In this document: in pieces, positions 1 to 64,000 of the stretch
Position numbering within the stretch: position 1 is the first letter of the stretch
How the letters are laid out: every line of letters starts with the position of its first letter
Origin: an uncultured archaeon
Lineage (GTDB): Archaea; Aenigmatarchaeota; Aenigmatarchaeia; GW2011-AR5
Direction of reading: 5' to 3'
NCBI GenBank assembly: GCA_964599215.1
Contig: CAZRDV010000002.1
Coordinates: 36,119 to 100,118 of the forward strand
Length of the DNA: 64,000 nucleotides
The notes under the pieces: model-generated
Seen by the model: the letters and a program-made list of their open reading frames with translations, nothing else
Told to the model about the DNA's origin: nothing
Databases searched by the model: none
Made by a program: the position numbers and the translations under genes

Positions 1-1377
1 AAAAAAGCAAAAAAATTTGCAAAGGATGGCAGAGGCGTAGAGAATCCGAGCATAAAAAAAGATAAAATATCCTGCCCTGCAGATTGCGGCCTGTGCAAAG
101 AGCACAAGAGCCATACTGCACTGGCTAATATTGTATTAACGAACCGCTGCGATCTGAGCTGCTGGTACTGTTTCTTTTACGCAGGCAGGATGGGTTATGT
201 ATATGAGCCCACACGGGAGCAGATAAGGGAGATGATGAAGACTCTGAGAAACGAGAGGCCTGTTCCCTGCAACGCTATACAGCTTACAGGGGGTGAGCCC
301 TGCCTTAGGAGTGATCTAATCGATATAATAAAGATGGCAAAGGAGGAGGGCTTTGATCACGTGCAGCTGAATACAAACGGCATAAGGCTTTCAGAAAACC
401 AAGAGCTGTGCAAAAAAATAAGGGAAGCAGGAGTAAATACGTTATACCTGAGCTTTGATGGCATGACAGGAGAGACCAATCCAAAAAACCATTGGGAGGT
501 GCCTAAAATCTTTGACAACTGCAGGAAGGTTGGTCTAAGATCAGTTCTTGTTCCAACAATCATAAAGGGCAGAAATGATCATGAGCTTGGTGATATTGTA
601 AGGTTCGGTGCAAAGAATATAGATGTTGTAAGCGGTATCAACTTCCAGCCGGTCTCACTTGTGGGCAGGATAACAAATGCAGAACGGCAGAATATGCGAA
701 TAACCATACCTGATGTCATAAAAAAACTGGAGGAACAGACAGACGGCATGATGGGTGAGGAGGATTTCTACCCTGTTCCGACAGTTGCTCCTATAACAAG
801 ATTAATAGAGGCAATAACCAATAAGCCGAAGTATGAGCTCTCTTCGCATTTTGCCTGCGGCATGGCAACCTATCTTTTCATTGACAAGGACAGGTTTGTA
901 CCAATCACAAGATTTGTAGATGTCGAAGGCCTGTTGAACTACTTAGATGAAAAAGCAGTAGAAATAGAAAGCGGCAAGAACAGATACATAGCTTCGCTCA
1001 AGCTGCTGGCCAATATAGGCAAGTTCGTTGACAAGAGCAAGCAACCGAGCGGACTCAACATAGCCAAGTTGTTATACAGCATGATATCAGGCAGGGGCAA
1101 GTATGATTCCCTGCTTAAGATCCACTACAAATCCCTGTTCATAGGCATGATGCATTTCCAGGATCTCTACAATTATGATATTGAGCGTGTCAAGCGCTGC
1201 TGCATTCATTATGCAATGACAGACGGCAGGATAATCCCGTTCTGCGCCTTCAACGTAATCCCCCAGTGGTACAGGGATGAGAACCAGAAATCACAAGGCG
1301 TATCGATCCAGGAATGGGAAAAACAAACAGGAAGAAAACTAGAAGATGATTTCTACAGGCGCGCTAGAGAAGAGTAA
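1..1377 (+). CDS. Radical SAM enzyme, 5'-truncated by the window edge (MJ0619/Tes-like family, tentative)
   Basis: Frame 1 is open from nt 1. Nt 1-189 translate to ...ISCPADCGLCKEHKSHTALANIVLTNRCDLSCWYCFFYAGR, a Cys knuckle plus the CX3CX2C radical-SAM motif, and this lies upstream of the ATG at 190 used by the ORF track. The C-terminus reads ...RCCIHYAMTDGRIIPFCAFN. The family-level call is from memory only. Confidence 0.8.
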   Translation, partial: KKAKKFAKDGRGVENPSIKKDKISCPADCGLCKEHKSHTALANIVLTNRCDLSCWYCFFYAGRMGYVYEPTREQIREMMKTLRNERPVPCNAIQLTGGEPCLRSDLIDIIKMAKEEGFDHVQLNTNGIRLSENQELCKKIREAGVNTLYLSFDGMTGETNPKNHWEVPKIFDNCRKVGLRSVLVPTIIKGRNDHELGDIVRFGAKNIDVVSGINFQPVSLVGRITNAERQNMRITIPDVIKKLEEQTDGMMGEEDFYPVPTVAPITRLIEAITNKPKYELSSHFACGMATYLFIDKDRFVPITRFVDVEGLLNYLDEKAVEIESGKNRYIASLKLLANIGKFVDKSKQPSGLNIAKLLYSMISGRGKYDSLLKIHYKSLFIGMMHFQDLYNYDIERVKRCCIHYAMTDGRIIPFCAFNVIPQWYRDENQKSQGVSIQEWEKQTGRKLEDDFYRRAREE

Positions 1378-1624
1378 TATCGCCTGCTTCTACAGAAGCA
1401 ACACCTTCTATCTTAGAGATTGCCTCTTCTATGTCAGACGTGCCTTTGCTGTCTGGCATCATTAATAGTACCTCAAGCCGCTTCAAACCAAAGGCAACAG
1501 GCTTTTCTTCTATTCCTTTTATCTCAGCGTCTTTGATCAGAGAGCTTATTTCTGACTTTATTTTCTCTAGGTCAGCCTCAGGGGAATCAGGCATGACATT
1601 AAGAGTAACAGCGACAGTACCCAT
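1364..1624 (-). CDS. ef1b: Translation elongation factor aEF-1 beta
   Basis: MGTVAVTLNVMPDSPEADLEKIK...VEAGDITLL matches archaeal EF-1beta in length and pattern. The first ATG is at 1624; the track start at 1633 is GTG. Confidence 0.85.
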   Translation of the reverse strand: MGTVAVTLNVMPDSPEADLEKIKSEISSLIKDAEIKGIEEKPVAFGLKRLEVLLMMPDSKGTSDIEEAISKIEGVASVEAGDITLL

Positions 1625-1633
1625 AAAAACCAC

Positions 1634-1789
1634 TCACGGCCCCTCAAACCCGCAGCTGCATTTGTAGATATTGCTCTTTTTCCTGCAGTGATCGCACCTT
1701 ATTACCTCTACTTTAGAGCAGGCAGGGCAGAGAAATTTCGTGAAATTATCCTCTGATATAAGATTCTTATGACATGATGTACATTTCAT
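1634..1789 (-). CDS. Zn-ribbon protein (COG2888-like, translation-associated)
   Basis: Not in the ORF track (51 aa): MKCTSCHKNLISEDNFTKFLCPACSKVEVIRCDHCRKKSNIYKCSCGFEGP, with several CxxC pairs. Its TGA abuts the EF-1beta start region, an arrangement conserved in archaea. Confidence 0.75.
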   Translation of the reverse strand: MKCTSCHKNLISEDNFTKFLCPACSKVEVIRCDHCRKKSNIYKCSCGFEGP

Positions 1790-1893
1790 TTTAACGCCTC
1801 GTGTATCACTCTTATTATCAATTGCTTATACTTTTATATCTTTGCATTTTTCTATTGATAATGTATATCACGTGGTTATGAGGTATTGTTAGA

Positions 1894-3288
1894 ATGAAAA
1901 TAGTTCTCTGCACACCGCCAAGCACATCAACAGAGAGGTGGCCGCCTATAGGGCTGTTGTACATAGCGGCTTGTCTGAAGGCAGAGAACTATGACGCACG
2001 TGTGATAGATGCGTTCTCCTGCAACATGACTGAAGCTGAACTCGTGAGTGCAGTAAAAAAAGAAGCTCCTGATGTAGTAGGCATGAACTCCACTGCTCAT
2101 ACGTTCATAGACGCGATGTCTGCAACAAAAAAGATAAAAGAGGCACTTCCCAATGCAAAGATTGTTTTGGGCGGTTATCAGGCAACTTTCAATGCAGAGA
2201 AGATTCTCAGCAGCTACAAATTCGTTGACTATGTCATAAAGGGCGAGGGCGAGAGGTCTTTCTTGGAGCTTATAGAATGCCTGTCAAAGCGAAGCAAGAA
2301 GAGCAAGAAGAAAATAAAAGGCCTTGCTTATTTTGACAGGAAGTTTGTAAACAATGAGCCAGAGGTTATAAAAGAGCTTGATGCGCTGCCTTTTCCTGAT
2401 CGAGGGCTTGTAAGCAAGAACGAATACAGTCATCACTGGAATAATATAAGACTGACTTTCGGGAAGTTCACAACCATACTAACGTCTAGGGGCTGCCCTT
2501 ACAGATGCAGGTATTGCTCCTGTGCTGCTTTTACTAAGCTTTACAGAGAAAGAAGCGTTGAAAATGTTCTTGATGAATTCGAGGAGATATACTCCCAGGG
2601 TTACAAGACCTGTATAGTTGTTGATGATAACTTTACCATGAACGAGAAAAGAGTAATGAAGATATGTGAGGGCCTGAGAAAAAGGGGAGTAGACATGGAG
2701 CTTCACTGCGAGGGCAGGGTTAATTCCGCCTCACTGCAGTTAATGGAAAAAATGAAAAAAGCAGGCTTCTCAACAATATACTTCGGTATAGAAAGCGGGT
2801 CCCAGAAAGTTCTTGACTACTATAGAAAAGGAACTACTGTGGAGCAGATAAAAGATGCAGTAGAGAATGCAAAGAAGGCAAGAATGAACATAATAGGATC
2901 GTTTATACTGGGCGCTCCTGTTGAGAGTAAAGAAGAAATAATGCACACTCTTAGGTTTGCAAGCTCGCTAAGGCTGCACGGCGTTCAGCTTAACATACTT
3001 GACCTCTCGCCAGGCACAGAGCTCTGGCAGGAATTCGAGAAAAACGGACGTATCAGAAAAGATGATTGGAAAAGCAACCACAGGATATATGAATACTCTG
3101 ATAACCTTACAAAAGATTATCTCTATCAGGCAGTTAACAAAGGCTACAATATGTTCCTTGATAGCTGGAAGAGCAAGAGCGCACTAAAAGAGCTTTTCTT
3201 GAACATAGCCTCAAACAGTTCAACAAGAAAAATAATCGCATGGAACCTGTGGAAGAATCCAAAGAATGTTATTCGTACCATACGGTAA
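1894..3288 (+). CDS. B12-binding-domain radical SAM protein (class B)
   Basis: The N-terminus has a Rossmann-like B12-binding pattern (KIVLCTPP...VVGMNS...). The radical SAM motif is TSRGCPYRCRYCSC, followed by IYFGIESGSQ. Confidence 0.8.
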   Translation: MKIVLCTPPSTSTERWPPIGLLYIAACLKAENYDARVIDAFSCNMTEAELVSAVKKEAPDVVGMNSTAHTFIDAMSATKKIKEALPNAKIVLGGYQATFNAEKILSSYKFVDYVIKGEGERSFLELIECLSKRSKKSKKKIKGLAYFDRKFVNNEPEVIKELDALPFPDRGLVSKNEYSHHWNNIRLTFGKFTTILTSRGCPYRCRYCSCAAFTKLYRERSVENVLDEFEEIYSQGYKTCIVVDDNFTMNEKRVMKICEGLRKRGVDMELHCEGRVNSASLQLMEKMKKAGFSTIYFGIESGSQKVLDYYRKGTTVEQIKDAVENAKKARMNIIGSFILGAPVESKEEIMHTLRFASSLRLHGVQLNILDLSPGTELWQEFEKNGRIRKDDWKSNHRIYEYSDNLTKDYLYQAVNKGYNMFLDSWKSKSALKELFLNIASNSSTRKIIAWNLWKNPKNVIRTIR

Positions 3289-3289
3289 T

Positions 3290-3397
3290 GCCCCTATAGT
3301 CTAATGGATAGGACGAAAGGTTGCGGACGGCCCTTTTAGAAAAAGCGCCTTTCACGGTAAACACCTTTTAGTTCGGGTTCGATTCCCGATGGGGGCA
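3290..3397 (+). tRNA. tRNA-Arg(GCG) with a 36-nt intron (3327-3362) at position 37/38
   Basis: Acceptor GCCCCTA/TGGGGGC, T-arm TCGGG-TTCGATT-CCCGA, anticodon stem AAAGG/CCTTT, loop TTGCGG|intron|A. The central helix TTGC/GTAA and 3-nt bulges fit a relaxed BHB. The gene starts 2 nt after the preceding stop codon. Confidence 0.8.
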
Positions 3398-3421
3398 TAT
3401 AATTAGAAAAGCGGTTTCTGG

Positions 3422-3466
3422 AAGGTTTAAGAAGTTTTCTGTGATGGTATTGGGTAAGGTGTTGAT
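3422..3466 (+). promoter_or_regulatory. Promoter/5' leader module, copy 1 (shared with 53865-53910)
   Basis: AAGGTTTAAGAAGTTTTCTGTGATGGTATTGGGTAAGGTGTTGAT-ATG. It has a TATA-like TTTAAGAA and an SD-like AAGGTG, and is near-identical to the leader of an unrelated gene at 53.9 kb. Confidence 0.6.
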
Positions 3467-4018
3467 ATGGAAGAATCGTATGTATTGTTTGACCATAAAG
3501 AGGAGAAGTACGGGGCATTCTTACATATGCTTAATCCTAAATCTATTAGTTTCACATTTCAGGGCGATTTCTTTGCAGGTGGAGACCTATGGTCGATACC
3601 ATTAGATGAAGTTGAAACAGAATCCAAAAAACGGGGTTATCAGGTTCATGATACAAGAGTCACTATCCGTGACGATAATTTGTATCATACATATATAGAA
3701 TATGATAACGGTTATCTGGTCCGTGCTGAAACAAAAACCGACAAACTCGTGACTATAAATCCCCAGAAGGCATTCAACTTCTGGGTTTCTTTCTCAGAAG
3801 CATTGAGAAACCATGAACAGGTTCCTGAGCAAATGAGGAAAAACCTGGAAAGAATAGCTCATATAACATCACTGAAAGAATACTTTGAAGGGCTTAGAGA
3901 AAAACACGGAAGCTTGGACAAATACTTTGGCATGGATTATGTGCACAGGATTTTAAGACGCGGAGAAATCTATCATCCGGTCAGCCTTGATAACAATCCG
4001 AAGAAGAAAAAGAAATAA
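3467..4018 (+). CDS. Hypothetical protein (183 aa, poly-K C-terminus)
   Basis: Long ORF with an SD-like AAGGTG upstream. I recognise no family. It ends ...DNNPKKKKK. Confidence 0.6.
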   Translation: MEESYVLFDHKEEKYGAFLHMLNPKSISFTFQGDFFAGGDLWSIPLDEVETESKKRGYQVHDTRVTIRDDNLYHTYIEYDNGYLVRAETKTDKLVTINPQKAFNFWVSFSEALRNHEQVPEQMRKNLERIAHITSLKEYFEGLREKHGSLDKYFGMDYVHRILRRGEIYHPVSLDNNPKKKKK

Positions 4019-4038
4019 ATTTCAGGAGGTACAAGACC

Positions 4039-4335
4039 ATGTCCAATGCTGTTGAAGAAGTTAATGTACCAAAAGGGTGTGTTCCAGAATACAAAGTTCA
4101 TGACCCTGAGCTAGTACGACTTGCTCTAGAAGAAACTGGGTTTTTTTATGAAGATATAGTAATGCCTTCTGGCAGAAAAACCAATGACGCCTCAATTCGT
4201 GTAGAAGGTGAATCTCGTCCAGTTGCATCGTACTATGAATTTGGAGATCAGAAACGATTACAACTTGGGAATAGAGATAGACCAGGTTTTCCAGTTTATC
4301 ATGGTATAATGATAGATACAATTAAAGACCTATAG
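4039..4335 (+). CDS. Hypothetical protein (98 aa)
   Basis: ORF with the SD-like CAGGAGGT 8 nt upstream of the ATG. No family recognised. Confidence 0.55.
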   Translation: MSNAVEEVNVPKGCVPEYKVHDPELVRLALEETGFFYEDIVMPSGRKTNDASIRVEGESRPVASYYEFGDQKRLQLGNRDRPGFPVYHGIMIDTIKDL

Positions 4336-4368
4336 CTACTTTTTATATAATACCGGGGATAATCTATT

Positions 4369-4704
4369 ATGCTCGGGGTATTGCTGTCGTTGATCGTGGC
4401 TGTATGCTATGGCATATCTGCAGCAATGCAGAAGTATGCAATATCCAAAATGGAGAGTTTCTCCTTTAGGCGATTATTTAGAAACAAGAGATGGCTTGCA
4501 TCATTGCTTGTTGGCCTGGTAGGGACTTTGTCTTACTTACTTGCTGTAAAGATTGCTCCGCTTTCAACAGTGCAAGTTTTTCTGTCGCTTTCAATAATCA
4601 TACCGATACTTGTTGGTGCTTCTCTCTTAAAAGAGAGGCTGGAAGTTCGCGAATGGATATGCGTTTGCATGATTCTGGTGGGAATATGCTTAACCATAAT
4701 ATAA
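4369..4704 (+). CDS. Small 4-TM DMT/EamA-like membrane protein (half-transporter)
   Basis: 111 aa, four hydrophobic segments, EamA-like pattern (AVCYGISAAMQKYA...). Confidence 0.65.
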   Translation: MLGVLLSLIVAVCYGISAAMQKYAISKMESFSFRRLFRNKRWLASLLVGLVGTLSYLLAVKIAPLSTVQVFLSLSIIIPILVGASLLKERLEVREWICVCMILVGICLTII

Positions 4705-5015
4705 CAGCTGTAATTGCAGGGCTGCTGCTTGGGTTGGGTGCGTTTTTCCTAAAGCTGACTCTGTCAGGCGGTATTTCAACGAACATAATCTATTCGCCGT
4801 ATGCCTGGATTACAGCGCTGCTGGCTGTTGTTGGTTTTCTGCTGATGCAGAAGGCATTGCAAAACTATGTCTCTGTTGTCATACCAATGATAACAGGCGT
4901 TGTTATTTTGGTGTCCGTTTTTCTGGCTGCTGTTTTTCTAGCTGAGGATATATCAGAATTGAAATGGCTTGGCATAGCTCTGATACTGGTTGGTGTCTTT
5001 GGTCTATCTAGGTAA
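4686..5015 (+). CDS. Small 4-TM DMT/EamA-like membrane protein, partner of 4369-4704
   Basis: The internal ATG at 4686 gives MLNHNITAVIAGLLLGLGAFF...ILVGVFGLSR (109 aa, hydrophobic). The first 65 aa of track ORF 4491-5015 overlap the previous gene out of frame and are Cys-rich and non-membrane-like. Confidence 0.6.
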   Translation: MLNHNITAVIAGLLLGLGAFFLKLTLSGGISTNIIYSPYAWITALLAVVGFLLMQKALQNYVSVVIPMITGVVILVSVFLAAVFLAEDISELKWLGIALILVGVFGLSR

Positions 5016-5019
5016 GAAC

Positions 5020-5703
5020 ATGAATCCAGAATTCTCTTTTATTATTCCAACGCTCAATGAAGGAAAATATATAGAAAAATGCCTGCGCTCTATAAAACGT
5101 CAGAAAGAAAGCCATGAAATAATAGTTGTTGACAGCTACAGCAAGGACAATACAATCAAGATAGCAAGAAAGTACGGCAAAGTAGTCTTCGAGGGCAGGA
5201 AGGGGCCTGGTGTTGCCAGGAACACAGGCTCAAGAATAGCAAAAGGCAGAATACTTGTGTTCCCTGATGCTGACACCAGATTTGACAGTAACTTTCTTAC
5301 AGAGCTGAAGATGCAGTTTGATGATGCAGGCGGCGGGATATTCAACCTCACCTTCTTTGACCCAGGCAGTTTCAGCGACCTGTTTTTCTTCCGAGTATGG
5401 AACAGAATAATAAAGACACTGATAAGGTGCGGTCTTGTCATAACAAATGGCAGCTGCTTTGTTTTTGAGAAAAAAGTATTCAGGCAGGCTGGCCGCTTTA
5501 ATCCAAAGCTGCTTACAAACGAGGACCATGACCTAGCAATAAGGGTTTCGAGATATAAGAAATTCAGGTTCTTTGATATTCCTGTTTATACGTCAGTAAG
5601 AAGAATGAAGAGACTGGGTGTTTTGAAATTCCTAAAGCTGCACATAAAAGCAACAATGTTCTACTTCCTGTTTCACAGGTCCTTGGCAGAATACTGGCAG
5701 TGA
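5020..5703 (+). CDS. Glycosyltransferase family 2
   Basis: MNPEFSFIIPTLNEGKYIEKCL...VVDSYSKDNT...FPDADT is the GT2 (GT-A fold) signature. ATG at 5020; the track start at 4990 is TTG. Confidence 0.85.
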   Translation: MNPEFSFIIPTLNEGKYIEKCLRSIKRQKESHEIIVVDSYSKDNTIKIARKYGKVVFEGRKGPGVARNTGSRIAKGRILVFPDADTRFDSNFLTELKMQFDDAGGGIFNLTFFDPGSFSDLFFFRVWNRIIKTLIRCGLVITNGSCFVFEKKVFRQAGRFNPKLLTNEDHDLAIRVSRYKKFRFFDIPVYTSVRRMKRLGVLKFLKLHIKATMFYFLFHRSLAEYWQ

Positions 5704-5706
5704 ATC

Positions 5707-6756
5707 CTATCTTATACGTTTATATATATCCAGCAACTTGTCTGTGCATCTCTTTATGCTGTATTCGTTCAGTGCAATTTTTCTGAGTTTTTTCCTGCAA
5801 TTGAGCAGCTTCTTTACGCAGCTGGCAAAATTCTTTCTGCCGGCAACAAGGCCTATTTTGTTTTGCCGGACGAAATTGCCTGTTACTGGCGAATCCAAAA
5901 CAACAACCGGCAGTGAGAAGGCCATTGCCTCTGTCAATACAATGCCTTGCGTTTCACTGAGTGATGCCATTACAAATAAATCAGACCTTGCGTATACTTT
6001 TGCCAGCTCTTTTTTTGACAGATAGCCTGTAAAGGTTACGTTTTTTTCTATTTTCAGCTTCTTTGCAAGCTTCATTAACTCCTCTTTATACGGCCCGTCT
6101 GAGGTTATAACTAGTTTTGTATCGCCGTTTAGAATATTCTTCAGCGCCTTCATAATAAACTGGATGTTTTTTTCTTTGCACAGCCTGCCAACATGCAGGA
6201 TTGTTCTGCCTTTATGTTTCACTGGCCTTCCTTTGAGTGAAATGCCTGTAGGAATTACTTTTACCTGCCGTATGCCGTGTTTTATCAGCTCTTTTTTTGT
6301 CTCTTCAGACGGTGCAATAACACAGTCACACTTGTTGTAGAATAATGAGGTGTATTTCCAGAGCGCCTTTTTTGTTATTTTCTCTATGCCTCCTTTTACA
6401 AGGTAATGTGTGTACTCCGGCAGAAGCGTGTGGTATGTACCGACCAGCGGCAGTTTGTAGTGCCTGGCCAGCAGTGCACCGTACAGGCCAACAGTAGCTG
6501 GAGTATGCACATGAATAACATCGAATTTTTCTTTCAGACCTGCTACAGGAACCCCAATCCTGTACCCAGGGTATCTGCTGAAGGGGATGGATTTAAAGGT
6601 CTTGACAAATTTATCATGCCTAGCTCCTGGTGAAGAAGGCGAGAATATGTATACAGTATGCCCTCTTCTTCTGAGCTCTTTGGCAAAGCTTTTTATCGAT
6701 GTTACAACCCCGTTTACCTGTGGTTCGTACGTGTCAGTGAAAAATGCTATTTTCAT
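5707..6756 (-). CDS. Glycosyltransferase family 4 (GT-B)
   Basis: MKIAFFTDTYEPQVNGVVTS...HVHTP...; C-terminal SLSETQGIVLTEAMAFSLPVV motif. Confidence 0.85.
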   Translation of the reverse strand: MKIAFFTDTYEPQVNGVVTSIKSFAKELRRRGHTVYIFSPSSPGARHDKFVKTFKSIPFSRYPGYRIGVPVAGLKEKFDVIHVHTPATVGLYGALLARHYKLPLVGTYHTLLPEYTHYLVKGGIEKITKKALWKYTSLFYNKCDCVIAPSEETKKELIKHGIRQVKVIPTGISLKGRPVKHKGRTILHVGRLCKEKNIQFIMKALKNILNGDTKLVITSDGPYKEELMKLAKKLKIEKNVTFTGYLSKKELAKVYARSDLFVMASLSETQGIVLTEAMAFSLPVVVLDSPVTGNFVRQNKIGLVAGRKNFASCVKKLLNCRKKLRKIALNEYSIKRCTDKLLDIYKRIR

Positions 6757-6806
6757 TCTTATCCTTATTTAGAGATGAAGATAAAATCTTTTATTCTTTC
6801 GACTCT

Positions 6807-8759
6807 TTAGACAGGAAGAACAACCATTATCAGCGGGCCAAACATTACCAGGGTCACTGTCAGGACTATAACAAAGGTTATAAACGATACAACAAGTGAG
6901 CTGGCAGTAAGGCTCTGCCTTCCTATTGGATCCTCACCGTTTTCAATACCATTTACAAAGGACGATAGTATAAGAGATGTCTCTACAAGGTATATCGCAA
7001 CCACAAGGACGAACTGGAAAGGCGTTATAGATGTTTCTTGCATGGACAGTATCGGCAGGGCAATAGTAGTGCCTTCTATCGTCTCTGAGAGTTGAGTGAG
7101 TATGGTAATAATTATTATAGCCAGTGTAACAACAACGCCGGATATAAGCGGCGACAGGAAGAACGACTGGAATCGCATAGAGGAGAGCGCATCGTTGAGC
7201 TCGTCCCTGACCTCTTCCTGTGTTCTATGAATGCCCTTGAGGTACTTGCTCACAGAGAGCATTGCTATTGATGCTGTTTTCATTCCCTTTATGCTTGATT
7301 CAGCTATTATCTTCATTACGGTCTTTACCATCTTTGACGGATAGAACCTTACTGCACCGTAGCCCTTGTCAAACAGGGCAGCTGTGAATGTCATGCCCAT
7401 TGTCCGCATGTTGCTCAGAGCTTTTTGAAACAGGTCCTTTATCCTCAGTGAACCCACCCGTCGTATTGATCTTTCCATGGAAAGTTCAATAGGAACTCCT
7501 GTATATACCTGGTTGCCTATCTGGTATATGGCCTCGGTAAATTCCTTTTCTATCTCTCTGGTGCTCTCTCTTATTTCTACTCTGTCTTTTGTAAGCAGGA
7601 AATAGTATAAGGCAATGCTGCATGCTATCCCGCCTGACAGCAGGATGGGCGATAACAGGCCGTTTTCCCCCTCTAGCATAAAGAGCAGGTAGGAAAAGAT
7701 AGCTGCAACAGTGAAGAAAAGCAATGCGAACGGCCAGGCCGGTACATACTTCTTGCCCAGGGCGAACCTTCCCTTGGGCGGTATATTCGGGCTTTCGCTT
7801 ATATCCACCTTGCTGAAGGTTGACGGTCTTTTCTCCAGTATATTCGATATTATGAAGAATAAGAATATCGGGAGCAGTATATCATAGCCTATGAAAAGGA
7901 ATATTCCCTTAACCCCGAGAAAGACTGCAACTATAGGGAACAAAACAAGGCCCAGCAGAGGCAATACTATTCCCATGGCATGGACTATCATTACAGGCGT
8001 CTTTAATTTCTGGTTAAAATGCTTTGCGTTTTCCCTGTTGCCCTCGAGTATTATATCGACAGCCTCATTTAACATCGCAATCCTTCTCTCGCCCTTCTGC
8101 CTTCTTGATTCTATAATAATTTCTATTGATTCTAGAAACTCCTTGTTCATGGACCATTTTTTCATGTAATCCATGAAGGCCTCTTCTATTGTTAAGTATG
8201 TGCCGGTTTCAAGGTCCCACACCAGTTTCCTGAGTTCATAAGCCAGCGGGCCTGTTAAGTTTTCAGAGGCAAACCTAACTGCCCTCTCAAGGTTTGGATA
8301 ATTTCTCATGTATATGGCTATGTAAAGTATCATTGTCACGATTTCGGAGCCAGCCTGCATCTCATACCTCTTCTTCATATGCAACGGATAGATGTATATG
8401 TAAAATACGAATGGAAGCCCCAGAATGAGTATTATCATGGCAGAGCCAAAGGACAGGCCAGGCAGGCCAGACAGGCTCATTGCCAGCAGAGCAAGGGTAG
8501 GAATGCATATTAGCAGGGCAATGAGTATTGTAAGGGAGGCAACGCCCTCAGGAGTGATTTTTAGATGGGAGAATTCTATTGCTTCTGTAAATTTCTTCCT
8601 GGATCTCTTGTCAGGCTTTATGGTGAATATTCTGGTTGCAAAAGAGCATGCCTTTTCATACAAGGTCCTTTGCAGGGTTGCAAACCTTTCTTCCTCCTTG
8701 TATATCTTATATGCCCTGGACTCAAAGGGCAGGTCTTTTAGCCTAAGGTTTTTTTTCAT
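6807..8759 (-). CDS. Polytopic membrane protein with two T2SS-F-like domains (ArlJ/FlaJ/TadC-like pilus platform, tentative)
   Basis: 650 aa. Two cytoplasmic helical modules (GSEIVTMILYIAIYMRNYPNLERAVRFASENLTGPLAYELRKL... and EFTEAIYQIGNQVYTGVPIELSMERSIRRV...) are each followed by TM clusters. Confidence 0.5.
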   Translation of the reverse strand: MKKNLRLKDLPFESRAYKIYKEEERFATLQRTLYEKACSFATRIFTIKPDKRSRKKFTEAIEFSHLKITPEGVASLTILIALLICIPTLALLAMSLSGLPGLSFGSAMIILILGLPFVFYIYIYPLHMKKRYEMQAGSEIVTMILYIAIYMRNYPNLERAVRFASENLTGPLAYELRKLVWDLETGTYLTIEEAFMDYMKKWSMNKEFLESIEIIIESRRQKGERRIAMLNEAVDIILEGNRENAKHFNQKLKTPVMIVHAMGIVLPLLGLVLFPIVAVFLGVKGIFLFIGYDILLPIFLFFIISNILEKRPSTFSKVDISESPNIPPKGRFALGKKYVPAWPFALLFFTVAAIFSYLLFMLEGENGLLSPILLSGGIACSIALYYFLLTKDRVEIRESTREIEKEFTEAIYQIGNQVYTGVPIELSMERSIRRVGSLRIKDLFQKALSNMRTMGMTFTAALFDKGYGAVRFYPSKMVKTVMKIIAESSIKGMKTASIAMLSVSKYLKGIHRTQEEVRDELNDALSSMRFQSFFLSPLISGVVVTLAIIIITILTQLSETIEGTTIALPILSMQETSITPFQFVLVVAIYLVETSLILSSFVNGIENGEDPIGRQSLTASSLVVSFITFVIVLTVTLVMFGPLIMVVLPV

Positions 8760-8836
8760 CAGCGCACCTGATTAATTATCTATTGTTTTCGGCCAATATA
8801 AATATCAATAAAAAGTTTTGTCCAAGAAATTGATAT

Positions 8837-9436
8837 ATGAGTCCTGTAATTGCCCAGGGAGCAGAGGCTGTGCTCTCTCGAGAGGATAATGAACTGAAAA
8901 AAGATAGGATAAAGAAGGGCTACAGAATCGAGGAGCTGGATAAAAAACTGAGGAAATCAAGAACAAGGTCAGAAGCCAAGCTGTTAAGAGAGGCAAGGCG
9001 GATAGGCGTGGAAGTACCGAATATCCGTGACGAATCAGATTTCTGCATAAAGATGGATTTTATCGATGGCAAGAAGGTAAAGGATGCTCTCTGTAAAGAG
9101 AATTACCGCGATATAGGCAGGAAGATTGCAAGTACAGTAGCTCTGCTGCATGAAAACGGTATTATCCACGGTGACCTCACAACATCGAACATGATACTGA
9201 AAGACAATGAACTGTACCTCATAGATTTCGGGCTCGGCTTCTACAGCAGCAGGATTGAGGACAGGGCTGTAGACATGTACCTCCTTCACCAGGCACTGGA
9301 ATCAACGCACTTTGACATCTTAAAAGAGGTATGGGAGATAATACTAAAGGTTTACGAGGAAAAGTGCAATGAAGCAAGGAAAGTTATTAAAACCTTAGGC
9401 GAGATAGAAAAGAGAGGCAGATACAGGAAAAGATAA
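8837..9436 (+). CDS. bud32: KEOPS kinase Bud32/PRPK
   Basis: IAQGAEAVL...RTRSEAKLLREARRIGV..., HENGIIHGDLTTSNMIL, LIDFGLG. Size is about 200 aa. Confidence 0.85.
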   Translation: MSPVIAQGAEAVLSREDNELKKDRIKKGYRIEELDKKLRKSRTRSEAKLLREARRIGVEVPNIRDESDFCIKMDFIDGKKVKDALCKENYRDIGRKIASTVALLHENGIIHGDLTTSNMILKDNELYLIDFGLGFYSSRIEDRAVDMYLLHQALESTHFDILKEVWEIILKVYEEKCNEARKVIKTLGEIEKRGRYRKR

Positions 9437-9457
9437 TAATCTGAAAAAGTGGTTTAT

Positions 9458-9892
9458 ATGGCAAGAATGCATTCAAGAAAACACGGCAAGCATGGTTCAA
9501 GAAAACCAAGGAAAGAAATAGACTGGCTGGCTTATGACAAGGATGAGATAGAGAATCTCATCAAGAAAATGGAGAAAGAGGGCAAGACAGCCAGCATGAT
9601 AGGCATCATATTAAGAGACCAGTACGGAATTCCAGATGTCCGTTCATTAGGCATGAGAATCTCAAAGCTCATTGAGAAGAAAGAGATGCCTGAGGACATG
9701 TACAACCTCATGACCAAGGCAGTTAACCTGCACAGGCATCTGCAGGAGAACAAGAAGGATGCAAAATCAAAGCACGGTTTAGAGCTGGTAGAGTCCAAGA
9801 TACGAAGGCTGGGCAAGTACTATTCCAGAAAAGGAAGAATCCCAAAAGACTGGAAATACAGCATAGACAAGGCCAAGCTGCTTGTTAAGTAA
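9458..9892 (+). CDS. rps15: Ribosomal protein S15 (uS15/S13e type)
   Basis: MARMHSRKHGKHGSRKP... is the typical archaeal N-terminus. ATG at 9458; the track start at 9449 is GTG. Confidence 0.9.
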   Translation: MARMHSRKHGKHGSRKPRKEIDWLAYDKDEIENLIKKMEKEGKTASMIGIILRDQYGIPDVRSLGMRISKLIEKKEMPEDMYNLMTKAVNLHRHLQENKKDAKSKHGLELVESKIRRLGKYYSRKGRIPKDWKYSIDKAKLLVK

Positions 9893-10117
9893 TTAATTCA
9901 GAGGGTATCTCTTTAGATTATCAATTCTGTCTTTTTTATCATGCCGCCTAATTTTTGATGCTGTCTTTTTGTAAATCTGATAAGACCCGTAAAAAACCAA
10001 ACCTGCACCTACAGCATAACCGAGTACTAAAAGGGCAGGCTTCCAATACTCAAGAGGCGGATCCCAATATATCATATTAAGAACTAAGCTGTAAAACCTT
10101 TTATTTCCACTTTTCAT
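9893..10117 (-). CDS. Small membrane protein, hypothetical
   Basis: 74 aa with one clear TM segment (PALLVLGYAVGAGLVFYGSY). No family recognised. Confidence 0.45.
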   Translation of the reverse strand: MKSGNKRFYSLVLNMIYWDPPLEYWKPALLVLGYAVGAGLVFYGSYQIYKKTASKIRRHDKKDRIDNLKRYPLN

Positions 10118-10169
10118 CTGCTCGCCTAAGCCTTAAAAAGAATTTTTTCTTATTAATCTAAGTGGTCAG

Positions 10170-11495
10170 ATGAACAGGCAGCAGATACTGGAATACTATT
10201 CAAGAGATGATATAATAAGTGCTATTATAAAAAACACAAAGGAGAGGGAGGTGGCAGGCGCCTTTGCTGATGGTTCGTATGACCAGAGGCCCAATATAAT
10301 CCAGTTCCCCAATGATATAGTCCAGATGGTCAGGAAGGGCGTCACCTCTTTCCACTACTCTGTTGAGCACTGGAGCAACCCTATGCAGCTGGCAAGGGAG
10401 AGATACGAAGAGCTGAGAACCGGGTTTGACTTTGTAATAGACATAGACAGCAAGCTCGGCATAGAAGAGGCCGGCATTGCGGCCGAGATGATATGCTCGT
10501 TGCTAAGAAACTACGGAATAAAGAATTACGGTATAAAGTTCTCAGGTCGCCGGGGCTTTCATATCTGCCTGCCCTGGGGATCTTTTCCGAAAGAGATAGA
10601 TTACAAGCCTCTGGCCAAGCTTTATCCAAAGGCACCCAGGATACTTGCAGGATTTATAAGGGAAAAGATATCGGAAAGCCTAATGAAAGAACTGATAAAG
10701 AGGAAGGGTGCAAAACAGCTTATTGATATACTGGAAGAGCCTCCTGAGAGCTTGGATCCTTTTTATTTCGTCGAGGTGGAGAAGGACTGGGGCAGCAGGC
10801 ACATGTTTCGCGCGCCCTATTCGCTCAATGAGAAGACCTGGCTTGCATCGCTACCGATAAATGAAAGCCAGCTGAAGAACTTTTCCACAGAGCTTGCAAG
10901 GCCAGAGAAAGTAAAAACAGGTGCAGAGTTTTTCAAGAGCAAGGAAAACGAAGCAGAAACCCTGCTTATAGAAGCGCTTGACTGGAACGCGCTGCAGGAA
11001 AAGGAGCTGCCTAAAAAAGAAAAGAAGAGGATAAACTGGGAAAAACGAGTGCCGGAAGAATTCTTCCCGCCCTGCATGAAGCTTATACTTGCAGGGCTGC
11101 CTGACGGCAGGAAAAGAAGCATCTTCACTATAACCAATTTCCTAAGGATGATGAACTGGTCATGGCCTGAGATAGAAGAGAAGGTCATGGAGTGCAACAA
11201 GAAGAACACGCAGGAGCTTCCTAGGAACATTGTTCTTGGCCAGCTGAGATGGAACCAGTCAAACCAGATGAATCCTGCAAATTGCGATACTGAGCTGTTC
11301 TATAAAGGCATTGGCATCTGCAAGCCAGATGAAACCTGCAAAGGAAGAAAAATGATAAAGAACCCGATAAACTATCCATTTAGGAAGATGAGGGTTAAAA
11401 AGAGATACCGCGGCTTTTCCTGCGGCATCTGCAACAAGGAATTCAAGAACATGCGTTCCCTCAATGCGCACAAATCAAGAACACATGGCCAGTAA
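10170..11495 (+). CDS. DNA primase, fused PriS catalytic domain + PriL-CTD-like domain + C-terminal C2H2 zinc finger
   Basis: AEP motifs FDFVIDIDS and KFSGRRGFHI. The downstream FFPPCMKLILAGLPDGRKRSIF... resembles the PPCM motif of the primase large-subunit Fe-S domain. The C-terminus FSCGICNKEFKNMRSLNAHKSRTH fits C-x2-C-x12-H-x4-H. Confidence 0.8.
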   Translation: MNRQQILEYYSRDDIISAIIKNTKEREVAGAFADGSYDQRPNIIQFPNDIVQMVRKGVTSFHYSVEHWSNPMQLARERYEELRTGFDFVIDIDSKLGIEEAGIAAEMICSLLRNYGIKNYGIKFSGRRGFHICLPWGSFPKEIDYKPLAKLYPKAPRILAGFIREKISESLMKELIKRKGAKQLIDILEEPPESLDPFYFVEVEKDWGSRHMFRAPYSLNEKTWLASLPINESQLKNFSTELARPEKVKTGAEFFKSKENEAETLLIEALDWNALQEKELPKKEKKRINWEKRVPEEFFPPCMKLILAGLPDGRKRSIFTITNFLRMMNWSWPEIEEKVMECNKKNTQELPRNIVLGQLRWNQSNQMNPANCDTELFYKGIGICKPDETCKGRKMIKNPINYPFRKMRVKKRYRGFSCGICNKEFKNMRSLNAHKSRTHGQ

Positions 11496-11522
11496 AGCTA
11501 AGTATTATTTGGGATATGGCGC

Positions 11523-12119
11523 TTAAAATTTAATTTTCAATCTAGAAAGTTCTTCTTTCAATTGAATAGGATTTTTGAAGTGAATACTCATTATTCCTAT
11601 TTTACGGGCTGATTCTACATTTTCTAACTTGTCATCAATAAATAGAACTTGCTGTGAATCTAGATTCAACTTTTTTAAGACTTTCTCAAAATAACTAATT
11701 TTTGGTTTTGAATCTTTGATTATACAAGAAGTCAGGATTTCATCGAAAACTTCATATAAATCAAATCTTTTAACTCTAAAATCATTCCATTCTTTTCCTT
11801 CATTATTTACTAAAACTAACTTATAATTTTGTTTTAATTTCTTCATTAATTCAAGTATTTCAGGAAAAATTGCCTTATTCAAACTTCTTATCAGTTGTTT
11901 AACACCCTCAATAGTTTTTTCATCATCATTAATCAGGTTTTTCAAGAAATCAGCTTCAGATATTTTTCCTTCTGTGATATCCTGTTCAAATTCTATATTT
12001 TTTTCTTCTAATTTTTCTTTTGAAATATTAAATTTCTCACTAATTTTTTCTCGAACAATTTTACTCCAACAATCAGTTAAATAGACTCCTCCTAAATCAA
12101 ATCCTATTACTTTTATCAT
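11523..12119 (-). CDS. HAD-superfamily hydrolase
   Basis: MIKVIGFDLGGVYL (motif I variant), LVNNEGK, LFIDDKLENV (motif IV). Visibly more AT-rich than its neighbours. Confidence 0.7.
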   Translation of the reverse strand: MIKVIGFDLGGVYLTDCWSKIVREKISEKFNISKEKLEEKNIEFEQDITEGKISEADFLKNLINDDEKTIEGVKQLIRSLNKAIFPEILELMKKLKQNYKLVLVNNEGKEWNDFRVKRFDLYEVFDEILTSCIIKDSKPKISYFEKVLKKLNLDSQQVLFIDDKLENVESARKIGIMSIHFKNPIQLKEELSRLKIKF

Positions 12120-12243
12120 GTGGATACAATATAGTAGTTTCTATAAAAATTTAACTCATTCTGCTGGCCGAAGCTCAATTACGCCTAACCATTGATTATG
12201 TATAATAAATTCACTTTTAATATTTTCAGTATACTCTATTTCT

Positions 12244-12738
12244 ATGCTTACGTTTGAAAAGATAAGGGAGCTGGAAAGAAAAGAGAGGGAAGAAAACAAA
12301 CTGCAGAAGCTTCCAGACGACTTTTTTACTGAGCTAGGCGATTACTTAAAAAAGAAAGAGACCATGGCTGACAAAAGGGAGGTTACAAATATAAAGAATG
12401 TGGTAGAAAGGTTATTTGAGCTCAGGGAAAACAAGATATTTGAATTCGTGCTCTACACTGCCAGGACAGGCATGCCTGTAGAGAACCTGACTACAAAGGA
12501 ACAGGAGTTCTTCAACAGGCTTCTGGAAGAATTAAAGAAATTCAGGCAGGTCCCTGTTAAAAAGCCAGCAGCAGAAAAAAAAGAACTTTACAGGGTCAAG
12601 GAGGGCATTCCTGCAGTACTGGGGCCTGACCTAAAAGAATATAAGCTATCCGAAAATGAAGTAATAGACGTAACAAAAATGCCCAAAGAGCTCAATGAGC
12701 TTTTGTTAAAAAAAGGCGTTATCGAGAAGGTTGATTGA
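12244..12738 (+). CDS. GINS subunit (Gins51/Gins15-like)
   Basis: N-terminal LTFEKIRELERKER...LQKLPDDFFTELGDYL and ...RLFELRENKI (A-domain pattern). C-terminal B-domain-like YRVKEGIPAVLGPDLKEYKLSENEVIDV...LLLKKGVIEKV. Lies near the primase gene, as in many archaea. Confidence 0.6.
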   Translation: MLTFEKIRELERKEREENKLQKLPDDFFTELGDYLKKKETMADKREVTNIKNVVERLFELRENKIFEFVLYTARTGMPVENLTTKEQEFFNRLLEELKKFRQVPVKKPAAEKKELYRVKEGIPAVLGPDLKEYKLSENEVIDVTKMPKELNELLLKKGVIEKVD

Positions 12739-12740
12739 TT

Positions 12741-13022
12741 ATGCTTATACCGAAAATCCAGAGGAGATACTGCCCATTCTGCCAGAAGCACACTGAACAC
12801 ACAATAGCAGAGGCAAAGAGGAAGCCAAGAAGAAAGGCCAGCAAGAGCCAGCGCCGCTTCCTAAGAAAACTAAAGGGTTATGGGTCCTTTCCAAAGGAAA
12901 ACCCGAAGGGAAGGGAGAAGCCGACAAGAAAGATGGATCTCAGGTACAAGTGCAAGGAGTGCAAAAAGAGCCATACACTTGGACGCGGCTTCAGGATAAA
13001 GAAATTTGAGGTCAAGAAGTAA
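12741..13022 (+). CDS. rpl44e: Ribosomal protein L44e (eL42)
   Basis: MLIPKIQRRYCPFCQKHTEHTI...YKCKECKKSH zinc-ribbon pattern. ATG at 12741; the track start at 12735 is TTG. Confidence 0.9.
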   Translation: MLIPKIQRRYCPFCQKHTEHTIAEAKRKPRRKASKSQRRFLRKLKGYGSFPKENPKGREKPTRKMDLRYKCKECKKSHTLGRGFRIKKFEVKK

Positions 13023-13032
13023 TGGTGCTTTA

Positions 13033-13728
13033 ATGCTCGACTTTCTGTTCAACCCGTTACTAGCAGTAAACCCTATACTAGTAGTGATGATATTCTCACT
13101 CCTGGTTATTTTCATAATCAATATCTTGCAGAAACTCCTGGTAAACCAGGAAGAAGCAAAGAGGATAAAGGAAGAGGTCAAAGAACTCGGCAACAGGATG
13201 AAGGAAGAGCAGAAGCAGGGAAATGCAACAAAAGCCACTGAACTGATGAAGGAGATGATGAGCAAGAACAGCAAGATGATGGGCATGACCATGAAGCCGA
13301 TGCTGGTTTCTTTTGTAGTGATAATACTTATTCTTCCATGGCTGTCAGGCAACTACGGAGATAAGATGATAAATCTCCAAGACAACAAAGGAAACATAAC
13401 CCTAGGAAATTCACTTTATACAGTAGAAAAGAGCTATGAAGACCTGTTAGTAATGAAAGGCGGCACAACTATTTTTAGCGCCATGACAACAGCAAGCGAG
13501 GACGACCGTAGATTAGAGATAGATGAAGCCTGGTATGTAATATCCTACGAAGAGGCAGGCGGCTTTATACTTACCCATCCAGAGCAGATGAAATTTGCAA
13601 GGGTTGTTGCATTCCTGCCTGTAACGCTTCCGTTCTTTGGCAATGATTTTGGGTGGCTTGGCTGGTACCTCATACTCTCGATACCAGTGGCTTTGATAAT
13701 AAGAAGAGCTCTAAAGATAAGCGTATGA
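13033..13728 (+). CDS. DUF106/EMC3-TMCO1-like membrane insertase (archaeal YidC/Oxa1-like), with an inserted soluble segment
   Basis: MLDFLFNPL...LQKLLVNQEEAKRIKEEVKELGNRMKEEQKQGN...MKEMMSKNSKMMGMTMKPM is the typical DUF106 coiled-coil plus TM layout. An extra block of about 80 aa precedes the last TM. Confidence 0.6.
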   Translation: MLDFLFNPLLAVNPILVVMIFSLLVIFIINILQKLLVNQEEAKRIKEEVKELGNRMKEEQKQGNATKATELMKEMMSKNSKMMGMTMKPMLVSFVVIILILPWLSGNYGDKMINLQDNKGNITLGNSLYTVEKSYEDLLVMKGGTTIFSAMTTASEDDRRLEIDEAWYVISYEEAGGFILTHPEQMKFARVVAFLPVTLPFFGNDFGWLGWYLILSIPVALIIRRALKISV

Positions 13729-14669
13729 ATGACGAATTTCTTTTGAAATCAGAGGAAATCCCTAATCCTGATTATGGCAAATACCCGGGTTCCAGAACAG
13801 TGGACGAGCTTCTGCATAACGGGTTTATAATCCTGGACAAGTGGGCAGGCCCTACTTCGCATTCTGTTGCTGCCTGCTTAAAAGAACTGCTATGCCTGGA
13901 TAAGGTCGGGCATTCCGGTACCCTGGACCCAAATGTCTCTGGTGTGCTGCCTGTAACACTTGAGAATGCCTGTAAAGTAATACCGGCACTCCAGAAACTG
14001 GAGAAAGAATACGTTGGTGTGATGCATCTACACAAGGACGTTAGTGACAAAGAACTGGAAAAGGCTATAAAGAAGTTCACAGGCAGTATTCTACAAAAAC
14101 CGCCAGTACGGTCAGCTGTTGCAAGGATAGAGAGAAAAAGAAGAGTATATTCCTTTGAAATAATAGATAAAAAAGAAAGGGATGTTGCTTTCCGTGTTAA
14201 TTGTGAGGCAGGAACATATATCAGAAAATTAGTCAGTGACGTTGGGAGTAAAATTGGCGGCGCGCACATGAGCGAGCTGAGAAGGACAAGAGTAGGTCGG
14301 TTTGACGAGTCAAAGGCAGTGAAGATCCAGGACCTTGCTGATTCATACCATTACTGGAAAGAGAATAAAGACGAGTCAATCAGAGAGTTCGTCCTGCCTG
14401 TAGAGGCGGCTATAGAACATCTCAAGAAAATAATAGTAAAGGATTCTTCTGTACGCTCTATAGCAAGCGGCTCGCCTCTGTACACAGGGGGCATCTCAAG
14501 AATCCAGAAGGGCATAGAAAAAAACGATATGGTTGCGCTGCTTTCGCTGAAAGGGGAATTAATAGCACTAGCCAGGGCCAACATGAAAAGCAGGGACATG
14601 CTGAAGAAAGGCCTTGCTGCCAAGACAGACAGGGTTATAATGAAAGACACGTATCCGAAGATGATTTAA
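13725..14669 (+). CDS. cbf5: H/ACA RNP pseudouridine synthase Cbf5 (TruB family) with PUA domain
   Basis: ILDKWAGPTSHSV...GHSGTLDPNVSGVLPV (catalytic Asp motif). ATG at 13725 overlaps the upstream stop (ATGA). Confidence 0.9.
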   Translation: MNDEFLLKSEEIPNPDYGKYPGSRTVDELLHNGFIILDKWAGPTSHSVAACLKELLCLDKVGHSGTLDPNVSGVLPVTLENACKVIPALQKLEKEYVGVMHLHKDVSDKELEKAIKKFTGSILQKPPVRSAVARIERKRRVYSFEIIDKKERDVAFRVNCEAGTYIRKLVSDVGSKIGGAHMSELRRTRVGRFDESKAVKIQDLADSYHYWKENKDESIREFVLPVEAAIEHLKKIIVKDSSVRSIASGSPLYTGGISRIQKGIEKNDMVALLSLKGELIALARANMKSRDMLKKGLAAKTDRVIMKDTYPKMI

Positions 14670-14691
14670 AAATTTGCATTCAATTCTTTTC

Positions 14692-14850
14692 ATGCTCTCA
14701 AAAGATTTGTTGGAAATACTGGCCTGCCCGAAATGCAAGGGCATTTTGCAGCATAAAAATAACAAGCTGGTATGCAACAGGTGCAGGCTGAGGTACAGGA
14801 TTATTGATGGCATCCCAAACATGCTCATAGAGGAGGCAGAAAAGTTCTAA
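14692..14850 (+). CDS. Trm112/UPF0434-like zinc-ribbon protein
   Basis: Not in the ORF track (52 aa): MLSKDLLEILACPKCKGILQHKNNKLVCNRCRLRYRIIDGIPNMLIEEAEKF. Confidence 0.75.
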   Translation: MLSKDLLEILACPKCKGILQHKNNKLVCNRCRLRYRIIDGIPNMLIEEAEKF

Positions 14851-14960
14851 TTCTCTAAGGTTTTAATATTTTTAAATAGGAGAGGAAGTTGATAAGAAGA
14901 TAATATCCTTGCATAGGAAATGAGATTAGAAAGAGAGAAACCTTAGGTTTCTGCTCTTCT

Positions 14961-15091
14961 GCCGAGATGGCGGAGTGGTCTAACGCGCATGCCTGGAACT
15001 CCCCTTTTTGCTGATGCAAAAAGTCGAGTGCCATATTAACGGATAGCATGTGAGCATTATGCTCTCGCAGGTTCGAATCCTGCTCTCGGCG
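14961..15091 (+). tRNA. tRNA-Ser(GGA), type II, with a 46-nt intron (14999-15044)
   Basis: Acceptor GCCGAGA/TCTCGGC, long variable arm GAGCA-TTA-TGCTC, T-arm GCAGG-TTCGAAT-CCTGC, anticodon stem CATGC/GCATG, loop CTGGAA|intron|A. Confidence 0.8.
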
Positions 15092-15143
15092 CTGCTAGAA
15101 TCTAATGCTTAAAAGTTTTACTATCAAATTAATTGTGATTCAT

Positions 15144-15659
15144 ATGGCACTAAGACCTGGGAGATGTTACACAAGGCCGCACAGGGCATATACACGTCAG
15201 TCCATAAAGGTGCCTAAGAAAGGCTACGTAAAGGGTGTGCCAAGAGCGAAGATAACTGAATACGAGCTCGGGAAAAAGGGAAAATACGATAAATCAGTAT
15301 TCCTGATATCCGGCAGTGACATCCAGATACGGCATAACGCCCTGGAATCAGCAAGGGTAATAGTTGTCCAGACAATTGAAAAGAACCTCAGCAGGGGTGG
15401 TTCGTACTTTTTCAAAATCAGGGTGTTCCCGCACCAGGTTATAAGGGAGAATCCATTGGCAACAGGCGCAGGAGCAGACAGGTTCCAGCAGGGTATGAGG
15501 ATGAGCTTTGGAAAGCCTATAGGAACAGCAGCCAAGGTGAAGAAAAACCAGAAGCTAATGGAAATACAAGTCAATAATGCAGACGTAGGTGCTGCAAAGA
15601 GTGCGCTCAACAAGGCACGCTACAAGCTTCCAGGCCAATGCAAGGTTGTTTTTGAATAA
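15144..15659 (+). CDS. rpl10e: Ribosomal protein L10e (uL16)
   Basis: MALRPGRCYTRPHRAYTRQS... ATG at 15144; the 13 codons added upstream by the track are not L10e-like. Confidence 0.9.
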   Translation: MALRPGRCYTRPHRAYTRQSIKVPKKGYVKGVPRAKITEYELGKKGKYDKSVFLISGSDIQIRHNALESARVIVVQTIEKNLSRGGSYFFKIRVFPHQVIRENPLATGAGADRFQQGMRMSFGKPIGTAAKVKKNQKLMEIQVNNADVGAAKSALNKARYKLPGQCKVVFE

Positions 15660-15662
15660 TCT

Positions 15663-15680
15663 TTAGGGCGTTCGCCCTAA
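15663..15680 (+). other. Perfect 7-bp hairpin just after the L10e stop
   Basis: TTAGGGC-GTTC-GCCCTAA. No T-tract follows, so a terminator role is uncertain. Confidence 0.3.
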
Positions 15681-15721
15681 GAAAACAAAATGTTTAATAA
15701 TTTGATATTGTTCTATTTGTT

Positions 15722-16207
15722 ATGGCTGAAGTCCTAGACAGGGATTCATTGAAAGCGCTCAGTGCAGGCACGCGACAGGATATAATAAAATTACTGGAGA
15801 AAAGGCCTTATACTGCTTCTGAGCTCTCGAAAAAACTCAACAAGCATGTTACAACTGTAAGCGAGCATTTGGTCAGATTGGAAAAATCAGGCCTTATATC
15901 AAAGAAGGACTCCACCAACAAGTGGATCTACTACGAACTCACTGGAAAGGGTGAGAAGCTTTTCAAGCCAGCATACTATTCATGGGTAATTATCCTGTCA
16001 TTATCAGTACTTGCACTTGTTTTTGGTATTAATCAGATGTACCTTGGGGACACTTCAGAATTACTGAAAGCGCCTAGTGCACAGGATTATAATGAACAGT
16101 ATGCAGTAGGAGCAGAGGCAGCGGAGGATACCAACCTAACAGGCATAGTTCTGATAATAATAGCACTGATAGGCTTTGCCTATCTGACAATAAAGATGCT
16201 GAGATAG
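15722..16207 (+). CDS. ArsR-like winged-helix regulator with C-terminal TM segments
   Basis: LKALSAGTRQDIIKLLEKRPYTASELSKKLNKHVTTVSEHLVRLEKSGLI, plus two hydrophobic helices at the C-terminus. Confidence 0.7.
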   Translation: MAEVLDRDSLKALSAGTRQDIIKLLEKRPYTASELSKKLNKHVTTVSEHLVRLEKSGLISKKDSTNKWIYYELTGKGEKLFKPAYYSWVIILSLSVLALVFGINQMYLGDTSELLKAPSAQDYNEQYAVGAEAAEDTNLTGIVLIIIALIGFAYLTIKMLR

Positions 16208-16216
16208 TTGAGATAA

Positions 16217-17014
16217 CTAGAAAACAATGCTTACGTAGCTGACAAAAGATGACTCAGGATGAACATCATAGCTGGTTTTGTAGCTGACCATGCTGCCGTG
16301 CCGTACACCAAGCCTCTTCATTATAAGCATCATCAGTGTTATGGGCACAAACCCGCACACAGTGTATCCATTCTCTATGACAGAGGTGTAGAATTGCTCT
16401 GCATCTAGGCTGCATATCATGTTTGCCAGCTCTTTGTCCCTGTTCTCAACCCATCTCAGCTTGTCTTCTATGGTGCCTCCAACAGGGGCGTATCCATAAG
16501 CTGGACCGAAATGGATAAAGTCAGAAGAGGTAACATAAAAGCAGTCTTTAAATGCCAGTAGCTCTGAGAGCTTTTCTATTTCGCTGAACGGCAGGTTAGC
16601 AAGGCAAACAGGCAGTATGGTGAATTGCCTGTAAAGTGCCTGCAAAAATGGCAGCTGCACTTCTAAAGAGTGCTCATACCTGTGGCCAGACTCGTCTGTC
16701 TTGAGGCTTAGTCTGCTGATTAATTCTGTATCTGGTTTCACTGTTCCCAGCGGAGTTTTCCATTCTTCGCTGCTAAGAGCGACAGCAGGACCATAGCCAG
16801 TATGGTTGGGCCCGAGCAGTATGAATTTTCTCTTGTCCGTCTTTGCTGTTGCAAATGCTGCTCCTGCTACTGATCCGGAAAACTGGTAGCCTGCATGAGG
16901 CACTACAATGCCTGAGGCATTCACGCTCTTATCGGAAACAAGATATTTTCTCAGCTGCTCTTCGAGTTCTTCTTTACGAAACGGATAGAAACCAAGAGCA
17001 ACAGGCGGCCTCAT
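16217..17014 (-). CDS. MEMO1-family protein (AmmeMemoRadiSam system protein B-like)
   Basis: MRPPVALGFYP...GIVVPHAGYQFSGSVAGAAF...ILLGPNH...HSLEVQLPFL. Confidence 0.8.
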   Translation of the reverse strand: MRPPVALGFYPFRKEELEEQLRKYLVSDKSVNASGIVVPHAGYQFSGSVAGAAFATAKTDKRKFILLGPNHTGYGPAVALSSEEWKTPLGTVKPDTELISRLSLKTDESGHRYEHSLEVQLPFLQALYRQFTILPVCLANLPFSEIEKLSELLAFKDCFYVTSSDFIHFGPAYGYAPVGGTIEDKLRWVENRDKELANMICSLDAEQFYTSVIENGYTVCGFVPITLMMLIMKRLGVRHGSMVSYKTSYDVHPESSFVSYVSIVF

Positions 17015-17044
17015 TATAAGAATTGAGTAGAAAAGGTTTTAGTC

Positions 17045-17623
17045 TTATTCGAAACCGAAATCCGTCAGTTCCATCTCAAATTTTTCTTTCCTCTTGTCGC
17101 ATATCAGCTTTGCAAGGGCCCAGTAGACAAGAGCCAGTGACTTCTTGCCTTTGTTGTTGCACGGTATAACTAGGTCGATATAGGATGTTTCGTTGAACGT
17201 GTCTGCAAGCCCTATTATCGGTATCCTCATGCTTACTGCCTCTTTCATCGCCTGCTTGTCAACCATCGGGTCGGTTACAATAATTATATCAGGCTCGAAG
17301 AACCTTTTGTAGGAGGGATTTGTAAGGGACCCTGGCATGAATCTTCCAACAATGCACTTTGCCTTCACTGCCTTGCTGAACTGCTTGATGGCATCCCTGC
17401 CTATATCCTTTTTTGAGACGACAAGTATTTTCTTTTTGCCAGCCAGCATATCAGCTGCATACCTTATCCGCCTGTCCAGCTCTCCTATATTTAGGACCGC
17501 AAGGCCAGACGGCCTTATCTTATAGATGAACCTCTGCATGTCAGCTGTCTTGGTAGTCATACCTATATGCACGCCTGCTGAAAGGTACTTCTCCCTTGGG
17601 ATAACCAGTTTCTCTTTGACCAT
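17045..17623 (-). CDS. rps2: Ribosomal protein S2 (uS2)
   Basis: MVKEKLVIPREKYLSAGVHIG...IYKIRPSGLAVLNI... ATG at 17623. The track start at 17662 is TTG and would run into a hairpin. Confidence 0.9.
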   Translation of the reverse strand: MVKEKLVIPREKYLSAGVHIGMTTKTADMQRFIYKIRPSGLAVLNIGELDRRIRYAADMLAGKKKILVVSKKDIGRDAIKQFSKAVKAKCIVGRFMPGSLTNPSYKRFFEPDIIIVTDPMVDKQAMKEAVSMRIPIIGLADTFNETSYIDLVIPCNNKGKKSLALVYWALAKLICDKRKEKFEMELTDFGFE

Positions 17624-17653
17624 TAAAACACCTTTATTTACTGTCAACTTAAT

Positions 17654-17681
17654 GGGTATCAACGGCTTTGCGTTGATACCC
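17654..17681. other. Perfect 11-bp hairpin in the eno-rps2 spacer
   Basis: GGGTATCAACG-GCTTTG-CGTTGATACCC. It contains the GGTATCAA string also found at the ends of the 21.3/22.7/41.8 kb repeat family. Confidence 0.6.
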
Positions 17682-17688
17682 CACGATA

Positions 17689-17718
17689 TAGGATTAGCAT
17701 CAACAGATGCTAATCCTA
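17689..17718. other. Perfect 13-bp hairpin in the eno-rps2 spacer
   Basis: TAGGATTAGCATC-AACA-GATGCTAATCCTA. The C-AACA-G apex is the same as in the hairpins of the 89-nt element. Confidence 0.6.
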
Positions 17719-17801
17719 GTTAAGTTAACGATATCCTTTATCATTCAACATTAAAAAATTAAATACTTAAAATTATCTTTGATGAGAAAAATATCATAAA
17801 C

Positions 17802-19052
17802 TTAGGTGGTATCGGACCTTGCAAGCTTTGCGTCTTTTCCCAATGCCTCCTCTATCCTCAGGAGCTGGTTGTACTTTGCAATCCTTTCGCTTCTCGAAGG
17901 ACCGACCTTGAACTGGTCCACACCTGTGCCGACAGCAAAATCAGCCAGGAAAGTATCCTCAGTATCACCGCCCCTGTGGGACAGTATCGTTGCCAGATTG
18001 TTCTTTTTTGCCAGCTTGACAAACTTTATGGTCTCAGTAACAGTGCCAATCTGGTTCGGCTTCACCAGAACAGAATTAATAGCCTTGAGCTTTACTGCCT
18101 TTTTCAAGCGCTCTATATTGGTTACAGTGAGGTCATCTCCGATAATTTGAATCTTATTACCCAGTTTTTTGTTCAGCTCTGCCCATCCTTTCCAGTCATC
18201 CTCAGCAAGGCCATCTTCCAGTGAAGAAATCGGGTATTTAGAAGCCATATCAGCATAGTATTCTATAAGGTCTGCTGAAGATAATTCCTTATTCTCTTTT
18301 TTCAGCGTATATTTTCCGTTTTCATAGAATTCAGAAGCAGCTGCATCAATTGCAATAGTCACGCTCGAGCCGTAGCCTGATTCGTTAATTGCGTCTGATA
18401 TGATTTCCAGCGCCTTTTCGTTGGTGCCGAGCTCAGGGGCAAATGCACCCTCATATCCAACAGCTGTCTTCATGTTCTTTGCTTCTAGGGATTTCTTAAT
18501 AATCTGGTAAACCTCAAATCCACATTGAAGGGATTCTGAAAAAGATTTTCTAAAAGGCATTATCATGAATTCCTGCAAATCCGTAGAATTAAAGGCGTGT
18601 TTGCCCCCCTCGATCATAACCATCAAGGGTATCGGCAGGACAAATTCGTTAGTTTCACTTAGTTTTCCTATGTATTCGTACAAAGGGGCCTTAGAATCAA
18701 GGGCACCAGCCTTGCATAGAGCAATACTGACAGATAAAATAGCGTTTGCACCGAGCTTTCCTTTATTATCAGTTCCGTCCAGGTCTATCATCAGGTTGTC
18801 CAGTGTCCCCTGTTCTCTTACACCTTTATCAATAATTTCCTTTGCTATTATTTTATTCACATTGTCAACTGCCTTGGCAACCCCCATGCCGCCGTAGGCA
18901 TTACCACCATCTCTCAGCTCTGTTGCTTCGTGAATGCCTGTGCTTGCTCCTGACGGTACAATTGCCCTGGCGTCATCATTGACCTCACATTCAATTGTAG
19001 GAACGCCCCGGGAATCAAATACCTGTCTGGCATGTATCTTTTTGACCTTCAT
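17802..19052 (-). CDS. eno: Enolase
   Basis: ARQVFDSRGVPTIE...SGASTGIHEA...; C-terminal SHRGGDTEDTFLADFAVG. Confidence 0.95.
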   Translation of the reverse strand: MKVKKIHARQVFDSRGVPTIECEVNDDARAIVPSGASTGIHEATELRDGGNAYGGMGVAKAVDNVNKIIAKEIIDKGVREQGTLDNLMIDLDGTDNKGKLGANAILSVSIALCKAGALDSKAPLYEYIGKLSETNEFVLPIPLMVMIEGGKHAFNSTDLQEFMIMPFRKSFSESLQCGFEVYQIIKKSLEAKNMKTAVGYEGAFAPELGTNEKALEIISDAINESGYGSSVTIAIDAAASEFYENGKYTLKKENKELSSADLIEYYADMASKYPISSLEDGLAEDDWKGWAELNKKLGNKIQIIGDDLTVTNIERLKKAVKLKAINSVLVKPNQIGTVTETIKFVKLAKKNNLATILSHRGGDTEDTFLADFAVGTGVDQFKVGPSRSERIAKYNQLLRIEEALGKDAKLARSDTT

Positions 19053-19094
19053 ACCATTAATTATTGGACAGGGTATATAAATTATTTCAGAACA

Positions 19095-19283
19095 CTAGGT
19101 CTTCTGGGGCATTGTCCTCTTGACGGTTATCGGCAGCACGTCCTGCTCGAATTCCAGCCTTGCTATCGCCTTTGGGTCGTGTTCAGTTGTACTGATGAGG
19201 ATTGGAGCGCCCATTGATATCTGCAATGCCCTTGCTGATATTATCCTTGTTCTCTCGAATCTCGTGGTATTCTCATAGTACAT
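19095..19283 (-). CDS. rpoK: RNA polymerase subunit Rpo6 (RpoK)
   Basis: [21 protein letters not shown] is the hallmark Rpo6/omega-like motif. 62 aa. Confidence 0.9.
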
Positions 19284-19297
19284 CTTGACACCCAGAA

Positions 19298-20062
19298 TTA
19301 ACCTATATAGCGAATATCCTCCTTTGTCTTTGGGAAATCCCGCAAAACCTTTTTATGGATGGTCTCAGCCCTCTTAATCTTTTCCTCCATCTCGTTTACT
19401 ATTGTCTCTAACTTACTTAAATCAAGCTTGAGCTCCAGTATCTTGGTCAGGACCTGCAAAACCTTGTCAGCTGCTCTCGGGTCTGTTATAAGCGGCAGCC
19501 CGAGCGTCTCCCCCATCAGACATAATCCATTAATGCCTCTTACATCTCCCAGGCCAAGGAGCAAGCCGGATGCACCAACTACAGTGCCGACTGCCTTTTC
19601 CTTGAAATCAATGCCGTAGTTATCATATTTCTTCATAAGTTTCTTGTTATTAACAGCGCCTATTACACGGGGTTCTGATACCTCCCGCGCTTCAGCAAAA
19701 CCGCCAAGCGTTATAATCTCCTTGACACCGAGCTTTTCAGCAAAATCCAGGATGCACTCGCAGACGTCATAATGGCCTTCAGGAGAAATGCTTTGTGTAT
19801 CGCCTGTCAGGACTATTATATCGTTCTTCTTGCCCTTATAATAATAAAACTCGCATTTCAGCAAGTGAGCAACAGCGTCCTCATGTAATATAACCAGCGG
19901 CAGGAAATGCTGGGAATATAACTCTGCAAATCTCTTCATCTTCATCTCGCTGACAAGATAGCCAGCTGCAACCCTGCCTACGTTGCCTATTCCTGGCAGT
20001 CCTTCTATAAGTATAGGGCTCTTGAGCTTCACCTTTTCAGTGACATTTATTCTTGTATCCAT
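19298..20062 (-). CDS. PAC2-family protein (proteasome assembly chaperone-like, COG1938)
   Basis: [22 protein letters not shown]...; about 250 aa. ATG at 20062; the track start at 20068 is TTG. Confidence 0.7.
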
Positions 20063-20087
20063 AGACAAGACACCTTCGGTTTCTTTT

Positions 20088-20126
20088 TCTATTATCTTCC
20101 CTTTATTCTCTATTATCTTCCCTTTA
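20088..20126. repeat. Exact 18-nt direct repeat, two copies, 21-nt period
   Basis: TCTATTATCTTCCCTTTA occurs at 20088-20105 and 20109-20126. It lies between the Nop10 stop (the second copy overlaps it) and the PAC2 start. Confidence 0.9.
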
Positions 20127-20273
20127 GTTGGTTTCTGTCGTTTTTGCAGCTCTTCGGTATTTGCCGTATTTGTCAGGCAGCGAAAACTTCGGCGGATGCG
20201 AGGTCTTTGTTTTTGCTGAACAGCACATATCCGAGAGGGAGTAACGCCCGCACTTCCTGCATTTTTTCAGCAT
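20124..20273 (-). CDS. nop10: H/ACA RNP protein Nop10
   Basis: Not in the ORF track (49 aa): MLKKCRKCGRYSLSDMCCSAKTKTSHPPKFSLPDKYGKYRRAAKTTETN. Its ATG shares one nt (20273) with the aIF2-alpha stop codon. Confidence 0.85.
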   Translation of the reverse strand: MLKKCRKCGRYSLSDMCCSAKTKTSHPPKFSLPDKYGKYRRAAKTTETN

Positions 20274-21013
20274 CATTTCAATACCTTGTAGCTAGATTCC
20301 ACGTCTGGTGATTTGATGTTTTCCAGTGCTGATAAAAATTCCCTCTCCCCCTTCTTTGCCTCCTTTGTCTTGTAGGTAACCATGTACTCCGGCGCAGCGA
20401 TGTACTTGACATCCAGGCCGTTTTCAGCTGCCTTTTTCAGCAATGCTTTTATTATATTTACACCATCTCCTTTATAACTCTTTATCAGCAGCTTTGCCTT
20501 GAATATAAACTCCTTCTGTTCTATGTTCTTTTTGGCAATGTCAGACATTACATCTATCCAATCTTTCGGTATCTCTAACTTCTCAGGCTTTTTAATCGCA
20601 AGCTCGAATCCCTTGTGCAATGACCCAAAATTCTCCTGCAGGTAGAAGCCAACCAGCTCATAAGCATCATCAAGGGTTTTTCCGAACTCCTTAGCAGCCA
20701 TCTCCAGCATTTTCTCTGCTCTCTGGTCAAGGTTGTACTCCCTCATTCTTTCGTTTTCCTGTTTTCTATCAACTCTTTTCATGGAAAGGCTGATATGGCC
20801 TCCTTCGACTCTCAGAACTTTTGCAACGCCTGTCTGGCCTGCTTTTATGTGGTTCCTTATGTCCCTGACCCAGCCAGAGCTTATCTCGGAGATGTGTATC
20901 ATCCCCTCTTTCTTGTATTCTTCCAGGACTGCAAATGCAGAATTAGGGTTGACCTTGCTTATTTTACAGATTACCAGCTCGCCTGGAGAGGGAACTCCCC
21001 TTTTTCTTGCCAT
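20273..21013 (-). CDS. Translation initiation factor aIF2 alpha
   Basis: MARKRGVPSPGELVICKISKVNPNSAFAVLEEY...GMIHISEISSGWVRDIRNHI (S1 domain). ATG at 21013; the track start at 21022 is GTG. Confidence 0.9.
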   Translation of the reverse strand: MARKRGVPSPGELVICKISKVNPNSAFAVLEEYKKEGMIHISEISSGWVRDIRNHIKAGQTGVAKVLRVEGGHISLSMKRVDRKQENERMREYNLDQRAEKMLEMAAKEFGKTLDDAYELVGFYLQENFGSLHKGFELAIKKPEKLEIPKDWIDVMSDIAKKNIEQKEFIFKAKLLIKSYKGDGVNIIKALLKKAAENGLDVKYIAAPEYMVTYKTKEAKKGEREFLSALENIKSPDVESSYKVLK

Positions 21014-21026
21014 TTTCACCACAAGC

Positions 21027-21197
21027 TTATTTATTCATTACCTGAAGAACCCTTGTTTTTATATCTGCTTTACCGCCCTTGGGCTCGACAAGTATGCTGC
21101 CGCAGACAAGGCACTTGACCTTCATGGCTGCCTTGTTGAAAACTACCTGCTCGTTCTTGCATTTCTTGCATTTTACCTTCAGAAACTTGCTTTCCAT
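21027..21197 (-). CDS. rps27e: Ribosomal protein S27e (eS27)
   Basis: Not in the ORF track (56 aa): [56 protein letters not shown], with a C4 zinc ribbon. Confidence 0.85.
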
Positions 21198-21270
21198 AAC
21201 ATCGCCTTTTATCAGATAAACAGTATTTCTATCCCTTTTAAAATTTTAAATAATTTAGTTACCTAAGCAT

Positions 21271-21359
21271 GATACCGTCTAAATGACGATGGTTGTCTGT
21301 TGACAACCATCTTTCATGGGTTATTGACAACAGTCAATAACCCTTATTTAGACGGTATC
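21271..21359. repeat. 89-nt palindromic triple-stem element, copy A
   Basis: The outer 14-bp stem GATACCGTCTAAAT/ATTTAGACGGTATC encloses two hairpins, GATGGTTGTC-TGTT-GACAACCATC (21288-21311) and GGGTTATTGAC-AACA-GTCAATAACCC (21318-21343). It is 83/89 identical to the reverse complement of 41851-41939. Confidence 0.9.
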
Positions 21360-21422
21360 CAAACATGATACCGTAAAAGCAACTTAAATAATTTTGTTAA
21401 AACTATTTAGTAGGTGAATCCT

Positions 21423-21740
21423 ATGAAGAAGCCTGAAGATGTATTGGAGATCATAGAGATCTCAAGAGATACCGGAAAGATAAGAAAAGGTGTCAATGAG
21501 GCAACAAAGGCAGTTGAGAGAGGAATAGCGAAACTTGTCGTTGTGGCAGAGGATGTTGATCCGCCTGAGATAATAATGCACTTGGATCCCTTGTGCAATG
21601 AAAAGAAGATTCCATTGGTAAAGGTGCCTAGCAAATCAGAGCTTGGCAGGGCTGCAGGCATAGACGTGTCTTCTGCGGCTATTGCAGTTACAGATGCAGG
21701 GGATGCAAAGGCTAAGCTAAAGGAATACATGAAAGAATAG
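21423..21740 (+). CDS. rpl7ae: Ribosomal protein L7Ae (K-turn binding)
   Basis: [42 protein letters not shown] lies 6 nt upstream of the ATG at 21423. Confidence 0.9.
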
Positions 21741-21752
21741 TTTCGTGATTAG

Positions 21753-21959
21753 ATGCAGGATGCGACACCAGCTGAGGTAATAAGCATTTTAAATAGGGCT
21801 GGGACTAAAGGCGTGCTTGTGGTCAAATGCAGGGTTACTGACGGAAGGGACAAGGGCAAGGTCCTCACCAGAAACGTTATGGGGCCTATCAGGGTTGGCG
21901 ATGTTGTGATGTTAAAAGAGACTGAGATGGAGAGCAGCGGACGCTACGGAAGGCGATGA
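21753..21959 (+). CDS. rps28e: Ribosomal protein S28e (eS28)
   Basis: [39 protein letters not shown]. Confidence 0.9.
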
Positions 21960-21974
21960 GTACAGGGTGTGATT

Positions 21975-22139
21975 ATGCCGAAATGTAGTTTTTGTGGAAA
22001 GTCGATAGAGCACGGCACAGGGCTAATGTTTATCGAGAGGAACGGCAAGATATTCTATTTTGATTCCAAGAAGTGCGAAAAGAACATGTTCAAGCTTGGC
22101 AGGGACAGCAGGCATTTCAAGTGGACAAAGAAGAAGTAG
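21975..22139 (+). CDS. rpl24e: Ribosomal protein L24e (eL24)
   Basis: Not in the ORF track (54 aa): MPKCSFCGKSIEHGTGLMFIERNGKIFYFDSKKCEKNMFKLGRDSRHFKWTKKK. Confidence 0.85.
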   Translation: MPKCSFCGKSIEHGTGLMFIERNGKIFYFDSKKCEKNMFKLGRDSRHFKWTKKK

Positions 22140-22170
22140 CTCTTTTTCTTAGAAATTAAAGCACCTTAAA

Positions 22171-22638
22171 CTATTTTTCCAGCTCCTCAAGTGCCTGTAT
22201 TATATCCTCCCTTGCGACTATGCCGACAAGCTTCTTTTTATCGAGAACAGGAAGGCGGTTTACATCGTTCTTGTTCATCAGCCTTGCAGCCTTGTATATG
22301 TCCTCGTCTGCATCCACGGTTACAACTGCCTTTGACATGAATTCCTTTACCCTTAGGCCCAGAACGCTCTTCAGTGCATCCCTGAGCCTGTCGTACTGCT
22401 CTGATTTTATAGCTGCCAAGATAAGCGGAAACAGGCCTGATTCAGCTGACTGTATCTTGGAATGAACGTCTATTAACTTCAGAATATCGGTCTGTGTTAT
22501 AATCCCGACAACTCTTTTGCCGGATACAACAGGGCAGCCAGAAACCCTTTTCTTAGCAAAGAGGTCCAGAACCCTTTCCAGGGTATCCTCTGGTTTTGCT
22601 GTCAGGATATCCCTGGTCATTATGTCTCTTACAAGCAT
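22171..22638 (-). CDS. CBS-domain pair protein
   Basis: Two CBS repeats (VRDIMTRDILTAKPEDTL... and VKEFMSKAVVTVDADEDI...). Confidence 0.8.
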   Translation of the reverse strand: MLVRDIMTRDILTAKPEDTLERVLDLFAKKRVSGCPVVSGKRVVGIITQTDILKLIDVHSKIQSAESGLFPLILAAIKSEQYDRLRDALKSVLGLRVKEFMSKAVVTVDADEDIYKAARLMNKNDVNRLPVLDKKKLVGIVAREDIIQALEELEK

Positions 22639-22683
22639 AGAAAGATATTCTCACCGTGAGATAAAAAGATTTAATGACAAGAT

Positions 22684-22706
22684 GATACCGTTATTTAGAC
22701 GGTATC
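22684..22706. repeat. Mini-copy of the repeat-family arm (hairpin GATACCGT-TATTTAG-ACGGTATC)
   Basis: GATACCGTTATTTAGACGGTATC contains the full right arm TTATTTAGACGGTATC of the 89-nt element plus 8 nt of the left arm, and lacks the internal hairpins. Confidence 0.8.
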
Positions 22707-22784
22707 AACAAAAAATCAAAGGAATTAAAGCTTAAAAACTTAAAGTTAGAATAGTTTTTGATTGTCTTTCGTAGATGTGATTTC

Positions 22785-23246
22785 ATGGCTGTCAAAAAGA
22801 TAGTAAGGCTCCTGGCAACAGATATGAACGGGGAACTGAGTGTTGAGAGGGCCTTGAGAAATGTAAAGGGAATTGGAGTAATGTTTAGCAAGGCAATTAC
22901 TAATGTCAGCGGCATAGATCCTGATAAAAAGATAGGGTCGTTGGATGACGGCGAGCTAAAGAAGCTGGAAGAGTGCATAAAGGCAGCAGAGGTTCCAAAA
23001 TGGATGCTGAACAGGAGAAAAGACAGGGAAACCGGGGAAGATATGCATATTGTTGGTGCTTCTATTGACCTTAAGAAAAGGGAGGACATAAACCTCCTGA
23101 AGAGAATACGAGCCTACAGGGGAATAAGGCACGAGCTCGGCCAGCCAGTACGCGGCCAGAGAACAAGAAGCACTTTCAGAACCCAGAAGACAGTTGGTGT
23201 ATCCAAAAAGGCTGCAAGACAGCAACAGGCAAAAAAGAAGCAGTGA
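22785..23246 (+). CDS. rps13: Ribosomal protein S13 (uS13)
   Basis: MAVKKIVRLLATDMNGELSVERALRNVKGIG...YRGIRHELGQPVRGQRT. ATG at 22785. Confidence 0.9.
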   Translation: MAVKKIVRLLATDMNGELSVERALRNVKGIGVMFSKAITNVSGIDPDKKIGSLDDGELKKLEECIKAAEVPKWMLNRRKDRETGEDMHIVGASIDLKKREDINLLKRIRAYRGIRHELGQPVRGQRTRSTFRTQKTVGVSKKAARQQQAKKKQ

Positions 23247-23251
23247 TATTT

Positions 23252-23740
23252 ATGGGGCATCCTAAGAAACAGAGAAAAAAATTTGAAAAGCCAAAGAGGC
23301 CGTTTGACAAGGAGAGACTAGAAAGAGAAGAAAAAGTCAGGAGGGATTACGGCCTGAGAAGAAAGAAAGAGATACTAAGGGCAGAGAGCATAGTAAGGAA
23401 CTTCCGTAGAAGAGCCAGAAGCCTGCAGGCTGAACCAGACAAAGAGGAGGAGAAAAAGCTTCTGGAAAAACTGAATAAGCTTGGCCTGAGCTGCTCAAAA
23501 CTGGATGATGTACTCAGCCTAAAGCTGGAAGACCTGCTTTCCAGGAGGCTGCAGCATATAGTCTATAAGAAGAACCTTGCCAACAGCATAAAAGAGGCTA
23601 GGCAATACATAGTTCATGGCCATGTCACGGTAAATAAAAGAAAGGTGCTGTGGCCTGGTTACCTTGTTCCAACAGGCCTGGAAGGCGAGATTGAACTCAG
23701 GAACAAGATAAAGGAAAAAATACAGGCAAAGGGTGTTTAG
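23252..23740 (+). CDS. rps4: Ribosomal protein S4 (uS4)
   Basis: MGHPKKQRKKFEKPKRPFD... with a C-terminal S4 domain (ARQYIVHGHVTVN). Confidence 0.9.
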   Translation: MGHPKKQRKKFEKPKRPFDKERLEREEKVRRDYGLRRKKEILRAESIVRNFRRRARSLQAEPDKEEEKKLLEKLNKLGLSCSKLDDVLSLKLEDLLSRRLQHIVYKKNLANSIKEARQYIVHGHVTVNKRKVLWPGYLVPTGLEGEIELRNKIKEKIQAKGV

Positions 23741-24127
23741 ATGAAAGAAAGATGGGGAATTGCGCATATATATTCTTCTTTGAATAATACAATAATTCAT
23801 ATTACTGACGTGACAGGCAGCGAGACCCTTGCATTTGTCTCTGGCGGCATGGTATGCGACAGGGACATGAACAAGGGAAAGCCTTTTACAGCAATGAAGG
23901 CAGCAAGGAAAGCAGCTGAAAAGGCCATGGAAAGCGGCATAACCAACCTGCATATAAAGATAAGGGCAATAGGGGGCATAAAATCAAAGATGCCAGGCCA
24001 GGGAGCACAACCAGCTGTAAGGGCTCTGGCAAGGGCAGGCTTCAGGATCGGCTCAATAGAGGACGTGACCCCTATTCCGCATGACGGCTGCAGAAAGAAA
24101 GGCGGGAGAAGAGGCCGCAGAGTGTGA
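23741..24127 (+). CDS. rps11: Ribosomal protein S11 (uS11)
   Basis: [18 protein letters not shown]...[18 protein letters not shown]. Confidence 0.9.
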
Positions 24128-24132
24128 TTACT

Positions 24133-24906
24133 ATGATGAAGGTATCTGTTCTTGAGAAGAGCAGCAGGAAATTAAGGCTGCTTCTGGAGGGTATTGATTT
24201 TGCATTTGCCAATGCCCTTAGGAGAACAATGACGAGCGAGATACCTACCATGGCTATTGAGATTGTTGATATAGAGGAGAATTCTTCAGGCCTCTTTGAC
24301 GAGGCTGTTGCACATAGGCTGGGCCTTATACCGCTGAAATTCCCAAACACCTACAATCTCAAGGATGAGTGCAAATGCAACGGTAAGGGCTGTTCAAGAT
24401 GCGAGGTTATATTTTCACTAGAGAAGAAGGGACCATGCACTGTAATGTCAGGCGAGCTTGTAAGCAACGACGATAAGGTCTCTCCCGTAGATAAAGATGT
24501 TCCTATAGTTGAGCTGCTGAAAAACCAGTCAATAAAGCTTTTTGCTACAGCACAGCTGGGTTTCGGCAGGGACCATGCAAAATGGCAGGCTTCTATAGCT
24601 GGCTATCAGAACCTTCCTATAGTCAGGGTAAGCAGTGGCGATAGTAAATATATAGATGTCTGCCCTGCGGGTGTTTTCAAGAAAGAAGGCGGACGGGTCA
24701 AGGTGAATGCGATGAAATGTGTTCTATGCATGCGCTGCACCGAGGTCTCTGATGCTGTAAAGGTATCAAAGGACGAATCAGCATTCATCTTCGACATAGA
24801 GTCAATATCAGGGTTAAATGCGACGGAGGTTTTTGAAAAAGCCTTAGATGCCCTGGAAACCGAATCAGGCAATTTCATCAAGGAGTTAAGAAGAATTGTC
24901 AAATAG
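24133..24906 (+). CDS. rpoD: RNA polymerase subunit Rpo3 (RpoD)
   Basis: FAFANALRRTMTSEIPTMAI...VAHRLGLIPL, with internal Cys clusters. The first ATG is at 24133; the track start at 24124 is GTG. Confidence 0.9.
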   Translation: MMKVSVLEKSSRKLRLLLEGIDFAFANALRRTMTSEIPTMAIEIVDIEENSSGLFDEAVAHRLGLIPLKFPNTYNLKDECKCNGKGCSRCEVIFSLEKKGPCTVMSGELVSNDDKVSPVDKDVPIVELLKNQSIKLFATAQLGFGRDHAKWQASIAGYQNLPIVRVSSGDSKYIDVCPAGVFKKEGGRVKVNAMKCVLCMRCTEVSDAVKVSKDESAFIFDIESISGLNATEVFEKALDALETESGNFIKELRRIVK

Positions 24907-24960
24907 CTCTTTCTGTCTGCTCCAGAACTATTTAAAAACTCTGAGATAAGATTTTTTAGC

Positions 24961-25107
24961 GCAGGGGTTCCCGAGTGGTCAAAGGGGCAGGACTTAAGAA
25001 TTCCGATGCTGTGCGTCGGTTTGTTGTCTTAAGTTTCGAGCGCAAGCTGTGAAAATAAGAAATCCTGTGGCTTAGTGCCTTCGTGAGTTCGAATCTCATC
25101 CCCTGCA
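24961..25107 (+). tRNA. tRNA-Leu(UAA), type II, with a 63-nt intron (24999-25061)
   Basis: Acceptor GCAGGGG/CCCCTGC, D-arm CCCGAGTGGTCAAAGGGG, anticodon stem CAGGA/TCCTG, loop CTTAAG|intron|A. Central helix CTTA/TAAG with an AAA bulge. Variable arm TGGCTTAGTGCC, T-arm TGAGT-TCGAATC-TCA. Confidence 0.8.
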
Positions 25108-25171
25108 TAAACTTATAAATATTAAAAATGAGAGAAGAAACTGAAAAACGGTGAAAAAGGTCTGATCATAG

Positions 25172-25549
25172 ATGTCAAAGCACAGGTTTGGTTGTCCATA
25201 TAAAATAGCAATAATAAACAGTAATAAGTACGCTGACAGTACTTTTTGCGGCTATAGCATGTCCCTAGTTAGGTGCAGCGGTAGATATACTTATGAAAAT
25301 GGCAATGGTACAGCAATATGCGAAGTCCATGGAACTATAGCACTGCCTAAAAACTTCGCTATGGATGATGAAGAAAAAACAATAAGATTGAAGCTTATAG
25401 GTAGTGTAGGAGATCGTAGGCCACCAACACCTGATTATACAATGGCCAGATATCTTCCAGCATTTATGAGTATAGATAGCGTGCCTGTTCCAACTAGAAA
25501 CCTGATGCACGGATTAAATAATCAAAAAGTTGTTGAATGGTCGGTATAA
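25172..25549 (+). CDS. Hypothetical protein (125 aa)
   Basis: ORF sitting where L18e usually lies in the S13-S4-S11-Rpo3-(L18e)-L13 cluster. The sequence is not L18e-like and I recognise no family. Confidence 0.45.
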   Translation: MSKHRFGCPYKIAIINSNKYADSTFCGYSMSLVRCSGRYTYENGNGTAICEVHGTIALPKNFAMDDEEKTIRLKLIGSVGDRRPPTPDYTMARYLPAFMSIDSVPVPTRNLMHGLNNQKVVEWSV

Positions 25550-25601
25550 TGAGATGCTAAACTTCGTTTGCATCTCAATTCAAAACAAAGGTGTTTTGAA
25601 A

Positions 25602-26003
25602 ATGATAATAGACGGAAAGAATGCAATACTTGGCAGGATGGCTACGTACACTGCAAAGCAGCTTTTGAAAGGCGAGGAAGTCATTATAGTTAATTCAGCT
25701 GAGGTAGTGATAACAGGCAACCCTAGGCAAATTGTTAGCAAATACCTCAAGCGCAGGAGAGGGGGTTCTGCTCATCATGGACCATTTTTCCCTAAAAACC
25801 CTGACCTGATAGTCAGGAGGGCAGTAAGGGGAATGATGCCAAAGACAAAAAAAGGCAGGGCTTCTTTCAGGAAGCTCAGGGTGCACATTTTAGTGCCTTC
25901 TGAACATAAGGATAAGAAGATGGAGAAAATAGCAATAAAGAAGGTTAAAGTAAGTTTTATCCGTGTAGGGGAGCTGGCAAAATCACTTGGCTGGAAAGGC
26001 TGA
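25602..26003 (+). CDS. rpl13: Ribosomal protein L13 (uL13)
   Basis: MIIDGKNAILGRMATYTAKQLLKGEEVIIVNSAEVVITG. ATG at 25602. Confidence 0.9.
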   Translation: MIIDGKNAILGRMATYTAKQLLKGEEVIIVNSAEVVITGNPRQIVSKYLKRRRGGSAHHGPFFPKNPDLIVRRAVRGMMPKTKKGRASFRKLRVHILVPSEHKDKKMEKIAIKKVKVSFIRVGELAKSLGWKG

Positions 26004-26008
26004 TAGGC

Positions 26009-26416
26009 ATGAAAAAGGTTATTCAGGGAGTTGGCAAGAGAAAGAAGGCAATAGCCAGGGCAACTATCAGAAAGGGCTCTGGCAAGGTCAGGGTAAATTC
26101 TGTTCTGCTTGACCTACTGGAACCAAGATACAATAAGATGAGGATACAGGAGGCATTGATACTTGCAGGCGACCTTGCAGACAAGGTTGATATAGATATT
26201 AAGGTGTCAGGAGGCGGAGTATGGGGCCAGGCTGATGCTGTAAGGACAGCCATAGCCAATGCTATGATTGCCTTCAGCAAGGATGATAACCTGAAAAAAA
26301 TCTATCTTGAATATGATAGGTCGCTGCTAATCTCTGATGCCAGAAGAACAGAGCCTCACAAGCCATCCCGAAGCAGCGCCGGACCAAGGAGAAGCAAGCA
26401 GCAGAGTAAGAGATAA
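26009..26416 (+). CDS. rps9: Ribosomal protein S9 (uS9)
   Basis: GKRKKAIARATIRKGSGKVRVN...GGGVWGQADAVRTAIA...DARRTEPHKP. Confidence 0.9.
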   Translation: MKKVIQGVGKRKKAIARATIRKGSGKVRVNSVLLDLLEPRYNKMRIQEALILAGDLADKVDIDIKVSGGGVWGQADAVRTAIANAMIAFSKDDNLKKIYLEYDRSLLISDARRTEPHKPSRSSAGPRRSKQQSKR

Positions 26417-26440
26417 AAAGAATGGAACTCATGTGATATT

Positions 26441-26635
26441 ATGTTGGTACCACCAAGGTGTATTAGTTGCGGAAAACCAGTAGGCGGTCTCTGGGAAAAA
26501 TTCAAGAAAAGGGTAGAAAAGGGTGAAAACCCCAAGAGCGTACTGGATGACCTTGGTATTGACAGGTATTGCTGCAGGGCTTTGTTTCTGACCCATGTTG
26601 ATGTACTGAAAAGGGTTGCAAGATTCAAGGCATAA
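26441..26635 (+). CDS. rpoN: RNA polymerase subunit Rpo10 (RpoN)
   Basis: MLVPPRCISCGKPVG...LGIDRYCCRALFLTHVD. Confidence 0.9.
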   Translation: MLVPPRCISCGKPVGGLWEKFKKRVEKGENPKSVLDDLGIDRYCCRALFLTHVDVLKRVARFKA

Positions 26636-26662
26636 TTATTTTCTGTTTATCGGGGTAATACC

Positions 26663-27385
26663 ATGGATGCAAAAAAATTTCTTATTGAGCAGAACCTAGA
26701 ACCGAGAAAAAGCCGGGACCAACTGTTCCTGCAGAACGAATCCATACTGGAAGAAGAGGCTGGGCTTGCAGAACTCAGCAACAACGACTCTGTCCTGGAA
26801 ATCGGAGCAGGTTTTGGCAACCTTACAGAGAAGCTTGCAAAAAAAGCCTGCGTAATTGCAATAGAGAAGGATAAGAGATTCCTGCAGTATCTTAGAAAAA
26901 TAAAGAACGTTAAAGCAATACAGGGCAATGCATTGAGCGTACTTAAGAATAACAGGGAAAACAAAACCTTTCATTTCAATAAGATAGTTTCCAATATTCC
27001 ATACTCTTTATCAAAGAAAATAATACTTGAGATATTGAAACATCCCTGGGAAGTAGCTGTATTAGTTGTCCAGAAGGAGTTTGCTGAAAAGCTATCCGGC
27101 AATTCAAGGCTCTCTTTACTTGTAAAAGATTGCTGTACATTGAAGATAGCCAGAAACATACCAGGCGATGCTTTCTATCCAGCTGCGCTTGAGTCCTCCT
27201 TGATAGTGTTAAGGCAGGAAAAACTTATGGATGAAAATTTTTGGTCCTTTCTAAACGATATATTCAGGCACAGGAACAAGGATGTTGTAAATGTAGTTGA
27301 GAGCTGCCCTGACCACCTGAAGAGAAAAAAAGTCCACCAGCTTGAACTAAAAGAAGTGAGAGAGTTGTACAATGCTAACTTATGA
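26663..27385 (+). CDS. ksgA: 16S rRNA dimethyladenosine transferase (KsgA/Dim1 family)
   Basis: SRDQLFLQN (GQNFL variant), VLEIGAGFGNLT (SAM site), IVSNIPYSLS. Confidence 0.8.
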   Translation: MDAKKFLIEQNLEPRKSRDQLFLQNESILEEEAGLAELSNNDSVLEIGAGFGNLTEKLAKKACVIAIEKDKRFLQYLRKIKNVKAIQGNALSVLKNNRENKTFHFNKIVSNIPYSLSKKIILEILKHPWEVAVLVVQKEFAEKLSGNSRLSLLVKDCCTLKIARNIPGDAFYPAALESSLIVLRQEKLMDENFWSFLNDIFRHRNKDVVNVVESCPDHLKRKKVHQLELKEVRELYNANL

Positions 27386-27557
27386 TTATCTTGTTCTTGC
27401 CTTTGAAGTCTGACCCGAGCTTGTTCTTCTTTGGCAGATGACCTTTTTCCAGCAGAAGCAGTTCGTCAAGAACCTCCTTTTTCAGGTGCGTTTTTCCGTG
27501 GTTCTTTAATGCCTTTATCGTTTTGAACTTTTGCTTGCAACGGACGCACTGGAACAT
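27375..27557 (-). CDS. Stand-alone classical C2H2 zinc-finger protein (60 aa)
   Basis: MFQCVRCKQKFKTIKALKNHGKTH fits C-x2-C-x12-H-x3-H with the conserved F and L. Its 3' end overlaps the ksgA 3' end by 11 nt (convergent). Confidence 0.6.
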   Translation of the reverse strand: MFQCVRCKQKFKTIKALKNHGKTHLKKEVLDELLLLEKGHLPKKNKLGSDFKGKNKIIIS

Positions 27558-27623
27558 GATAACTATTAGCAGGGAAAATATTAAAATGGTTTTGGCTTAA
27601 AACCTTTCTTTCCAATTATTATA

Positions 27624-28706
27624 ATGCTTCTTAAGAAATACGAGCCAAAATCTTCTACGGATATAATAAACAGCAGGCCGGCAGTCGAAATAAGAAACTG
27701 GCTGAAGAGCTGGAAAAAGGGCAGAGCGCTTTTTGTATACGGCCCAACTGGCTCCGGCAAGACACTTTCTGTAAAGCTGCTGGCCAAAGAGCTTGGTTAC
27801 GAGATACTGGAGAGCACTGCCAGCGAGAGGTCAGTGCCTGAGATATTAAAGGCGTCAGAACAGAGGAGCCTTTTTTTCAAGAAGAAGCTGATACTGGTGG
27901 ATGAAATAGAGCTGTCGCCTGGTAAGGCAGTGATAGAGCTTATAAAGAAAAGCAATTTTCCAGTAATATTCATATCAATAAATCCCTACAAGAGCAGCAT
28001 AACAGCGTTAAGAAAGCGATGCAGCCTTGTGAGGTTCGATAAGATAAGACCTGATATCATAGCAAGGTTTCTGAAAGATGTCTGCAAAAAAGAAAAAATT
28101 GACTGCGAAGACAGGTCCCTGTTCCAGATTGCAAAGATGAGCAACGGTGACATTCGTGCAGCTTTGCTTGATTTGGAGACGCTCAGACATGTCGATATGG
28201 AACATATCAGAACTGGCTACAGGGAGAGCGAAGATAATGTATTCGATACACTGAAGGCGATATTCTCAAGCAAAAAACTGGATAGCGCAAAGATGGCAGT
28301 AAAAAATTCCGATAAAAAAGCTGAAGAATTAGTTATCTGGCTGGAGGAGAATGCAGGAGAGTACAGGAGCATAGAGGATATTGCCAGGGCTTATAACTAT
28401 CTTTCCAAAGCAGATGTTTTTGCAGCGCGAATACTAAAGAGGCAGGCATGGTCCCTGCAGAAATATTTTATTGACCTTTCTGTAGCTGGCTTTGTTCTGA
28501 GCAAGGGCTCTGTTTTCCGGTACCAGTACCCCAGAATGTATGCAAGGAAGAACAATAAAACCATTGCAGAGAAGGTAGCAAAGAAACTGCACGTATCAAG
28601 AAAAGAAGCAAGTGAAGAACTGCCACTAATAAAGGGCCTCATGAAAAACACAGATATAGCAAAGGAGCTTGGCTTTGATGAAAACGATATTGAAGAGATA
28701 GATTAA
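27624..28706 (+). CDS. rfcL: Replication factor C large subunit (short form)
   Basis: LLKKYEPKSSTDII...IRNWLKSWKKGRALFVYGPTGSGKT (Walker A), LILVDEIE (Walker B). Confidence 0.75.
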   Translation: MLLKKYEPKSSTDIINSRPAVEIRNWLKSWKKGRALFVYGPTGSGKTLSVKLLAKELGYEILESTASERSVPEILKASEQRSLFFKKKLILVDEIELSPGKAVIELIKKSNFPVIFISINPYKSSITALRKRCSLVRFDKIRPDIIARFLKDVCKKEKIDCEDRSLFQIAKMSNGDIRAALLDLETLRHVDMEHIRTGYRESEDNVFDTLKAIFSSKKLDSAKMAVKNSDKKAEELVIWLEENAGEYRSIEDIARAYNYLSKADVFAARILKRQAWSLQKYFIDLSVAGFVLSKGSVFRYQYPRMYARKNNKTIAEKVAKKLHVSRKEASEELPLIKGLMKNTDIAKELGFDENDIEEID

Positions 28707-29107
28707 GAAAGAATGTCTTCTGGATTAACATTCTCATAGATAACCATTCTGTCAGAAGCAAGCAGTATGTCGAAGCTGCTTGTCTGCTGGGCACAGTTGA
28801 TATTCTTACTGACGTAGAGATAATAGCCTTTCTCTGCCATTCTCTCTTTGGAGAAGAACGCAAATTCATCCAGCTTTTCATTGAGATTACTGCAATCAGC
28901 ATAGCCGTATGTATTAACAATGCCATTCAGCTGTTCTTCTATGTTATGGAAATAGAAATCCTCGTTCATCCTGGCTACAGCAGACTGGTCCAGGACCAGG
29001 TAGCCCTTGAAGAGTATGGATATTAACAGGAATGCCCCGCTTATGACTACAGCAGATACCAGAAACCACTGGCCTTTTTTCCTACCTGATTGTGATAATC
29101 TGAGCAT
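28703..29107 (-). CDS. Hypothetical protein with a class III (type IV pilin-like) signal peptide
   Basis: MLRLSQSGRKKGQWFLVSAVVISGAFLLISILF has a basic stretch, then K-G-Q, then a hydrophobic helix. ATG at 29107; the track start at 29116 is GTG. Confidence 0.45.
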   Translation of the reverse strand: MLRLSQSGRKKGQWFLVSAVVISGAFLLISILFKGYLVLDQSAVARMNEDFYFHNIEEQLNGIVNTYGYADCSNLNEKLDEFAFFSKERMAEKGYYLYVSKNINCAQQTSSFDILLASDRMVIYENVNPEDILS

Positions 29108-29381
29108 GAGGGACACCTTCTATTTCCATTATCTTATCCTTTTCTATGAATCTTTTCTTTAACATAAGGTTTATTACTTCCTTACCAATGGCGTTGACTA
29201 TGGTTGCTTTCTGTATCAGTTCTATTGCTGCTGTCTCATCGCAGGATTCTCCTGAATAGAAAGCTTCACTTACTTCAATTTCAACATCGTCTTTCCGGAG
29301 GGTCTTTCCTATGATAGCTGAATCAGAGATAGCCAATAAAACGTCATTGCCCTGCTTGAATAGCCTGTATGAAAACATCAT
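29082..29381 (-). CDS. DUF424 (COG2412) protein
   Basis: MMFSYRLFKQGNDVLLAISDSAIIGKTL...SEAFYSGE...EIEGVPHAQI. Start overlaps the aIF2-beta stop (ATGA). Confidence 0.7.
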   Translation of the reverse strand: MMFSYRLFKQGNDVLLAISDSAIIGKTLRKDDVEIEVSEAFYSGESCDETAAIELIQKATIVNAIGKEVINLMLKKRFIEKDKIMEIEGVPHAQIITIR

Positions 29382-29794
29382 ATCGCCTGTAAAGGCCTGC
29401 TTGCACCGCATGCTTCACATTTCACCATGAGAGCGTCTGCCTTTTTTTCAACCACAGTGTCTGCTTTTCCGCATTCCTTGCAAAGCACAAATTCCTTTAT
29501 GTAGTCTTCCAGTTTTTTCTTTACCATGCTTTCGTATATCTTGCCCTGAAGAACCAGCTCACTGCCTGTCATGTTGCCTGGTATGGCAAGCTCCTTCAGC
29601 AGGAATTTTACAATATGCTTGGGATCCCTTCTTAATGCCTTGGCTATGTCAGAAAGGTTTCTTATTGTCGTCTGCCTGCCTATCACTTCTACAACTGCCT
29701 TGGGAAATTCAAACCTGCTGCTTTCTTTCTTAACTTCAGGCAGGCCCTTCTTGGCTTTTTTCAGCAGCTCAGAATAGTTATAATCCATAATCAT
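29378..29794 (-). CDS. Translation initiation factor aIF2 beta
   Basis: YSELLKKAKKGLPE...RFEFPKAVVEVIGRQTTIRNL...; C-terminal zinc ribbon CKECGKADT...CEACG. Confidence 0.9.
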   Translation of the reverse strand: MIMDYNYSELLKKAKKGLPEVKKESSRFEFPKAVVEVIGRQTTIRNLSDIAKALRRDPKHIVKFLLKELAIPGNMTGSELVLQGKIYESMVKKKLEDYIKEFVLCKECGKADTVVEKKADALMVKCEACGASRPLQAI

Positions 29795-30177
29795 CGCTTC
29801 TCCTCAGTAAAATTCCTAAGGTCTGTTGATAATAGATACTTGTTCCTCGCGCTCTTTATAGTTCCTGTAACACCAAGAACCTTGATTATTACTTTTGTCT
29901 CGCCTACTGTCTGTATTAGCGAAAGAATGACACGCATGTTTTCGACAAAATCATGCCTGCACTTTATAATGCCTCTCTGGCTCTTTTCATCGTAGAGGTT
30001 CTGGATTGACCATAACATCACATTGCTGGTTTCCAGTTCTCCCAGGAAATTAAGAGTGGAATTCCATATCGTATTCACAAGGTCGTTATAAACTACAGGC
30101 TCGTCTGATATTATCTCGAAAACAATGTACCTCTTATGCGACCTCAGGCTCGGGGGCAAAAATCTTGGTTCTGCCAT
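29791..30177 (-). CDS. RNase P protein component Pop5 (Rnp2)
   Basis: LPPSLRSHKRYIVFEIISD...GIIKCRHDFVENMRVILSLI...VLGVTGTIKSA. ATG at 30177. Confidence 0.8.
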   Translation of the reverse strand: MAEPRFLPPSLRSHKRYIVFEIISDEPVVYNDLVNTIWNSTLNFLGELETSNVMLWSIQNLYDEKSQRGIIKCRHDFVENMRVILSLIQTVGETKVIIKVLGVTGTIKSARNKYLLSTDLRNFTEEKR

Positions 30178-30178
30178 A

Positions 30179-30874
30179 TCAATCAACCACCTTAACTCCT
30201 TCCCATCTCCTGTTTGCAAGCTTTTCCCTGTTCTTTTTCACAAGTTCTATCGGTAACATGGATAGAGATGATATTGCATCCCCGAGATCAAGACCCAGTA
30301 CGTGCGTTATTGCGGCAAGCTCTCTTCCTCCCCGCATTCCCCACTTGGTTATGGCCCCGGACGTCGTGATTACGTTTGCATTATACTTTCTACACAGTTT
30401 TATGTTCTTCATCATCGAGGATATAATATAAACCCTCTGCCTCTTGTAGCTTTCCAGTATCTCACGGAAGTTTATTTCTATTGCCACGTCATTTTCCTGC
30501 GCAGCCTTGACGCAGATATGATCCAGGCCAGAATCTCTTCTGCCGAGTTCTGGATGGCACAGGATATCAATCATTGAATTCTCGCAAGCTGCCCTGTTGA
30601 CATCATAATTCCCTCCATGGACCATCAGGAGCTCAACCTTATTCCTTATCTTCTTTGCTGTAGCGTCTAAATCCTCTTTATTGTCAGGCTTTATCATTAC
30701 AGCCGACACAATATCAGTGCCCTTTATCTCTGGGATTTTTTCTATCCTTCCTGTATAATATCTTACTACCCCAAGCCCTGTTAATCCCAGCCGACCAGCC
30801 ATGTCAACTACTTCTTCTACCGAATTCTCTCCTATTGAAAGGGTCGTGTGAACGTGCAAATCATAAAATGGCAT
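30179..30874 (-). CDS. RNase P protein component Rpp30 (Rnp3)
   Basis: MPFYDLHVHTTLSIGENSVEEVVDMAGRLGLTGLGVV is a PHP/TIM-barrel-like pattern. Immediately upstream of Pop5. Confidence 0.8.
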   Translation of the reverse strand: MPFYDLHVHTTLSIGENSVEEVVDMAGRLGLTGLGVVRYYTGRIEKIPEIKGTDIVSAVMIKPDNKEDLDATAKKIRNKVELLMVHGGNYDVNRAACENSMIDILCHPELGRRDSGLDHICVKAAQENDVAIEINFREILESYKRQRVYIISSMMKNIKLCRKYNANVITTSGAITKWGMRGGRELAAITHVLGLDLGDAISSLSMLPIELVKKNREKLANRRWEGVKVVD

Positions 30875-30953
30875 CTTCCCACCTTTAATCTAATATTTCA
30901 AAGGAAAGCTTTTAAAAAGTAGCAAAAATGTAATGTTAACAGTCCAAGATTGC

Positions 30954-31418
30954 CTATTTACGTGATCTCGATTTTTTTGCAGCAGAGGTCAGACCGCGAA
31001 ACACGCGCCTTCGCTGATTGCATATCCATTTTATCTTCCTGTCAGACTTTATTACAGGATGAGAGGTATCTACTAAAATGATTTCATAAAACTTGTGTGT
31101 TCCGCTTTCCCCGACATAGTAAGAATTGAGCACTTCGAGATTCGGGAATTTCCTTGAGACCCTCTTTTCAGCTATTACCTGCAGGCTCTGAGCAGTTGTG
31201 AAGAATCTTCCTGCCCTCTTCGGTCTCCTCCCCTTTCTTATCTTAGGCCTCTTTCTGCCACCTTTCTTTATCCTGGTCCTGGCCAGTACAAATCCCTGCT
31301 TTGCCCTGTAACCAAGAGCCCTTGCCCTGCCAAGATTGGTGGGCCTCTCTATTCTTTTGACAACTGCCTCTTTGTTCCATTTGATTACATTGCTCTTTGA
31401 GGATTTTCTTGTAACCAT
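30954..31418 (-). CDS. rpl15e: Ribosomal protein L15e (eL15)
   Basis: RPTNLGRARALGYRAKQGFVLARTRIKKGGRKRP...YEIILVD. The 154 aa is short for L15e. Confidence 0.85.
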   Translation of the reverse strand: MVTRKSSKSNVIKWNKEAVVKRIERPTNLGRARALGYRAKQGFVLARTRIKKGGRKRPKIRKGRRPKRAGRFFTTAQSLQVIAEKRVSRKFPNLEVLNSYYVGESGTHKFYEIILVDTSHPVIKSDRKIKWICNQRRRVFRGLTSAAKKSRSRK

Positions 31419-31506
31419 AGAATCACTATAATTAAAAACAATACTTAAATAGTTACAAGAGAATAACTATTTAAATTTAGGCAAATTAATAACAAGAGGT
31501 GATTTA

Positions 31507-31812
31507 GTGCATTCGGCCGCAAAACTTATTATTGGTCTGCTGATCTTCGTAGCAGGAATATACTGGTACGTTGCTGAAGTACTAGGAATGCCAGGCGTTG
31601 CAGTGGTTCTCGGTGTAACATCTACATTCATGGCATTGAAGACCGTCTTCGCAGGATTGTTCGGTTTGTTCCTGATATTCCTGGGATTGATAATAGCCTG
31701 GATTGAGTACGAAGATCTCAAGTGGGAAATGAAAGAAAAGAAAACAGAAAGAAAGAGACCTGCTCCAAGGCCAAGGAGAAAGGCAAAGGCAAGGAGAAGG
31801 AGAAGGAGATAA
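31507..31812 (+). CDS. Small membrane protein with a polybasic C-terminal tail
   Basis: GTG start. Three hydrophobic helices, then KKTERKRPAPRPRRKAKARRRRRR. Confidence 0.5.
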   Translation: MHSAAKLIIGLLIFVAGIYWYVAEVLGMPGVAVVLGVTSTFMALKTVFAGLFGLFLIFLGLIIAWIEYEDLKWEMKEKKTERKRPAPRPRRKAKARRRRRR

Positions 31813-31964
31813 TTTTTTAATTTTTCTTTAATCCTAATTCTTTTGATTTTATTATAATCAGAACCAGAAAAATAATATGATACTGTTCAGTGTGGCTGAG
31901 GGAATTAGCTTTAAAAAGGTTGGTGTCAACAGAATAAAAGAAAAAAACAAAAGGAGGATTTAAA

Positions 31965-32201
31965 ATGGTAGAATTCGAGACAATAAACAGCGACGAGCTA
32001 AGTTTTGGTAACAATAACTTCATAGAAGTAGCAAAAAAGAAGGCTATTTCTGAGCAGGGAGAAAACATATTCCTGTCCATAAGCAGGGGTTTTGTTACAC
32101 AGACTGGAGAGAAAAGGTATAGGAAATCCTTCTCTGTACCTATAGACGAAGCTGTAATAAACTTTGTAGCAGATAAGCTGAAAGAACTTGGTAAAGAATA
32201 A
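31965..32201 (+). CDS. Hypothetical protein (78 aa)
   Basis: Strong SD (AAGGAGG) 7 nt upstream of the ATG. No family recognised. Confidence 0.55.
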   Translation: MVEFETINSDELSFGNNNFIEVAKKKAISEQGENIFLSISRGFVTQTGEKRYRKSFSVPIDEAVINFVADKLKELGKE

Positions 32202-32697
32202 GCTTTTTATTTTAACAAATTTTATTATTTTTGTTGTTATGTTATTGATAGACGCCATAAGGAAGGCTGAGAAAGACAGGCTAGTCAGAAAACTGTCAAA
32301 AAACCATTTTCTATGCTCGGCCTTTGCTTTCATAAAGGATGACAGCGTAAATGAGTGGGTACTTCATTACTTCTCTCCTGAAAGCAAGAAGATGGTTGAC
32401 TGCATTGTTGGTAGCGCAGTAAACATAGGCGATGAAACGCCAGCAATAAAGGAGATGGAAAAGCTGGATGCAAAAAAGGTAAAAGTGTCATCTGACAGAG
32501 CAATCAAAATCGCTGGAAAGGGTTTTGAGAAGAAAACAGTGAGTTCAATGATATCGCTGCATAAGAAAGATAAGGTTGTATGGACCGTAAGCATGATAAC
32601 CCAGGACATGATTATAACAAGCTTTGATATAGATGCGTTGACAGGAAAAATAACAGACAAGAAAGAGGAATCGTTATTAAGGCGGCAGGGTTCGTAA
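32188..32697 (+). CDS. Hypothetical protein, possible N-terminal membrane anchor
   Basis: The TTG start at 32188 gives a TM-like LFILTNFIIFVVMLLI. The alternative ATG at 32239 would remove it. The C-terminal ...FDIDALTGKI is weakly PepSY-like. Confidence 0.5.
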   Translation: MVKNKLFILTNFIIFVVMLLIDAIRKAEKDRLVRKLSKNHFLCSAFAFIKDDSVNEWVLHYFSPESKKMVDCIVGSAVNIGDETPAIKEMEKLDAKKVKVSSDRAIKIAGKGFEKKTVSSMISLHKKDKVVWTVSMITQDMIITSFDIDALTGKITDKKEESLLRRQGS

Positions 32698-32728
32698 GGC
32701 TTTAATCTGTTTTATCTCTAATTATCCT

Positions 32729-33223
32729 ATGTTCTTTTCAAAAATATACAGCAGCTGGGAAGATATCCAGGAAAAGAAATACGAGAAAATAATCGGTAAG
32801 GTTGATCTAGAGAACAAGAAAATCCTGGATATAGGCTCTGGAAACTTTTACTTGGAGAAATTCCTGATGAAGAAGGGCATCAAGGCAGATATAACTGCGA
32901 TTGATATTGAAAAGAAGGTAGATAATGTCCCATTCATACTTGCTGATGGAAACGAGCTGCCAATAAAGGATTCAGCCTTTGATTTTATAATTTCCATAGA
33001 TACCATGCATTTGATAAAGACCAATGATTTCAAAAGGGTTCTGAAGGATAATGGGTTTATTCTTTTCTCATTGTTTTTTAACAAACAGAATTATGAGGAA
33101 AAAAAGAAGATGTTGAAAGATAAAATAAAAGATTTTGAAATTGTAGATGAATTTGAGATAGAAGGCAAGGAAAACGAATACTTTGTTCTGGCAAGAAAAA
33201 CTACATCTTCTCAAGTGTCTTGA
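32729..33223 (+). CDS. Class I SAM-dependent methyltransferase
   Basis: KILDIGSGNFYLEKFL (motif I), FDFIISIDTMH. 164 aa. Confidence 0.75.
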   Translation: MFFSKIYSSWEDIQEKKYEKIIGKVDLENKKILDIGSGNFYLEKFLMKKGIKADITAIDIEKKVDNVPFILADGNELPIKDSAFDFIISIDTMHLIKTNDFKRVLKDNGFILFSLFFNKQNYEEKKKMLKDKIKDFEIVDEFEIEGKENEYFVLARKTTSSQVS

Positions 33224-34853
33224 TTCCAAGAAGGCGCAGTCCGTTTTTCATCACTACTGCAACAGACTGTATAAGTGCAAGCAACTCTGGCTCTTTTTCA
33301 GAGTCAATAACCTTCTGGGAATGGTAGAATTCATTAAAAACAGCAGCTAATTCTGAAAGGTAATTAGCAAGGTGGTGCGGTTTAAGCTCCCTTGCACATT
33401 TGTCAATTATCTCCGGAAATAACGATATTTTCTTTATTATTTCTGTTTCTTTTTCAGTGAAATTATCTTTTATTGCTGGTTTCTTCTTGCTTTTTCTCAG
33501 GATTGATTTTGCCCTTGCATAGGTGTATTGCAGGTACGGGCCAGTATCTCCTTCAAAGCTTACTGCCTTCTTGCTGTCAAACAGCAAATCCCTTACCGGC
33601 TCCATCTTAAGCAGATAATATTTTATCGCACCTAGTGCAATATGCTTTGACCTGTCTTCTAGCTCAGCCTTGCTTATGCCGGGATACCTTTTCTTTACCT
33701 CTTTTTCTGCCAATTGCCTTACCTCCTCTATTAGGTCATCTGCGTCTATAACAGTGCCCTCCCTTGTTTTCATCTTGCCCCCAGGCAGCAGAACCATTCC
33801 ATAAGAAAGATGATAACAATTCTTTGCCCATTTATAGCCAAGCAACTCGAATATTTTGAATAACTGCCTGAAGTACAGGTTCTGTTCAGAGCCAACGCAC
33901 CAGATTGATTTATTAAGCCTATATTTCTTGAACTTGTGCTCTGTTAAAGCAAGATCATTTGTTATGTAGATTGATGTTCCATCCTCTCTCAAAATAATCT
34001 TTTTCGGCAAAGGATCTATCTTCGCCACTACCGCGCCTTTTTCATCCCTGAAGAAGACCTTCTTTTTCAAGCCCTCTTCTACTATTGCCTTTGCCTTGTC
34101 ATAGAACTGGCTTTCAAAAAAGAATACATCAAATTCTGAACCAAACTCTTTGTAAGTCTCTTTAAAACCGTCAATTGCCCATTTATTCATCTTTTTCCAG
34201 AGTTCCCTAGTCTCTTTATCCTTCTGCTCCCAGTTTTTCAGCATGACTTGTATCTCTTTTTCCATTTCTGGAGTCTTTTTCTTTTCAAACATTACATAGA
34301 AGTCGCCGACAAAGTGGTCACCCTTTTTATTAGGCATGCCCTTACCCCATTTCTTGTAAGCAAGCATTGATTTGCATATATGGATTCCGCGGTCGTTAAC
34401 AAGATTCGCTTTCACCACCTTAAACCCGAAGAATTCCAGAATATTACTAATGCTCATCCCGATGCTGTCGTTTCTCAGGTGGCCGACATGCAGTGGTTTG
34501 TTGGAATTAGGCGAGGAGTATTCCACCATTACTGTTCCTTTGTTATCAGAAGAGCCATAGCTGTCGTGCCTAATTACCTCTTCGATAACTGTTTTTCCCA
34601 ATTTCTTCCAGTTGGCATAGAAATTGACATAAGGGCCCAATGCCTCGATTTTCTCGATTAAAATGCCTGGCCATATTTTTCCTGCAATATCCTTTGCTAT
34701 CTCTGTCGGATTTTTCTTTAATTTCTTCGCTAAAGTAAAGCACGGCAGAGCCAGATCAGCACCAATATCTTTTGGCGGCCTCTCCAAAACACCGTATTCT
34801 TTCACAAGCTTTTGGCATTCTTCCTGGAATTTCTGAAAGCTCATAATAATCAT
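33201..34853 (-). CDS. argS: Arginyl-tRNA synthetase
   Basis: EYSSPNSNKPLHVGHLRN (HIGH region) and a C-terminal anticodon-binding domain ending ...LLGIKTLEKM. The first ATG is at 34853 (track TTG at 34859); an alternative ATG is at 34844. Confidence 0.9.
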   Translation of the reverse strand: MIIMSFQKFQEECQKLVKEYGVLERPPKDIGADLALPCFTLAKKLKKNPTEIAKDIAGKIWPGILIEKIEALGPYVNFYANWKKLGKTVIEEVIRHDSYGSSDNKGTVMVEYSSPNSNKPLHVGHLRNDSIGMSISNILEFFGFKVVKANLVNDRGIHICKSMLAYKKWGKGMPNKKGDHFVGDFYVMFEKKKTPEMEKEIQVMLKNWEQKDKETRELWKKMNKWAIDGFKETYKEFGSEFDVFFFESQFYDKAKAIVEEGLKKKVFFRDEKGAVVAKIDPLPKKIILREDGTSIYITNDLALTEHKFKKYRLNKSIWCVGSEQNLYFRQLFKIFELLGYKWAKNCYHLSYGMVLLPGGKMKTREGTVIDADDLIEEVRQLAEKEVKKRYPGISKAELEDRSKHIALGAIKYYLLKMEPVRDLLFDSKKAVSFEGDTGPYLQYTYARAKSILRKSKKKPAIKDNFTEKETEIIKKISLFPEIIDKCARELKPHHLANYLSELAAVFNEFYHSQKVIDSEKEPELLALIQSVAVVMKNGLRLLGIKTLEKM

Positions 34854-34874
34854 ATGCAACTGTTCTTAAAAAAG

Positions 34875-35939
34875 CTAGTCTACTATAACTGTCTCCAGTT
34901 TTTCAAGATTGCAGAAGTTTGTTGAATAGGTATATGCACCTGCATTGAGAAAAACTAGCTTGTCCCCTACTTTCGGATTTTCTAAATACACTCTGTATCT
35001 GAAAACATCTGTAGAATCGGGCGTACAGCCCTTTATCGTATAAGACTTTCCGCTTTCCTTTTCGTTCTCAATCAGCAGTCTTATTGGCACGACAAAGGTA
35101 TCCATTGCTGAGTTATAGACAGAGCAGTTAATCACGATGTTATTGTCGTAGATATTCTCTATCTCTGCTTCGAGCTGTATTGCCGGACCTGCGATGAACC
35201 TTCCAGGCTCTATGATCATTTTTATTCCATAGCTGCTTAGCCATTCTCTTAATTCTCCTATCTGCCTAAATATGTATGGCAGCGTATCAACCTTATGATT
35301 CTTGTATTTTATAGGAAGCCCGCCACCTATATTTACCAGGTCTATTTTCTCCAGCGTCTCTTTGCTTAAAACCTGCTCTAAATCCTGCCTAAGGTCCCAT
35401 TCGCCGATGTTTTCTGACTTCCTGTGAAAGTGTATACCTAGCTTTTTAATCTGCTTGTTCTTTCTAAGCTCCGGCATTAGTGAATTTATCTGATGCGAGT
35501 ACATGCCAAAAACAAAATGCCTTTCAGTGTGTATTGTTCTCTCTTTCAGGCGCATTCTAAGTAGCAGATTTATTTCATGTTTACTGCCATTCAAATAATC
35601 AATAAGTAATCTTAGGTCATTCTCGTTGTCAACTATGAAAGAGTCTATGCCCTCCTTAACCAGAATATCAATATCATCACTGCTCCATGACTGGGCGAGA
35701 AACCATATGCGCTTCTTGTCGTTTACGTATTTCAGGGAATTGATGAAATGCACACTGAACCTTGCTTCAGTGCTTTCTTCCAGTATGCTTACAAGAGCAG
35801 GGTTTGTCTTCAGGCTGTATGAGATCTCGTCAGCCAATTCCTTTACCATTCTATATTGTTCTAGTGCCTTTGACTTACTTAGGACGAATCTGGCCTTAAT
35901 TCTTATCACCTTTGATAATGCCTTTTTTTGCCAGCTCAT
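34875..35939 (-). CDS. PLP-dependent decarboxylase, alanine-racemase fold (Orn/Arg/DAP decarboxylase family)
   Basis: ISYSLKTNP (PLP-lysine motif), NIGGGLPIKY (GGG motif), a C-terminal beta domain and ...FLNAGAYT. ATG at 35939 overlaps the DHS 3' end by 44 nt. Confidence 0.75.
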   Translation of the reverse strand: MSWQKKALSKVIRIKARFVLSKSKALEQYRMVKELADEISYSLKTNPALVSILEESTEARFSVHFINSLKYVNDKKRIWFLAQSWSSDDIDILVKEGIDSFIVDNENDLRLLIDYLNGSKHEINLLLRMRLKERTIHTERHFVFGMYSHQINSLMPELRKNKQIKKLGIHFHRKSENIGEWDLRQDLEQVLSKETLEKIDLVNIGGGLPIKYKNHKVDTLPYIFRQIGELREWLSSYGIKMIIEPGRFIAGPAIQLEAEIENIYDNNIVINCSVYNSAMDTFVVPIRLLIENEKESGKSYTIKGCTPDSTDVFRYRVYLENPKVGDKLVFLNAGAYTYSTNFCNLEKLETVIVD

Positions 35940-36846
35940 CAAGTACTTTCACCATGGCTAGGGGAAATGTTATTGTAACATCTCCGATAACTGTTGCAAT
36001 ATCTGAATTGTCTTTTATCTTTCCCCAGCTCTTTGCCTCTTTTGTGGTTGCACCGCTCATGCTACCTGATGTGTGATGAGCAGTTGTCATGTAGACAGCA
36101 TAATCCAGTCCCCCGTTTAGTAAGCAGGAAAATATTGCATAATGCTTCGAGACACCGCCACCAAGGCAGATAGCACCTTTCTTGTCATCCTGGCTTGTTG
36201 AGAACAGGATATTTGCAAAGTCCTTCACAACATCCACAGCGAAGTCCGGATGGTCCTGCTGGAACATAAACAGGTGAAAGCCGAAAGCACCATCTGTAAT
36301 AGCAGGGCAGAATATCGGGATATTGTTCTTTGCTGCCTGATAGAGAATTGAGTTTTTATCTTCCAGCATTAATCCGATCTCACGAAGCATCTCAGAAACA
36401 GGCCAGTTCTTTTTCTTTTTGTAGAGCTCATTAAGTATATTTTTCATCCTGCTCTCGAACTTCTCGTAGCTCTTGTTTGGTATAAACAAATTGCCTACTC
36501 TGTTAACCCCTTCTTCGTATAATGCAAAATCATCTGCATTGAAATCGCCTACCAGGAATTTCTCTCCCATTGCTCTCATGATGTCCTCTTCTATGCCTCC
36601 TACAGTAGTGACAACATTGTCAGGTAGCTTCAGTTCTATGAGCTGTGCAAAGAAGCCGCGTAGCCCTGAGGTAACCATGTTAGAGGTAAAGGTCAAGAAG
36701 ATCTTGGCGCCTGTCTCTTTCATCTTTACTATTGTTTTGACTGCCTTGTCAAGCTCAATGCTCTGGAAGCCTATTCCAGAAAAGGAGCTAACAAAATCAT
36801 CCACGCTCATACCGCGGTTCCATCTAAAGTCTTTTACATAGGTCAT
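35896..36846 (-). CDS. Deoxyhypusine synthase
   Basis: FLTFTSNMVTSGLRG...PIFCPAITDGAFG...ICLGGGVSKHY...GSMSGATTKEAKSWGKI. Confidence 0.9.
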   Translation of the reverse strand: MTYVKDFRWNRGMSVDDFVSSFSGIGFQSIELDKAVKTIVKMKETGAKIFLTFTSNMVTSGLRGFFAQLIELKLPDNVVTTVGGIEEDIMRAMGEKFLVGDFNADDFALYEEGVNRVGNLFIPNKSYEKFESRMKNILNELYKKKKNWPVSEMLREIGLMLEDKNSILYQAAKNNIPIFCPAITDGAFGFHLFMFQQDHPDFAVDVVKDFANILFSTSQDDKKGAICLGGGVSKHYAIFSCLLNGGLDYAVYMTTAHHTSGSMSGATTKEAKSWGKIKDNSDIATVIGDVTITFPLAMVKVLDELAKKGIIKGDKN

Positions 36847-36938
36847 ATTATCAACTACTAAGAAGAAGTCTATGGTTGTGTTAATGTTTTGTAGGTCTTG
36901 AAAACCATAATAACACTCACATAAAAGATTATTTATAG

Positions 36939-38099
36939 CTATTTTCCTGATTTTATAGAAATTATGTCTCCGTCTTTTAGTTCATAATGAGCAGAAACAT
37001 GCTTGCCTGTCCTGGCATCGACAGCTGCTATGAATTTCTTGCCTATATCCTCGTGCACACGATAGGCAAGATCATGTGCAGTTGAGCCCCTTTTCATCAG
37101 GAAGGCATCCGGCAATACGTTCCCTTTTTTGTCGCTGTATTTATGTTCATTTTCAACAGGATAAACAACTATCATGTCCAGAAGCTCGAAAACGGCTGTG
37201 TCTATTATTTTTTGGACACCAGTTGAACCATGCCTTTTGAGAACCTTTTCCTTGATGAACAATAAAGCATCCTCATGCTTCTTGTCCATATCTCCGGTTA
37301 TTTTGAAGTCAGAATCGCCTGGCATGTAGTTAATCAGACCCTTTTCAGCTGCGCGCCTCAGGGCAAGCTCTGATTCTGCTGAGCATGCAACAGCTTGGAA
37401 TTCTTCTTTCAGTTTTTTGTATATATCGTCTGCTCCTTGCACATCTATCTTATTTGCAGCAATTATTATTGGTTTGCTCTTTTCTCTTAGTATACGGATG
37501 AAGTTTAGTAGCTCGTCTTCTTGAGAGCTGCTGCTAATGCCTGTTTCGTTTACTGCGTCTTCTATCTCCTCAATTCTTATGCCTAAGCCAGTGAGTTGTT
37601 TAGAAATCATTTCATTAAGATGGTTGCCCTTTTTAACCTGGTTCCAGTTTCTCATAAGAATTCCGAGCATCCAGTAATCGATTTCTTTGAAAAAGAATTC
37701 TATATCCTCTTTCGGATTATGGGTGCCTGGCTCTACTGCATTTCCATTGCTGTCTGTACTGCCTGATATGTCAACAACATTTATCAGTACTGTTGCCTCC
37801 ATTATTTCCGAAAGGAACTGGTTTCCTAGGCCTCGGCCAAGGTGTGCATCAGGCACAAGCCCTGCTATGTCAACAGCCTTAACAGGGACAAATCGCACAC
37901 TGTCTATACATTTTGAGTTCACAGGATTGCATTTCACACCGAGCTGCTTGCACGGGCACTCTTTTCTTACGTAGGTAACCCCCTTATTGGGTTCGATTGT
38001 TGTAAAAACACGGTTGCTTATCTCCGCATCCACGAGGGTGGAAGCAGAGAAAAAGGTGGTTTTCCCTGTATTTGTCTTGCCGGCAATGCCAATTAACAT
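36939..38099 (-). CDS. Obg-like GTPase/ATPase with a C-terminal TGS domain (YchF/OLA1-like)
   Basis: MLIGIAGKTNTGKTTFF (P-loop), DIAGLV (G3); C-terminal ...HYELKDGDIISI. ATG at 38099; the track start at 38108 is GTG. Confidence 0.75.
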   Translation of the reverse strand: MLIGIAGKTNTGKTTFFSASTLVDAEISNRVFTTIEPNKGVTYVRKECPCKQLGVKCNPVNSKCIDSVRFVPVKAVDIAGLVPDAHLGRGLGNQFLSEIMEATVLINVVDISGSTDSNGNAVEPGTHNPKEDIEFFFKEIDYWMLGILMRNWNQVKKGNHLNEMISKQLTGLGIRIEEIEDAVNETGISSSSQEDELLNFIRILREKSKPIIIAANKIDVQGADDIYKKLKEEFQAVACSAESELALRRAAEKGLINYMPGDSDFKITGDMDKKHEDALLFIKEKVLKRHGSTGVQKIIDTAVFELLDMIVVYPVENEHKYSDKKGNVLPDAFLMKRGSTAHDLAYRVHEDIGKKFIAAVDARTGKHVSAHYELKDGDIISIKSGK

Positions 38100-38162
38100 T
38101 ATTATCACTTTCTATGAAATACTTATAAAATTAATAATAAATGAATAATAGATTGTGATAAC

Positions 38163-39854
38163 ATGAGGATAGCTGTTCTTGATAAAGAACTGTGCAAGCC
38201 GCATAAGTGCGGCCATGAGTGCCAGAAGTTCTGCCCTGTAAACAGAAAAGGGGAGGAGTGCGTAAAAATAGCTGGCAGTTCTGTTATAGACGAAGGCTTA
38301 TGTATCGGCTGTTCTATCTGCGTAAAGAAGTGTCCGTTCAAGGCCATCTCTATTGTTAATCTGCCAGAGGCATTAAAAGAAAATCCGATCCACAGGTTTG
38401 GTGTAAACGGCTTTGTGCTTTTCAGGCTGCCAATCCCTGTCAAAGGAGTTGTCGGCCTGATAGGAGCAAACGGCATAGGAAAGACAACTGCTCTGCAGAT
38501 ATTATCAGGCAATCTCAAACCAAATATTGGAAAGACTGGTGAAACAGAAACCTGGAAAGATATAATCAAAATGCATAGGGGAACAGAACTCCAGGACTAT
38601 TTAGAAGAATTGTCCAAAAAAACCATAAGAGCTGTTTACAAGGAACAGCAGGTCAATCTTCTGCCAAAGCTTTTCAAAGGCACTGTAAAAGAGCTGGTTG
38701 ATGATTCTTTAATAGAAAAGCTTGATCTAAAGAACTGTTTAGACAGAAAATTAGATGAATTATCAGGCGGTGAATTACAAAGAACTGCCATAGCAATCAG
38801 CATGAGCAAGGAAGCTGATGTATACTACTTTGATGAGCCTTCATCATTCCTTGATGTAAAGCAAAGGCTCAACATGGCCAGGACCATAAGGGAGCTTTCA
38901 GAGAACAAGAGCGTTATTGTTGTTGAGCATGACCTGGCAACGCTGGATTTCCTGGCAGACAGGATTCACATATTCTACGGCGTGCCAGGCGCATTCGGAG
39001 TGGTGTCAAAGCCTTACTCAACAAGAAACGGGATTAATACATTCTTGCGTGGGTACATACCAGAGGACAATGTAAGAATAAGAGAACCAACAATATTTGA
39101 GGAGATGGCAGCTAGGAAGATAAAGGGGACCCAGGAGATGGTATCGTTTTCCAATATCAGCAAGAAATATGAAGGATTTGAGCTGGGCATAAAAGAAGGC
39201 AGTATCTACAAAGACGAGATCCTAGGCATATTCGGTTCAAACGCCCTAGGAAAAACCACATTCGCAAAAATACTTGCAGGTGAGATTGAGTTCAACGGAA
39301 AAATAAGCAGAAAGCTGAAGATTTCATACAAGCCGCAGTTCCTGAAAACCAAGGCCTCTATGACTGTAAGAGAGCTGTTAGCTACGGTAAAGGATGAAGA
39401 GCGTCTTGCTTATCTCTCTCACCAGCTTGGACTTGAAAAGCTGATGGAAAAGAACGTCAGCGAGCTGTCAGGCGGTGAATTACAAAGAACTGCTATTGCT
39501 CTGTGCCTTTCACGAGACTGTGATTTATATCTTTTGGATGAACCTTCTGCTTATCTAGATGTTGACCAGAGGCTTGTTGCTGCAAAGCTCATAAGGAATA
39601 ATAATGCAATAGTTATTGACCATGACCTGCTCTTTCTTAGCTACATCGCTGACAGGGCAATGCTTTTCTCCGGCAATCCCGGCAGAAACGGCTTTGCAAA
39701 ATGCATGCAGCTGCAGGATGGTTTCAACGAATTCCTTAAATCAGTTGATGTGACCTTTCGGCGCGATTCCGAGACAAAAAGGCCAAGGGCAAACAAGCCT
39801 GACAGCGTCAAGGACAGGGAGCAGAAAGAAAAAGGAGAGTATTTCTATTCGTAA
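38163..39854 (+). CDS. abce1: ABCE1 (RNase L inhibitor-type ribosome recycling ATPase)
   Basis: N-terminal 2x[4Fe-4S] (CKPHKCGHECQKFCP, CIGCSICVKKCP). Two ABC cassettes (GANGIGKTT, LSGGELQR x2). Confidence 0.95.
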   Translation: MRIAVLDKELCKPHKCGHECQKFCPVNRKGEECVKIAGSSVIDEGLCIGCSICVKKCPFKAISIVNLPEALKENPIHRFGVNGFVLFRLPIPVKGVVGLIGANGIGKTTALQILSGNLKPNIGKTGETETWKDIIKMHRGTELQDYLEELSKKTIRAVYKEQQVNLLPKLFKGTVKELVDDSLIEKLDLKNCLDRKLDELSGGELQRTAIAISMSKEADVYYFDEPSSFLDVKQRLNMARTIRELSENKSVIVVEHDLATLDFLADRIHIFYGVPGAFGVVSKPYSTRNGINTFLRGYIPEDNVRIREPTIFEEMAARKIKGTQEMVSFSNISKKYEGFELGIKEGSIYKDEILGIFGSNALGKTTFAKILAGEIEFNGKISRKLKISYKPQFLKTKASMTVRELLATVKDEERLAYLSHQLGLEKLMEKNVSELSGGELQRTAIALCLSRDCDLYLLDEPSAYLDVDQRLVAAKLIRNNNAIVIDHDLLFLSYIADRAMLFSGNPGRNGFAKCMQLQDGFNEFLKSVDVTFRRDSETKRPRANKPDSVKDREQKEKGEYFYS

Positions 39855-39882
39855 TTTCTATTCATAAACCTTATACGAAGAA

Positions 39883-40305
39883 TCAGTATCGTCTGCCCAT
39901 GCGCATTTCCATGTTCTTTAGTCTTTCGTTGATTGTCTCTGTCTGGCTTCTTATTGCTGACAGCTGGGCTTCTATTATGTTTAGCCTGTCCCTCAGCTCG
40001 TAGTTGCCCTCTCCTCCTGGTGTCGGCTCATCCATGGATAGCGGTTCCCTTCCAAAGCTCGGTTCTTCAAGCCTGCTGCTTAATCCTGGTTCAGCAAAAC
40101 GCGGTGGTTCAGGTTGCTCTCCGAACCTTCTTCTTGGTGGCTCTGGAAGTTCTGGAAGATCCGGAACCTCTTGCATTCGACCTTCTTCCCTTTCAGGATA
40201 GCCTCTTTCAGGATATTCGTTTTCACTAAGAACATGGCTTCTTATGTCACCGAGCTCTTCTTTTCTGCCCAGGAACCTGTTTTTTATTGCGCTGAATATT
40301 CCCAT
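39883..40305 (-). CDS. Hypothetical protein: N-terminal amphipathic helix, P/E-rich linker, C-terminal coiled coil
   Basis: MGIFSAIKNRFLGRK..., then EVPDLPELPEPPRRRFGEQPEPPRFAEPG..., then ...LRDRLNIIEAQLSAIRSQTETINERLKNMEMRM. No family recognised. Confidence 0.6.
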   Translation of the reverse strand: MGIFSAIKNRFLGRKEELGDIRSHVLSENEYPERGYPEREEGRMQEVPDLPELPEPPRRRFGEQPEPPRFAEPGLSSRLEEPSFGREPLSMDEPTPGGEGNYELRDRLNIIEAQLSAIRSQTETINERLKNMEMRMGRRY

Positions 40306-40348
40306 GTCATCACTTCATATATTATTGATTCTGCGGTTTAAATTATTT

Positions 40349-40846
40349 TTACGGCACCTGCTCCTCCTTGGGTATGCCGAGTATATCAAGTATCCTTTCC
40401 TTCAGCCTGTATACGTTATCCTTGCCGAAGTCTATGTATTTCCTTCTCTGCTTGTAATAGAACATGTAGTTGAAAAACCACCAGAAGCTTTTCTGTATGA
40501 AATTAGTATACTCGTACTTTGTCTCAACATTTCCTTTCAGAACAATCGCGATCCAACCCATCTTGTCCTTGCTGGACTGGGCTCCCTGTGCCCTTATTTT
40601 TATCCTGGTGTTTGTCCAGTTGTCCTCGCCACGTTTGCCTCTCCATATACCGTAGAACTCCCTGGGTTCTGTTGTAACATCCCACCTTATATCAGTCTCA
40701 AAGGTGTCCTTGCCGCTTATCTTCATAACCTCTATTAGTAGCTTTTGAAACAGTGTACAGACTTTGAACGGCTCCTTTCCCTGGAATTTTACCTCTAGGA
40801 AATCCCTTGGCGCAAGCAGGTCATCTGCAATAGTAATCTCTGGCAT
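40349..40846 (-). CDS. Hypothetical protein, paralog 1 of a tandem pair
   Basis: 165 aa. Shares Trp-containing blocks and ...FFNYMFYYKQRRKYIDFGKD... with the adjacent gene (there ...FWHRMFYQHRRMEFLAMGKE...). Confidence 0.65.
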   Translation of the reverse strand: MPEITIADDLLAPRDFLEVKFQGKEPFKVCTLFQKLLIEVMKISGKDTFETDIRWDVTTEPREFYGIWRGKRGEDNWTNTRIKIRAQGAQSSKDKMGWIAIVLKGNVETKYEYTNFIQKSFWWFFNYMFYYKQRRKYIDFGKDNVYRLKERILDILGIPKEEQVP

Positions 40847-40855
40847 TCATACACC

Positions 40856-41365
40856 CTATGCTGTTTTCAATGTCTCTGCAAAGGATTTTATTGCCCTTTC
40901 AAAATTTATTACAAGCTCCTTTCCCATAGCAAGGAATTCCATCCTTCTATGCTGATAGAACATCCTGTGCCAGAACCTTCTGAACATCTCGTATATAATA
41001 TTCTGTTGCCATATCGTATCCTGGGGGTATTCGGTTATAAGCCTTGGCCTTATCCTGACAAACAGCCTGCCCTCGCCCTCGGTGGAGGTTCCCCTCAGGT
41101 CTATCTCAATGTTGATATAAGAGAACATGTCCAGTATTTTCGTGACTTCCCAGAGGATGTCAAAGCGTTCTGCTCCCTTGGCCTTTTCCCAGGTGTAATC
41201 CTTCTCCTGGATGTAGGCATCAGGCACATTGAATACAGTTCTTATCAACTCATTTATCTTTGGGTAGAAACGTTCCGGGTTCCTGCCCACGTAGCTTATT
41301 TTTATCTCCTTTACTGGCTCGAAGATATAGTCCCATATCAATAATTTCGTCCTAGCCCATACCAT
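40856..41365 (-). CDS. Hypothetical protein, paralog 2 of a tandem pair
   Basis: 169 aa. Alignable by eye to 40349-40846: YTWEK/IRWDV, RFDILWEVTK/EFYGIWRGKR, INIEIDLRG/TRIKIRAQG. Confidence 0.65.
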   Translation of the reverse strand: MVWARTKLLIWDYIFEPVKEIKISYVGRNPERFYPKINELIRTVFNVPDAYIQEKDYTWEKAKGAERFDILWEVTKILDMFSYINIEIDLRGTSTEGEGRLFVRIRPRLITEYPQDTIWQQNIIYEMFRRFWHRMFYQHRRMEFLAMGKELVINFERAIKSFAETLKTA

Positions 41366-41483
41366 GGATCAGCACCGATGTTATTATACTTGTTCAGGTC
41401 TACTATATATTTATATCTCCGTTTATAAATTATTATAATAAGCCTTTGTGTGCCGTTCAAAAAAAATTATAAAGTGCTCTGAA

Positions 41484-41816
41484 ATGATCGAGATAATACT
41501 GGCTGCTGTGCTGATTGCATTCGGAATCCTGTCAATATACTTTTCAATAGAATCCGGGACCAAGGACCCGAAGCTTATGTTCATACTGTTTCTCGGGGCA
41601 GCCTGCATAGTAGCTGGGGCATGGCTGCTTATATCAAGCCTGACGCTCATGCTTATAGTGAAAAAGCTGGCTGGGCTGGCACTGGCAGGTATTGGCCTGT
41701 TCATTGTAATAGGGTTCCCTGATGTTAAGGATTATCAGAGTTTTGATATGAGCAAGGCAGGAGTCTTTATCGGGCTTATTCTACTTGTAATAGGCATCTA
41801 TCTGCTGTTTTTCTAG
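41484..41816 (+). CDS. Small 4-TM membrane protein, hypothetical
   Basis: MIEIILAAVLIAFGILSIYF... with four hydrophobic helices. ATG at 41484; the track start at 41448 is GTG. Confidence 0.55.
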   Translation: MIEIILAAVLIAFGILSIYFSIESGTKDPKLMFILFLGAACIVAGAWLLISSLTLMLIVKKLAGLALAGIGLFIVIGFPDVKDYQSFDMSKAGVFIGLILLVIGIYLLFF

Positions 41817-41825
41817 GCGTATCAC

Positions 41826-41850
41826 TTATTTAGAGGGTATCAAAAGAAAT
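41826..41850. repeat. Satellite copy of the repeat-family right arm plus flank
   Basis: TTATTTAGAGGGTATCAAAAGAAAT matches TTATTTAGACGGTGTCAAAAGAAAT at 41924-41948 at 23/25 positions. The two form direct repeats bracketing the core of copy B. Confidence 0.8.
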
Positions 41851-41939
41851 GACACCGTCTAAATAAGGGCTATTGACTGTTGTCAATAGCCCATGAAAGA
41901 TGGTTGTCAATAGACAACCATCGTTATTTAGACGGTGTC
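41851..41939. repeat. 89-nt palindromic triple-stem element, copy B (core inverted relative to copy A)
   Basis: GACACCGTCTAAAT-AA-[GGGCTATTGAC-TGTT-GTCAATAGCCC]-ATGAAA-[GATGGTTGTC-AATA-GACAACCATC]-GTT-ATTTAGACGGTGTC. It ends 49 nt upstream of the ATG at 41989. Confidence 0.9.
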
Positions 41940-41988
41940 AAAAGAAATCTTAGTTAACTTAATATATCAGGAGGGATAAAAGAGAATT

Positions 41989-43626
41989 ATGCTGGAGATT
42001 CTTCTAGTCATTTTAGTAGCTTTTATCGTGGTTATCGTATACCTGTTGTTAAAAAAGCCTGGAGAAGGGGAGAAGGGCATAGCCCCGTTTATCCTGGATG
42101 ATGAAAATTTTGCAAGGAACAGGGTAACAGGAGAGGCAATTGACCAAAGAATAGAGAAATGGTGCTTCGGGCCAAGGGCAGGGCATTCCCTGATTGCTTT
42201 TCCAAGGGAGACGCAGGTTGAGATAGACTTTACAGCGCCCCCAGGTGCTATATCAAAGTTATATTACTCCCTGTGCTTCCAGCTCAGGAAATGGGAATAC
42301 CAGGTCCAGAAGGGTGATGAGTGGATTGAGGTATCCCCGTCCCACAGGGCCTATTACGAGCTAACGCATAAGCAGAAGGAAGAGTTAGAGGTAAGGATAA
42401 AGTCAGGCCTTGCATCTGCTGCACAGGCTGTCGCAGACCTGGAATTAATAAAGCATGACCAGAGAAAATACAAAGAGTTTCTGGAATACTTCGGTTATGA
42501 GTTCACAGGCAATGAATTCGAGGAAACCGGCAATCGGGATGAGCATTCGATAAAAGCCATGTTCGTTGACCTGGTGGATGTCCATACAGGCGAGGGCATA
42601 TCCATGAGATCCATAGTTACAAGATGGCCTACCCTGATAACAGATTTCATCAGACTGGATGATGAAACTGATATTGACAAGGTCAAGAATAAAATGAATG
42701 TATCCAATGCAGAAGCTGTTGTCCTGGTAACAAAGAACAAGCTCTATCATCAGTGGAAGAAGATGTTTGAGCCGCAGCTGAAAGAACGCTACAGGAGGGT
42801 AAGCGAGCTTGTCAAAAGCAGGGAGGAATCAGTCAAGCAATACAGAAACTGGCTTGCTCCTTTCATAGCAAGACATAAGATGCTGGAGGAGGGTATGGGA
42901 AACGCTGGCAGACGAGGCATGCTCAGAACAACATTTGTACTGCACGGCGGGCAGGCAACCTCAATGAGCAAGGTAACAATATGGGCATGGAGGGAGCTAA
43001 CACTGCCGGAATTCCACAAGGGTGGCGGTGAAAGGCTTGGAAGGGAGCTGGGCGAGGGCGTTGTTAAATGCGACGACGACTGGACAAAGGAGAATCTTAT
43101 ATTCCATCCAAAGCACGGGCTGGTTGTAAAATATCCGTGGATAGACGACAAATGGGTTACAGACCAAAAGGACTGGATGATGCAAAAAAATTGGCTGGAA
43201 GAGAACAAGATGTATTATTCTTTCCTGCCTATAACCCTGAACAAAATCAATATAAGAACGCCAGACGGCGATGAGCTGGAAGACGGGGTCTTTGATGTAC
43301 AGGCTGCACTCATGAGCCAGAATGTTATGTTTGTTAAATTATTGGAGATGAGGGCGATGCAGGAGGATCTTAACCGTTATGTTGATGGCCTTATCGGCGT
43401 AGCAAAAGAGCTGCCTCAAGAGGAGGTAAAGAAAGGCAGGAAAACTCTGGAGCCTGCAAAGAACTTCTTCGCATACTTCTCAATGCCGTTCCAGTTCCTC
43501 AAGAGAGGTCCTTATGAAAAGGATTTCTACGACAGGATCTCTCTGTTCTGGTGCAGGCAGATGGCCACACTCAGGTATGCTCCTGTAGTTGGTTTCCTAA
43601 AAAGCAAGATGGGAATGGGGATGTAG
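41989..43626 (+). CDS. Hypothetical membrane-anchored protein (545 aa)
   Basis: One N-terminal TM (MLEILLVILVAFIVVIVYLLL), then about 520 aa of Trp/Lys-rich soluble sequence. No family recognised. Its stop TAG abuts the next ATG. Confidence 0.7.
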   Translation: MLEILLVILVAFIVVIVYLLLKKPGEGEKGIAPFILDDENFARNRVTGEAIDQRIEKWCFGPRAGHSLIAFPRETQVEIDFTAPPGAISKLYYSLCFQLRKWEYQVQKGDEWIEVSPSHRAYYELTHKQKEELEVRIKSGLASAAQAVADLELIKHDQRKYKEFLEYFGYEFTGNEFEETGNRDEHSIKAMFVDLVDVHTGEGISMRSIVTRWPTLITDFIRLDDETDIDKVKNKMNVSNAEAVVLVTKNKLYHQWKKMFEPQLKERYRRVSELVKSREESVKQYRNWLAPFIARHKMLEEGMGNAGRRGMLRTTFVLHGGQATSMSKVTIWAWRELTLPEFHKGGGERLGRELGEGVVKCDDDWTKENLIFHPKHGLVVKYPWIDDKWVTDQKDWMMQKNWLEENKMYYSFLPITLNKINIRTPDGDELEDGVFDVQAALMSQNVMFVKLLEMRAMQEDLNRYVDGLIGVAKELPQEEVKKGRKTLEPAKNFFAYFSMPFQFLKRGPYEKDFYDRISLFWCRQMATLRYAPVVGFLKSKMGMGM

Positions 43627-45294
43627 ATGCCGTATACAGTAGGTGTTTCAAGCGGTTGGTGGAAGATAGACAGACCGCCTGATCTGCTGGGCTTGGCAAC
43701 AAAGGTCGGATCATTTGGCGGCACAGCTGGCGTGCAGTTCATACAGGCAGATTTAGACACGACGAGCGAGTTCTTTGAGCCAAGGCTAAAGGAGCAGATA
43801 AATAGGATAAGGCATAAAATGGGCATGGATTTCGGCCTGCATGCTGAGGTCGGCGAGCTGATGGCCCTGGAAAGCGCAGAGAGGAGGTTATGGGACCAGT
43901 CGCATATAAGATTGGTCGAAACAGTCAAGTACTCTGCTGAGCTCGGTATGAAATATATCAACATACACCTGTCGAACAAACCACAATTACTGTTTCTAGA
44001 GGCACAGTACAGGGTAACTGGTTATTTCTATCCTGTTGTAAGTTATGATGGAAGGCCGATATGGACAATATGTGAAGAGAATGAAAAGGTGAAAGAGGCT
44101 GCAAAAAAACATATCCGTGGTGTTGAAAGGGTTGTCTTTGATGATAACCAAGATGGTTATGAAAAAATCCTTGAATGGCAATCGAGTATTGAAGAAAGGG
44201 AGGTCAGAAAAGAGCTTGATGAGCTAGAATCAAGTCCTGAGTATGAAACTGCTAAAGGATCTGGGGACCTTTCTCTACAAAGGGTCTTACAGGCCCAGGC
44301 AACTGAGAGGGGAAAGGGAAATGCAAGGTCTATTGTCAATAGGGAGCTGCCAGATCAGGTATACTATGCATGGAAAGAATCTGTAAATGCACGCTATAAC
44401 CTTGATACAGCAGAAATAGCTGCATATACAATAGTCGCACGTTATATGAAGGAAACAGGCGACCCCTTATGGAGCAATATATGCAAGAACGGGGATGTAG
44501 AACGTACTTACGTTGATCATCATGCAGAGTTCAACGCAGCACTTGCTGCCAAATACCTGGAGGGTCATCTGACTGTAAAGAACAACGAATACAATAAAAA
44601 ATACCTGAACGGCATGAGCGTTTTAGAGTGGTTAGAAAAGCATAAGATAATACTCGCACTTGAAATACCTGAGGCGCACGAGGGTTATGAAGGCCTTCTA
44701 AGGCTTATAGATCCTCTGCAGGGGCATGTCCTGATAAGGAAACTCAGGTCTCCAATATTGAAACTATGCATAGATTTCGAGCACATGCTTTCCCATAAGC
44801 TGAATGTAGAGAATATGATAAACAAACTGCCTTCAGGCGGGGGCAAGGATATAATTGCCCTGCACGTAGGCAAGCCAATACCGTACTTCGGTTCTGCGCA
44901 TACGCCCATACCCATCGGGTCCAGGGCACAGGAAATAGTATACCAGTGGATATTTGCCTTAAGGAAAAAGGGCTTCAGAGACGGTTACATAATCTATGAA
45001 AGAGGGGGTGGAAAAACTGCCTGGGATGTTATGCAGAATGTGGTCTGGGTAATGAGGCAGATGGTAAAATACCTTGAACAGGATGTTCCTTTTGATAAAC
45101 TGCCACCGGAGTTCTACGGAATATCAGAGCAGACCAAGGAGACCTTTGCACGGCAGCTGGTCACTGTAAGAGACCATGCCTGGGACCCGTTAGAAGGCGT
45201 ACTAGAAATACCAGAGGAGAAGCATACCTTCCTCAGCAAGGTTGCTGTTGAAAAGGGCAAGAGGGAGGAATGGGAAAAGAGGAAGCTCAGGTAG
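43627..45294 (+). CDS. Xylose-isomerase-like TIM-barrel (AP endonuclease 2 superfamily) protein with an insertion of about 200 aa
   Basis: N-terminal ...MGMDFGLHAEVGELM...AELGMKYINIHLS and C-terminal ...ILALEIPEAH...KLCIDFEHML...IIALHVGK...SAHTPIPIGS...GYIIYERGG follow the barrel's metal-ligand pattern. The middle third has no counterpart. Confidence 0.6.
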   Translation: MPYTVGVSSGWWKIDRPPDLLGLATKVGSFGGTAGVQFIQADLDTTSEFFEPRLKEQINRIRHKMGMDFGLHAEVGELMALESAERRLWDQSHIRLVETVKYSAELGMKYINIHLSNKPQLLFLEAQYRVTGYFYPVVSYDGRPIWTICEENEKVKEAAKKHIRGVERVVFDDNQDGYEKILEWQSSIEEREVRKELDELESSPEYETAKGSGDLSLQRVLQAQATERGKGNARSIVNRELPDQVYYAWKESVNARYNLDTAEIAAYTIVARYMKETGDPLWSNICKNGDVERTYVDHHAEFNAALAAKYLEGHLTVKNNEYNKKYLNGMSVLEWLEKHKIILALEIPEAHEGYEGLLRLIDPLQGHVLIRKLRSPILKLCIDFEHMLSHKLNVENMINKLPSGGGKDIIALHVGKPIPYFGSAHTPIPIGSRAQEIVYQWIFALRKKGFRDGYIIYERGGGKTAWDVMQNVVWVMRQMVKYLEQDVPFDKLPPEFYGISEQTKETFARQLVTVRDHAWDPLEGVLEIPEEKHTFLSKVAVEKGKREEWEKRKLR

Positions 45295-45380
45295 TTCATA
45301 TCTCCTGAAGAACAGGGTTACACGCGGCCTGCAATGCATATGTTTATTAAGTTTTTGGTTCAACAACTTACAGTGATACA

Positions 45381-46577
45381 ATGCAAGAAAAGAAAGCCAG
45401 TGATACAGACAAAAAGAAGATGGAAAAACTCAGGAAGAAGCAGATTGATATTGCCAACAAGTTCAAGGACGAGGTCCTGAAGAAATACAAGAATGTCGTG
45501 AAGGCAGTTGTATTGTTCGGCTCTCTTATAAGAGGGGACTTCCACAGCAAGAGTGATATTGACCTGCTGGTTGTCATAGACGACACCCTCGCAAGATTTA
45601 CGCCAGAGATGAAGGAAGAGTTTGACGAGAGGATTTACAGAATCGGCAAGTCTATAGATGAAAATATAATAGTTCAGCCGGCATGGACACTGACTGAGTT
45701 CTGGGAGATGGCCAGGATTGGTCATCCGCTGCTCTATACCATAGTAAGGGACGGCTGGGCCCTGTATGATACTGGTTTCTTCATACCTGTAAGGAAGCTG
45801 CTCGAAGCAGGCAGGATTCCAACCACGCTGGAGGCTGTTGAGAAATTCATGGAAACAGCTCCACAGAAGATAAACCGCGTGGAAACAGCCAAGCTCTACA
45901 TGATTGCAGAGGATTTATACTATGCCATGCTTAACTCATCCCAAGCAGTGCTGATGTATCTGGGGCAGAACCCGCCATCGCCAAAGCACACGCCACTGGA
46001 GGTAAAGGAGCATCTTATTACTGCCAACCTTCTGGAGGCAGAGTACCTGAGGGACCTTGAAAGCGTTATAGAATTCAGGAAAAAGGTGGAGCACAAAGAG
46101 ATTAAGGAAATTACTGGCCATGATTTAGACGCAATGATAGACAAGGCAAAGCGCTTTGTCAACCGCATGGAGCAGTTGCTGATGCAGCTGCAGAAAAAGA
46201 AGAAGGAGAATATCGTCCAGAAAAATTATGAAGTAATGATAAAGGCAGCTGTTGCCACTCTAAAGAAGATAGACAAATTACCGCCAGACCCGAAGGACCT
46301 GCCAAAGGCTATAAAGGACTACCTTATAGGACCTGGCAAGATAGACCCGTATTATGGCGAGGTTCTCAAGAAGGTTGTCACAATGAGGAAGCTTCTTGAT
46401 GAGGACAAGATAAACGAGGTCCCGCAAAGGGACATAGAACTTACCAGGGAGTACGTAAGAAGGTTTGTCCGCGACCTGGCCCCTGTTCTAGAGGCAAAAG
46501 AGAAAAAGGCTTGTAAAAAACCAGCTAAAAAGCCGAAAAAGGCAGCAGCCAGAAAAAAGAAAAAAGGGAAGCGATAG
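45381..46577 (+). CDS. Minimal nucleotidyltransferase (MNT) fused to HEPN-like helical domains, polybasic tail
   Basis: VVLFGSLIRGDFHSKSDIDLLVVID (GS-x9-D-x-D NTase motif). The downstream helical region has an Rx4H-like RKKVEH. The C-terminus is KKACKKPAKKPKKAAARKKKKGKR. Confidence 0.7.
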   Translation: MQEKKASDTDKKKMEKLRKKQIDIANKFKDEVLKKYKNVVKAVVLFGSLIRGDFHSKSDIDLLVVIDDTLARFTPEMKEEFDERIYRIGKSIDENIIVQPAWTLTEFWEMARIGHPLLYTIVRDGWALYDTGFFIPVRKLLEAGRIPTTLEAVEKFMETAPQKINRVETAKLYMIAEDLYYAMLNSSQAVLMYLGQNPPSPKHTPLEVKEHLITANLLEAEYLRDLESVIEFRKKVEHKEIKEITGHDLDAMIDKAKRFVNRMEQLLMQLQKKKKENIVQKNYEVMIKAAVATLKKIDKLPPDPKDLPKAIKDYLIGPGKIDPYYGEVLKKVVTMRKLLDEDKINEVPQRDIELTREYVRRFVRDLAPVLEAKEKKACKKPAKKPKKAAARKKKKGKR

Positions 46578-46625
46578 CTTTTTAAGCTTTTCACTACTGA
46601 TTGATGATAGCTTTTGGTGGTAGCA

Positions 46626-46835
46626 ATGACGTTCGATTTTCACGTTCACGGCCTCTGGATACTTGGAGCCGTATTCATGTTCTTAGGCGGAATGATAGCA
46701 GGCAACATTGAATGGGTAGAGGGCACAACAGAGTTCAGCTTCGGATTCTCGGTATTGCTGGCATTTGTCATGTTCCTTGTAGCAGGCCTTTGCTGGATAT
46801 CATCTGCTGTGAACGCAAGGCAGGAAATGAGATAG
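46626..46835 (+). CDS. Small 2-TM membrane protein, hypothetical
   Basis: MTFDFHVHGLWILGAVFMFLGGMIAG...FSVLLAFVMFLVAGLCWI. ATG at 46626; the track start at 46614 is TTG. Confidence 0.45.
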   Translation: MTFDFHVHGLWILGAVFMFLGGMIAGNIEWVEGTTEFSFGFSVLLAFVMFLVAGLCWISSAVNARQEMR

Positions 46836-46846
46836 GCGAATAGAAA

Positions 46847-47626
46847 TTATTCTTTCTTTTCTTCTTTATTTGTCTCTGTATCCTTTGTTTTATTATCAGG
46901 CTTTGGTTTATCTTCTATCTTGTCTTCTGTATCTTTTGGCTTAGCTTCTTGCTTAGCTTCCTTCCTAGTATCTTTCTTAGGCTTCGTCGAGTCTTTCTTA
47001 GGTTTCGTTGCCTCTTTCTTGAATTCTTTCTTGGCTTTTGTCTCAGGCTTCTTCTGTATAAGCTCAGCTATCTTGTCTGTTTTTTCCTCCATTAACTCGC
47101 TCTTCCTTATCTCTATGTTGCCTACTGGGTATATCTTGCTTACCTCCTTTCTTATGGTGTTTTGTAGCTCGTCTTTTAGTATCATATTTATAAAATCATT
47201 GAACGTATTCTCTGCTGCAATCTTATTCAGAAGCTCCCTTGTCTTACGCCTTGCAGAATCCTTTATTGACGTGTTTACCCTTTTTAGGAGAATGAAGATT
47301 ACTTTAATCCTTACCTTATTATTATCCTTTGTAACAACATCCTCTACACAGTCTACGCGCCTCATGTACCTATGCACCATTCTATAGATGCGCTCTTGCA
47401 TGCATTCATGGCCAATGAATTTTACATAGGCCTTGTCATCAATGCTTTCTATTCTAAAAAGCAGCTTGGTATAGAACTTTGAGTAATCGCCTGTCAGGTC
47501 AGCCAGGCTCACGGAAATGGTCCTGCCTACAAGATGCTTGGGATCAGACGTCAGCGTGTCGCCTATCTTTTTCTCATCAAACATCTTTGGCGCGATTATC
47601 TCATACCATTGTTTTTTAATTGCCAT
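46847..47626 (-). CDS. rps3ae: Ribosomal protein S3Ae (eS1) with a K/E/T-rich C-terminal extension of about 70 aa
   Basis: MAIKKQWYEIIAPKMF...LVGRTISVSLADLTGD... The tail reads ...KKEFKKEATKPKKDSTKPKKDTRKEAKQEAKPKD... Confidence 0.9.
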   Translation of the reverse strand: MAIKKQWYEIIAPKMFDEKKIGDTLTSDPKHLVGRTISVSLADLTGDYSKFYTKLLFRIESIDDKAYVKFIGHECMQERIYRMVHRYMRRVDCVEDVVTKDNNKVRIKVIFILLKRVNTSIKDSARRKTRELLNKIAAENTFNDFINMILKDELQNTIRKEVSKIYPVGNIEIRKSELMEEKTDKIAELIQKKPETKAKKEFKKEATKPKKDSTKPKKDTRKEAKQEAKPKDTEDKIEDKPKPDNKTKDTETNKEEKKE

Positions 47627-47688
47627 ATCTCACCATCTTCCTATCATCATTATCAACAAGTTTTTTAAAGTTTTATTCTTGAGGCTGA

Positions 47689-48561
47689 TTATATCTTTAT
47701 GCCGCTGTCTTGGAGTGCCTTGTATCTTTTCCAGTCTTCGTCGACGTGCTGCTGTATTAAGTTTATCTCTTTTTCTGTTATGTGCTTGAACCTGCCCTGC
47801 GCTTTCAGATATTCGTTAACCTTTTTGCCGGATGGCTCTTTTGTTACCTTCAGCCGTCCGTTCTCTATTTCATAAAGCACCCACAGACCTGTTTCAACAG
47901 CCAGCTTTGCAATCTTAACAGTCTCGCCAACAGAAAACCTCCATGCCAGCGGGCACGGAGCATGGATAACAATGAACTTGGGGCCTTTTATCAAGATCGC
48001 CTTCTTTATTTTTTGTTCAATATCCTTTGGGTAGCCAACAGACGAGGTAGCTACATAGACTGCACCCTGCACAGCCATCATTTCTGCTATCGGCTTCTTG
48101 AATGTTTCGTTGCCGATGGACACGCAACCGGACGGCGACGTAGTGGTCCATGCTGCATACGGCGTTGCAGAGCTTCTCTGAATGCCTGTATTGGCATAAC
48201 ACTCATTATCATAGCAGATGTACAAAACGTCATGACCGCGGTCAACCATGCCTGAAAGCGCCTGCAGCCCTATGTCATAGGTGCCCCCATCGCCTGCCAA
48301 TGCCACGACTTTCGTCTTCTTGCCTAACTTCTTCAGAGCAGCCTCAATGCCTGAGGCAACAGAAGCAGCTGTTTCAAAGGCAACATGTATGTATGGCACG
48401 CCCCATGCTGTTGTTGGGTATTGGGTTGTTGTTATTTCGCTGCAGGATGTTGCATTGGAGATTATAACGTCCTTTCCAGTTGCATTAAGTATCGACCTCA
48501 GTGCAATAGCCAGAGGACAGCCTGCACAACTGCTGTGGCCCTGACAAAGCAATTCACTCAT
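47689..48561 (-). CDS. porB: 2-oxoacid (pyruvate-type):ferredoxin oxidoreductase beta subunit
   Basis: GHSSCAGCPLAIALR... and the TPP motif ALAGDGGTYDIGLQALSG. Confidence 0.9.
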   Translation of the reverse strand: MSELLCQGHSSCAGCPLAIALRSILNATGKDVIISNATSCSEITTTQYPTTAWGVPYIHVAFETAASVASGIEAALKKLGKKTKVVALAGDGGTYDIGLQALSGMVDRGHDVLYICYDNECYANTGIQRSSATPYAAWTTTSPSGCVSIGNETFKKPIAEMMAVQGAVYVATSSVGYPKDIEQKIKKAILIKGPKFIVIHAPCPLAWRFSVGETVKIAKLAVETGLWVLYEIENGRLKVTKEPSGKKVNEYLKAQGRFKHITEKEINLIQQHVDEDWKRYKALQDSGIKI

Positions 48562-48576
48562 TTTATCACCTTTTTA

Positions 48577-49704
48577 TCACCTTTTTGACCCTACCCATTC
48601 AACGCCTTCCTTTTTTTCCCTTATTTTATCAAAAATATCCATAATCTCTTTTGATGTAATATCCCTTCCACCCAGGCCGCCGATAAATCCTGCTATGGGC
48701 TTTCTGATAAATTTCAATTCACTGTGCAGTGCACCGCCCAGACCAAAGGAGATGTCTTTTTCCAGTACGCCTATTGAGTCAACGCTGCTCAGCTCTTTTT
48801 TTAATTCTTTTGCAGGGAATGGTCTAAATGATCTCAGCCTGACTAGACCGATATCCTTTATCTTCTGTTCCTTAAGAACGTGTTTTATCGTGCCTGCCAG
48901 GGTTCCCATTGTTATTATCGCGTGTTTTGCCTTTTCCATGTTGTATGCCTCAAACAAACCGTTCCCATATTTTCTATTAAACACAGAGGCAAACTCATTG
49001 TTTGCTTTCTTAATGACGTCCTTTGATTTCTGCATTGCTATCTCCTGTTCTTCTTTGAATTCTTGGTAATAATCAGGCGTGGCATACGCTCCTTGTGTTA
49101 CTGGATTGTCAGTATCCAGTGTGATGTGCGGCTTGTAATCGCCAAGAAACTTGCTTACTGACTTAGGCACATCTACAGGCTCGTAGGTATGAGACAGATA
49201 AAAACCATCTATGCAGACCATGACCGGTAAAAGGACATTCTTGTCCTCAGCTATTTTGTATGCCTGTATTGTTGTGTCCAGTGCCTCTTGAGCAGTTTCA
49301 CAGTAGAGCTGTATCCAGCCAGAATCCCGGCAGCCCATAGAGTCAGACCAGTCGTTCCATATGCTCAGCGGAGCTGAAAGGCTTCTGTTTACTACTGTCA
49401 TGACTGTTGGCAGCCTCATGCCAGAGGCTACATACAATAACTCCCACATCAAAGCAAGTCCTTGCGAGGCTGTTGCTGTATAAGTACGTACGCCGGTTGC
49501 CTGCGCTCCTATGCAGGCAGCCATTGCTGAATGCTCGCTCTCTACACGCAGGTATTCGCTGTCAAGCAATCCATTAGCAACCATCTCTGATATCTTCTCA
49601 ACTATGTGAGTCTGCGGGGTGATAGGGTAAGCAGCTATCACCTTAGGCGCGCAAAGCCTAACAGCCTCTGCTATAGCATGGCTACCTTCGATAAGTTTCC
49701 TCAT
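48577..49704 (-). CDS. porA: 2-oxoacid (pyruvate-type):ferredoxin oxidoreductase alpha subunit
   Basis: MRKLIEGSHAIAEAVRLCAPKVIAAYPITPQT... ATG at 49704 is preceded by GAGGAGGG; the track start at 49719 is GTG. Confidence 0.9.
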   Translation of the reverse strand: MRKLIEGSHAIAEAVRLCAPKVIAAYPITPQTHIVEKISEMVANGLLDSEYLRVESEHSAMAACIGAQATGVRTYTATASQGLALMWELLYVASGMRLPTVMTVVNRSLSAPLSIWNDWSDSMGCRDSGWIQLYCETAQEALDTTIQAYKIAEDKNVLLPVMVCIDGFYLSHTYEPVDVPKSVSKFLGDYKPHITLDTDNPVTQGAYATPDYYQEFKEEQEIAMQKSKDVIKKANNEFASVFNRKYGNGLFEAYNMEKAKHAIITMGTLAGTIKHVLKEQKIKDIGLVRLRSFRPFPAKELKKELSSVDSIGVLEKDISFGLGGALHSELKFIRKPIAGFIGGLGGRDITSKEIMDIFDKIREKKEGVEWVGSKR

Positions 49705-49741
49705 TTCTACCCTCCTCACTTCGTGAGTAGTCTAGACCATA

Positions 49742-50002
49742 TTATTTTTTCTCTTCCTCTTTTTTAATTGCTTTGAACGGGCATTCGTTCAGGCAGATTA
49801 AACATCCTTTGCAGTAGTTATAATCGACCTCTGCTTTCTTGGTTTTCGGATTTAGTTTGATGACGCCTTCAGGGCAGATAGCAACACAGACAGAGCAGCC
49901 TGTGCATTTTTCAGTAATCACTGGGCGGAAAGACCGCCATGATCCTGTTTTCTTTCCTGCTGTGTTTTTGCTAATACCGTATTCTATTTTTTCTTTCGGC
50001 AT
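49742..50002 (-). CDS. porD: 2-oxoacid:ferredoxin oxidoreductase delta subunit (2x[4Fe-4S])
   Basis: CTGCSVCVAICP and CKGCLICLNECP. Confidence 0.9.
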   Translation of the reverse strand: MPKEKIEYGISKNTAGKKTGSWRSFRPVITEKCTGCSVCVAICPEGVIKLNPKTKKAEVDYNYCKGCLICLNECPFKAIKKEEEKK

Positions 50003-50003
50003 G

Positions 50004-50525
50004 TTACTTCACCTCGTCATAAGCTTTTCTGACTGCCTGGAGATTCTTCTCTAAAATACTGCCGGAGAACTTTTCTTTCAATGCCTCTTCTATGCTTTTT
50101 ATTGATACTAGGCCTGTTGCCTTTGCAAAAGCACCAAGCATGGCTGTATTGACTATAGGCTTGCCAATAGTATCTATAGCTATCTTGGTTGCGTCTATGT
50201 TGTAGCTTTTATAAAACAGTCTTGGTTTTTTTTCTGAGTTGATAACCACAGTACCGTTCTTCTTAAGGCCCTTTGTAATATCAACAGTCTTGATAAGTGA
50301 TGCGTCCAGTACTAACAAAATATCAGGCTCGTATACGTGGGTTCTGAGATTGATAAATTTCTTGTCAATACGGCAGTATGCCTCCACAGGCGCGCCTGAC
50401 CTTTCAGGGCCAAACGATGGAAAGGCCTGTGAGAACTTGCCATCCCTGAATGATGCTATGGCAAGAATCTCTGAAGCAGTTACAGCTCCCTGGCCTCCGC
50501 GACCATGGATACGTATCTCAATCAT
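50004..50525 (-). CDS. porG: 2-oxoacid:ferredoxin oxidoreductase gamma subunit
   Basis: [22 protein letters not shown]...[10 protein letters not shown]. Confidence 0.9.
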
Positions 50526-50589
50526 AGATACCAGTTAATAAACTTGTTATAAACAATTTAAATTCTTTAATGTTAAAACCTTTTAGACG

Positions 50590-51285
50590 ATGCCTATGAT
50601 AGCGATTGTAATACCTGCATTTAATGAAGAGAAGACAGTAAGCTGGGTAGTTGAAAGGGCAAAGAGATATGGAAGGGTTGTCGTGGTTGACGACTGTTCC
50701 AGAGACGATACCGCCATGCTTGCTAAGAAAGCAGGTGCTCTTGTCATCAAGCATGCCCATAACCAGGGTCTGGGGTCTTCCCTCAGAAGCGGTTTTAAAA
50801 AAGCACTTGAGATGAAGGCAGATATAATAATAACACTCGATGGGGATGGCCAGCATAACCCAGGAGACATACCGCGGTTCATATCAGCACTCAGCAATGG
50901 TTATGACTTTGTTCTCGGTAATCGGGATCTCAGGAAATACCCGCTCAGAAAGAAATTCGGTAATTTCTTCCTTAACCTGGTGACCAATTTTGTATCAGGC
51001 ACGAATCTGAAGGATACAGAATCAGGCTTCAGAGCATTCAAAAGAAACGCTCTGAAGAGGTTGTGCCTCAAGGCAAGAAGATATGAAATAGCTGTTGAAA
51101 TAGCATTTGAGGCAGGCAGGAATAACCTTAAAACAAAGAACATCCCGATAAAGGTTCCGATGTATATCAAAGGCGTTGGTGTAATAGACGGTTTCAGGAA
51201 CTTTTTCTTCCTGTTCCGCAGAAGAGAGAGAACATGGGAAAGCTACAAAGAAGACTTTAGGTACGTACTGAAGAAGAGGCTATAA
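50590..51285 (+). CDS. Glycosyltransferase family 2 (polyprenyl-phosphate sugar synthase-like)
   Basis: IAIVIPAFNEEKTV...VVVDDCSRDDT...ITLDGDGQHNP. Confidence 0.85.
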   Translation: MPMIAIVIPAFNEEKTVSWVVERAKRYGRVVVVDDCSRDDTAMLAKKAGALVIKHAHNQGLGSSLRSGFKKALEMKADIIITLDGDGQHNPGDIPRFISALSNGYDFVLGNRDLRKYPLRKKFGNFFLNLVTNFVSGTNLKDTESGFRAFKRNALKRLCLKARRYEIAVEIAFEAGRNNLKTKNIPIKVPMYIKGVGVIDGFRNFFFLFRRRERTWESYKEDFRYVLKKRL

Positions 51286-52113
51286 TTCCAGGACCTTTTT
51301 TATTCCTTCTTCCAGGCTGATTACTGCCTTCCATCCAAGCTGCTTGATTTTGCCTATGTCTGCCCTGCTGCTCCTGATTTCGTTTTTGTTGTCTCCTGCA
51401 TGCTTAACTACTGCCTTCTTTCCCAGCACGTTTTCAACCTTCTTTATTAGATTCAGAACGGATGTTTCTGTGCCGCTGCCAACATTAAAAATGCCTTTAT
51501 TGTCAATACCAAGCAGGAGTGCAGAAACAACATCATCCACATATATGTAGTCCCTTGTCTTTGACCCGTTACCGTAGACAGTAATTTCTTTGCCTTCAGG
51601 TATTTTCTTGCATAGCGTATTGACAAAGCTCTTTCCATACGGACCGTAGACATTGAAAAGCCTTGCAATAAAGGCTTCGGAAAGGAGTTCTTCTGTTTCC
51701 AGCTTATTCTTACCGTAATAAGACAACGGGCTACAGGCTTTTTCTTCTGTTGCCTCTGAATCCCCGTAAACAGCTGCTGAGGATGTGAAGATAACCTTTG
51801 CATTGTTTTCTTCAGCAGCAGAAAAAACATTTTTTGAACCAGAAAAATTGACCTCTCTTATTTTCTCTTCAGTTGCTGTTCTCAGGTCTGTCAGGGCAGC
51901 CAGATGAAAGACAACAGAACAGCCATTAACTGCCTTTTTAACAGCGGTCTGATTACAGACATCGCCTAGGATGAATTCTATATTAGAATCCAATCTCCCC
52001 CTGTTTCCTGATATTAAGTTATCAAGTACAGCTACTTCATATCCTCTTTTTACCAGGATATTGGACAGATGCGAGCCAATAAAACCGCAGCCACCTGTAA
52101 CAAGCACCTTCAT
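51280..52113 (-). CDS. NAD-dependent sugar epimerase/dehydratase (SDR extended family)
   Basis: MKVLVTGGCGFIGSHL...; YGKNK (YxxxK). Confidence 0.85.
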   Translation of the reverse strand: MKVLVTGGCGFIGSHLSNILVKRGYEVAVLDNLISGNRGRLDSNIEFILGDVCNQTAVKKAVNGCSVVFHLAALTDLRTATEEKIREVNFSGSKNVFSAAEENNAKVIFTSSAAVYGDSEATEEKACSPLSYYGKNKLETEELLSEAFIARLFNVYGPYGKSFVNTLCKKIPEGKEITVYGNGSKTRDYIYVDDVVSALLLGIDNKGIFNVGSGTETSVLNLIKKVENVLGKKAVVKHAGDNKNEIRSSRADIGKIKQLGWKAVISLEEGIKKVLEL

Positions 52114-52159
52114 AGGGAATAAATTGTAGATAATGTTTAAAAATTAATTGAACCGCGAA

Positions 52160-52951
52160 CTAAAACTTGTATCCAAGGCCCTCAAATATCTTTTTCATCT
52201 TCAGCGAATCTTTCCAGGTTATTGGAGTCTCGCTTATTATCGTGATATTTTTCTTTATTCTTAATATCTGCCTGGCAAGTGGCTCGAATGACGGTTTATG
52301 GTCCATGTTCAGGTGGTTAAGCTCTCCTTTTGCAGAGAAGTTGATATTGGAGAAGTGACAATGCAGCTGCCGGAATGGCTTTAGTTTCCTAAAGATCTCT
52401 TTGTAGTTTATTTTACCGTTGTTCCTTGCGTAGATATGGGCAAAATCAACACAGAGATTGCAGTTAGTCTCGCCTGAAAGGCGCATTAGCTCATCCAGGT
52501 CTCCGAATTGCGTGTGCTTGCCTGTTGTTTCCGGGCATAGCTGAACATCCCATTTCTTCTTTTTTATTACCTTGATCATATCCAGTATTTCTTCTTTGAC
52601 ATGCCTGTATATCTCTTCTTTGCCCTGTTTTCCGTAGTAAGCAGCATGGAAGACGATGTTGCCTGCACCCATCAGGTGGCCTCGTTCACATGAATTCAGT
52701 ATGCGCTGCTTGCTCTCTTTTATCTTTCTTTTCTCAGAAGAGGTCAGGTTTATGTAATAAGGTGCATGGATGCTTAGAATAACGCCGTGCTTCTTATTTT
52801 CTTGTCCAATCTGCTTTGCAAGGGGAAGGCCCATGCCAATGCCATGGCTGAACTGGACCTCCATGGCCTGCAGTCCTAGCTGCCTAACAGCTGACAAGCC
52901 CTCTATTGTGGATTTGGCAGGGGTGCCAGCAGGCCCAAGGAAGATTTTCAT
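52160..52951 (-). CDS. TIM-barrel AP endonuclease 2 / endonuclease IV-like protein
   Basis: LGLQAMEVQF...ILSIHAPYYINL...NIVFHAAYY...LCPETTGK...VDFAHIYA...HCHFSNI. Confidence 0.7.
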   Translation of the reverse strand: MKIFLGPAGTPAKSTIEGLSAVRQLGLQAMEVQFSHGIGMGLPLAKQIGQENKKHGVILSIHAPYYINLTSSEKRKIKESKQRILNSCERGHLMGAGNIVFHAAYYGKQGKEEIYRHVKEEILDMIKVIKKKKWDVQLCPETTGKHTQFGDLDELMRLSGETNCNLCVDFAHIYARNNGKINYKEIFRKLKPFRQLHCHFSNINFSAKGELNHLNMDHKPSFEPLARQILRIKKNITIISETPITWKDSLKMKKIFEGLGYKF

Positions 52952-52984
52952 AATATGATTATTGTTTCTGTTGATTAAAAAGAA

Positions 52985-53137
52985 TCAGGCCATGAATTTC
53001 ATGATAAGTACTACAGCAGTGAAGACAACAGTTATCCAGATAACGTGCTCTGGCTTCATCTTTACGCTGGTTTCTTCATCAAAGTATCTAATAAGGCCTG
53101 CTGTTGATTGCGGCAGGTACTGCTTATCCTTTGCCAT
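52985..53137 (-). CDS. Sec61 beta / archaeal SecG translocon subunit
   Basis: Not in the ORF track (50 aa): MAKDKQYLPQSTAGLIRYFDEETSVKMKPEHVIWITVVFTAVVLIMKFMA. Confidence 0.8.
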   Translation of the reverse strand: MAKDKQYLPQSTAGLIRYFDEETSVKMKPEHVIWITVVFTAVVLIMKFMA

Positions 53138-53185
53138 ATAATCACTATTCGAAGCCTTAATTATTTAAATTCATTTTATTGCTGC

Positions 53186-53815
53186 TTAAGAAACCAGCAT
53201 CCAGATTACAGATATCAGGATAAGTACAGAGAGCGCAAGGAGCATTATTTTTAGGCCTTTCTTCATGCCCACTTTTCTGAAGCCATAGTACATGCCTACA
53301 CTCAAGCCGCCGAAATGCGCAATGTATGATATCTGCGAAGCAGGCTCCATGATAAAACCGTATACATTATATACGGCGTAGAGGATTCCCAAGAAAGCAA
53401 GGGGAATCGGCATTATGAAAGGATAAAAGGAAAAGTCAAACGGCCTTACAAGCATTCCTACTCCTATCAATGCAAATATGCCTGCTGAAGCGCCTATGGA
53501 TAGCGAACCAAACGGGTAAATAAGCAGGGATAACAAATCACCTGCTACTGCACCCAGGAAAAATATAATAAGCATCTTCCTGCCTAGTTCTGCCTCTACA
53601 GCCATGCCGAAAAAAAGCAGGATAAATAAATTGCTTAGCAGGTGCACAATATCTGCATGCAGAAAGATGGATGTTATGAGAACCCATGGCTTCGTAAGAA
53701 GGTTCTCACCGGAAAAACCGTAATCAGCGACAAATGCATTCCGGTCTTCTACAAAGAATATAGGCAACAGGAAGCCTAGAACGCAAAGAGAAACCAGAAT
53801 AAGCGTTAGTTTCAT
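53186..53815 (-). CDS. Rhomboid-family intramembrane serine protease
   Basis: HADIVHLLSNLF, GASAGIFALIG (GxSG), AHFGG. ATG at 53815; the track start at 53821 is TTG. Confidence 0.85.
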   Translation of the reverse strand: MKLTLILVSLCVLGFLLPIFFVEDRNAFVADYGFSGENLLTKPWVLITSIFLHADIVHLLSNLFILLFFGMAVEAELGRKMLIIFFLGAVAGDLLSLLIYPFGSLSIGASAGIFALIGVGMLVRPFDFSFYPFIMPIPLAFLGILYAVYNVYGFIMEPASQISYIAHFGGLSVGMYYGFRKVGMKKGLKIMLLALSVLILISVIWMLVS

Positions 53816-53864
53816 ACTCAAATACTGTTACACCATGTTTTTATTTGAATTTTTGCCGGAAAAC

Positions 53865-53910
53865 AAGGTTTAAGAAGTTTTTGGTGATGGTATTGACAAG
53901 GTGAATAAGA
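53865..53910 (+). promoter_or_regulatory. Promoter/5' leader module, copy 2 (shared with 3422-3466)
   Basis: AAGGTTTAAGAAGTTTTTGGTGATGGTATTGACAAGGTGAATAAGA-ATG. Confidence 0.6.
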
Positions 53911-54216
53911 ATGGCATCAACTGAACCTCAGTATACATCAAAGGGTCTACCAAAAATATCCCAGGTAACAAGAGATGCACTTTTTGGTAGGTATAGTGGT
54001 AGGGAACAGCCAAATAATACAGATTATGGTAACTTTCTTACAGGGGTACAAAGAAGGTTAGTAACAGAAGACCCAGTATTGAAAGAATTTATAGAATCTC
54101 AAATCGGAAAATACCCTCGAGAACTCCATCAGCCTATGTTTGAAATTGTTGTTGGGGTGTATGGAATTTTAGAGCGTCAAGCTGAAGCTAATAAGATGGC
54201 AGATTCTGTAAAATGA
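53911..54216 (+). CDS. Hypothetical protein (101 aa)
   Basis: ORF behind the shared leader. No family recognised, and no similarity to the protein behind leader copy 1. Confidence 0.55.
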   Translation: MASTEPQYTSKGLPKISQVTRDALFGRYSGREQPNNTDYGNFLTGVQRRLVTEDPVLKEFIESQIGKYPRELHQPMFEIVVGVYGILERQAEANKMADSVK

Positions 54217-54637
54217 ATAGTCTAATGCCATACTTCATAGTCATTTCCAGAGTGACGATGGCGTGCCCTGTGGCATTTTAGGGCATAGTCGTGCAGACAC
54301 TCGATTGGTCAGCTGGTTTTGGCGTGGAAACTGGCGTTTTTCGTCAGAAAGCTGCTTATTAACCTACAAAGTTTTTGTGCAAAGCCAAAACACTCGTTAG
54401 TTTAACATATCTTTTTGAGAATAGAAAAGGTTTTATAAAGCCACAAGAAAGAGAAATACATTACACCCTTGGACAAGGTGCAATAATTTCTTGGACGCGG
54501 AATTTGGAATGACCTACATCGTAGACCATAAACTTTTTCTCGGACTGTAAAAGTATGAAAAAACAATCTAAAAAGGATTTCGCTCATCGGAAATATATTT
54601 TCGATGATTCAAAAGGTTTAAAAGGAGGTAGTGGGGC

Positions 54638-55681
54638 ATGACTGGAAAGCAATTCAACAATGTGAAAGAGGATTTTTCTGCTCATAGAGCAAGGATTCTT
54701 GTAATTGGGGCTGGAGGAGCTGGTAACAATACTGTAACAGCTCTGACAGAGATGGGTATAAAGGGCGCGACCACGGTTGCTGTCAATACCGATGCAAAGC
54801 ACCTTGGCGTAAGCAAGGCTCATCAGAAGGTTCTGATAGGCAAAAACCTTACAAAGGGCCTTGGAGCAGGCGGATACCCTGATGTAGGCAAGAATGCGGC
54901 CTTTGAAAGCAAGGATGATATAAAAGAGCTTTTGAAGGACATAGACCTTGTTTTTCTTACCTGTGGATTAGGAGGCGGCACTGGAACAGGCGCTGCACCC
55001 GTGATAGCGAAGACTGCCAAAGACCAGGGCGCAATTGTTATCGGTGCGGTTACATTGCCTTTCAAGCTGGAAGGCTCCAGGATTGTAAAGGCTGAAGAGG
55101 GCCTGACAGAGCTGAGAACCTCTTGCGACACGGTCGTTGTTGTTGAGAACCAGAGGCTGCTGGAATTTGCAGGAGACATGCCCCTGAAAAAGGCCTTTGG
55201 TGTAGCAGACGAGCTGTTTGCAACCATGATAAAAGGCATAACAGAAACAATAGCAGAACCTTCGCTTGTCAACCTTGACTATGCAGATGTGAGGGCTATT
55301 ATGCGGTCTGGAGGAGTTGCCTCTATCGGAGTAGGCGAAAGCGACTCAGAGGACAGGGCAATAGAGGCTGTTGCAAAGGCCATGAATCACCCGCTGCTGG
55401 ATGTGGAATACACAGGCGCTACTGGCGCTCTTATCCAGGTCATTGGCGGGGAGAACATGAGGTTAGACGAGATAAATGCAATAGGCGAAAGAATACAGAA
55501 AGACCTGAGTCCAGAGGCACAGGTAATCTGGGGAGCAAGAATACTCCCAGAGTATAAGGAAAAGATCCAGGTTATAACAATAATAACAGGCGTTAGGTCC
55601 CCGTTCATACTGGGCCCTATGCAGAAAGAAGAGATAGCCAAAGCCAGAGGCAGCGAACTGGGTATTGAGATTATTAGATAA
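54638..55681 (+). CDS. ftsZ: Cell division protein FtsZ
   Basis: ILVIGAGGAGNN, GLGGGTGTGAAPVIA (tubulin signature), NLDYADV. SD GGAGGT is upstream. Confidence 0.95.
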   Translation: MTGKQFNNVKEDFSAHRARILVIGAGGAGNNTVTALTEMGIKGATTVAVNTDAKHLGVSKAHQKVLIGKNLTKGLGAGGYPDVGKNAAFESKDDIKELLKDIDLVFLTCGLGGGTGTGAAPVIAKTAKDQGAIVIGAVTLPFKLEGSRIVKAEEGLTELRTSCDTVVVVENQRLLEFAGDMPLKKAFGVADELFATMIKGITETIAEPSLVNLDYADVRAIMRSGGVASIGVGESDSEDRAIEAVAKAMNHPLLDVEYTGATGALIQVIGGENMRLDEINAIGERIQKDLSPEAQVIWGARILPEYKEKIQVITIITGVRSPFILGPMQKEEIAKARGSELGIEIIR

Positions 55682-55816
55682 AAGATGAGAAGACGGGACA
55701 TTGTACTGTTTCGTCTTTAATATGAATTCCATAGGAGAGATCAGGAAGAACTTAAAACTGAGAGAACCTTAGGTTCTCGCGGTTTAGAATCATGCTGACC
55801 ACACCCCAAAAAGTTA

Positions 55817-55887
55817 GGGCAGTTGGATGTTAGATGATGATCAAGATCGATGCTCACCCGATCTTCATGATTTAATCCCAACTGCCC
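55817..55887 (+). ncRNA. Candidate structured small RNA (type and strand unresolved)
   Basis: A 12-bp outer stem GGGCAGTTGGAT/ATC(C)CAACTGCCC encloses the inner stem AAGATCG/CGATCTT. Facing ATGATGA and TCATGA strings could form tandem G.A pairs (K-turn-like). Confidence 0.35.
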
Positions 55888-55911
55888 GACTTTTTCTTTT
55901 CAGAAAAAGTC
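55888..55911. terminator. 9-bp hairpin with T/A tracts between the ncRNA candidate and the convergent gene end
   Basis: GACTTTTTC-TTTTCA-GAAAAAGTC. Confidence 0.3.
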
Positions 55912-55953
55912 TATGAAATTCTTGATTAGAAGTTAGATAAAAAAAGTCAATTA

Positions 55954-57039
55954 TCATCTCTCTCGTGTTCCTGCTATGAATTCCTCTACCATCTGCTTTG
56001 CCCTGCTGTCAGAAAACTGCTCTGGCGGCGACTTCATGGTGTAAGAAGATATTGAGGTCAGAGGCCCTGCTATCTTCCTGTCCAGGGCAAGCTTGCATGC
56101 CCTTATCGCATCAATCATGCAGCCAGCTGAGTTCGGTGAGTCTTCAACATCTAGCCTGGCTTCTATATTAATAGGGGCATTGCCAAAGATCCTGCCTTCT
56201 ATTCTCAGGAAGCACAGCTTCCTGTCCTTAAGCCAGGGCACGTAGTCGCTGGGGCTTATATGAATATTTTCCTTTTCCAAAGGTACCGGCAGCTGTGACT
56301 GCACGCTCTGCGACTTGCTTATTCGCTTGCTCTTAAGTCGGTCCATAGCAAGCATATTCATAAAGTCTGTGTTGCCGCCGACATTCAGCTGATAGGTTCT
56401 ATCTACTTTTACGCCGCGGTCAACAAACAGTTTTGTAAGAACCCTGTGGACAATGGTTGCGCCTAGCTCTGATTTGATATCATCGCCTACCACAGGCAGG
56501 CCTTTTTCTTCAAATCTCTTTTGCCAGGCAGTGTTAGAAGCTATAAAAACAGGTATGGCATTTATGAATGCAACACCTGCTTCTAGGCATTGCTCAGCTA
56601 CGTGTCTTGCTGCTTCCTCACTGCCAACAGGCAGGTAGTTTATCAGCATGTCTGCTTTGGAGCTCTTCAGCTCTTCTGCCATATTGACTGGCTCTGAATC
56701 ATCCACTAGGAAGGTGTTGTCTTCTGAGTAATCCTGCATATGCGGTGATATGCCGTCCATCACAGGAAATTTTTTAACAACAACATCAAGCTTGGGAATA
56801 TCTTTACAGAATACTGTGGTGTTGTTGGGCTTTGAGAATATTGCCTCTGAAAGGTCCTTCCCGACCTTTCTTTTATCAACATCAAAGGCTGCTACAGGAA
56901 CGATATCAGATATCCTGTACCCACCAAGAGAACTATGCATCAGGCCTGTGGTTTCCGGGTCTCTGTAGAAAAAAAGGCCCTGTATAAGCGATGAGGCGCA
57001 ATTACCCACGCCCAGTACAGCTATCCTTATCTTTTCCAT
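55954..57039 (-). CDS. myo-Inositol-1-phosphate synthase (archaeal type)
   Basis: MEKIRIAVLGVGNCASSLIQG...; ...LNVGGNTDF... Confidence 0.85.
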   Translation of the reverse strand: MEKIRIAVLGVGNCASSLIQGLFFYRDPETTGLMHSSLGGYRISDIVPVAAFDVDKRKVGKDLSEAIFSKPNNTTVFCKDIPKLDVVVKKFPVMDGISPHMQDYSEDNTFLVDDSEPVNMAEELKSSKADMLINYLPVGSEEAARHVAEQCLEAGVAFINAIPVFIASNTAWQKRFEEKGLPVVGDDIKSELGATIVHRVLTKLFVDRGVKVDRTYQLNVGGNTDFMNMLAMDRLKSKRISKSQSVQSQLPVPLEKENIHISPSDYVPWLKDRKLCFLRIEGRIFGNAPINIEARLDVEDSPNSAGCMIDAIRACKLALDRKIAGPLTSISSYTMKSPPEQFSDSRAKQMVEEFIAGTRER

Positions 57040-57109
57040 GATATCACTTTTACGATACTATAAAATAATGGTTCTCCAAGTATATAAGTTTTATCGTACA
57101 GTAAAATTT

Positions 57110-57412
57110 ATGCAGAAACCTGCTGAAAGGCTTAAGAAAAAGGTCCAGAAAGAGAACCTCTGGCTGTTCATACTCAGCCTGCTTAACAAAAAGGACAGGT
57201 ACGGCTATGAGTTAAGGGAGCTGATAAAAAAGAGGTTCGGATTCCTTTCCGGCAGTGTAACAGCCTACAAGGTTCTTTATTTACTAGAGAGAGGCGGCTA
57301 CGTCTCAAGCAAGAAAGACAAGAAGAGATATTACAAGATTACAGCCAGCGGCAGGGAACAGCTAAAAAAATCAAAGTTATTCCTTGAGTCAGTGCTTAGA
57401 TCATTAAAATGA
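57110..57412 (+). CDS. PadR-family transcriptional regulator
   Basis: LWLFILSLLNKKDRYGYELRELIKKRFGFLSGSVTAYKVLYLLERGGYV. ATG at 57110. Confidence 0.75.
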   Translation: MQKPAERLKKKVQKENLWLFILSLLNKKDRYGYELRELIKKRFGFLSGSVTAYKVLYLLERGGYVSSKKDKKRYYKITASGREQLKKSKLFLESVLRSLK

Positions 57413-57459
57413 GCTTCGGCAAACAGTACTTTAATAAGATTTGATTTATAATTAATTTT

Positions 57460-57750
57460 ATGCCTAAGGAAAAGATATCCCTGGAAACAATCAAGCATGT
57501 AGCTAAGTTGTCCAGGCTGGAGCTCACGGAAGAGGAACTAAAAAAATTCCAGAAAGACCTGGATGATATTCTTCTGGCATTCAAGGAGCTTGACAAAGCA
57601 AGACCAAAATGCCAGGCAAGTTTTCAGCCCCTGCCAATCAAAGACGTCACCAGAGAAGACAAAGAAGAAAAATGCCTGAGCAGGGAAGAGGCTCTGGCAA
57701 ACACAAAGCACAAGGAAAGGGGATTCTTCAAGGGCCCGAGAGCTGTTTGA
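57460..57750 (+). CDS. gatC: Glu/Asp-tRNA amidotransferase subunit C
   Basis: IKHVAKLSRLELTEEELKKFQKDLDDIL. Immediately upstream of gatA. Confidence 0.85.
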   Translation: MPKEKISLETIKHVAKLSRLELTEEELKKFQKDLDDILLAFKELDKARPKCQASFQPLPIKDVTREDKEEKCLSREEALANTKHKERGFFKGPRAV

Positions 57751-57751
57751 G

Positions 57752-59134
57752 ATGAATTATAATATAACTGTTAAGGAATTCCTGGAAGAAGCAAAAGCAG
57801 GAAATATAGATTATTCAGATTTCTCTTTCAGGCTGTTCAAAGAAGCAGAGAAACTGAATAAGAAGTACAGCCTCTTGCAGTGCATTGCCAAGGGCAAAGC
57901 AAAAAAAGGGCCGGAGCTGTTCGGTCTGCCAGTATCAGTAAAGGATAACATCTGCACCAAAGGCTTGCAGAGCTCTGCTGGCTCTAGCATCCTGGATGGT
58001 TACCTGCCGCCTTTTGACGCAACATCTGTAAAGAGAATCAAAGAAGCATGCGGAATGATCATAGGTAAGACAAACCAGGATGAATTCGGTTTCGGGACAT
58101 TTTCCGTGAACTCTGCCTATGGTGTGCCAAAGAATCCATTGGATCCAGCAAGAAGCTGCGGCGGCTCCTCAGGCGGGGCAGCAGGCCTAACCCAGGCACT
58201 GGACATGCCGCATGTAGCACTGGCAGAAAGCACAGGCGGCTCGATATCCTGTCCTGCTGCATTCTGTTCTGTTATAGGCCTAACACCTACTTACGGCCTG
58301 GTATCAAGATACGGGTTGATAGATTTTGCAAATTCCCTGGACAAGATAGGACCTATTGGAAGATATGTTTATGACACTGCTCTGCTGCTCTCAGTAATAG
58401 CAGGCAATGACCCTAGGGATTCAACCTCTCTGCAGGTTGCAAAAAAAGATTATACAAAGTGCATGAGCAATGATGTCAAAGGCATGAAAATAGGGGTTCC
58501 AAAAGAATATTTCAAATCAGTTGACAGTAAAATAGAAAAAACTGTCTGGGCAGCTATAAAAAAGCTGGAGGCTAACGGAGCGAAATACGAGAAAGTATTA
58601 CTGCCTAACACGAAATACGCGCTTTCAGCCTACTACATAATTGCAACAGCTGAGGCCTCGACCAACCTGGCACGCTATTGCGGGATGCGTTACGGCCTGC
58701 ACCTGAAGCTAGAAGGTAATTTTGATGAGTACTTTTCTCGTGTGCGCTCCAAGGGTTTTGGCGATGAGGCAAAGCGGCGCGTGATCCTGGGCACATTCGC
58801 CCGCATGAGCGGCTACAGAGACGCATACTATCTAAAGGCAATGCGCGTCAGAACGCTGATAATAAACGATTTCAGAAAAGCCTTTAAGAGATTCGACGTT
58901 CTGGCTGCTCCGACAATGCCAATACTTCCACCAAAGTTATCTGCGATAGCAAAGCTCTCTCCAATAGAGCAGTATCAGATGGACGTTTTAACTGTGCCTG
59001 CTAACCTTGCTGGCATGCCGATGATATCCATGCCAGCTGAAGAAAAGAAACCAATCGGCCTGCATCTGATAGGAAATCACCTTAACGAAGATAAAATCCT
59101 GCGAGCAGCTAGCGCCTACGAGGTAATGAGATGA
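57752..59134 (+). CDS. gatA: Glu/Asp-tRNA amidotransferase subunit A (amidase signature)
   Basis: GLPVSVKDNICTKG...GGSSGGAAG...STGGSI. Confidence 0.95.
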   Translation: MNYNITVKEFLEEAKAGNIDYSDFSFRLFKEAEKLNKKYSLLQCIAKGKAKKGPELFGLPVSVKDNICTKGLQSSAGSSILDGYLPPFDATSVKRIKEACGMIIGKTNQDEFGFGTFSVNSAYGVPKNPLDPARSCGGSSGGAAGLTQALDMPHVALAESTGGSISCPAAFCSVIGLTPTYGLVSRYGLIDFANSLDKIGPIGRYVYDTALLLSVIAGNDPRDSTSLQVAKKDYTKCMSNDVKGMKIGVPKEYFKSVDSKIEKTVWAAIKKLEANGAKYEKVLLPNTKYALSAYYIIATAEASTNLARYCGMRYGLHLKLEGNFDEYFSRVRSKGFGDEAKRRVILGTFARMSGYRDAYYLKAMRVRTLIINDFRKAFKRFDVLAAPTMPILPPKLSAIAKLSPIEQYQMDVLTVPANLAGMPMISMPAEEKKPIGLHLIGNHLNEDKILRAASAYEVMR

Positions 59135-59481
59135 CGACTAAACTTTTAGATAGAATAGTCAGTTATGTAACCGGCACTCCTCCAGAACCTTGGATGCCGG
59201 ATGCAACAGATGAAGAAATAATGAAAATACTCTATAGCCACACTGGAGATTTTATTTCATACGGCTCGATAGCAGTTCCTCTAAAAGAAAATGGCATCCT
59301 TTCTGACTGGGAAGAAGGGTATGTAAAATATTATTCTAATGAATTATTTGAACGGCTAGATAGATTATGGTGGTATCTTTATGTAGACAAGACTGTAATA
59401 GGAGGCTTCAAACGTGAATACAGGTTGTCTGATTTAGGTATAGGCCATATCAGGAAGATGGAAAGGGAGAATGGGTTATAA
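59131..59481 (+). CDS. Hypothetical protein (116 aa) inserted in the gatCAB operon
   Basis: Its ATG overlaps the gatA stop (ATGA). No family recognised. Confidence 0.55.
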   Translation: MTTKLLDRIVSYVTGTPPEPWMPDATDEEIMKILYSHTGDFISYGSIAVPLKENGILSDWEEGYVKYYSNELFERLDRLWWYLYVDKTVIGGFKREYRLSDLGIGHIRKMERENGL

Positions 59482-59483
59482 TC

Positions 59484-59876
59484 ATGAAAGGTATAGAAAC
59501 AAAGAAGATGGAGAACATCGGGGATGAAAAAGGCGGGATTTTCAATATAGAGGCCGGACCTGTTATAGAGATACCTGTTTTTTACAGGAAGAAGGGCGTT
59601 GTTTTCGGCAATCATTACCATACCGGCAGGGATAGTTCAAAGAACCCTGAGTTGATATTCTTCCTGAAAGGAAAGATAAGATTCATTGCCAAGAACATAA
59701 GCACCGGCGAGAAAGATGAGCTTGAACTGGAATCGCCTTTTGAACTTGTTATAGACCCCAATATCGCACATGCCTATGTTGCACTGGAAGACGTGATATT
59801 TATCGAGCCGAGAAAAACAAAATACAGCGAAAATCCTGACACCATCGCATATAATGTCATAGAGGCGGTTAAATGA
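59484..59876 (+). CDS. Cupin-fold protein (sugar ketoisomerase/WxcM-like pattern)
   Basis: DEKGGIFNIE...GVVFGNHYHTG...ELIFFLKGKIRF...PNIAHAY. Its stop overlaps the gatB ATG (ATGA). Confidence 0.55.
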   Translation: MKGIETKKMENIGDEKGGIFNIEAGPVIEIPVFYRKKGVVFGNHYHTGRDSSKNPELIFFLKGKIRFIAKNISTGEKDELELESPFELVIDPNIAHAYVALEDVIFIEPRKTKYSENPDTIAYNVIEAVK

Positions 59877-61255
59877 AGATAGGACTGGAGATCCACACGC
59901 AGCTGACAACAAAAACAAAGCTGTTCTGCAGCTGTTCAAATAGGATGGAAAAGAATCCGAACAGCCTTTGCTGTCCTACTTGCTTAGGCATGCCTGGGTC
60001 AAAGCCCGTTATAAACAGGAGTGCAATAGACTACGGCATAAAGATTGCTCTTGCGCTCAACTGCAGGCTTCCGCAAGAGGCCTTCTTTTCCAGGAAAGCA
60101 TATTTCTACCCGGATATGTCAAAGAATTTCCAGATAACACAGTTCGAGATACCCCTGGCCAGAAATGGTTTTATCAAAACAAACAACAAAAAGGTCAGAA
60201 TAACAAGAATCAATCTGGAAGAAGACCCTGCAAGAATCGTTCATCTCGGAACAATTACAGAGGCTAAGTATGTCCTTGTGGATTATAACCGTTCAGGCAC
60301 CCCGTTGTGCGAGATTGTTACAGAGCCTGACATAAAATCACCAAAAGAAGCCAGGTTAATCCTGCAGGAGCTATCCACGGTGCTACAGTACCTGGATGTA
60401 TTTGACCCTGATATAGAAGGCTCGATGAGAGTTGATAGCAACGTGTCTATCGGAGAGACGCGTGTAGAGATAAAGAACATTTCAGGCTTCAAGGATGTTG
60501 AACGCGCTCTTAACTACGAGATAATAAGGCAGAAGAATATTCTGAGAAGAGGTGGAAAGATTATTCGTGAGACAAGGGCCTGGGATGCGCTGGCAGGCGT
60601 TACAAGGTCACTGCGGGTGAAAGAGGCAGAAGAGGATTATGGCTATATATTTGAACCTGACCTTCCAAGGATTACGATTGACAGGAAAAAGGTAGCTGGG
60701 ATAAAGAAATCATTGCCTGAATTCGCCTCGCAGAAGGTAGCAAGATACAAGAAACAGTTCTCTATTCCCAAGAACCTGTCCTTCCCGATAACGATTGACC
60801 CTGATATTGCAGAATGCTTTGAAGAAGTAATAAAAAACATTGACCCGATGCTCGCAGCCAGGTTCTTTGCAAAGGAGTTATTGAAAACTCTGAATTACAG
60901 CAAGGTCACCATAAAAGATACCAGCATAATGCCCAAACACCTCGTAGATCTACTGGACTTAATAAGCCAGAAGGTCATAACAGAAAGAACAGGCGAGATG
61001 ATGCTGAGGGAGATGATAAAGAAAGAGCCCGACGAGGTCTTGAGGATAAGAGGCGTTTCCAGAATATTCGACGAGAAGGTACTGGAGCCTATTATCAAAG
61101 AAGCAATGGAAGAGAATCCTACTGCCATTATAGATTATAAATCAGGCAAGAAAGAGGCTTTCCACTTCCTGGTTGGCCAGGTAATGAGAAAAACCAAGGG
61201 CAGGGGTGACTCAGAAACCATAAGGAAGCTACTGAGGAAGAGGCTGAGCAACTAA
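59873..61255 (+). CDS. gatB: Glu/Asp-tRNA amidotransferase subunit B
   Basis: MKIGLEIHTQL...KLFCSC...LGMPGSKPV...YPDMSKNFQITQ...NLEEDPAR. Confidence 0.95.
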   Translation: MKIGLEIHTQLTTKTKLFCSCSNRMEKNPNSLCCPTCLGMPGSKPVINRSAIDYGIKIALALNCRLPQEAFFSRKAYFYPDMSKNFQITQFEIPLARNGFIKTNNKKVRITRINLEEDPARIVHLGTITEAKYVLVDYNRSGTPLCEIVTEPDIKSPKEARLILQELSTVLQYLDVFDPDIEGSMRVDSNVSIGETRVEIKNISGFKDVERALNYEIIRQKNILRRGGKIIRETRAWDALAGVTRSLRVKEAEEDYGYIFEPDLPRITIDRKKVAGIKKSLPEFASQKVARYKKQFSIPKNLSFPITIDPDIAECFEEVIKNIDPMLAARFFAKELLKTLNYSKVTIKDTSIMPKHLVDLLDLISQKVITERTGEMMLREMIKKEPDEVLRIRGVSRIFDEKVLEPIIKEAMEENPTAIIDYKSGKKEAFHFLVGQVMRKTKGRGDSETIRKLLRKRLSN

Positions 61256-61552
61256 CTTTAGCTTTTCAACTATTTTATCAGAAAACCTATATTCTTCTAC
61301 CATGTTTGATTCTAGATATTTAGATCTAAAAGAAAAAAGTTCCATTTCCTCATCTACAGCTAAATCAAGCTTTAATATGTCAGAAAAGGGCCATTTACTC
61401 TTAGTTATATGAATACTTGTTTTACCGTTTTTATTTTTAGATTGATACCTCCAACCCATTTCTTCTGTAGCCATTTCTAAAGAAGATGAAAGATCTTCAG
61501 TAGAATAACGAGAACATAAACCAGGTGTTTCCTCAAAGAAAATATAGATCAT
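61229..61552 (-). CDS. Hypothetical protein (107 aa), AT-rich
   Basis: ORF convergent with gatB, with a 27-nt 3' overlap. No family recognised. Confidence 0.4.
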   Translation of the reverse strand: MIYIFFEETPGLCSRYSTEDLSSSLEMATEEMGWRYQSKNKNGKTSIHITKSKWPFSDILKLDLAVDEEMELFSFRSKYLESNMVEEYRFSDKIVEKLKLVAQPLPQ

Positions 61553-61622
61553 TTACTGATCCTACCCTGTTAATAATTAGTCTCATCAAGCTTTAAATTT
61601 TTCTGTTTTTGATTATGCTTAC

Positions 61623-61709
61623 GGGTCTGTAGTTTAGCCAGGATAGAACGACCGGCTTCGGTTATTAGAAGATACCGGTAGATCGGGGGTTCGAATCCCT
61701 CCAGGCCCA
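61623..61709 (+). tRNA. tRNA-Arg(UCG) with a 12-nt intron (61662-61673)
   Basis: Acceptor GGGTCTG/CAGGCCC, T-arm GGGGG-TTCGAAT-CCCTC, anticodon stem ACCGG/CCGGT, loop CTTCGG|TTATTAGAAGAT|A. Central helix CTTC/GAAG with bulges GGT and ATA. Confidence 0.75.
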
Positions 61710-61718
61710 TTTGATAAC

Positions 61719-62321
61719 ATGATAGAAATCTATCAGATTCTTCTTAACCATTTTGGCAAACAGAAATGGTGGCCGTGTAGAACCGGAGATCGTTTCGAAA
61801 TAATTGTAGGGGCAATACTAACACAGAACACCAACTGGAAAAACGTTGATAAGGCACTTGATAATCTGATAAAAAACAAAATGCTCTCAAAGAATAAAAT
61901 CAAGAAAATTCCAATCAGCAGGCTTTCTGCATTAATAAAGCCAGCTGGGTACTACAACCAGAAGGCAAAGAAGCTGAAAGCATTTGTCAAATACAACGGA
62001 AAGATAACAAGAGCGTCTTTACTCTCAATATGGGGTATTGGTTATGAAACTGCTGATTCTATTATGCTCTATGCCTACAATAAGCCGTACTTTGTAGTAG
62101 ATGCATACACTAAGAGAATATTCTCTAGGCTTGGTCTAATCAAAACGCAAGACTATGAGTATGTCAGAAACTACTTTGAATCAAAACTGCCGAAAAGCAT
62201 CAGTGTCTACAAGGAATTTCACGCACTTATAGTCGAGCTGGCAAAAAGGCACTGTAAAAAAGAGCCTTTATGCAGAGAATGTCCTTTAGCAGGAAGATGC
62301 AGGCATGCAAAAAGATTATAG
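61719..62321 (+). CDS. HhH-GPD superfamily DNA glycosylase (endonuclease III-related, Fe-S loop)
   Basis: VGAILTQNTNWKNV, LSIWGIGYETADSIMLYA, VDAYTKRI; C-terminal CKKEPLCRECPLAGRC. Confidence 0.8.
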   Translation: MIEIYQILLNHFGKQKWWPCRTGDRFEIIVGAILTQNTNWKNVDKALDNLIKNKMLSKNKIKKIPISRLSALIKPAGYYNQKAKKLKAFVKYNGKITRASLLSIWGIGYETADSIMLYAYNKPYFVVDAYTKRIFSRLGLIKTQDYEYVRNYFESKLPKSISVYKEFHALIVELAKRHCKKEPLCRECPLAGRCRHAKRL

Positions 62322-62861
62322 ACCTACCAGACCCAGGAAGAACCCTCCCAGATTAATTATTATCAGGAGATTGAATATGAAATTTACCACAGGGTAGATT
62401 AGATCTGGCGGCTTTCCAATTATTCTGTCAGTAACAACATACGCTATTTCCTTTACCATAAAAACTGCAAGGAAGATGGTCAGCAGTGGAAAACCAGCAA
62501 GAAGGCCTGCAACAGCAGCTCCTAATGCTTCTACAAGATTCTGCGGCGAGGGCACGAACAACGGCCATTCAGGCGGCACTAGCGGTAGAAGCATGTATCT
62601 TAACCCGTAGAGTATTGGCACAATTATTATAATCATTGCAAAAGCAATAACAGGGCCGTAGATTATACCCATTAGGATTGTTGCTATTGTTGTGAATTCT
62701 ATACCGAACTTGTGGACTATGCCTGAAAGCCCTATTATTATCTTGTCAAACCACAGAACTGCAAAAATAGCTGCAAGAACATGTCCGCCAAGCAGGTAGA
62801 AAAATGCGTAGCCTAGAACAAAGGAGACAGCAAGTAAACTAATGTTTCTTTTTTTGAACAT
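62316..62861 (-). CDS. Polytopic membrane protein, hypothetical
   Basis: 181 aa, about 5 hydrophobic helices. No family recognised. Confidence 0.5.
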   Translation of the reverse strand: MFKKRNISLLAVSFVLGYAFFYLLGGHVLAAIFAVLWFDKIIIGLSGIVHKFGIEFTTIATILMGIIYGPVIAFAMIIIIVPILYGLRYMLLPLVPPEWPLFVPSPQNLVEALGAAVAGLLAGFPLLTIFLAVFMVKEIAYVVTDRIIGKPPDLIYPVVNFIFNLLIIINLGGFFLGLVGL

Positions 62862-63057
62862 CTTATTCCTCTTCTTTAGGCATGTACCCAGGAGTCAATC
62901 AGATCGATTATTATTATGAATATAAGCAGGTACAGATTAAATGGTAAACTGTATGAGAATATCATACCTAGATATACAATAGTACCTATCGGTATTGTCC
63001 TGATAAATCTTGCCAAGGCTCCAAATAGAAATTTCATTATTATAACACCACATGCTA

Positions 63058-63132
63058 TGCTCCTGCTGGGATTTGAACCCAGGTCTCGGCCTCGAGAGGG
63101 CCGCATCCTTAACCGGGCTAGACTACAGGAGC
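63058..63132 (-). tRNA. tRNA-Glu(CUC), intron-less
   Basis: The reverse complement is GCTCCTG-TA-GTCTAGCCCGGTTAAGGAT-G-CGGCC-CTCTCGA-GGCCG-AGACC-TGGGTTCAAATCCCA-GCAGGAGC-A. Confidence 0.85.
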
Positions 63133-63194
63133 AATACTAATAATGAGGCAAAGATAAGTTTTTTAAATTATCTTTAAGGAGTATATCTAAAGAT

Positions 63195-63323
63195 GCGAGG
63201 ATACCCAAGCGGTCAAAGGGGCTAGGCTTAGGGCGCTAGCCGGCTAAAGGGGCTAGGATCAGGACCTAGTGTAAGAAACCTAGTGGCTTAGTGCCTTCGG
63301 GGGTTCGAATCCTCCTCCTCGCA
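63195..63323 (+). tRNA. tRNA-Leu(UAG), type II, with a 45-nt intron (63233-63277) in a textbook hBHBh' motif
   Basis: Acceptor GCGAGGA/TCCTCGC, anticodon stem CTAGG/CCTAG, loop CTTAGG|intron|A. The helices are CTTA/TAAG (central) and CGCTAG/CTAGTG (outer), with 3-nt bulges GGG and AAA. Confidence 0.85.
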
Positions 63324-63362
63324 TTACCTCAAATTCAATTTTATAGGGTAGGTTTTTAATCC

Positions 63363-64000
63363 ATGGTTGCGCGATTCTTTCCTGTTGATAAGGAAGATGA
63401 GTTCCTGAAAACTCTTGAAAAAGAGTTAGGAAAAAGATTCTCTTCAGGCGAGAAAATAGCTATTAAGCTGCACATGGGTGAACCAGGCAATAAAACAAGG
63501 TTATCAATACCGTTTGTAAGAAAGATTGTTGATATTCTTTCTAAATTAGGAACAAAGCCGTTTCTTTTCGACAGCCCTGTTAGATATACTAGTCCAAGGA
63601 GCACAGAAGAAGGTTACATAAAAGCAGCCAAAGGAGAAGGCTGGGAAGCAGCTGGTTGCCCAATAATCGTGTCTAACAATGCAGTGCAGCTAAAGGGAAA
63701 ATATGCAACATATGGTGTGTGCAAGGATCTTGTAGATGCTGATGGGGTTCTTGTCCTTACCCATGTAAAAGGACATATATGCTCAGGCTTTGGAGCTTCT
63801 ATAAAGAATCTGGGAATGGGCGCATTGACCAAGGAAACAAAAGGAATGATACATGAAGGCGGTGAACCAGACTATGTTGGTGGTTGTACCTTGTGTAAAG
63901 AGTGCTCAAAGAACTGTCCTACAGATAACATAAGATATGAGGACAGGCCTTTTTTCGATAAGAGCTGGTGTTGTGGCTGCTCGAACTGCGCCAGGGTATG
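63363..64000 (+). CDS. DUF362-like protein with a ferredoxin-type Cys cluster, 3'-truncated by the window edge
   Basis: Not in the ORF track because there is no stop inside the window: MVARFFPVDKEDEFLKTLEKELG...IAIKLHMGEPGN...VLVLTHVKGHICSGFGASIKNLGMG...CTLCKECSKNCP... Confidence 0.7.
   Translation, partial: MVARFFPVDKEDEFLKTLEKELGKRFSSGEKIAIKLHMGEPGNKTRLSIPFVRKIVDILSKLGTKPFLFDSPVRYTSPRSTEEGYIKAAKGEGWEAAGCPIIVSNNAVQLKGKYATYGVCKDLVDADGVLVLTHVKGHICSGFGASIKNLGMGALTKETKGMIHEGGEPDYVGGCTLCKECSKNCPTDNIRYEDRPFFDKSWCCGCSNCARV

Follow-up and report, generated by a model that had tools for sequence, protein, structure and literature searches.

The 89-bp palindromic element lying between the S27e and L7Ae operons is very probably a small non-coding mobile repeat that belongs to a MITE family of a DPANN (Aenigmarchaeota) archaeon. 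Target-site duplications, copies dispersed over unrelated loci and presence/absence differences between close relatives together lead to this assignment. The element is small and lacks coding capacity, it is bounded by terminal inverted repeats (TIRs) and flanked by duplications of its target, its copies are dispersed and are present or absent at orthologous sites, and its decay products (deletion derivatives and solo ends) were observed as well. The family is active or recently active. An earlier sequence-only reading of the window (the whole 64-kb stretch analysed here) had favoured selection on a fold, either a structured RNA or a cruciform or protein-bound DNA palindrome; the target-site duplications, the dispersed copies and the presence/absence differences speak against a function of this kind that is specific to the spacer. 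The same reading had allowed that target-site duplications combined with presence/absence polymorphism would reclassify the element as a MITE, and both were found.

Architecture of the two full copies in the window

In a scripted comparison, copies A and B were each 89 nt long and aligned without gaps, with exactly six differences (from A to B: 3 T>C, 15 G>A, 29 G>A, 51 T>C, 70 A>G and 87 A>G). As previously described, both partners are substituted in the pairs 3/87 and 51/70, position 15 lies in a junction and position 29 in a loop. Six random substitutions spared all Watson-Crick pairs in only 1.4e-4 to 3.1e-4 of simulations, thus the pattern seen between A and B is not due to chance. That all 35 base pairs stay intact is true of A versus B but does not extend to the six further copies presented below.

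Folding confirmed a 14-bp outer stem enclosing a 10-bp and an 11-bp hairpin (the clover fold), on either strand and as RNA or DNA. The RNA folding energies were -52.9 and -57.1 kcal/mol (z about -13 to -14). When folded as single-stranded DNA, the same clover was the centroid structure for copy A and the MFE structure for copy B (z -13 to -16). Copy A has perfect 14-bp TIRs; those of the other copies carry at most one mismatch. With a size of 85–89 bp in the family and no ORF within the element, these sequences are small and non-coding as MITEs are. Rfam 15 at the gathering score gave no match at the element, in agreement with the earlier failure to recognise an RNA family; four tRNA matches, all located elsewhere, were the only ones returned in the window.

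Precomputed Pfam matches confirmed the context of copy A, a 225-nt spacer that separates the minus-strand S27e/aIF2alpha operon from L7Ae-S28e-L24e on the plus strand. Copy A is placed between the two divergent TATA-like promoter blocks of this spacer, both of which are conserved in the closest relative contig (L020). All coordinates are given in Table 1.

Table 1. Positions of the elements, their parts and their flanking duplications (window coordinates unless another locus is named; CM, covariance model; TSD, target-site duplication).
Feature	Position	Strand	Remarks
MITE copy A	21271-21359	+	full length, 89 bp; hairpin 1 then hairpin 2; CM 110.9 bits
Left TIR of copy A, GATACCGTCTAAAT	21271-21284	+	
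Internal palindrome 1 of copy A	21288-21311	+	10-bp stem GATGGTTGTC, loop TGTT
Internal palindrome 2 of copy A	21318-21343	+	11-bp stem GGGTTATTGAC, loop AACA
Right TIR of copy A, ATTTAGACGGTATC	21346-21359	+	
Solo end fragment CATGATACCGT (reverse complement of ACGGTATCATG)	21364-21374	+	second arm of the 11-nt direct repeat; 8-nt solo end inside
MITE copy B	41851-41939	-	full length, 89 bp; CM 114.1 bits
Left TSD of copy B, AAAAGAAAT	41842-41850	+	9/9
Right TSD of copy B, AAAAGAAAT	41940-41948	+	9/9
Solo right-end fragment TTATTTAGAGGGTATC	41826-41841	+	one mismatch to TIR; abuts left TSD of copy B
Internal-deletion derivative GATACCGTCTAAATAACGGTATC	22684-22706	-	23 nt; between CBS-domain gene and S13 operon
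Second MITE family, same clover architecture	17638-17734		between enolase and S2 genes; CM match 17637-17735
TSD copies of second family	about 17631-17637 and 17735-17741		7-9 bp
Hybrid copy in L017	L017 11609-11696	-	upstream of Nop56-like gene; found with the covariance model
Flanking 9-mers of L011, TGATTCTGG / TGATTCTGC			8/9
Flanking 9-mers of L013, CCACTCAAG / TCACTCAAG			8/9
Flanking 9-mers of L016, TAGCAGTAA / TAGAAGTAA			8/9
Flanking 9-mers of L018, ATTTATCAA / ATTTATCAG			8/9
Flanks of L017, TGTGTTCT / TGTGTCCT			7/8 at 8 nt

Copies are dispersed and mostly flanked by target-site duplications

Metagenomes were scanned with a pattern of two end cores spaced 45–75 nt apart. Nine loci were recovered; two pairs of them represent the same locus in different samples and one (L014) is unrelated. 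Six further distinct full copies were thus obtained, each in a different gene neighbourhood, and the pairwise identity among the eight full copies (A, B and these six) is 79–95%. The pattern demanded intact TIR cores, so that conservation of the outer stem among these n = 8 copies is partly by construction. The L011 copy is carried by the same NCBI contig (114,247 nt) as the window. While the G+C content of L011, L013 and L017 (0.42–0.43) is that of the window, it is 0.35–0.40 for L015, L016 and L018, and the family therefore probably spans more than one host. All insertions are intergenic: some separate divergent starts, some lie between convergent ends and others precede a single gene.

Direct duplications of 9 bp that are at least 8/9 identical flank five of the eight copies. 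The null expectation for such a match, calculated from window 9-mers located 89 nt apart, is 3.6e-4 for each copy. The flanking 9-mers repeat on both sides of a copy yet differ among copies, showing that they are target duplications and not parts of the element. In copies A and L015 the duplications are degenerate, with 5/7 identical positions at best for copy A. The 11-nt repeat CATGATACCGT, which was indeed found at 21268-21278 and 21364-21374 as the sequence-only reading had it, was considered as the target duplication of copy A and rejected: it overlaps the TIR, whereas the duplications of the other copies lie directly outside GATACC...GGTATC. Not a canonical target-site duplication, this repeat consists of the right end of the element with 3 additional nt, and its second instance is a solo end fragment.

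Staggered target cuts of 9 bp are a signature of DDE-type enzymes (IS families). A transposase encoded outside the window may act in trans by binding both ends; the target would then be cut with a 9-bp stagger and the element inserted. We infer both the DDE mechanism and the mobilising enzyme from a single feature, the length of the target duplications. No transposase domain was detected in the 64-kb window (Pfam on 20 ORFs plus precomputed Pfam matches for three overlapping contigs), and the fetched loci and contigs were likewise devoid of any. The TIR-pair pattern, run against genome contigs, matched only three times and by chance, in MAGs of Gammaproteobacteria and Bacteroidales where the sequence between the ends is unrelated, and three scans of viral contigs (TIR pair, hairpin 1 and hairpin 2) found nothing.

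The locus set aside above, L014, which the covariance model also recognised weakly, was rejected as a relative of the family: it belongs to another organism and was matched by its dyad symmetry. At 2600-2830 of this unrelated metagenome contig we observed an intergenic array of about seven palindromic units CATTTAGACNGTCTAAAT spaced by 20–45 nt. These units share the 8-mer GTCTAAAT with the MITE end, are otherwise unrelated to it, and have an iteron- or operator-like look.

The element is absent from orthologous sites in relatives

Comparison of orthologous intergenic regions, as the sequence-only reading had suggested, showed that the element is missing from the same spacer in a close relative. 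The closest relative contig, L020, encodes an aIF2alpha that is 94% identical and holds the whole S27e/L7Ae spacer, collinear with the window. This spacer reads ...TTTACGGTATCATGCTTAGG... and does not contain a 96-nt block in which the element is accompanied by TTTG and by one copy of the shared 11-mer, such that TTTACGGTATCATG|CTTAGGTAAC is continuous. Just an 8-nt fragment is retained there. Since the 11-nt direct repeat ACGGTATCATG contains the breakpoints and the comparison is with a single close relative contig, the sequences fit both with an insertion of copy A beside a pre-existing solo end and with its deletion by slippage between the repeats.

Similar comparisons were made with more distant relatives. 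In L021 (82%), the upstream region is unrelated and does not contain the element. For the L011 site, in the MoxR/268-aa spacer, L023 and L026 (65–69%) keep both promoter blocks and lack the element, and the 60–72 nt between these blocks are unrelated. At this site in L022 (74%), a single CCAGAAAGC, resembling the duplicated CCAGAATCA, runs through without any TIR. Among the homologues of aIF2alpha and of the 545-aa protein encoded downstream of copy B, the minority with an organism name come mostly from Candidatus Aenigmarchaeota, the rest of these being labelled "archaeon".

These data bear on the idea that the element is a protein-binding palindrome, an operator of ribosomal-protein operons whose recognition motif, located upstream of promoters, would be TTATTTAGACGGTATC. 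The motif does face a start codon at 50–79 nt in four window cases (S27e, L7Ae, S13 and the 545-aa gene), and the internal palindromes are perfect dyads of 24–26 bp, of the kind bound by dimeric regulators. However, other copies occupy non-promoter sites beside unrelated genes, including positions between convergent gene ends, only the 8-nt fragment occurs in the L020 spacer and nothing in more distant relatives, and the target-site duplications show that the motif arrived by insertion. An operator function is, on this evidence, extremely unlikely. As a MITE insertion, copy A is most likely a tolerated passenger of the S27e/L7Ae spacer, persisting as harmless.

Solo ends and internal-deletion derivatives

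A search of the window with the 14-nt end identified an exact end at 22693-22706, preceded by about 8 further nt of the element. In this derivative, GATACCGTCTAAATAACGGTATC, element positions 1–18 are joined to positions 85–89, and the junction coincides with an ACG microhomology (element positions 16–18 and 82–84). A weak end-like sequence, ATTCAGAGGGTATC, was also noticed at 9896-9909, immediately 3' of a stop codon; with 2 mismatches, it may represent either an old solo end or chance similarity.

A solo right-end fragment adjoins each full copy in the window, its orientation relative to the copy being the same in both cases, and the one beside copy A also stands alone in the unoccupied site of L020 (L020 75-90). 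Copies A and B thus share a common layout: a solo right end, 7–9 nt, the full element, and the same or similar 7–9 nt. The spacer between the solo fragment and the full copy repeats the other flank in 9/9 positions for B and resembles it for A. This layout goes beyond what simple random insertion explains. It could have been caused by insertion beside resident ends, or by a tandem duplication of the element with its target-site duplication, most of the first unit being deleted afterwards.

The promoter-proximal outer flanks of the two copies are also alike, with 13/15 identical positions between CTTAGGTAACTAAAT (21250-21268, minus strand) and CTTAGTTAACTTAAT (41949-41965, plus strand), and both resemble the end GTTAACTTAA of the second family described below. 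This likeness could reflect remnants of older insertions or chance in AT-rich promoter DNA.

Covariation of the hairpins and its possible origins

When the eight copies were placed on the clover, 97% of the cells were paired. Double-sided changes were found at four pairs (3/87, 25/34, 51/70 and 57/64); the covariation values were reached by 0–2 of 500 shuffles and exceed every slid control. Stems were less variable than loops and junctions. A single long hairpin (1–36 with 54–89) was evaluated as the selected fold and discarded: 80% of the cells were paired, with no excess over shuffles and no covariation support outside the outer stem. The covariation of the local hairpins, combined with the unsupported long hairpin, indicates that the two local palindromes are the maintained units. 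The fold-preserving pattern noted between A and B is therefore real and persists with eight copies, but exceptions occur. Among the eight unpaired cells are an A·A at 48/73 in L013 and, at 3/87 in L015, a half-step C·A; indels also truncate a hairpin in three of the eight copies (L016, L017 and L018). In L013, L016 and L017 the loop of hairpin 1 has changed from TGTT to AACA, its exact reverse complement. Wobble asymmetry was considered as a test of strand bias: single-sided G·T and C·A numbered 4 and 1, respectively, counts too few to interpret.

Such a pattern raises the question of a structured non-coding RNA gene or a cis-regulatory RNA whose three-stem fold is selected for a host function. 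The very stable predicted fold, double-sided changes above the level of shuffles and the lower variability of stems would all agree with an RNA, and MITE transcripts with compensatory changes are known, as exemplified by bcr1 in the summary of PMC3184786. On the other hand, no Rfam match was obtained, both strands and single-stranded DNA fold equally well, target-site duplications are present, and copies show no fixed orientation or setting with respect to genes and are found even between convergent 3' ends. Orthologous conservation fails as well, the element being absent from the spacer of the 94% relative and from the 65–82% relatives. Finally, a flipped loop is what recombination between the two arms of a DNA palindrome, or template switching from one arm to the other, would produce, and it is not expected under selection on an RNA loop. 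Taken together, the unpaired cells, the truncated hairpins and the loop flip point to DNA-level palindrome dynamics or to selection for transposition; an RNA gene is, in our view, a highly unlikely explanation. Finding perfect compensatory substitutions when two palindrome copies are compared is thus not enough to call an RNA gene, since mobile palindromes have the same signature.

For a MITE, two processes that may act singly or together would maintain arm complementarity. Each strand is predicted to fold as a clover through its two perfect internal palindromes. If only copies with intact palindromes keep transposing, the sampled lineages would be those that passed this filter; such selection among copies for continued mobility would mimic compensation. 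Alternatively, the arms of the DNA palindrome may correct each other by intrastrand template switching. Arm-to-arm template switching symmetrises mutations and so mimics compensatory evolution, and the exact loop flip in three copies indicates that such events occur here. Minute hairpin inversions in chloroplast spacers were reportedly described by Kelchner and Wendel in 1996, and quasipalindrome correction is said to go back to Ripley in 1982.

A sibling family and a hybrid copy

The check with a covariance model that had been proposed on the basis of the first two copies was performed with a model built from all eight. It found a hybrid copy in L017 and a diverged element in the window. The latter represents a second MITE family that shares the clover architecture. 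Its outer inverted repeat is GT[C/T]AACTTAA; of its two hairpins, one (GGGTATCAAC/GTTGATACCC) has an 8-nt loop, and the other is 13 bp long and has the loop AACA. The stem of one family-2 hairpin holds GATACC, the terminal hexamer of family 1. The filled site in the window reads gaatgATAAAGG[97 nt]ATAAAGGtgttt, and L020 (3335-3390) contains its base-exact empty site, gaatgATAAAGG|tggcc, with one ATAAAGG.

The hybrid carries both hairpins of family 1 and different termini, ATACCATCCACTTAA. Its hairpin 1 shows two adjacent compensated pairs (GATGGTTAGC/GCTAACCATC). These sequences suggest that a hairpin module is common to families with different ends. Because the hybrid keeps the same hairpins with other ends and the sibling keeps the same architecture with other sequences, one may consider a DPANN clover-MITE superfamily in which the paired internal palindromes, and not the termini, are the conserved functional module. 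We consider this extended reading unlikely. If it were true, it would imply structure-specific recognition, of a cruciform or of folded single-stranded DNA, within transposition; such a structure-recognising pathway would still make 9-bp duplications and favour landing beside resident ends. Alternatively, the hairpins would have been exapted by the host as binding sites or RNA modules.

Comparison with known palindromic repeats

The hybrid also bears on REPINs, REP doublets that form hairpins and are mobilised by RAYTs (PMC3116915). If the family were of the REPIN or IS200/IS605 type, its inverted REP-like hairpins would be read on single-stranded DNA by an HUH tyrosine transposase (RAYT/TnpA). 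The points of likeness are a pair of inverted palindromic units whose arms are 81% complementary and that can adopt a long-hairpin or a clover fold, compensatory changes across the hairpins as in REPINs (PMC3116915), solo units resembling decay products, insertion next to existing units, and a hybrid (L017b) that keeps the hairpins when the termini differ. Nevertheless, REPINs and IS200/IS605 elements insert without target duplication and have no TIRs, whereas 9-bp duplications (5–6 of 8 copies) and 14-bp TIRs are found here. REPINs depend on a single-copy HUH transposase, and no Y1 transposase domain was detected in the 64-kb window; no conserved tetra- or pentanucleotide precedes the insertions on their 5' side. 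The family does not group with REPINs by these features, and a mechanism of this type appears very improbable.

The MITE assignment finds parallels in SM1–SM4 of Sulfolobus solfataricus, described as archaeal MITEs (Redder, She and Garrett 2001, via PMC10969869). According to this summary, and as for prokaryotic MITEs in general, they are small and non-coding, with TIRs and short direct target repeats; AT-rich and multicopy, they lie in intergenic regions, are predicted to form a stable stem-loop and presumably depend on an IS transposase acting in trans. All of this resembles our family. As far as the same summary goes, the differences are the DPANN host, the lack of a known sequence relationship and the clover with its two perfect palindromes in place of a single hairpin. 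SM elements were moreover matched to ISC elements, whereas no cognate IS was found here in the window or the fetched loci.

In the Bacillus cereus group, the MITE-like bcr1 (PMC3184786, summarising Klevan et al. 2007) offers a precedent for the covariation, with compensatory changes that keep a cruciform-like fold. In that account it also resembles our element by its flanking direct repeats, by a position that varies between close strains and by the loss of structural stability in some copies. It differs in being bacterial, transcribed and about 155 bp long with 5-bp repeats, while the present element is 89 bp long with 9-bp duplications. What is beyond the ordinary is only the hairpin covariation and the modular relatives, and the covariation has precedents.

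A MITE census of 8220 archaeal genomes (PMC11602168) found the highest archaeal densities in DPANN (Altiarchaeum and a Woesearchaeon). Compared by density, the two full copies, one derivative and one sibling-family copy per 64 kb fit this picture; the census does not include a covariation analysis. Our results document a MITE family and a sibling built on the same plan, both carried by the small genome of an uncultivated DPANN archaeon, with insertion between the promoters of core ribosomal-protein operons. Should the hairpins prove necessary for mobilisation, the family would offer a compact archaeal model of the role of DNA secondary structure in DDE-type transposition. Such repeats may contribute to contig breaks in these metagenome assemblies, and they are usable as strain markers.

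Other observations in the window

The 545-aa protein downstream of copy B (41989-43626) has no Pfam domain. It has at least 120 homologues (291 matches at E≤0.001) that are 45–59% identical to it over most of its length, and those with an organism name are nearly all from Aenigmarchaeota. The gene that follows encodes a 555-aa protein (43627-45294) with only a weak xylose-isomerase-like TIM-barrel match. These two genes are a conserved lineage-specific pair.

Rfam tRNA matches of 87–131 nt, missed by ARAGORN, are located at 3290-3397, 14961-15091 and 61623-61709 and are presumably intron-containing archaeal tRNA genes.

Follow-up and report, generated by a model that had tools for sequence, protein, structure and literature searches.

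Aenigmatarchaeota are tiny symbiotic archaea belonging to DPANN. In one of them, a stretch of 64,000 nucleotides (hereafter the window) contains a block of about 7 kb that is flanked by ABCE1/RLI on one side and ribosomal protein S3Ae on the other, with a YGR210-like GTPase farther upstream. An earlier note on this DNA described the block as two divergent operons of genes without a nameable family, and wavered between an envelope-associated or conflict/defence system and a lineage-specific core. The locus raises the question of whether these genes belong together, and of what their products might do.

Organization of the locus

An ORF check of the window returned eight ORFs at the coordinates and on the strands given in Table 1, in agreement with the extent, divergent arrangement and flanks described earlier. 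The region between the two operons contains TATA-like TTTATA(T/A)A boxes, read from the sequence, that point both ways and that we infer to be archaeal promoters. Pfam, NCBIfam, PADLOC and PHROGs provide family names for only two of the eight proteins, and these at the superfamily level (the AP_endonuc_2 TIM barrel for g6 and NTP_transf_2 for g7). In the same collections g1, g2, g3 and g5 have no match, and g4 and g8 give only sub-threshold noise. The GC content is 0.42-0.48 within the block and 0.40-0.46 in the flanks, with no step between them; no tRNA was found within ±10 kb of the block, and there is no recombinase among its eight proteins. The absence of an integrase, a tRNA boundary and a composition shift is thereby borne out.

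Table 1. Features of the block; positions are counted from the first nucleotide of the window.
Feature	Position	Strand	Size and description
g1	39883-40305	-	140 aa
g2	40349-40846	-	165 aa
g3	40856-41365	-	169 aa
Divergent intergenic region	41366-41447		82 bp, AT-rich, separates the two operons
g4	41448-41816	+	122 aa
Palindromic repeat element	41820-41948		between g4 and g5
g5	41989-43626	+	545 aa
g6	43627-45294	+	555 aa
g7	45381-46577	+	398 aa
g8	46614-46835	+	73 aa

Distribution and conservation

Aenigmatarchaeota genomes and metagenomes provided about 90 related loci, in varied neighbourhoods and at 30-63% identity. In them the order of g1 to g7, including the divergence between g3 and g4, is preserved, and it persists even where g6 retains just 30%. 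Of six genome loci found via g5, four carry all eight genes in the same order. g5 adjoins g6 in 61 of 67 loci, the gap being 30 nt or less in 43 of 65 and the two genes overlapping or abutting in 24; g2 and g3 are both present in 48 of 52 loci and g4 in 50 of 52, and g7 is found within 4 kb downstream of g6 in 41 of 46. In the rearranged loci (L006, L013, L014, L037 and L091) g3/g2 still lie beside g5. The identity to the window proteins co-varies over the loci (rho 0.71 for g6 and g7, 0.60 for g6 and g5, 0.54 for g6 and g3), meaning that the cluster genes diverge in step, and their conservation is on par with that of the flanking housekeeping genes. All organism-named relatives are from Aenigmatarchaeota, with the sole exception of a g3 match labelled Woesearchaeota.

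The surroundings differ between loci. A YGR210-like GTPase is located downstream of g1 on the same strand in 22 of 37 loci, Trm1 follows directly 3' of g7 in L009 and L091, and S3Ae, L35Ae, eIF5A and the CCA enzyme are nearby genes, making this a neighbourhood of translation and RNA genes. Distant members keep the core despite different neighbourhoods; it is flanked by TFIIB and L35Ae in L007, and L091 offers yet another context. Some lineages carry inserts between g6 and g7 that encode a nucleoside phosphorylase, PPAT, dephospho-CoA kinase or a second NTase; coaD, coaE, PNP, a methyltransferase and RibD_C can stand there with the cluster unbroken.

The core therefore comprises seven genes that form two divergent operons, g3-g2-g1 and, on the opposite strand, g4-g5-g6-g7. 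Across the phylum these genes co-occur, are conserved in order, lie tightly packed and co-diverge. The TM anchor of g5, g8 and the palindromic element are lineage-specific additions. These data strongly support a lineage-specific core system and no island, as the earlier note had suspected and as its proposed comparison of gene neighbourhoods now indicates. The cluster unites an endonuclease-IV-like metal enzyme, a nucleotidyltransferase-HEPN protein and three protein families known nowhere else.

The minus-strand operon

The proteins g2 and g3, previously proposed as a paralog pair, are true paralogs by sequence (BLASTP E 1e-7, 21% identity over 155 aa), and their iterated profiles merge, giving 115 matches in 59 loci, or about two per locus. 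g2 has no TM helix. g3 is a highly conserved protein with 200 homologs at 61-91% identity, none of which has a Pfam domain, and without a sequence relative in the PDB. Its AlphaFold2 model (pLDDT 84.7) is alpha+beta; of its six antiparallel strands, two precede helix 30-45 and four follow it. It ends in a 46-residue aromatic/basic C-terminal helix that is modelled as extended. The top Foldseek matches are helix-grip proteins (SRPBCC/START/Bet v 1/PYL, E 4e-4 to 1e-2). The predicted antiparallel sheet, helix and long C-terminal helix of g3, and of its paralog g2, are weakly suggestive of a helix-grip-like fold; however, the TM-scores are only 0.2-0.37 and there is no sequence or Pfam relationship. 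The final gene of the operon, g1, encodes a short basic amphipathic N-terminus (MGIFSAIKNRFLGRK), a Pro/Glu-rich linker and a C-terminal coiled coil. Most loci with both paralogs, including those of a distant clade, have a small protein (67-150 aa) built from these three parts after g2.

The membrane protein g4 and the long-helix protein g5

A small TM protein is encoded directly 5' of g5 in 50 of 52 loci, usually of about 54 aa with 2 TM helices, and often overlapping the g5 start. In the window, g4 has 4 TM helices, and the conserved unit is the C-terminal 2-TM hairpin with the motif GFPD..DYQ....G..IG. Because the orthologs begin MVLEII..., the true start of g4 is probably the ATG at 41484. 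In Pfam it has only a weak match to DUF308.

g5 has 291 homologs in an indexed search; an exhaustive profile search through 1.84 billion representatives yields only 239 matches, and those with an organism name are from Aenigmatarchaeota without exception. The family has invariant residues and a strongly conserved all-alpha core (approximately 176-346). The AF2 model (pLDDT 76.8) contains two very long helices (120-167 and 240-304) and beta sheets. g5 has no PDB sequence match and no Foldseek match at E≤0.001 in PDB or BFVD; the faint matches to Ups1/PRELID1, START and Bet v 1 have TM-scores of 0.15 or less and are meaningless. Structure prediction and Foldseek, which the earlier note had recommended, thus yielded a weak helix-grip likeness for g3 and no fold match for g5. 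Among 64 g5 orthologs, the N-terminal TM helix occurs only in the window and its closest relative, L011; three others bear no more than weak hydrophobic segments inside the chain, which brings the flagged proteins to 5 of 64. Of the membrane anchoring proposed for the block, the part resting on the g4 hairpin protein stands, since it is consistently a membrane protein, whereas the g5 anchor is not conserved.

The TIM-barrel protein g6

The start codon of g6 abuts the g5 stop. The protein barely passes PF01261 (31.7 bits against a cutoff of 31.1, residues 321-459 only), and between the H114 strand and the E346 strand it carries a conserved stretch of ~195 inserted aa (residues ~129-321). Once the insertion is taken out, g6 matches MJ1311 (E 8e-5), T. 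maritima endonuclease IV (1.9e-3), APN1 and E. coli Nfo best among PDB proteins. The TIM barrel with an insertion that had been read from the window holds. Direct alignment to E. coli Nfo pairs H114 with H109, E346 with E145, D383 with D179 and H386 with H182; H72, H413 and H425 were matched to Nfo ligands through the MJ1311 alignment, and E458 is paired with E261 by position only. In 77 sequences H72, H114, E346, D383, E385, H413, H425 and E458 are invariant, as are E263, W282, Y310 and H314 in the insertion; H386, present in 74 of the 77, comes close.

By alignment or by motif, seven of the nine endonuclease-IV/MJ1311-type metal ligands have an invariant counterpart in g6 and one more has a nearly invariant counterpart, which marks the protein as a predicted metal-dependent TIM barrel of this type. 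It shares the xylose-isomerase-like barrel with Nfo/Apn1 and MJ1311 (PDB 3wqo). By contrast, its insertion has invariant residues of its own, it has no equivalent of D229, an extra invariant Glu (E385) stands beside H386, and it is always paired with g5. Overall similarity is marginal: full-length hhalign against endonuclease IV gives a probability of ~1% and the pairwise alignment is not significant, so that the relationship appears at the profile level only. The AP_endonuc_2 superfamily also includes sugar isomerases and small-molecule phosphodiesterases such as CbiR; H72 and H114 presumably set endonuclease IV apart from the sugar epimerases of this superfamily, which would lack them. In at least one lineage, L042, a separate canonical MJ1311-like gene is a neighbour, with weak matches to sugar epimerases and CbiR. 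For M. jannaschii, PMC2770678 names MJ1311 as the predicted homolog of Nfo, and it describes the nine catalytic residues.

The MNT-HEPN protein g7

g7 matches NTP_transf_2 (7.9e-11) and Polbeta, with a weak HepT-like match. It consists of a minimal (Pol-beta type) nucleotidyltransferase, a HEPN-like domain with R233-x4-H238 and a second helical domain, followed in this lineage by an extra Lys-rich C-terminal tail. G47-S48, D59-x-D61 and R233 are invariant and H238 is at least 90% conserved. At the level of motifs the Pol-beta-type nucleotidyltransferase site and the HEPN R-x4-H motif are both intact, the latter at what its spacing indicates to be the canonical HEPN position, and the MNT-HEPN fusion seen in the window is confirmed. 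Among closer relatives g7 is ~75% identical, and S3Ae 52%.

In profile searches the closest solved relative is kanamycin nucleotidyltransferase (E 1e-8), in which an NTase is likewise followed by a helical, HEPN-like domain (KNTase_C). However, the match covers only ~60 residues of the NTase core, and g7 differs in its larger size, its retained R-x4-H and a context free of resistance genes. The MNT-HEPN fusion in DPANN is unusually conserved and found "typically in house-keeping context" (Makarova, Wolf and Koonin 2019, PMC6393860). By its description there, cluster cls.004259 (NEQ050) resembles g7 in the fusion, DPANN host, housekeeping context and high conservation, whereas that account does not include the linkage to g4-g5-g6 and g3-g2-g1 seen for g7. 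Where HEPN is fused to MNT, it usually lacks catalytic activity and binds substrate, and type VII TA modules typically show an MNT-HEPN architecture (PMC3710099). With HepT/MntA and PADLOC PDC-S09/PDC-M05, g7 shares the GS...DxD NTase motif and the HEPN R-x4-H, and it matches the MntA, PDC-S09 and PDC-M05A models. Unlike HepT/MntA, it combines both domains in one chain, together with a further helical domain, and it is universal and syntenic in the phylum, very slowly evolving and non-mobile.

Proposed function

The reading that we favour, at a probability of roughly 35%, is a vertically inherited, Aenigmatarchaeota-specific housekeeping cluster whose products form one complex that processes nucleic-acid ends. 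Such a complex, the association being read from gene order only, would act on phosphodiester ends, with RNA somewhat likelier than DNA as the substrate. The HEPN domain of g7 would cut or grip the substrate, the g6 metal centre would take off a 3'-phosphate, cyclic phosphate or abasic-type blocking group, and the g7 nucleotidyltransferase would next extend the freed 3'-OH with nucleotides or, alternatively, nucleotidylate a partner protein as regulation. g5, rich in long helices and translationally coupled to g6, could be the scaffold, the g4 hairpin could anchor the assembly at the membrane, and the helix-grip-like g2/g3 pair and coiled-coil g1 may be accessory or adaptor subunits. Bacterial LigD, which has 3'-phosphoesterase and polymerase domains, would be a functional analogy, with the g6 phosphoesterase healing the 3' end and the g7 nucleotidyltransferase extending it; the cluster differs in having neither homology to LigD nor a ligase.

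Synteny, the coupling of g5 and g6, co-divergence and phylum restriction speak for a single cluster. The translation and RNA neighbours, the nucleotide-handling inserts between g6 and g7, the g6 ligands with their MJ1311/endonuclease IV relatives, and the conserved NTase and R-x4-H motifs of g7 were counted for action on nucleic-acid ends. The profile-level similarity of g6, its missing D229 equivalent, the isomerases and CbiR in its superfamily together with the weak matches of the L042 neighbour, and the usual inactivity of MNT-fused HEPN domains were counted against it. The helix-grip resemblance of g2/g3, and faintly of g5, and the membrane protein g4 suit a role in handling small molecules or lipids no less well. 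The cluster would then be a membrane-associated module handling such a compound, a reading that we regard as unlikely as a whole. In it, g2/g3 and perhaps parts of g5 would be helix-grip carriers of a hydrophobic ligand, as the Foldseek matches (for g3 mostly SRPBCC/START/Bet v 1/PYL/CoxG) would suggest, were it not for their low TM-scores and the lack of a Pfam SRPBCC match. g6 would be a head-group or cofactor phosphodiesterase/isomerase, like CbiR on cobamides, in line with the MJ1311-like neighbour and with the CoA-salvage genes coaD and coaE within the cluster in some lineages, yet it still has H72 and H114, presumably hallmarks of endonuclease IV, as well as H386/H425, the pair at the third metal site. 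g7 would nucleotidylate a small-molecule hydroxyl, as kanamycin nucleotidyltransferase does, with a substrate-binding HEPN domain (PMC3710099), although its R-x4-H motif is retained. g4, always a membrane protein, and amphipathic g1 would give membrane placement, and the aromatic, basic C-terminal helix of g3 is compatible with this; however, a lipid-biosynthesis or transport gene is never a conserved neighbour in the related loci. If true, this module could let a DPANN symbiont take up or remodel host-derived lipids or cofactors.

It is quite improbable that the genes are unrelated, lineage-specific housekeeping genes, adjacent merely because small genomes rearrange little, with g6 as the divergent AP endonuclease of the phylum in base-excision repair, g7 as the DPANN-wide MNT-HEPN protein and the others in separate roles. 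The flanking GTPase and S3Ae are likewise syntenic in many loci, coaD, coaE, PNP, methyltransferase and RibD_C genes are tolerated between g6 and g7, and the fusion is reported across DPANN and thus beyond this phylum (PMC6393860), but the core is intact where the flanks wholly differ (L007 and L091), g3/g2 remain beside g5 after inversions, g4/g5/g6 overlap or abut, and g5, g6 and g3 share the same narrow phyletic range. Very improbable is a defence, conflict or toxin-antitoxin system, in which a HEPN RNase toxin would be held under the fused MNT and accompanied by membrane and nuclease effectors. Beyond the type VII-like architecture (PMC3710099), g7 matches the PADLOC candidate models PDC-S09 (5e-15), PDC-M05A and PDC-M70A, and g4 has a very weak SLATT/2TM-effector match (E 0.004-0.02). 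The PADLOC models are generic nucleotidyltransferase ones hit by g7 only, the remaining six proteins have no defence-model match, and MNT and HEPN are fused and not a two-gene dyad. Within the phylum the cluster occurs universally and in synteny rather than patchily, g7 is better conserved than a ribosomal protein, and there is no GC shift, nearby tRNA, viral-contig copy or PHROG match of note. The distribution already largely refutes a defence, conflict or toxin-antitoxin system, and the envelope-associated or conflict/defence flavour suggested earlier is not supported.

Lineage-specific elements

The 2-TM protein g8 lies between g7 and S3Ae in just 16 loci, all from the window's own clade, and is a clade-specific accessory outside the phylum-wide core. 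The palindromic element, which is missing from the related loci of other genomes and has no Rfam match, is an insertion between g4 and g5 and likewise stands outside the conserved system. Its 17-nt terminal inverted repeats (TGAYACCGTCTAAATAA) flank two inner hairpins, and it folds into a Y shape (-63.3 kcal/mol, z = -13). Further copies are located at 21270-21360 and 22691-22707.

A Co-inherited Gene Cluster of Aenigmatarchaeota

The genes g1 to g7, which occupy most of the block between ABCE1 and S3Ae, are co-inherited and tightly coupled. All eight ORFs marked in the earlier note are present, with exact coordinates and strands (see the table), and the block is flanked by genes for a YGR210-like Obg-family GTPase, ABCE1/RLI and ribosomal protein S3Ae. 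In four profile libraries g1, g2, g3 and g5 have no match, and g4 and g8 have noise-level matches only; g2 and g3 are paralogs (E 1e-7). An Rfam scan returned no match in the block, and isoelectric points gave no discrimination.

Genes of the block (window coordinates) and coaD/coaE-type insertions in two related loci
Feature	Position	Strand	Basis
g1	39883-40305	-	ORF call
g2	40349-40846	-	ORF call
g3	40856-41365	-	ORF call
g4	41448-41816	+	ORF call
g5	41989-43626	+	ORF call
g6	43627-45294	+	ORF call
g7	45381-46577	+	ORF call
g8	46614-46835	+	ORF call
coaD/coaE-type insertions, g6-g7 gap	L011:11716-12243, L012:13128-13769	-	

A genome scan with g5 yielded six loci, all in Aenigmatarchaeota MAGs, four of which carry all eight genes in window order between the GTPase and S3Ae. 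A metagenome scan with a g6 profile added 80 further loci at 30-63% identity; at every locus ORFs were called, and an iterated profile was built for each family. Compared across these neighbourhoods, the genes of the block co-occur, and the order of g2 and g3 on one strand followed by g4, g5, g6 and g7 on the other is kept almost everywhere. g5 and g6 are adjacent in 61/67 informative loci; the paralogs g2 and g3 occur together in 48/52 and g4 is there in 50/52, and g7 lies downstream of g6, at most 4 kb away, in 41/46. Several of the deviating loci have a gap that would fit the gene, which was probably missed in detection. Most loci that have both paralogs, the distant clade included, encode after g2 a small g1-like protein with a basic amphipathic N-terminus, a Pro/Glu linker and a C-terminal coiled coil. 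The core is therefore set at seven genes, g1-g7; g8 and the linkage to S3Ae are found only in the clade to which the window belongs. Elsewhere the core sits between TFIIB and L35Ae (locus L007) or before Trm1 (L009). In L091 (CP066684.1, 10001-14593), a near-complete 875-kb Aenigmatarchaeota genome, a single strand carries all ORFs from the paralog-sized ones to g7, and in the inverted variants (L006, L013, L014, L037) g3/g2 still adjoin g5.

The coupling is also visible at a finer scale. Of 65 loci, 43 have g5 and g6 at most 30 nt apart, and in 24 the two genes touch or overlap; sequence identities co-vary across loci (rho 0.71 for g6-g7, 0.60 for g6-g5 and 0.54 for g6-g3). The genes of the cluster are conserved like housekeeping genes or more, and parts of it exceed a ribosomal protein: near-clade median identity is 75% for g7 and 65% for g3, vs 59% for the GTPase and 52% for S3Ae. 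The YGR210-like GTPase (window 36939-38108) lies downstream of g1 on the same strand in 22/37 loci, with a gap of only 25-60 nt in some, and is a possible eighth member of the linked set; the window has ABCE1 between the two.

Database searches returned 291 homologs of g5, 135 of g6 and 200 of g3. Those with names are assigned to Aenigmatarchaeota or to a plain "archaeon," the sole exception being one g3 match labelled Woesearchaeota, and no Pfam domain was found on the g5 or g3 homologs. When the g5 profile was run exhaustively with HMMER against 1.84 billion representative proteins, only 239 reached E≤0.001, and these look like one family or its fragments; the named ones that were sampled are all from Aenigmatarchaeota. 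g5, g2/g3 and g1 are families without detectable relatives outside the phylum, bar that one g3 match. No description of the cluster was found in the literature. Its assembly matches no known system; of its members, g6 and g7 fall into superfamilies already described. DPANN archaea comprise a large, almost uncultured diversity with very few known examples of conserved genes specific to a phylum (PMC6393860), and a seven-gene module present throughout Aenigmatarchaeota offers a concrete target for phylum-specific biology.

The Endonuclease IV-like Barrel Protein

g6 is predicted to be a derived metalloenzyme of the endonuclease-IV/MJ1311 type, with counterparts of eight of the nine metal ligands. 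The window protein only just reaches the AP_endonuc_2 family (PF01261; 31.7 bits, cutoff 31.1), and does so over residues 321-459 only, but the ortholog in L091 scores 55.6 bits and most homologs carry the domain. Endonuclease IV (Nfo) is a compact barrel of ~285 aa, whereas g6 has a large insertion of ~195 aa (residues ~129-321), which opens as a coiled coil and includes the residues E263, W282, Y310 and H314, invariant in 77 sequences. The kinship to Nfo appeared only once this insertion (129-321) was removed: the full-length protein gave a 30-column local match to E. coli Nfo in hhalign and no significant Smith-Waterman alignment. Searched against the whole PDB, the barrel core retrieves MJ1311 (E 8e-5), Thermotoga maritima endonuclease IV (1.9e-3), APN1 (9e-3) and E. 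coli Nfo (~0.1), followed by a sugar epimerase (0.21); against E. coli Nfo as a single target it scores 13 bits (E 2.4e-6).

The nine ligand positions were checked in Nfo itself (H69, H109, E145, D179, H182, H216, D229, H231, E261). In g6, residues H72, H114, E346, D383, E385, H413, H425 and E458 are invariant among 77 aligned members, and H386 is found in 74 of the 77. Four pairs align directly (H114/H109, E346/E145, D383/D179 and H386/H182); H72, H413 and H425 are assigned as ligands through the MJ1311 alignment, and E458 by position alone. An equivalent of D229 is absent from g6, where the motif reads G-S/T-A-H425, and an extra invariant Glu stands next to H386. PMC2770678 lists MJ1311 as the Nfo homolog predicted in Methanocaldococcus jannaschii and describes the nine catalytic residues. 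Another Nfo-like archaeal protein, PF1383, has no AP-endonuclease/3'-diesterase activity on DNA (PMC2770678), so that homology alone does not predict these activities.

In one lineage, a canonical 320-aa MJ1311-like TIM-barrel gene lies immediately beside g6 (L042:11792-12754, minus strand); it matches 3wqo at E 1.4e-13 and, weakly, sugar epimerases and the cobamide phosphodiesterase CbiR. This neighbour suggests that g6 arose by duplication, with the MJ1311-like gene as a possible parent, and makes it less likely that g6 is just "the" Nfo of these genomes. The g6 ortholog in L091 has an N-terminal glutaredoxin-fold domain, which was dropped as a redox clue because it contains no CxxC.

The MNT-HEPN Fusion Protein

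g7 matches the NTP_transf_2 and Polbeta families and, weakly, HepT-like proteins. The nucleotidyltransferase (NTase) motif G47-S48, D59-x-D61 is invariant, and the closest solved relative of this domain is kanamycin nucleotidyltransferase (1e-8). Two helical domains follow. In the first, R233 is also invariant and H238 is conserved in at least 90% of sequences, within the motif FRKxVEHK; judged by its spacing, R233-x4-H238 would occupy the place of the HEPN R-x4-6-H motif. The second has weak HepT-like matches and no such motif. HEPN domains fused to MNT are usually without catalytic residues (HEPN survey, PMC3710099), and g7 would be an exception among them if its R-x4-H is truly at the catalytic position. 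A role as CCA-adding enzyme was rejected, a canonical tRNA_NucTransf2 gene being encoded elsewhere in L007 and L009.

A DPANN cluster of MNT-HEPN proteins, cls.004259 (NEQ050), has been described (PMC6393860) and resembles g7 in its domain fusion, housekeeping context and DPANN host. The gene cluster supplies a genomic context, and hence a handle, for this puzzling "housekeeping" fusion, and pairs a domesticated MNT-HEPN protein with a heavily remodelled endonuclease-IV-type enzyme. In the distant clade an extra, shorter nucleotidyltransferase gene of ~275 aa lies between g6 and the g7 ortholog (L061:11964-12791), with equivalents in L009, L035, L042-L044, L050-L056, L060-L063, L066, L067, L072, L077, L082, L083 and L088.

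The Other Cluster Proteins

The 545-aa protein g5 is modelled by AF2 (pLDDT 76.8) with two very long helices and several sheets. Foldseek found no match at E≤0.001 in the PDB or BFVD, and its resemblances to BAR-PH, coiled-coil and levivirus maturation proteins, at TM ≤0.17, are meaningless. PDB profile searches with narrow and broad alignments revealed no relative, and a duplicated g3-like domain found no support, the hhalign probability being 0.5%. The most conserved part is an all-α core (~176-346), which contains D194, D197, H199, R212-W213-P214 and D219-F220 and a long helix with one conserved face (K249, W256, F260, R267, R278, Y285). This core is kept by a short 409-aa variant of the protein, the form found in L091. 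The membrane anchor ascribed to g5 in the earlier note does not extend to the family: an N-terminal TM helix occurs only in the window (41989-42060) and its closest relative (L011:8286-8350), and among the 62 remaining orthologs no TM segment is predicted for 59, the last 3 having weak internal hydrophobic stretches only. One ortholog (L086:1022-2716) carries an inserted CxxC...CxxC zinc-ribbon-like segment (RKYCTKCKKYSPSGVIVCSKCGS).

The g3 model (pLDDT 84.7) consists of an antiparallel sheet, with two strands ahead of a helix and four behind it, and a final 46-residue aromatic/basic helix. Its Foldseek matches are mostly SRPBCC/START/Bet v 1/PYL proteins; five reach E≤1e-3, all SRPBCC-like, with low TM scores of 0.17-0.36. 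Neither g2 nor g3 has a Pfam or PDB sequence match. g4 is always a small membrane protein, its conserved unit being a hairpin of ~54 aa with two TM helices. Most relatives have this 2-TM hairpin, and four TM helices are seen in the clade with the g5 TM helix. The called GTG start of g4 (41448-41486) is probably wrong and the true start the ATG at 41484 (MIEIILAAVLIAFG...), since the orthologs begin at the position of this internal ATG.

Possible Functions of the Cluster

The products of the cluster are tentatively viewed as a housekeeping complex that processes the phosphodiester ends of nucleic acids, with a probability of about 0.35. As read from the sequences, g6 holds an endonuclease-IV-type ligand set, and g7 an intact NTase site and an R-x4-H motif. 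This view draws support from the neighbourhood of translation and RNA genes, among them the GTPase after g1 and, in two lineages, Trm1 as the gene that follows g7, and from the nucleotide-handling genes inserted into the cluster. Endonuclease IV has established 3'-phosphatase and 3'-diesterase activities. In the proposed complex, the HEPN domain of g7 would cut an RNA or keep hold of it, g6 would clear a blocking group from the 3' end, and the NTase domain of g7 would either extend the 3'-OH or nucleotidylate a partner as a means of control; g5 would act as scaffold, g4 as membrane tether and g2, g3 and g1 as adaptors. The main rival, a membrane-associated module for small molecules or lipids, is unlikely; the helix-grip resemblance of g2/g3, the KNTase-like NTase of g7 and the wide range of reactions in the AP_endonuc_2 superfamily speak for it. 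Synteny without any shared function is quite improbable. A more far-reaching proposal, in which the cluster is a hitherto unseen membrane-tethered machine that defines Aenigmatarchaeota and lets these host-dependent cells take in and re-tailor host-derived macromolecules, nucleic acids or lipids, is a long shot. Its parts would be the g4 hairpin, the g5 scaffold, g6 as a trinuclear-metal phosphoesterase and g7 as a nucleotidyltransferase-HEPN protein, an assignment just as speculative; so is that of g2/g3/g1 as helix-grip and coiled-coil adaptors. If true, such a machine would provide a molecular basis for the symbiotic way of life of DPANN archaea, made for the most part of folds without known relatives.

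A defence system, as suggested in the earlier note, or a toxin-antitoxin (TA) system is highly improbable. PADLOC gives generic NTase matches only, on the NTase domain of g7 (PDC-S09 5.1e-15, PDC-M05A 9.8e-7); these models are unvalidated candidates (PMC12988326), and the match carries no functional information. PHROGs returned nothing of note for the block, a viral-contig scan found no copies, and the synteny is universal. g7 shares the MNT catalytic motif and the HEPN R-x4-6-H motif with the type VII TA system HepT/MntA, and matches the MntA model at 1.2e-7, below that model's cutoff. However, HepT/MntA is a two-gene dyad, patchy and mobile, whereas g7 is one fused gene with phylum-wide synteny. 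No tRNA was found within 10 kb of the block, no GC step at it and no recombinase domain among its eight proteins, which, with the conserved synteny, rules out a genomic island or mobile element and bears out the alternative offered at the outset, a lineage-specific core. Synteny, co-divergence, conservation and absence from viral contigs all contradict a defence or mobile island and fit a vertically inherited functional unit. Since g7, which PADLOC calls a PDC-S09 candidate, is universal in a phylum and stands in a housekeeping context, automated surveys of defence systems in archaea may over-count it.

Inserted Genes and the Palindromic Element

Several relatives carry bacterial-type coaD and coaE genes between g6 and g7, on the opposite strand. 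They encode phosphopantetheine adenylyltransferase and dephospho-CoA kinase, which catalyse the final two steps of CoA synthesis. The same gap is taken up in other lineages by a gene for a nucleoside phosphorylase (PNP_UDP_1), for a SAM methyltransferase or for RibD_C.

In the window, a palindromic repeat (41820-41948) parts g4 from g5, which overlap or nearly abut in most relatives. It has 17-nt terminal inverted repeats (TGAYACCGTCTAAATAA) around two inner hairpins and folds as a Y shape (-63 kcal/mol, z = -13). Since related loci in other genomes lack it, it was rejected as a component of the system and is regarded as a species-specific insertion outside it. Further sites lie at 21270-21360, where the copy is reversed relative to that between g4 and g5, and at 22691-22707, a short hairpin of the terminal repeats. 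Beyond the window it was found only in L092, a contig with an identical g5 protein, and this distribution suggests a MITE-like, species-specific element.

Follow-up and report, generated by a model that had tools for sequence, protein, structure and literature searches.

An 89-bp element upstream of an uncharacterised archaeal operon is very probably a MITE inserted next to what an older copy left behind

We report that a pair of 25-nt direct repeats upstream of an uncharacterised operon in an uncultured member of the Aenigmarchaeota very probably records the arrival of an 89-bp non-coding MITE (copy B), which is flanked by a 9-bp target-site duplication (TSD) and whose landing site adjoined an end that an older copy had most likely left behind. 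The element has a defined anatomy of inverted ends and hairpins, it occurs in multiple copies, the 9-bp TSDs around these copies are specific to each of them, and one site is filled in one genome and empty in a relative. Read as a MITE, it is selfish DNA of a common type and not a switch dedicated to a gene, and the odd repeat is explained without a new regulatory device, which removes a false lead on the uncharacterised operon. The work also describes a MITE family in the Aenigmarchaeota, small-genome DPANN archaea whose mobile DNA has been little studied. Throughout, the window denotes the whole stretch of DNA that was analysed, 64,000 nt of contig CAZRDV010000002.1.

The two 25-mers, TTATTTAGAGGGTATCAAAAGAAAT (41826-41850) and TTATTTAGACGGTGTCAAAAGAAAT (41924-41948), match at 23 of 25 positions, and their starts lie 98 nt apart. 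No further occurrence of the 25-mer with three or fewer mismatches was found in the window beyond this pair, and two matches appeared in 0 of 100 shuffles. The 73 nt separating them (41851-41923) comprise an inverted arm and two perfect hairpins (41867-41892 and 41900-41921). On the upstream side an ORF runs to 41816; downstream, 49 nt lie between the end of the right arm (41939) and the start of the 545-aa ORF at 41989. When rechecked, the coordinates of the repeats, the 73-nt core and the distances to the genes all proved to be as a preliminary description of this DNA had given them. The 25-mer, moreover, consists of two parts of different origin, a 16-nt solo end and a 9-nt TSD. Copy B itself is the 89-bp unit at 41851-41939, which runs from a 16-bp end through hairpin 1, a 7-nt linker, hairpin 2 and the dinucleotide CG to a second 16-bp end, and which is flanked on both sides by the same 9-mer. 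The terminal inverted repeat (TIR) consensus of the family, in which two 16-bp ends are set around two short hairpins, is GATACCGTCTAAATAA. The features of the locus are as follows, with the strand given where one was assigned:

41826..41841: outer solo arm TTATTTAGAGGGTATC, 15/16 against the family right-end consensus, and opening the left 25-mer with its 16 nt
41842..41850: left copy of the TSD, AAAAGAAAT, 9/9 identical to 41940-41948
41851..41866, plus strand: left TIR GACACCGTCTAAATAA, perfect reverse complement of 41924-41939
41867..41892, plus strand: hairpin 1, GGGCTATTGAC tgtt GTCAATAGCCC, 11-bp stem, from folding; 3 pairs changed on both sides across copies
41893-41899: linker ATGAAAG, 7 nt, joining hairpin 1 to hairpin 2
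41900..41921, plus strand: hairpin 2, ATGGTTGTC aata GACAACCAT, 9-bp stem; 2 pairs changed on both sides; loop inverted in some copies
41924..41939, plus strand: right TIR TTATTTAGACGGTGTC, pairing 16/16 with the left TIR
41940..41948: right copy of the TSD, AAAAGAAAT, identical to 41842-41850
41956..41967, plus strand: BRE/TATA-like box AACTTAATATAT, outside the element and on the downstream side of its TSD, with 33 nt to the ATG at 41989

The evidence for mobility lies in what surrounds each copy. The 9-nt flanks differ among copies and agree within a copy (the number of matching positions follows each pair):

Copy B: AAAAGAAAT / AAAAGAAAT, 9/9
Copy C: GCAGAATCA / CCAGAATCA, 8/9
L012: CTTGAGTGA / CTTGAGTGG, 8/9
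L009: TTACTTCTA / TTACTGCTA, 8/9
L011: CTGATAAAT / TTGATAAAT, 8/9
L059e: CAATCAGGT / CAATCAGGG, 8/9
L062e: TTCTTACTT / TCCTTACTT, 8/9
L010a: 8/9 only by eye, with a 1-nt boundary shift; 5 by script
L008: TTTTTTATT / TTCTTGCTT, 6/9
Copy A: degenerate, ATGTTTG against ATGCTTAGG

Flanking repeats are degenerate or offset in copies A, D and L010b. Altogether, a match of at least 8/9 was found in about 8 to 9 of 12 related copies, drawn from this genome, from a relative at ~80% identity and from two Aenigmarchaeota MAGs that are distant from it; among the cross-pair controls, 0 of 90 reached 8/9, with a maximum of 5 under strict register. One site can be compared in its filled and empty states. Locus L009 is collinear with window positions 31271-32584 at ~80% identity, and the element is present in L009 only: the unoccupied target ATACTGTTC (31880..31888, no strand assigned) stands as a single copy in the window, whereas in L009 it is filled and bears the flanks listed above. 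Once the element and one copy of its TSD are taken out of L009, the two sequences align without a gap. A filled/empty polymorphism accompanied by a TSD is the signature of DNA transposition, and the clean pair of sites is a record of such transposition at work in a genome of reduced size.

In about 82 kb of this genome the family is represented by three intact copies (A, B and C), by D, which has diverged, by a remnant reduced to its arms and by solo arms. Nine copies went into a covariance model, which added copy D and the arms-only remnant within the window and, when run on the 8 kb downstream of it, returned no more copies. Besides copy B, the window contains:

21271..21359, minus strand: copy A, 89 bp, ~93% identical to B over ~90 nt (108 bits), between divergent S27e and L7Ae genes
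21367-21382: degenerate outer arm of copy A, after a 7-nt spacer, in the same relative position as the solo arm of B
17637..17735, plus strand: copy D, a diverged member with the same Y layout (a closing helix and two hairpins) and different arm and stem sequences (39.6 bits, E 2.5e-8)
22684..22706, no strand assigned: arms-only remnant GATACCGT/TATTTAGACGGTATC, 12.7 bits, spanning model positions 1-89

Copy A does lie in the opposite orientation, as had been noticed at the outset, but the accompanying idea that its core alone is inverted between unmoved arms fails, since the whole element is inverted there. The letters of the arms-only remnant are those expected if a full element had lost its interior by deletion across a CGT microhomology. 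Copy C is found 6.4 kb upstream of the window in the same genome, on L004, which overlaps window positions 1-2572 at 100% identity. A metagenome scan for two arms with a free interior returned eight loci with real copies and one unrelated locus; further copies are those of L008, L009, L010 (a and b), L011 and L012, while L005 duplicates the L004 locus in a different sample and L006 coincides with L012. The second copy of L010 (L010b, 11609-11696) belongs to a second subfamily, has the ends CATACCATCCACTTAA and leaves 7 nt between itself and the GTG that starts an S17e gene. Covariance-model matches with the same layout and different arms (A/GGCTTTGTTGAAAAA) were obtained in two distant Aenigmarchaeota MAGs, at L059 (GCA_043799385.1, 9857-9955) and L062 (GCA_016180945.1, 8385-8483), where the element ends are GGCTTTGTTGAAAAAG.

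Members of the family range in size from 85 to 99 bp. All copies are intergenic, and both orientations occur. They lie between divergent genes (A, C), between genes in tandem (B, L009, L010a) and between convergent gene ends (L012, L062e), beside genes that include HisRS, Nop5, NAD kinase, Ogg and ribosomal proteins. Identical sequence is also present in Logan and JGI metagenome contigs. Contig L003 breaks off inside hairpin 1, within the element, as assemblies often do at repeats, and elements of this kind are a practical problem in that they break metagenome assemblies.

A prokaryotic MITE is, by published definition, a sequence with TIRs and 2-10-bp direct repeats that lies in AT-rich DNA between genes and folds into stable stem-loops (PMC10969869, PMC11602168). 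The element falls within the expected size of about 50-800 bp without coding capacity, its 89 bp leaving no room for an ORF. Its TIRs are 16 bp long against an expected minimum of 10-15 bp, pair at 16/16 positions in B and have 96-98% of arm cells paired across copies. Its copy-specific flanking repeats have a fixed length of 9 bp, multiple dispersed copies are found in one genome, and an orthologous site is filled in L009 and empty at window positions 31880-31888. A transposase supplied in trans would bind both ends and the element would be inserted into staggered cuts 9 bp apart, the repair of which would duplicate the target, here AAAAGAAAT; at the copy B locus this target would have lain directly after a solo end that is most likely residue of an older copy. 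Searches of the window, the ~18 kb of adjoining genome and the related contigs turned up neither a transposase nor an autonomous insertion sequence that shares the ends of the element. The tested neighbour genes of the copies included no transposase, and all of the fetched DNA contained no longer element bounded by the same ends.

MITEs are known in archaea and reach high density in some DPANN genomes (PMC11602168), so that what we describe is a new family of a known kind. Like the MITEs of other prokaryotes (Sulfolobus SM1-SM4, Coxiella QMITE2 and the DPANN MITEs of a 2024 census; PMC10969869, PMC11602168), it is small, non-coding and multicopy, with TIRs, short direct repeats (7-9 bp in QMITE2), AT-rich intergenic locations and a stable stem-loop, and without a transposase of its own. 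At 89 bp it stands at the small end of their size range. It differs from known MITEs in its host, an uncultured member of the Aenigmarchaeota, and in an interior two-hairpin layout that is kept across diverged subfamilies; it has no sequence similarity that we could find to described elements and no parent insertion sequence in the DNA searched. The Correia elements of Neisseria offer a second likeness, being ~100-150 bp long, bounded by TIRs, located between genes, rich in long hairpins and able to affect neighbouring genes. Correia elements duplicate the dinucleotide TA and have 26-bp repeats, demonstrated sigma-70 promoters and an IHF site. Set beside them (compare PMC10969869), the present element has a 9-bp TSD, an archaeal host and no demonstrated promoter. 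It shares with the RAYT-mobilised REP/REPIN sequences the form of dispersed intergenic palindromes, long persistence and a structure more conserved than its sequence. REPINs are doublets of 20-40-nt palindromes and, to our knowledge, have no fixed-length flanking TSDs. The element, in contrast, has 16-bp ends and copy-specific 9-bp TSDs, and no RAYT gene happened to come to notice.

The length of the direct repeat follows from where copy B landed. Deletion of 89 bp and one copy of the 9-mer leaves ...TTATTTAGAGGGTATC AAAAGAAAT CTTAG..., which means that the target directly adjoined the solo arm; the empty-site junction expected for copy B is ...GGGTATCAAAAGAAATCTTAG.... The solo arm carries the family-consensus GGTATC, whereas the ends of copy B carry a private and mutually compensating change (GACACC/GGTGTC). 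The arm lacks the private A>G of B (GGTGTC), has a C>G change of its own and is therefore not a fresh copy of the right arm of B, whereas the adjoining 9-mer is perfect. Judged from these letters, the solo arm at 41826-41841 is most likely a pre-existing end that an older copy left when it decayed; the arms-only sequence at 22684 shows that such decay occurs in this genome, copy A has the same arrangement, and the L009 target resembles an element end. There is in this a hint that insertion may favour sites at or beside end-like sequence. A new right end followed by the duplicated 9 bp would repeat the old end and its 9 bp, which accounts for the 23/25 direct repeat, and it follows that the 25 nt just upstream of the promoter region of the gene would have been almost the same before and after the insertion. 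The earlier suggestion that a unit was inserted beside a pre-existing right-arm motif is thus borne out by the TIR-bounded 89 bp, the perfect 9-bp TSD and a solo arm without the TIR variant of B. Elsewhere in the window, just past a gene end at 9894-9909, the sequence TAATTCAGAGGGTATC resembles the solo arm, including its C>G variant (AGAGGGTATC), and may be a decayed end.

Besides the degenerate flanks of copy A and the failure to find a transposase in the DNA searched, two observations sit less easily with a MITE. The two-hairpin layout is kept across subfamilies through compensatory changes as stems and arms diverge, which is more constraint than a purely junk interior predicts, and the window and L059 each have an independent insertion in what is orthologously one spacer. 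The 89-mer folds as a Y on either strand, with RNA z-scores of -9 and -10.7 in 171-nt contexts and z = -14 when folded as DNA. In the nine-copy alignment pairing extends to 96% of cells, changes on both sides affect 10 of 36 pairs, and this covariation was reached in 0 of 500 shuffles; slid controls gave at most one such pair, and the diverged members have the same Y topology. The Y fold covaries strongly in this alignment, but in a DNA palindrome with an inverted loop this is no proof of an RNA function. That the Y layout, with its closing helix and two hairpins, is itself a selected feature strikes us as unlikely; the argument for it is that Aenigmarchaeota at ~55% protein identity have unrelated arms and stems and nevertheless the same topology, 9-bp TSDs and compensatory changes. 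Were it true, either the mobilisation machinery would recognise structure or elements would have been co-opted as RNA leaders, the latter idea drawing on the two copies that abut ribosomal-protein start codons and on the two lineages that acquired an element upstream of the 545-aa gene. Within the MITE reading, which we prefer, these features are mildly unusual: an interior of two hairpins retained across subfamilies with differing ends, two members that abut ribosomal-protein start codons, and a spacer upstream of the 545-aa gene struck independently in two lineages. The persistence of the layout, together with the lack of a visible transposase, raises modest questions about mobilisation in reduced genomes.

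The preliminary description raised the possibility of a cis-regulatory module or mobile promoter for the 545/555-aa gene pair. Such a role, whether in driving or in controlling this operon and further genes downstream of copies, now appears quite unlikely. Several copies do lie near gene starts: copy A is placed between the promoters of two divergent ribosomal-protein genes, 14 nt separate the end of copy D from the start of S2 (17623, minus strand), and L010b is 7 nt from S17e. Copies D and L010b are so near these starts that the element must either be in the mRNA leader or provide the promoter. The inner part of each TIR, GTCTAAATAA, is weakly like the window TATA consensus, with 6-7 of 10 positions matching, and points inward, so that an incidental promoter effect of the element is possible. 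A distant MAG (L059) has an independent element, with its own TSD, in the spacer orthologous to that of copy B, and bacterial MITEs such as the Correia elements can carry promoters (PMC10969869). Against this, the copies occupy all types of spacer, including those between convergent gene ends (L012 and L062e), and are found in either orientation. Upstream of the 545-aa homolog no element is present in the spacers of L060 and its near-duplicate L061 (53 nt), of L063 (122 nt) and of L064 (323 nt); the corresponding spacer measures 107 nt on the P0002 contig, for which the gene map alone was used, and P0041, a close relative of the 545-aa protein, is a C-terminal fragment without an upstream region. 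The content of this spacer thus varies among Aenigmarchaeota, and the element is not a conserved part of the control region of the operon.

A better promoter match is, moreover, at hand. Boxes with the consensus AAYTTAAATA are found in the window 31-59 nt upstream of many start codons, which fits archaeal BRE/TATA elements. The similarity between copies A and B that continues past their right arms is this promoter consensus, and the box at 41956-41967, downstream of the element, is probably the native promoter of the 545-aa gene. The perfect 9-bp TSD, finally, identifies B as a newcomer at this site, not a regulatory feature conserved there. As a MITE, copy B would have no dedicated role for the neighbouring operon.

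The operon merits a few observations in its own right. The gene order 545-aa, 555-aa, nucleotidyltransferase (window 41989-46577) is kept in every Aenigmarchaeota locus that was fetched. The 545-aa protein has no Pfam match, and the 555-aa protein matches, weakly, a xylose-isomerase-like TIM barrel. At E <= 0.001 the 545-aa protein has 291 homologs, and among the matches listed every named one is a hypothetical protein; the homologs that bear a source name all come from Candidatus Aenigmarchaeota, and the best full-length match other than the protein itself is 58% identical.

The fold invites the further thought that the element is a structured non-coding RNA or an RNA-level motif, the arms forming a closing helix and the hairpins being selected as RNA. 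The very stable Y fold (z -9 to -10.7), the double-sided changes that no shuffle equalled and the topology kept in very diverged members all speak for it. We nonetheless consider it very unlikely, given that the sequence is a DNA palindrome whose strands fold equally well, and which folds as DNA too. The loop of hairpin 2 reads AACA, AATA or AACG in six copies and TGTT in three (window 41900-41921 and 21289-21310, L012, L009, L010). TGTT is the exact reverse complement of AACA, so that to judge from the letters the loop appears to have been inverted inside a perfect palindrome, an event at the level of DNA. In a palindrome, DNA-level template switching within hairpins can copy changes from arm to arm, and such flipping or correction can also yield changes that look compensatory. 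A conserved unpaired motif is absent, and the copy-specific TSDs and the empty site point to DNA transposition. Rfam, at its gathering threshold, gives only tRNAs in the window and no family match for the element; a permissive search returned, over the element, generic hairpin matches far below threshold.

Local tandem duplication of 98 bp or replication slippage, without any transposition, could in principle produce two 23/25 repeats whose starts lie 98 nt apart (1.25 copies of a 98-nt unit), and is highly improbable here: the 9-nt part shows full identity (9/9) and the 16-nt part two differences, one of them where the ends of B co-varied (GACACC/GGTGTC against GGTATC in the outer arm), copies elsewhere have 9-nt repeats only, of unrelated sequence, and Tandem Repeats Finder reported no array at the locus. 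An integron attC site or an IS200/IS605-type hairpin element was rejected on account of dispersal among housekeeping genes, inverted ends and fixed 9-bp TSDs.

Wider searches added no members. A scan of a genome collection with the core pattern gave a single chance match in an alphaproteobacterial MAG (L001), a scan of a viral collection with the 16-nt end gave 41 loci, each with a single end and none with a pair (about the number due to chance by a rough estimate), and BLAST against plasmids gave no match. One locus, L007, matched the arm pattern by chance and is unrelated, being a contig of bacterial origin that encodes a T9SS tail domain and a photolyase and bears arrayed CATTTAGACNGTCTAAAT palindromes. 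That array, with ~11 iterated palindromes in a ~550-nt spacer (L007 2600-2830), resembles an operator or iteron array. The S3Ae-DNA ligase spacer of L063 (17930-18363) holds several small palindromes of inverted ends and hairpins, for example at 18090-18159 and 18160-18224, and looks like an accumulation of mini-elements. Among the housekeeping genes of the window are those for archaeal ribosomal proteins and RLI/ABCE1, and the tRNA matches at 3290-3397 and 14961-15091, which are 108 and 131 nt long, imply intron-containing tRNA genes.
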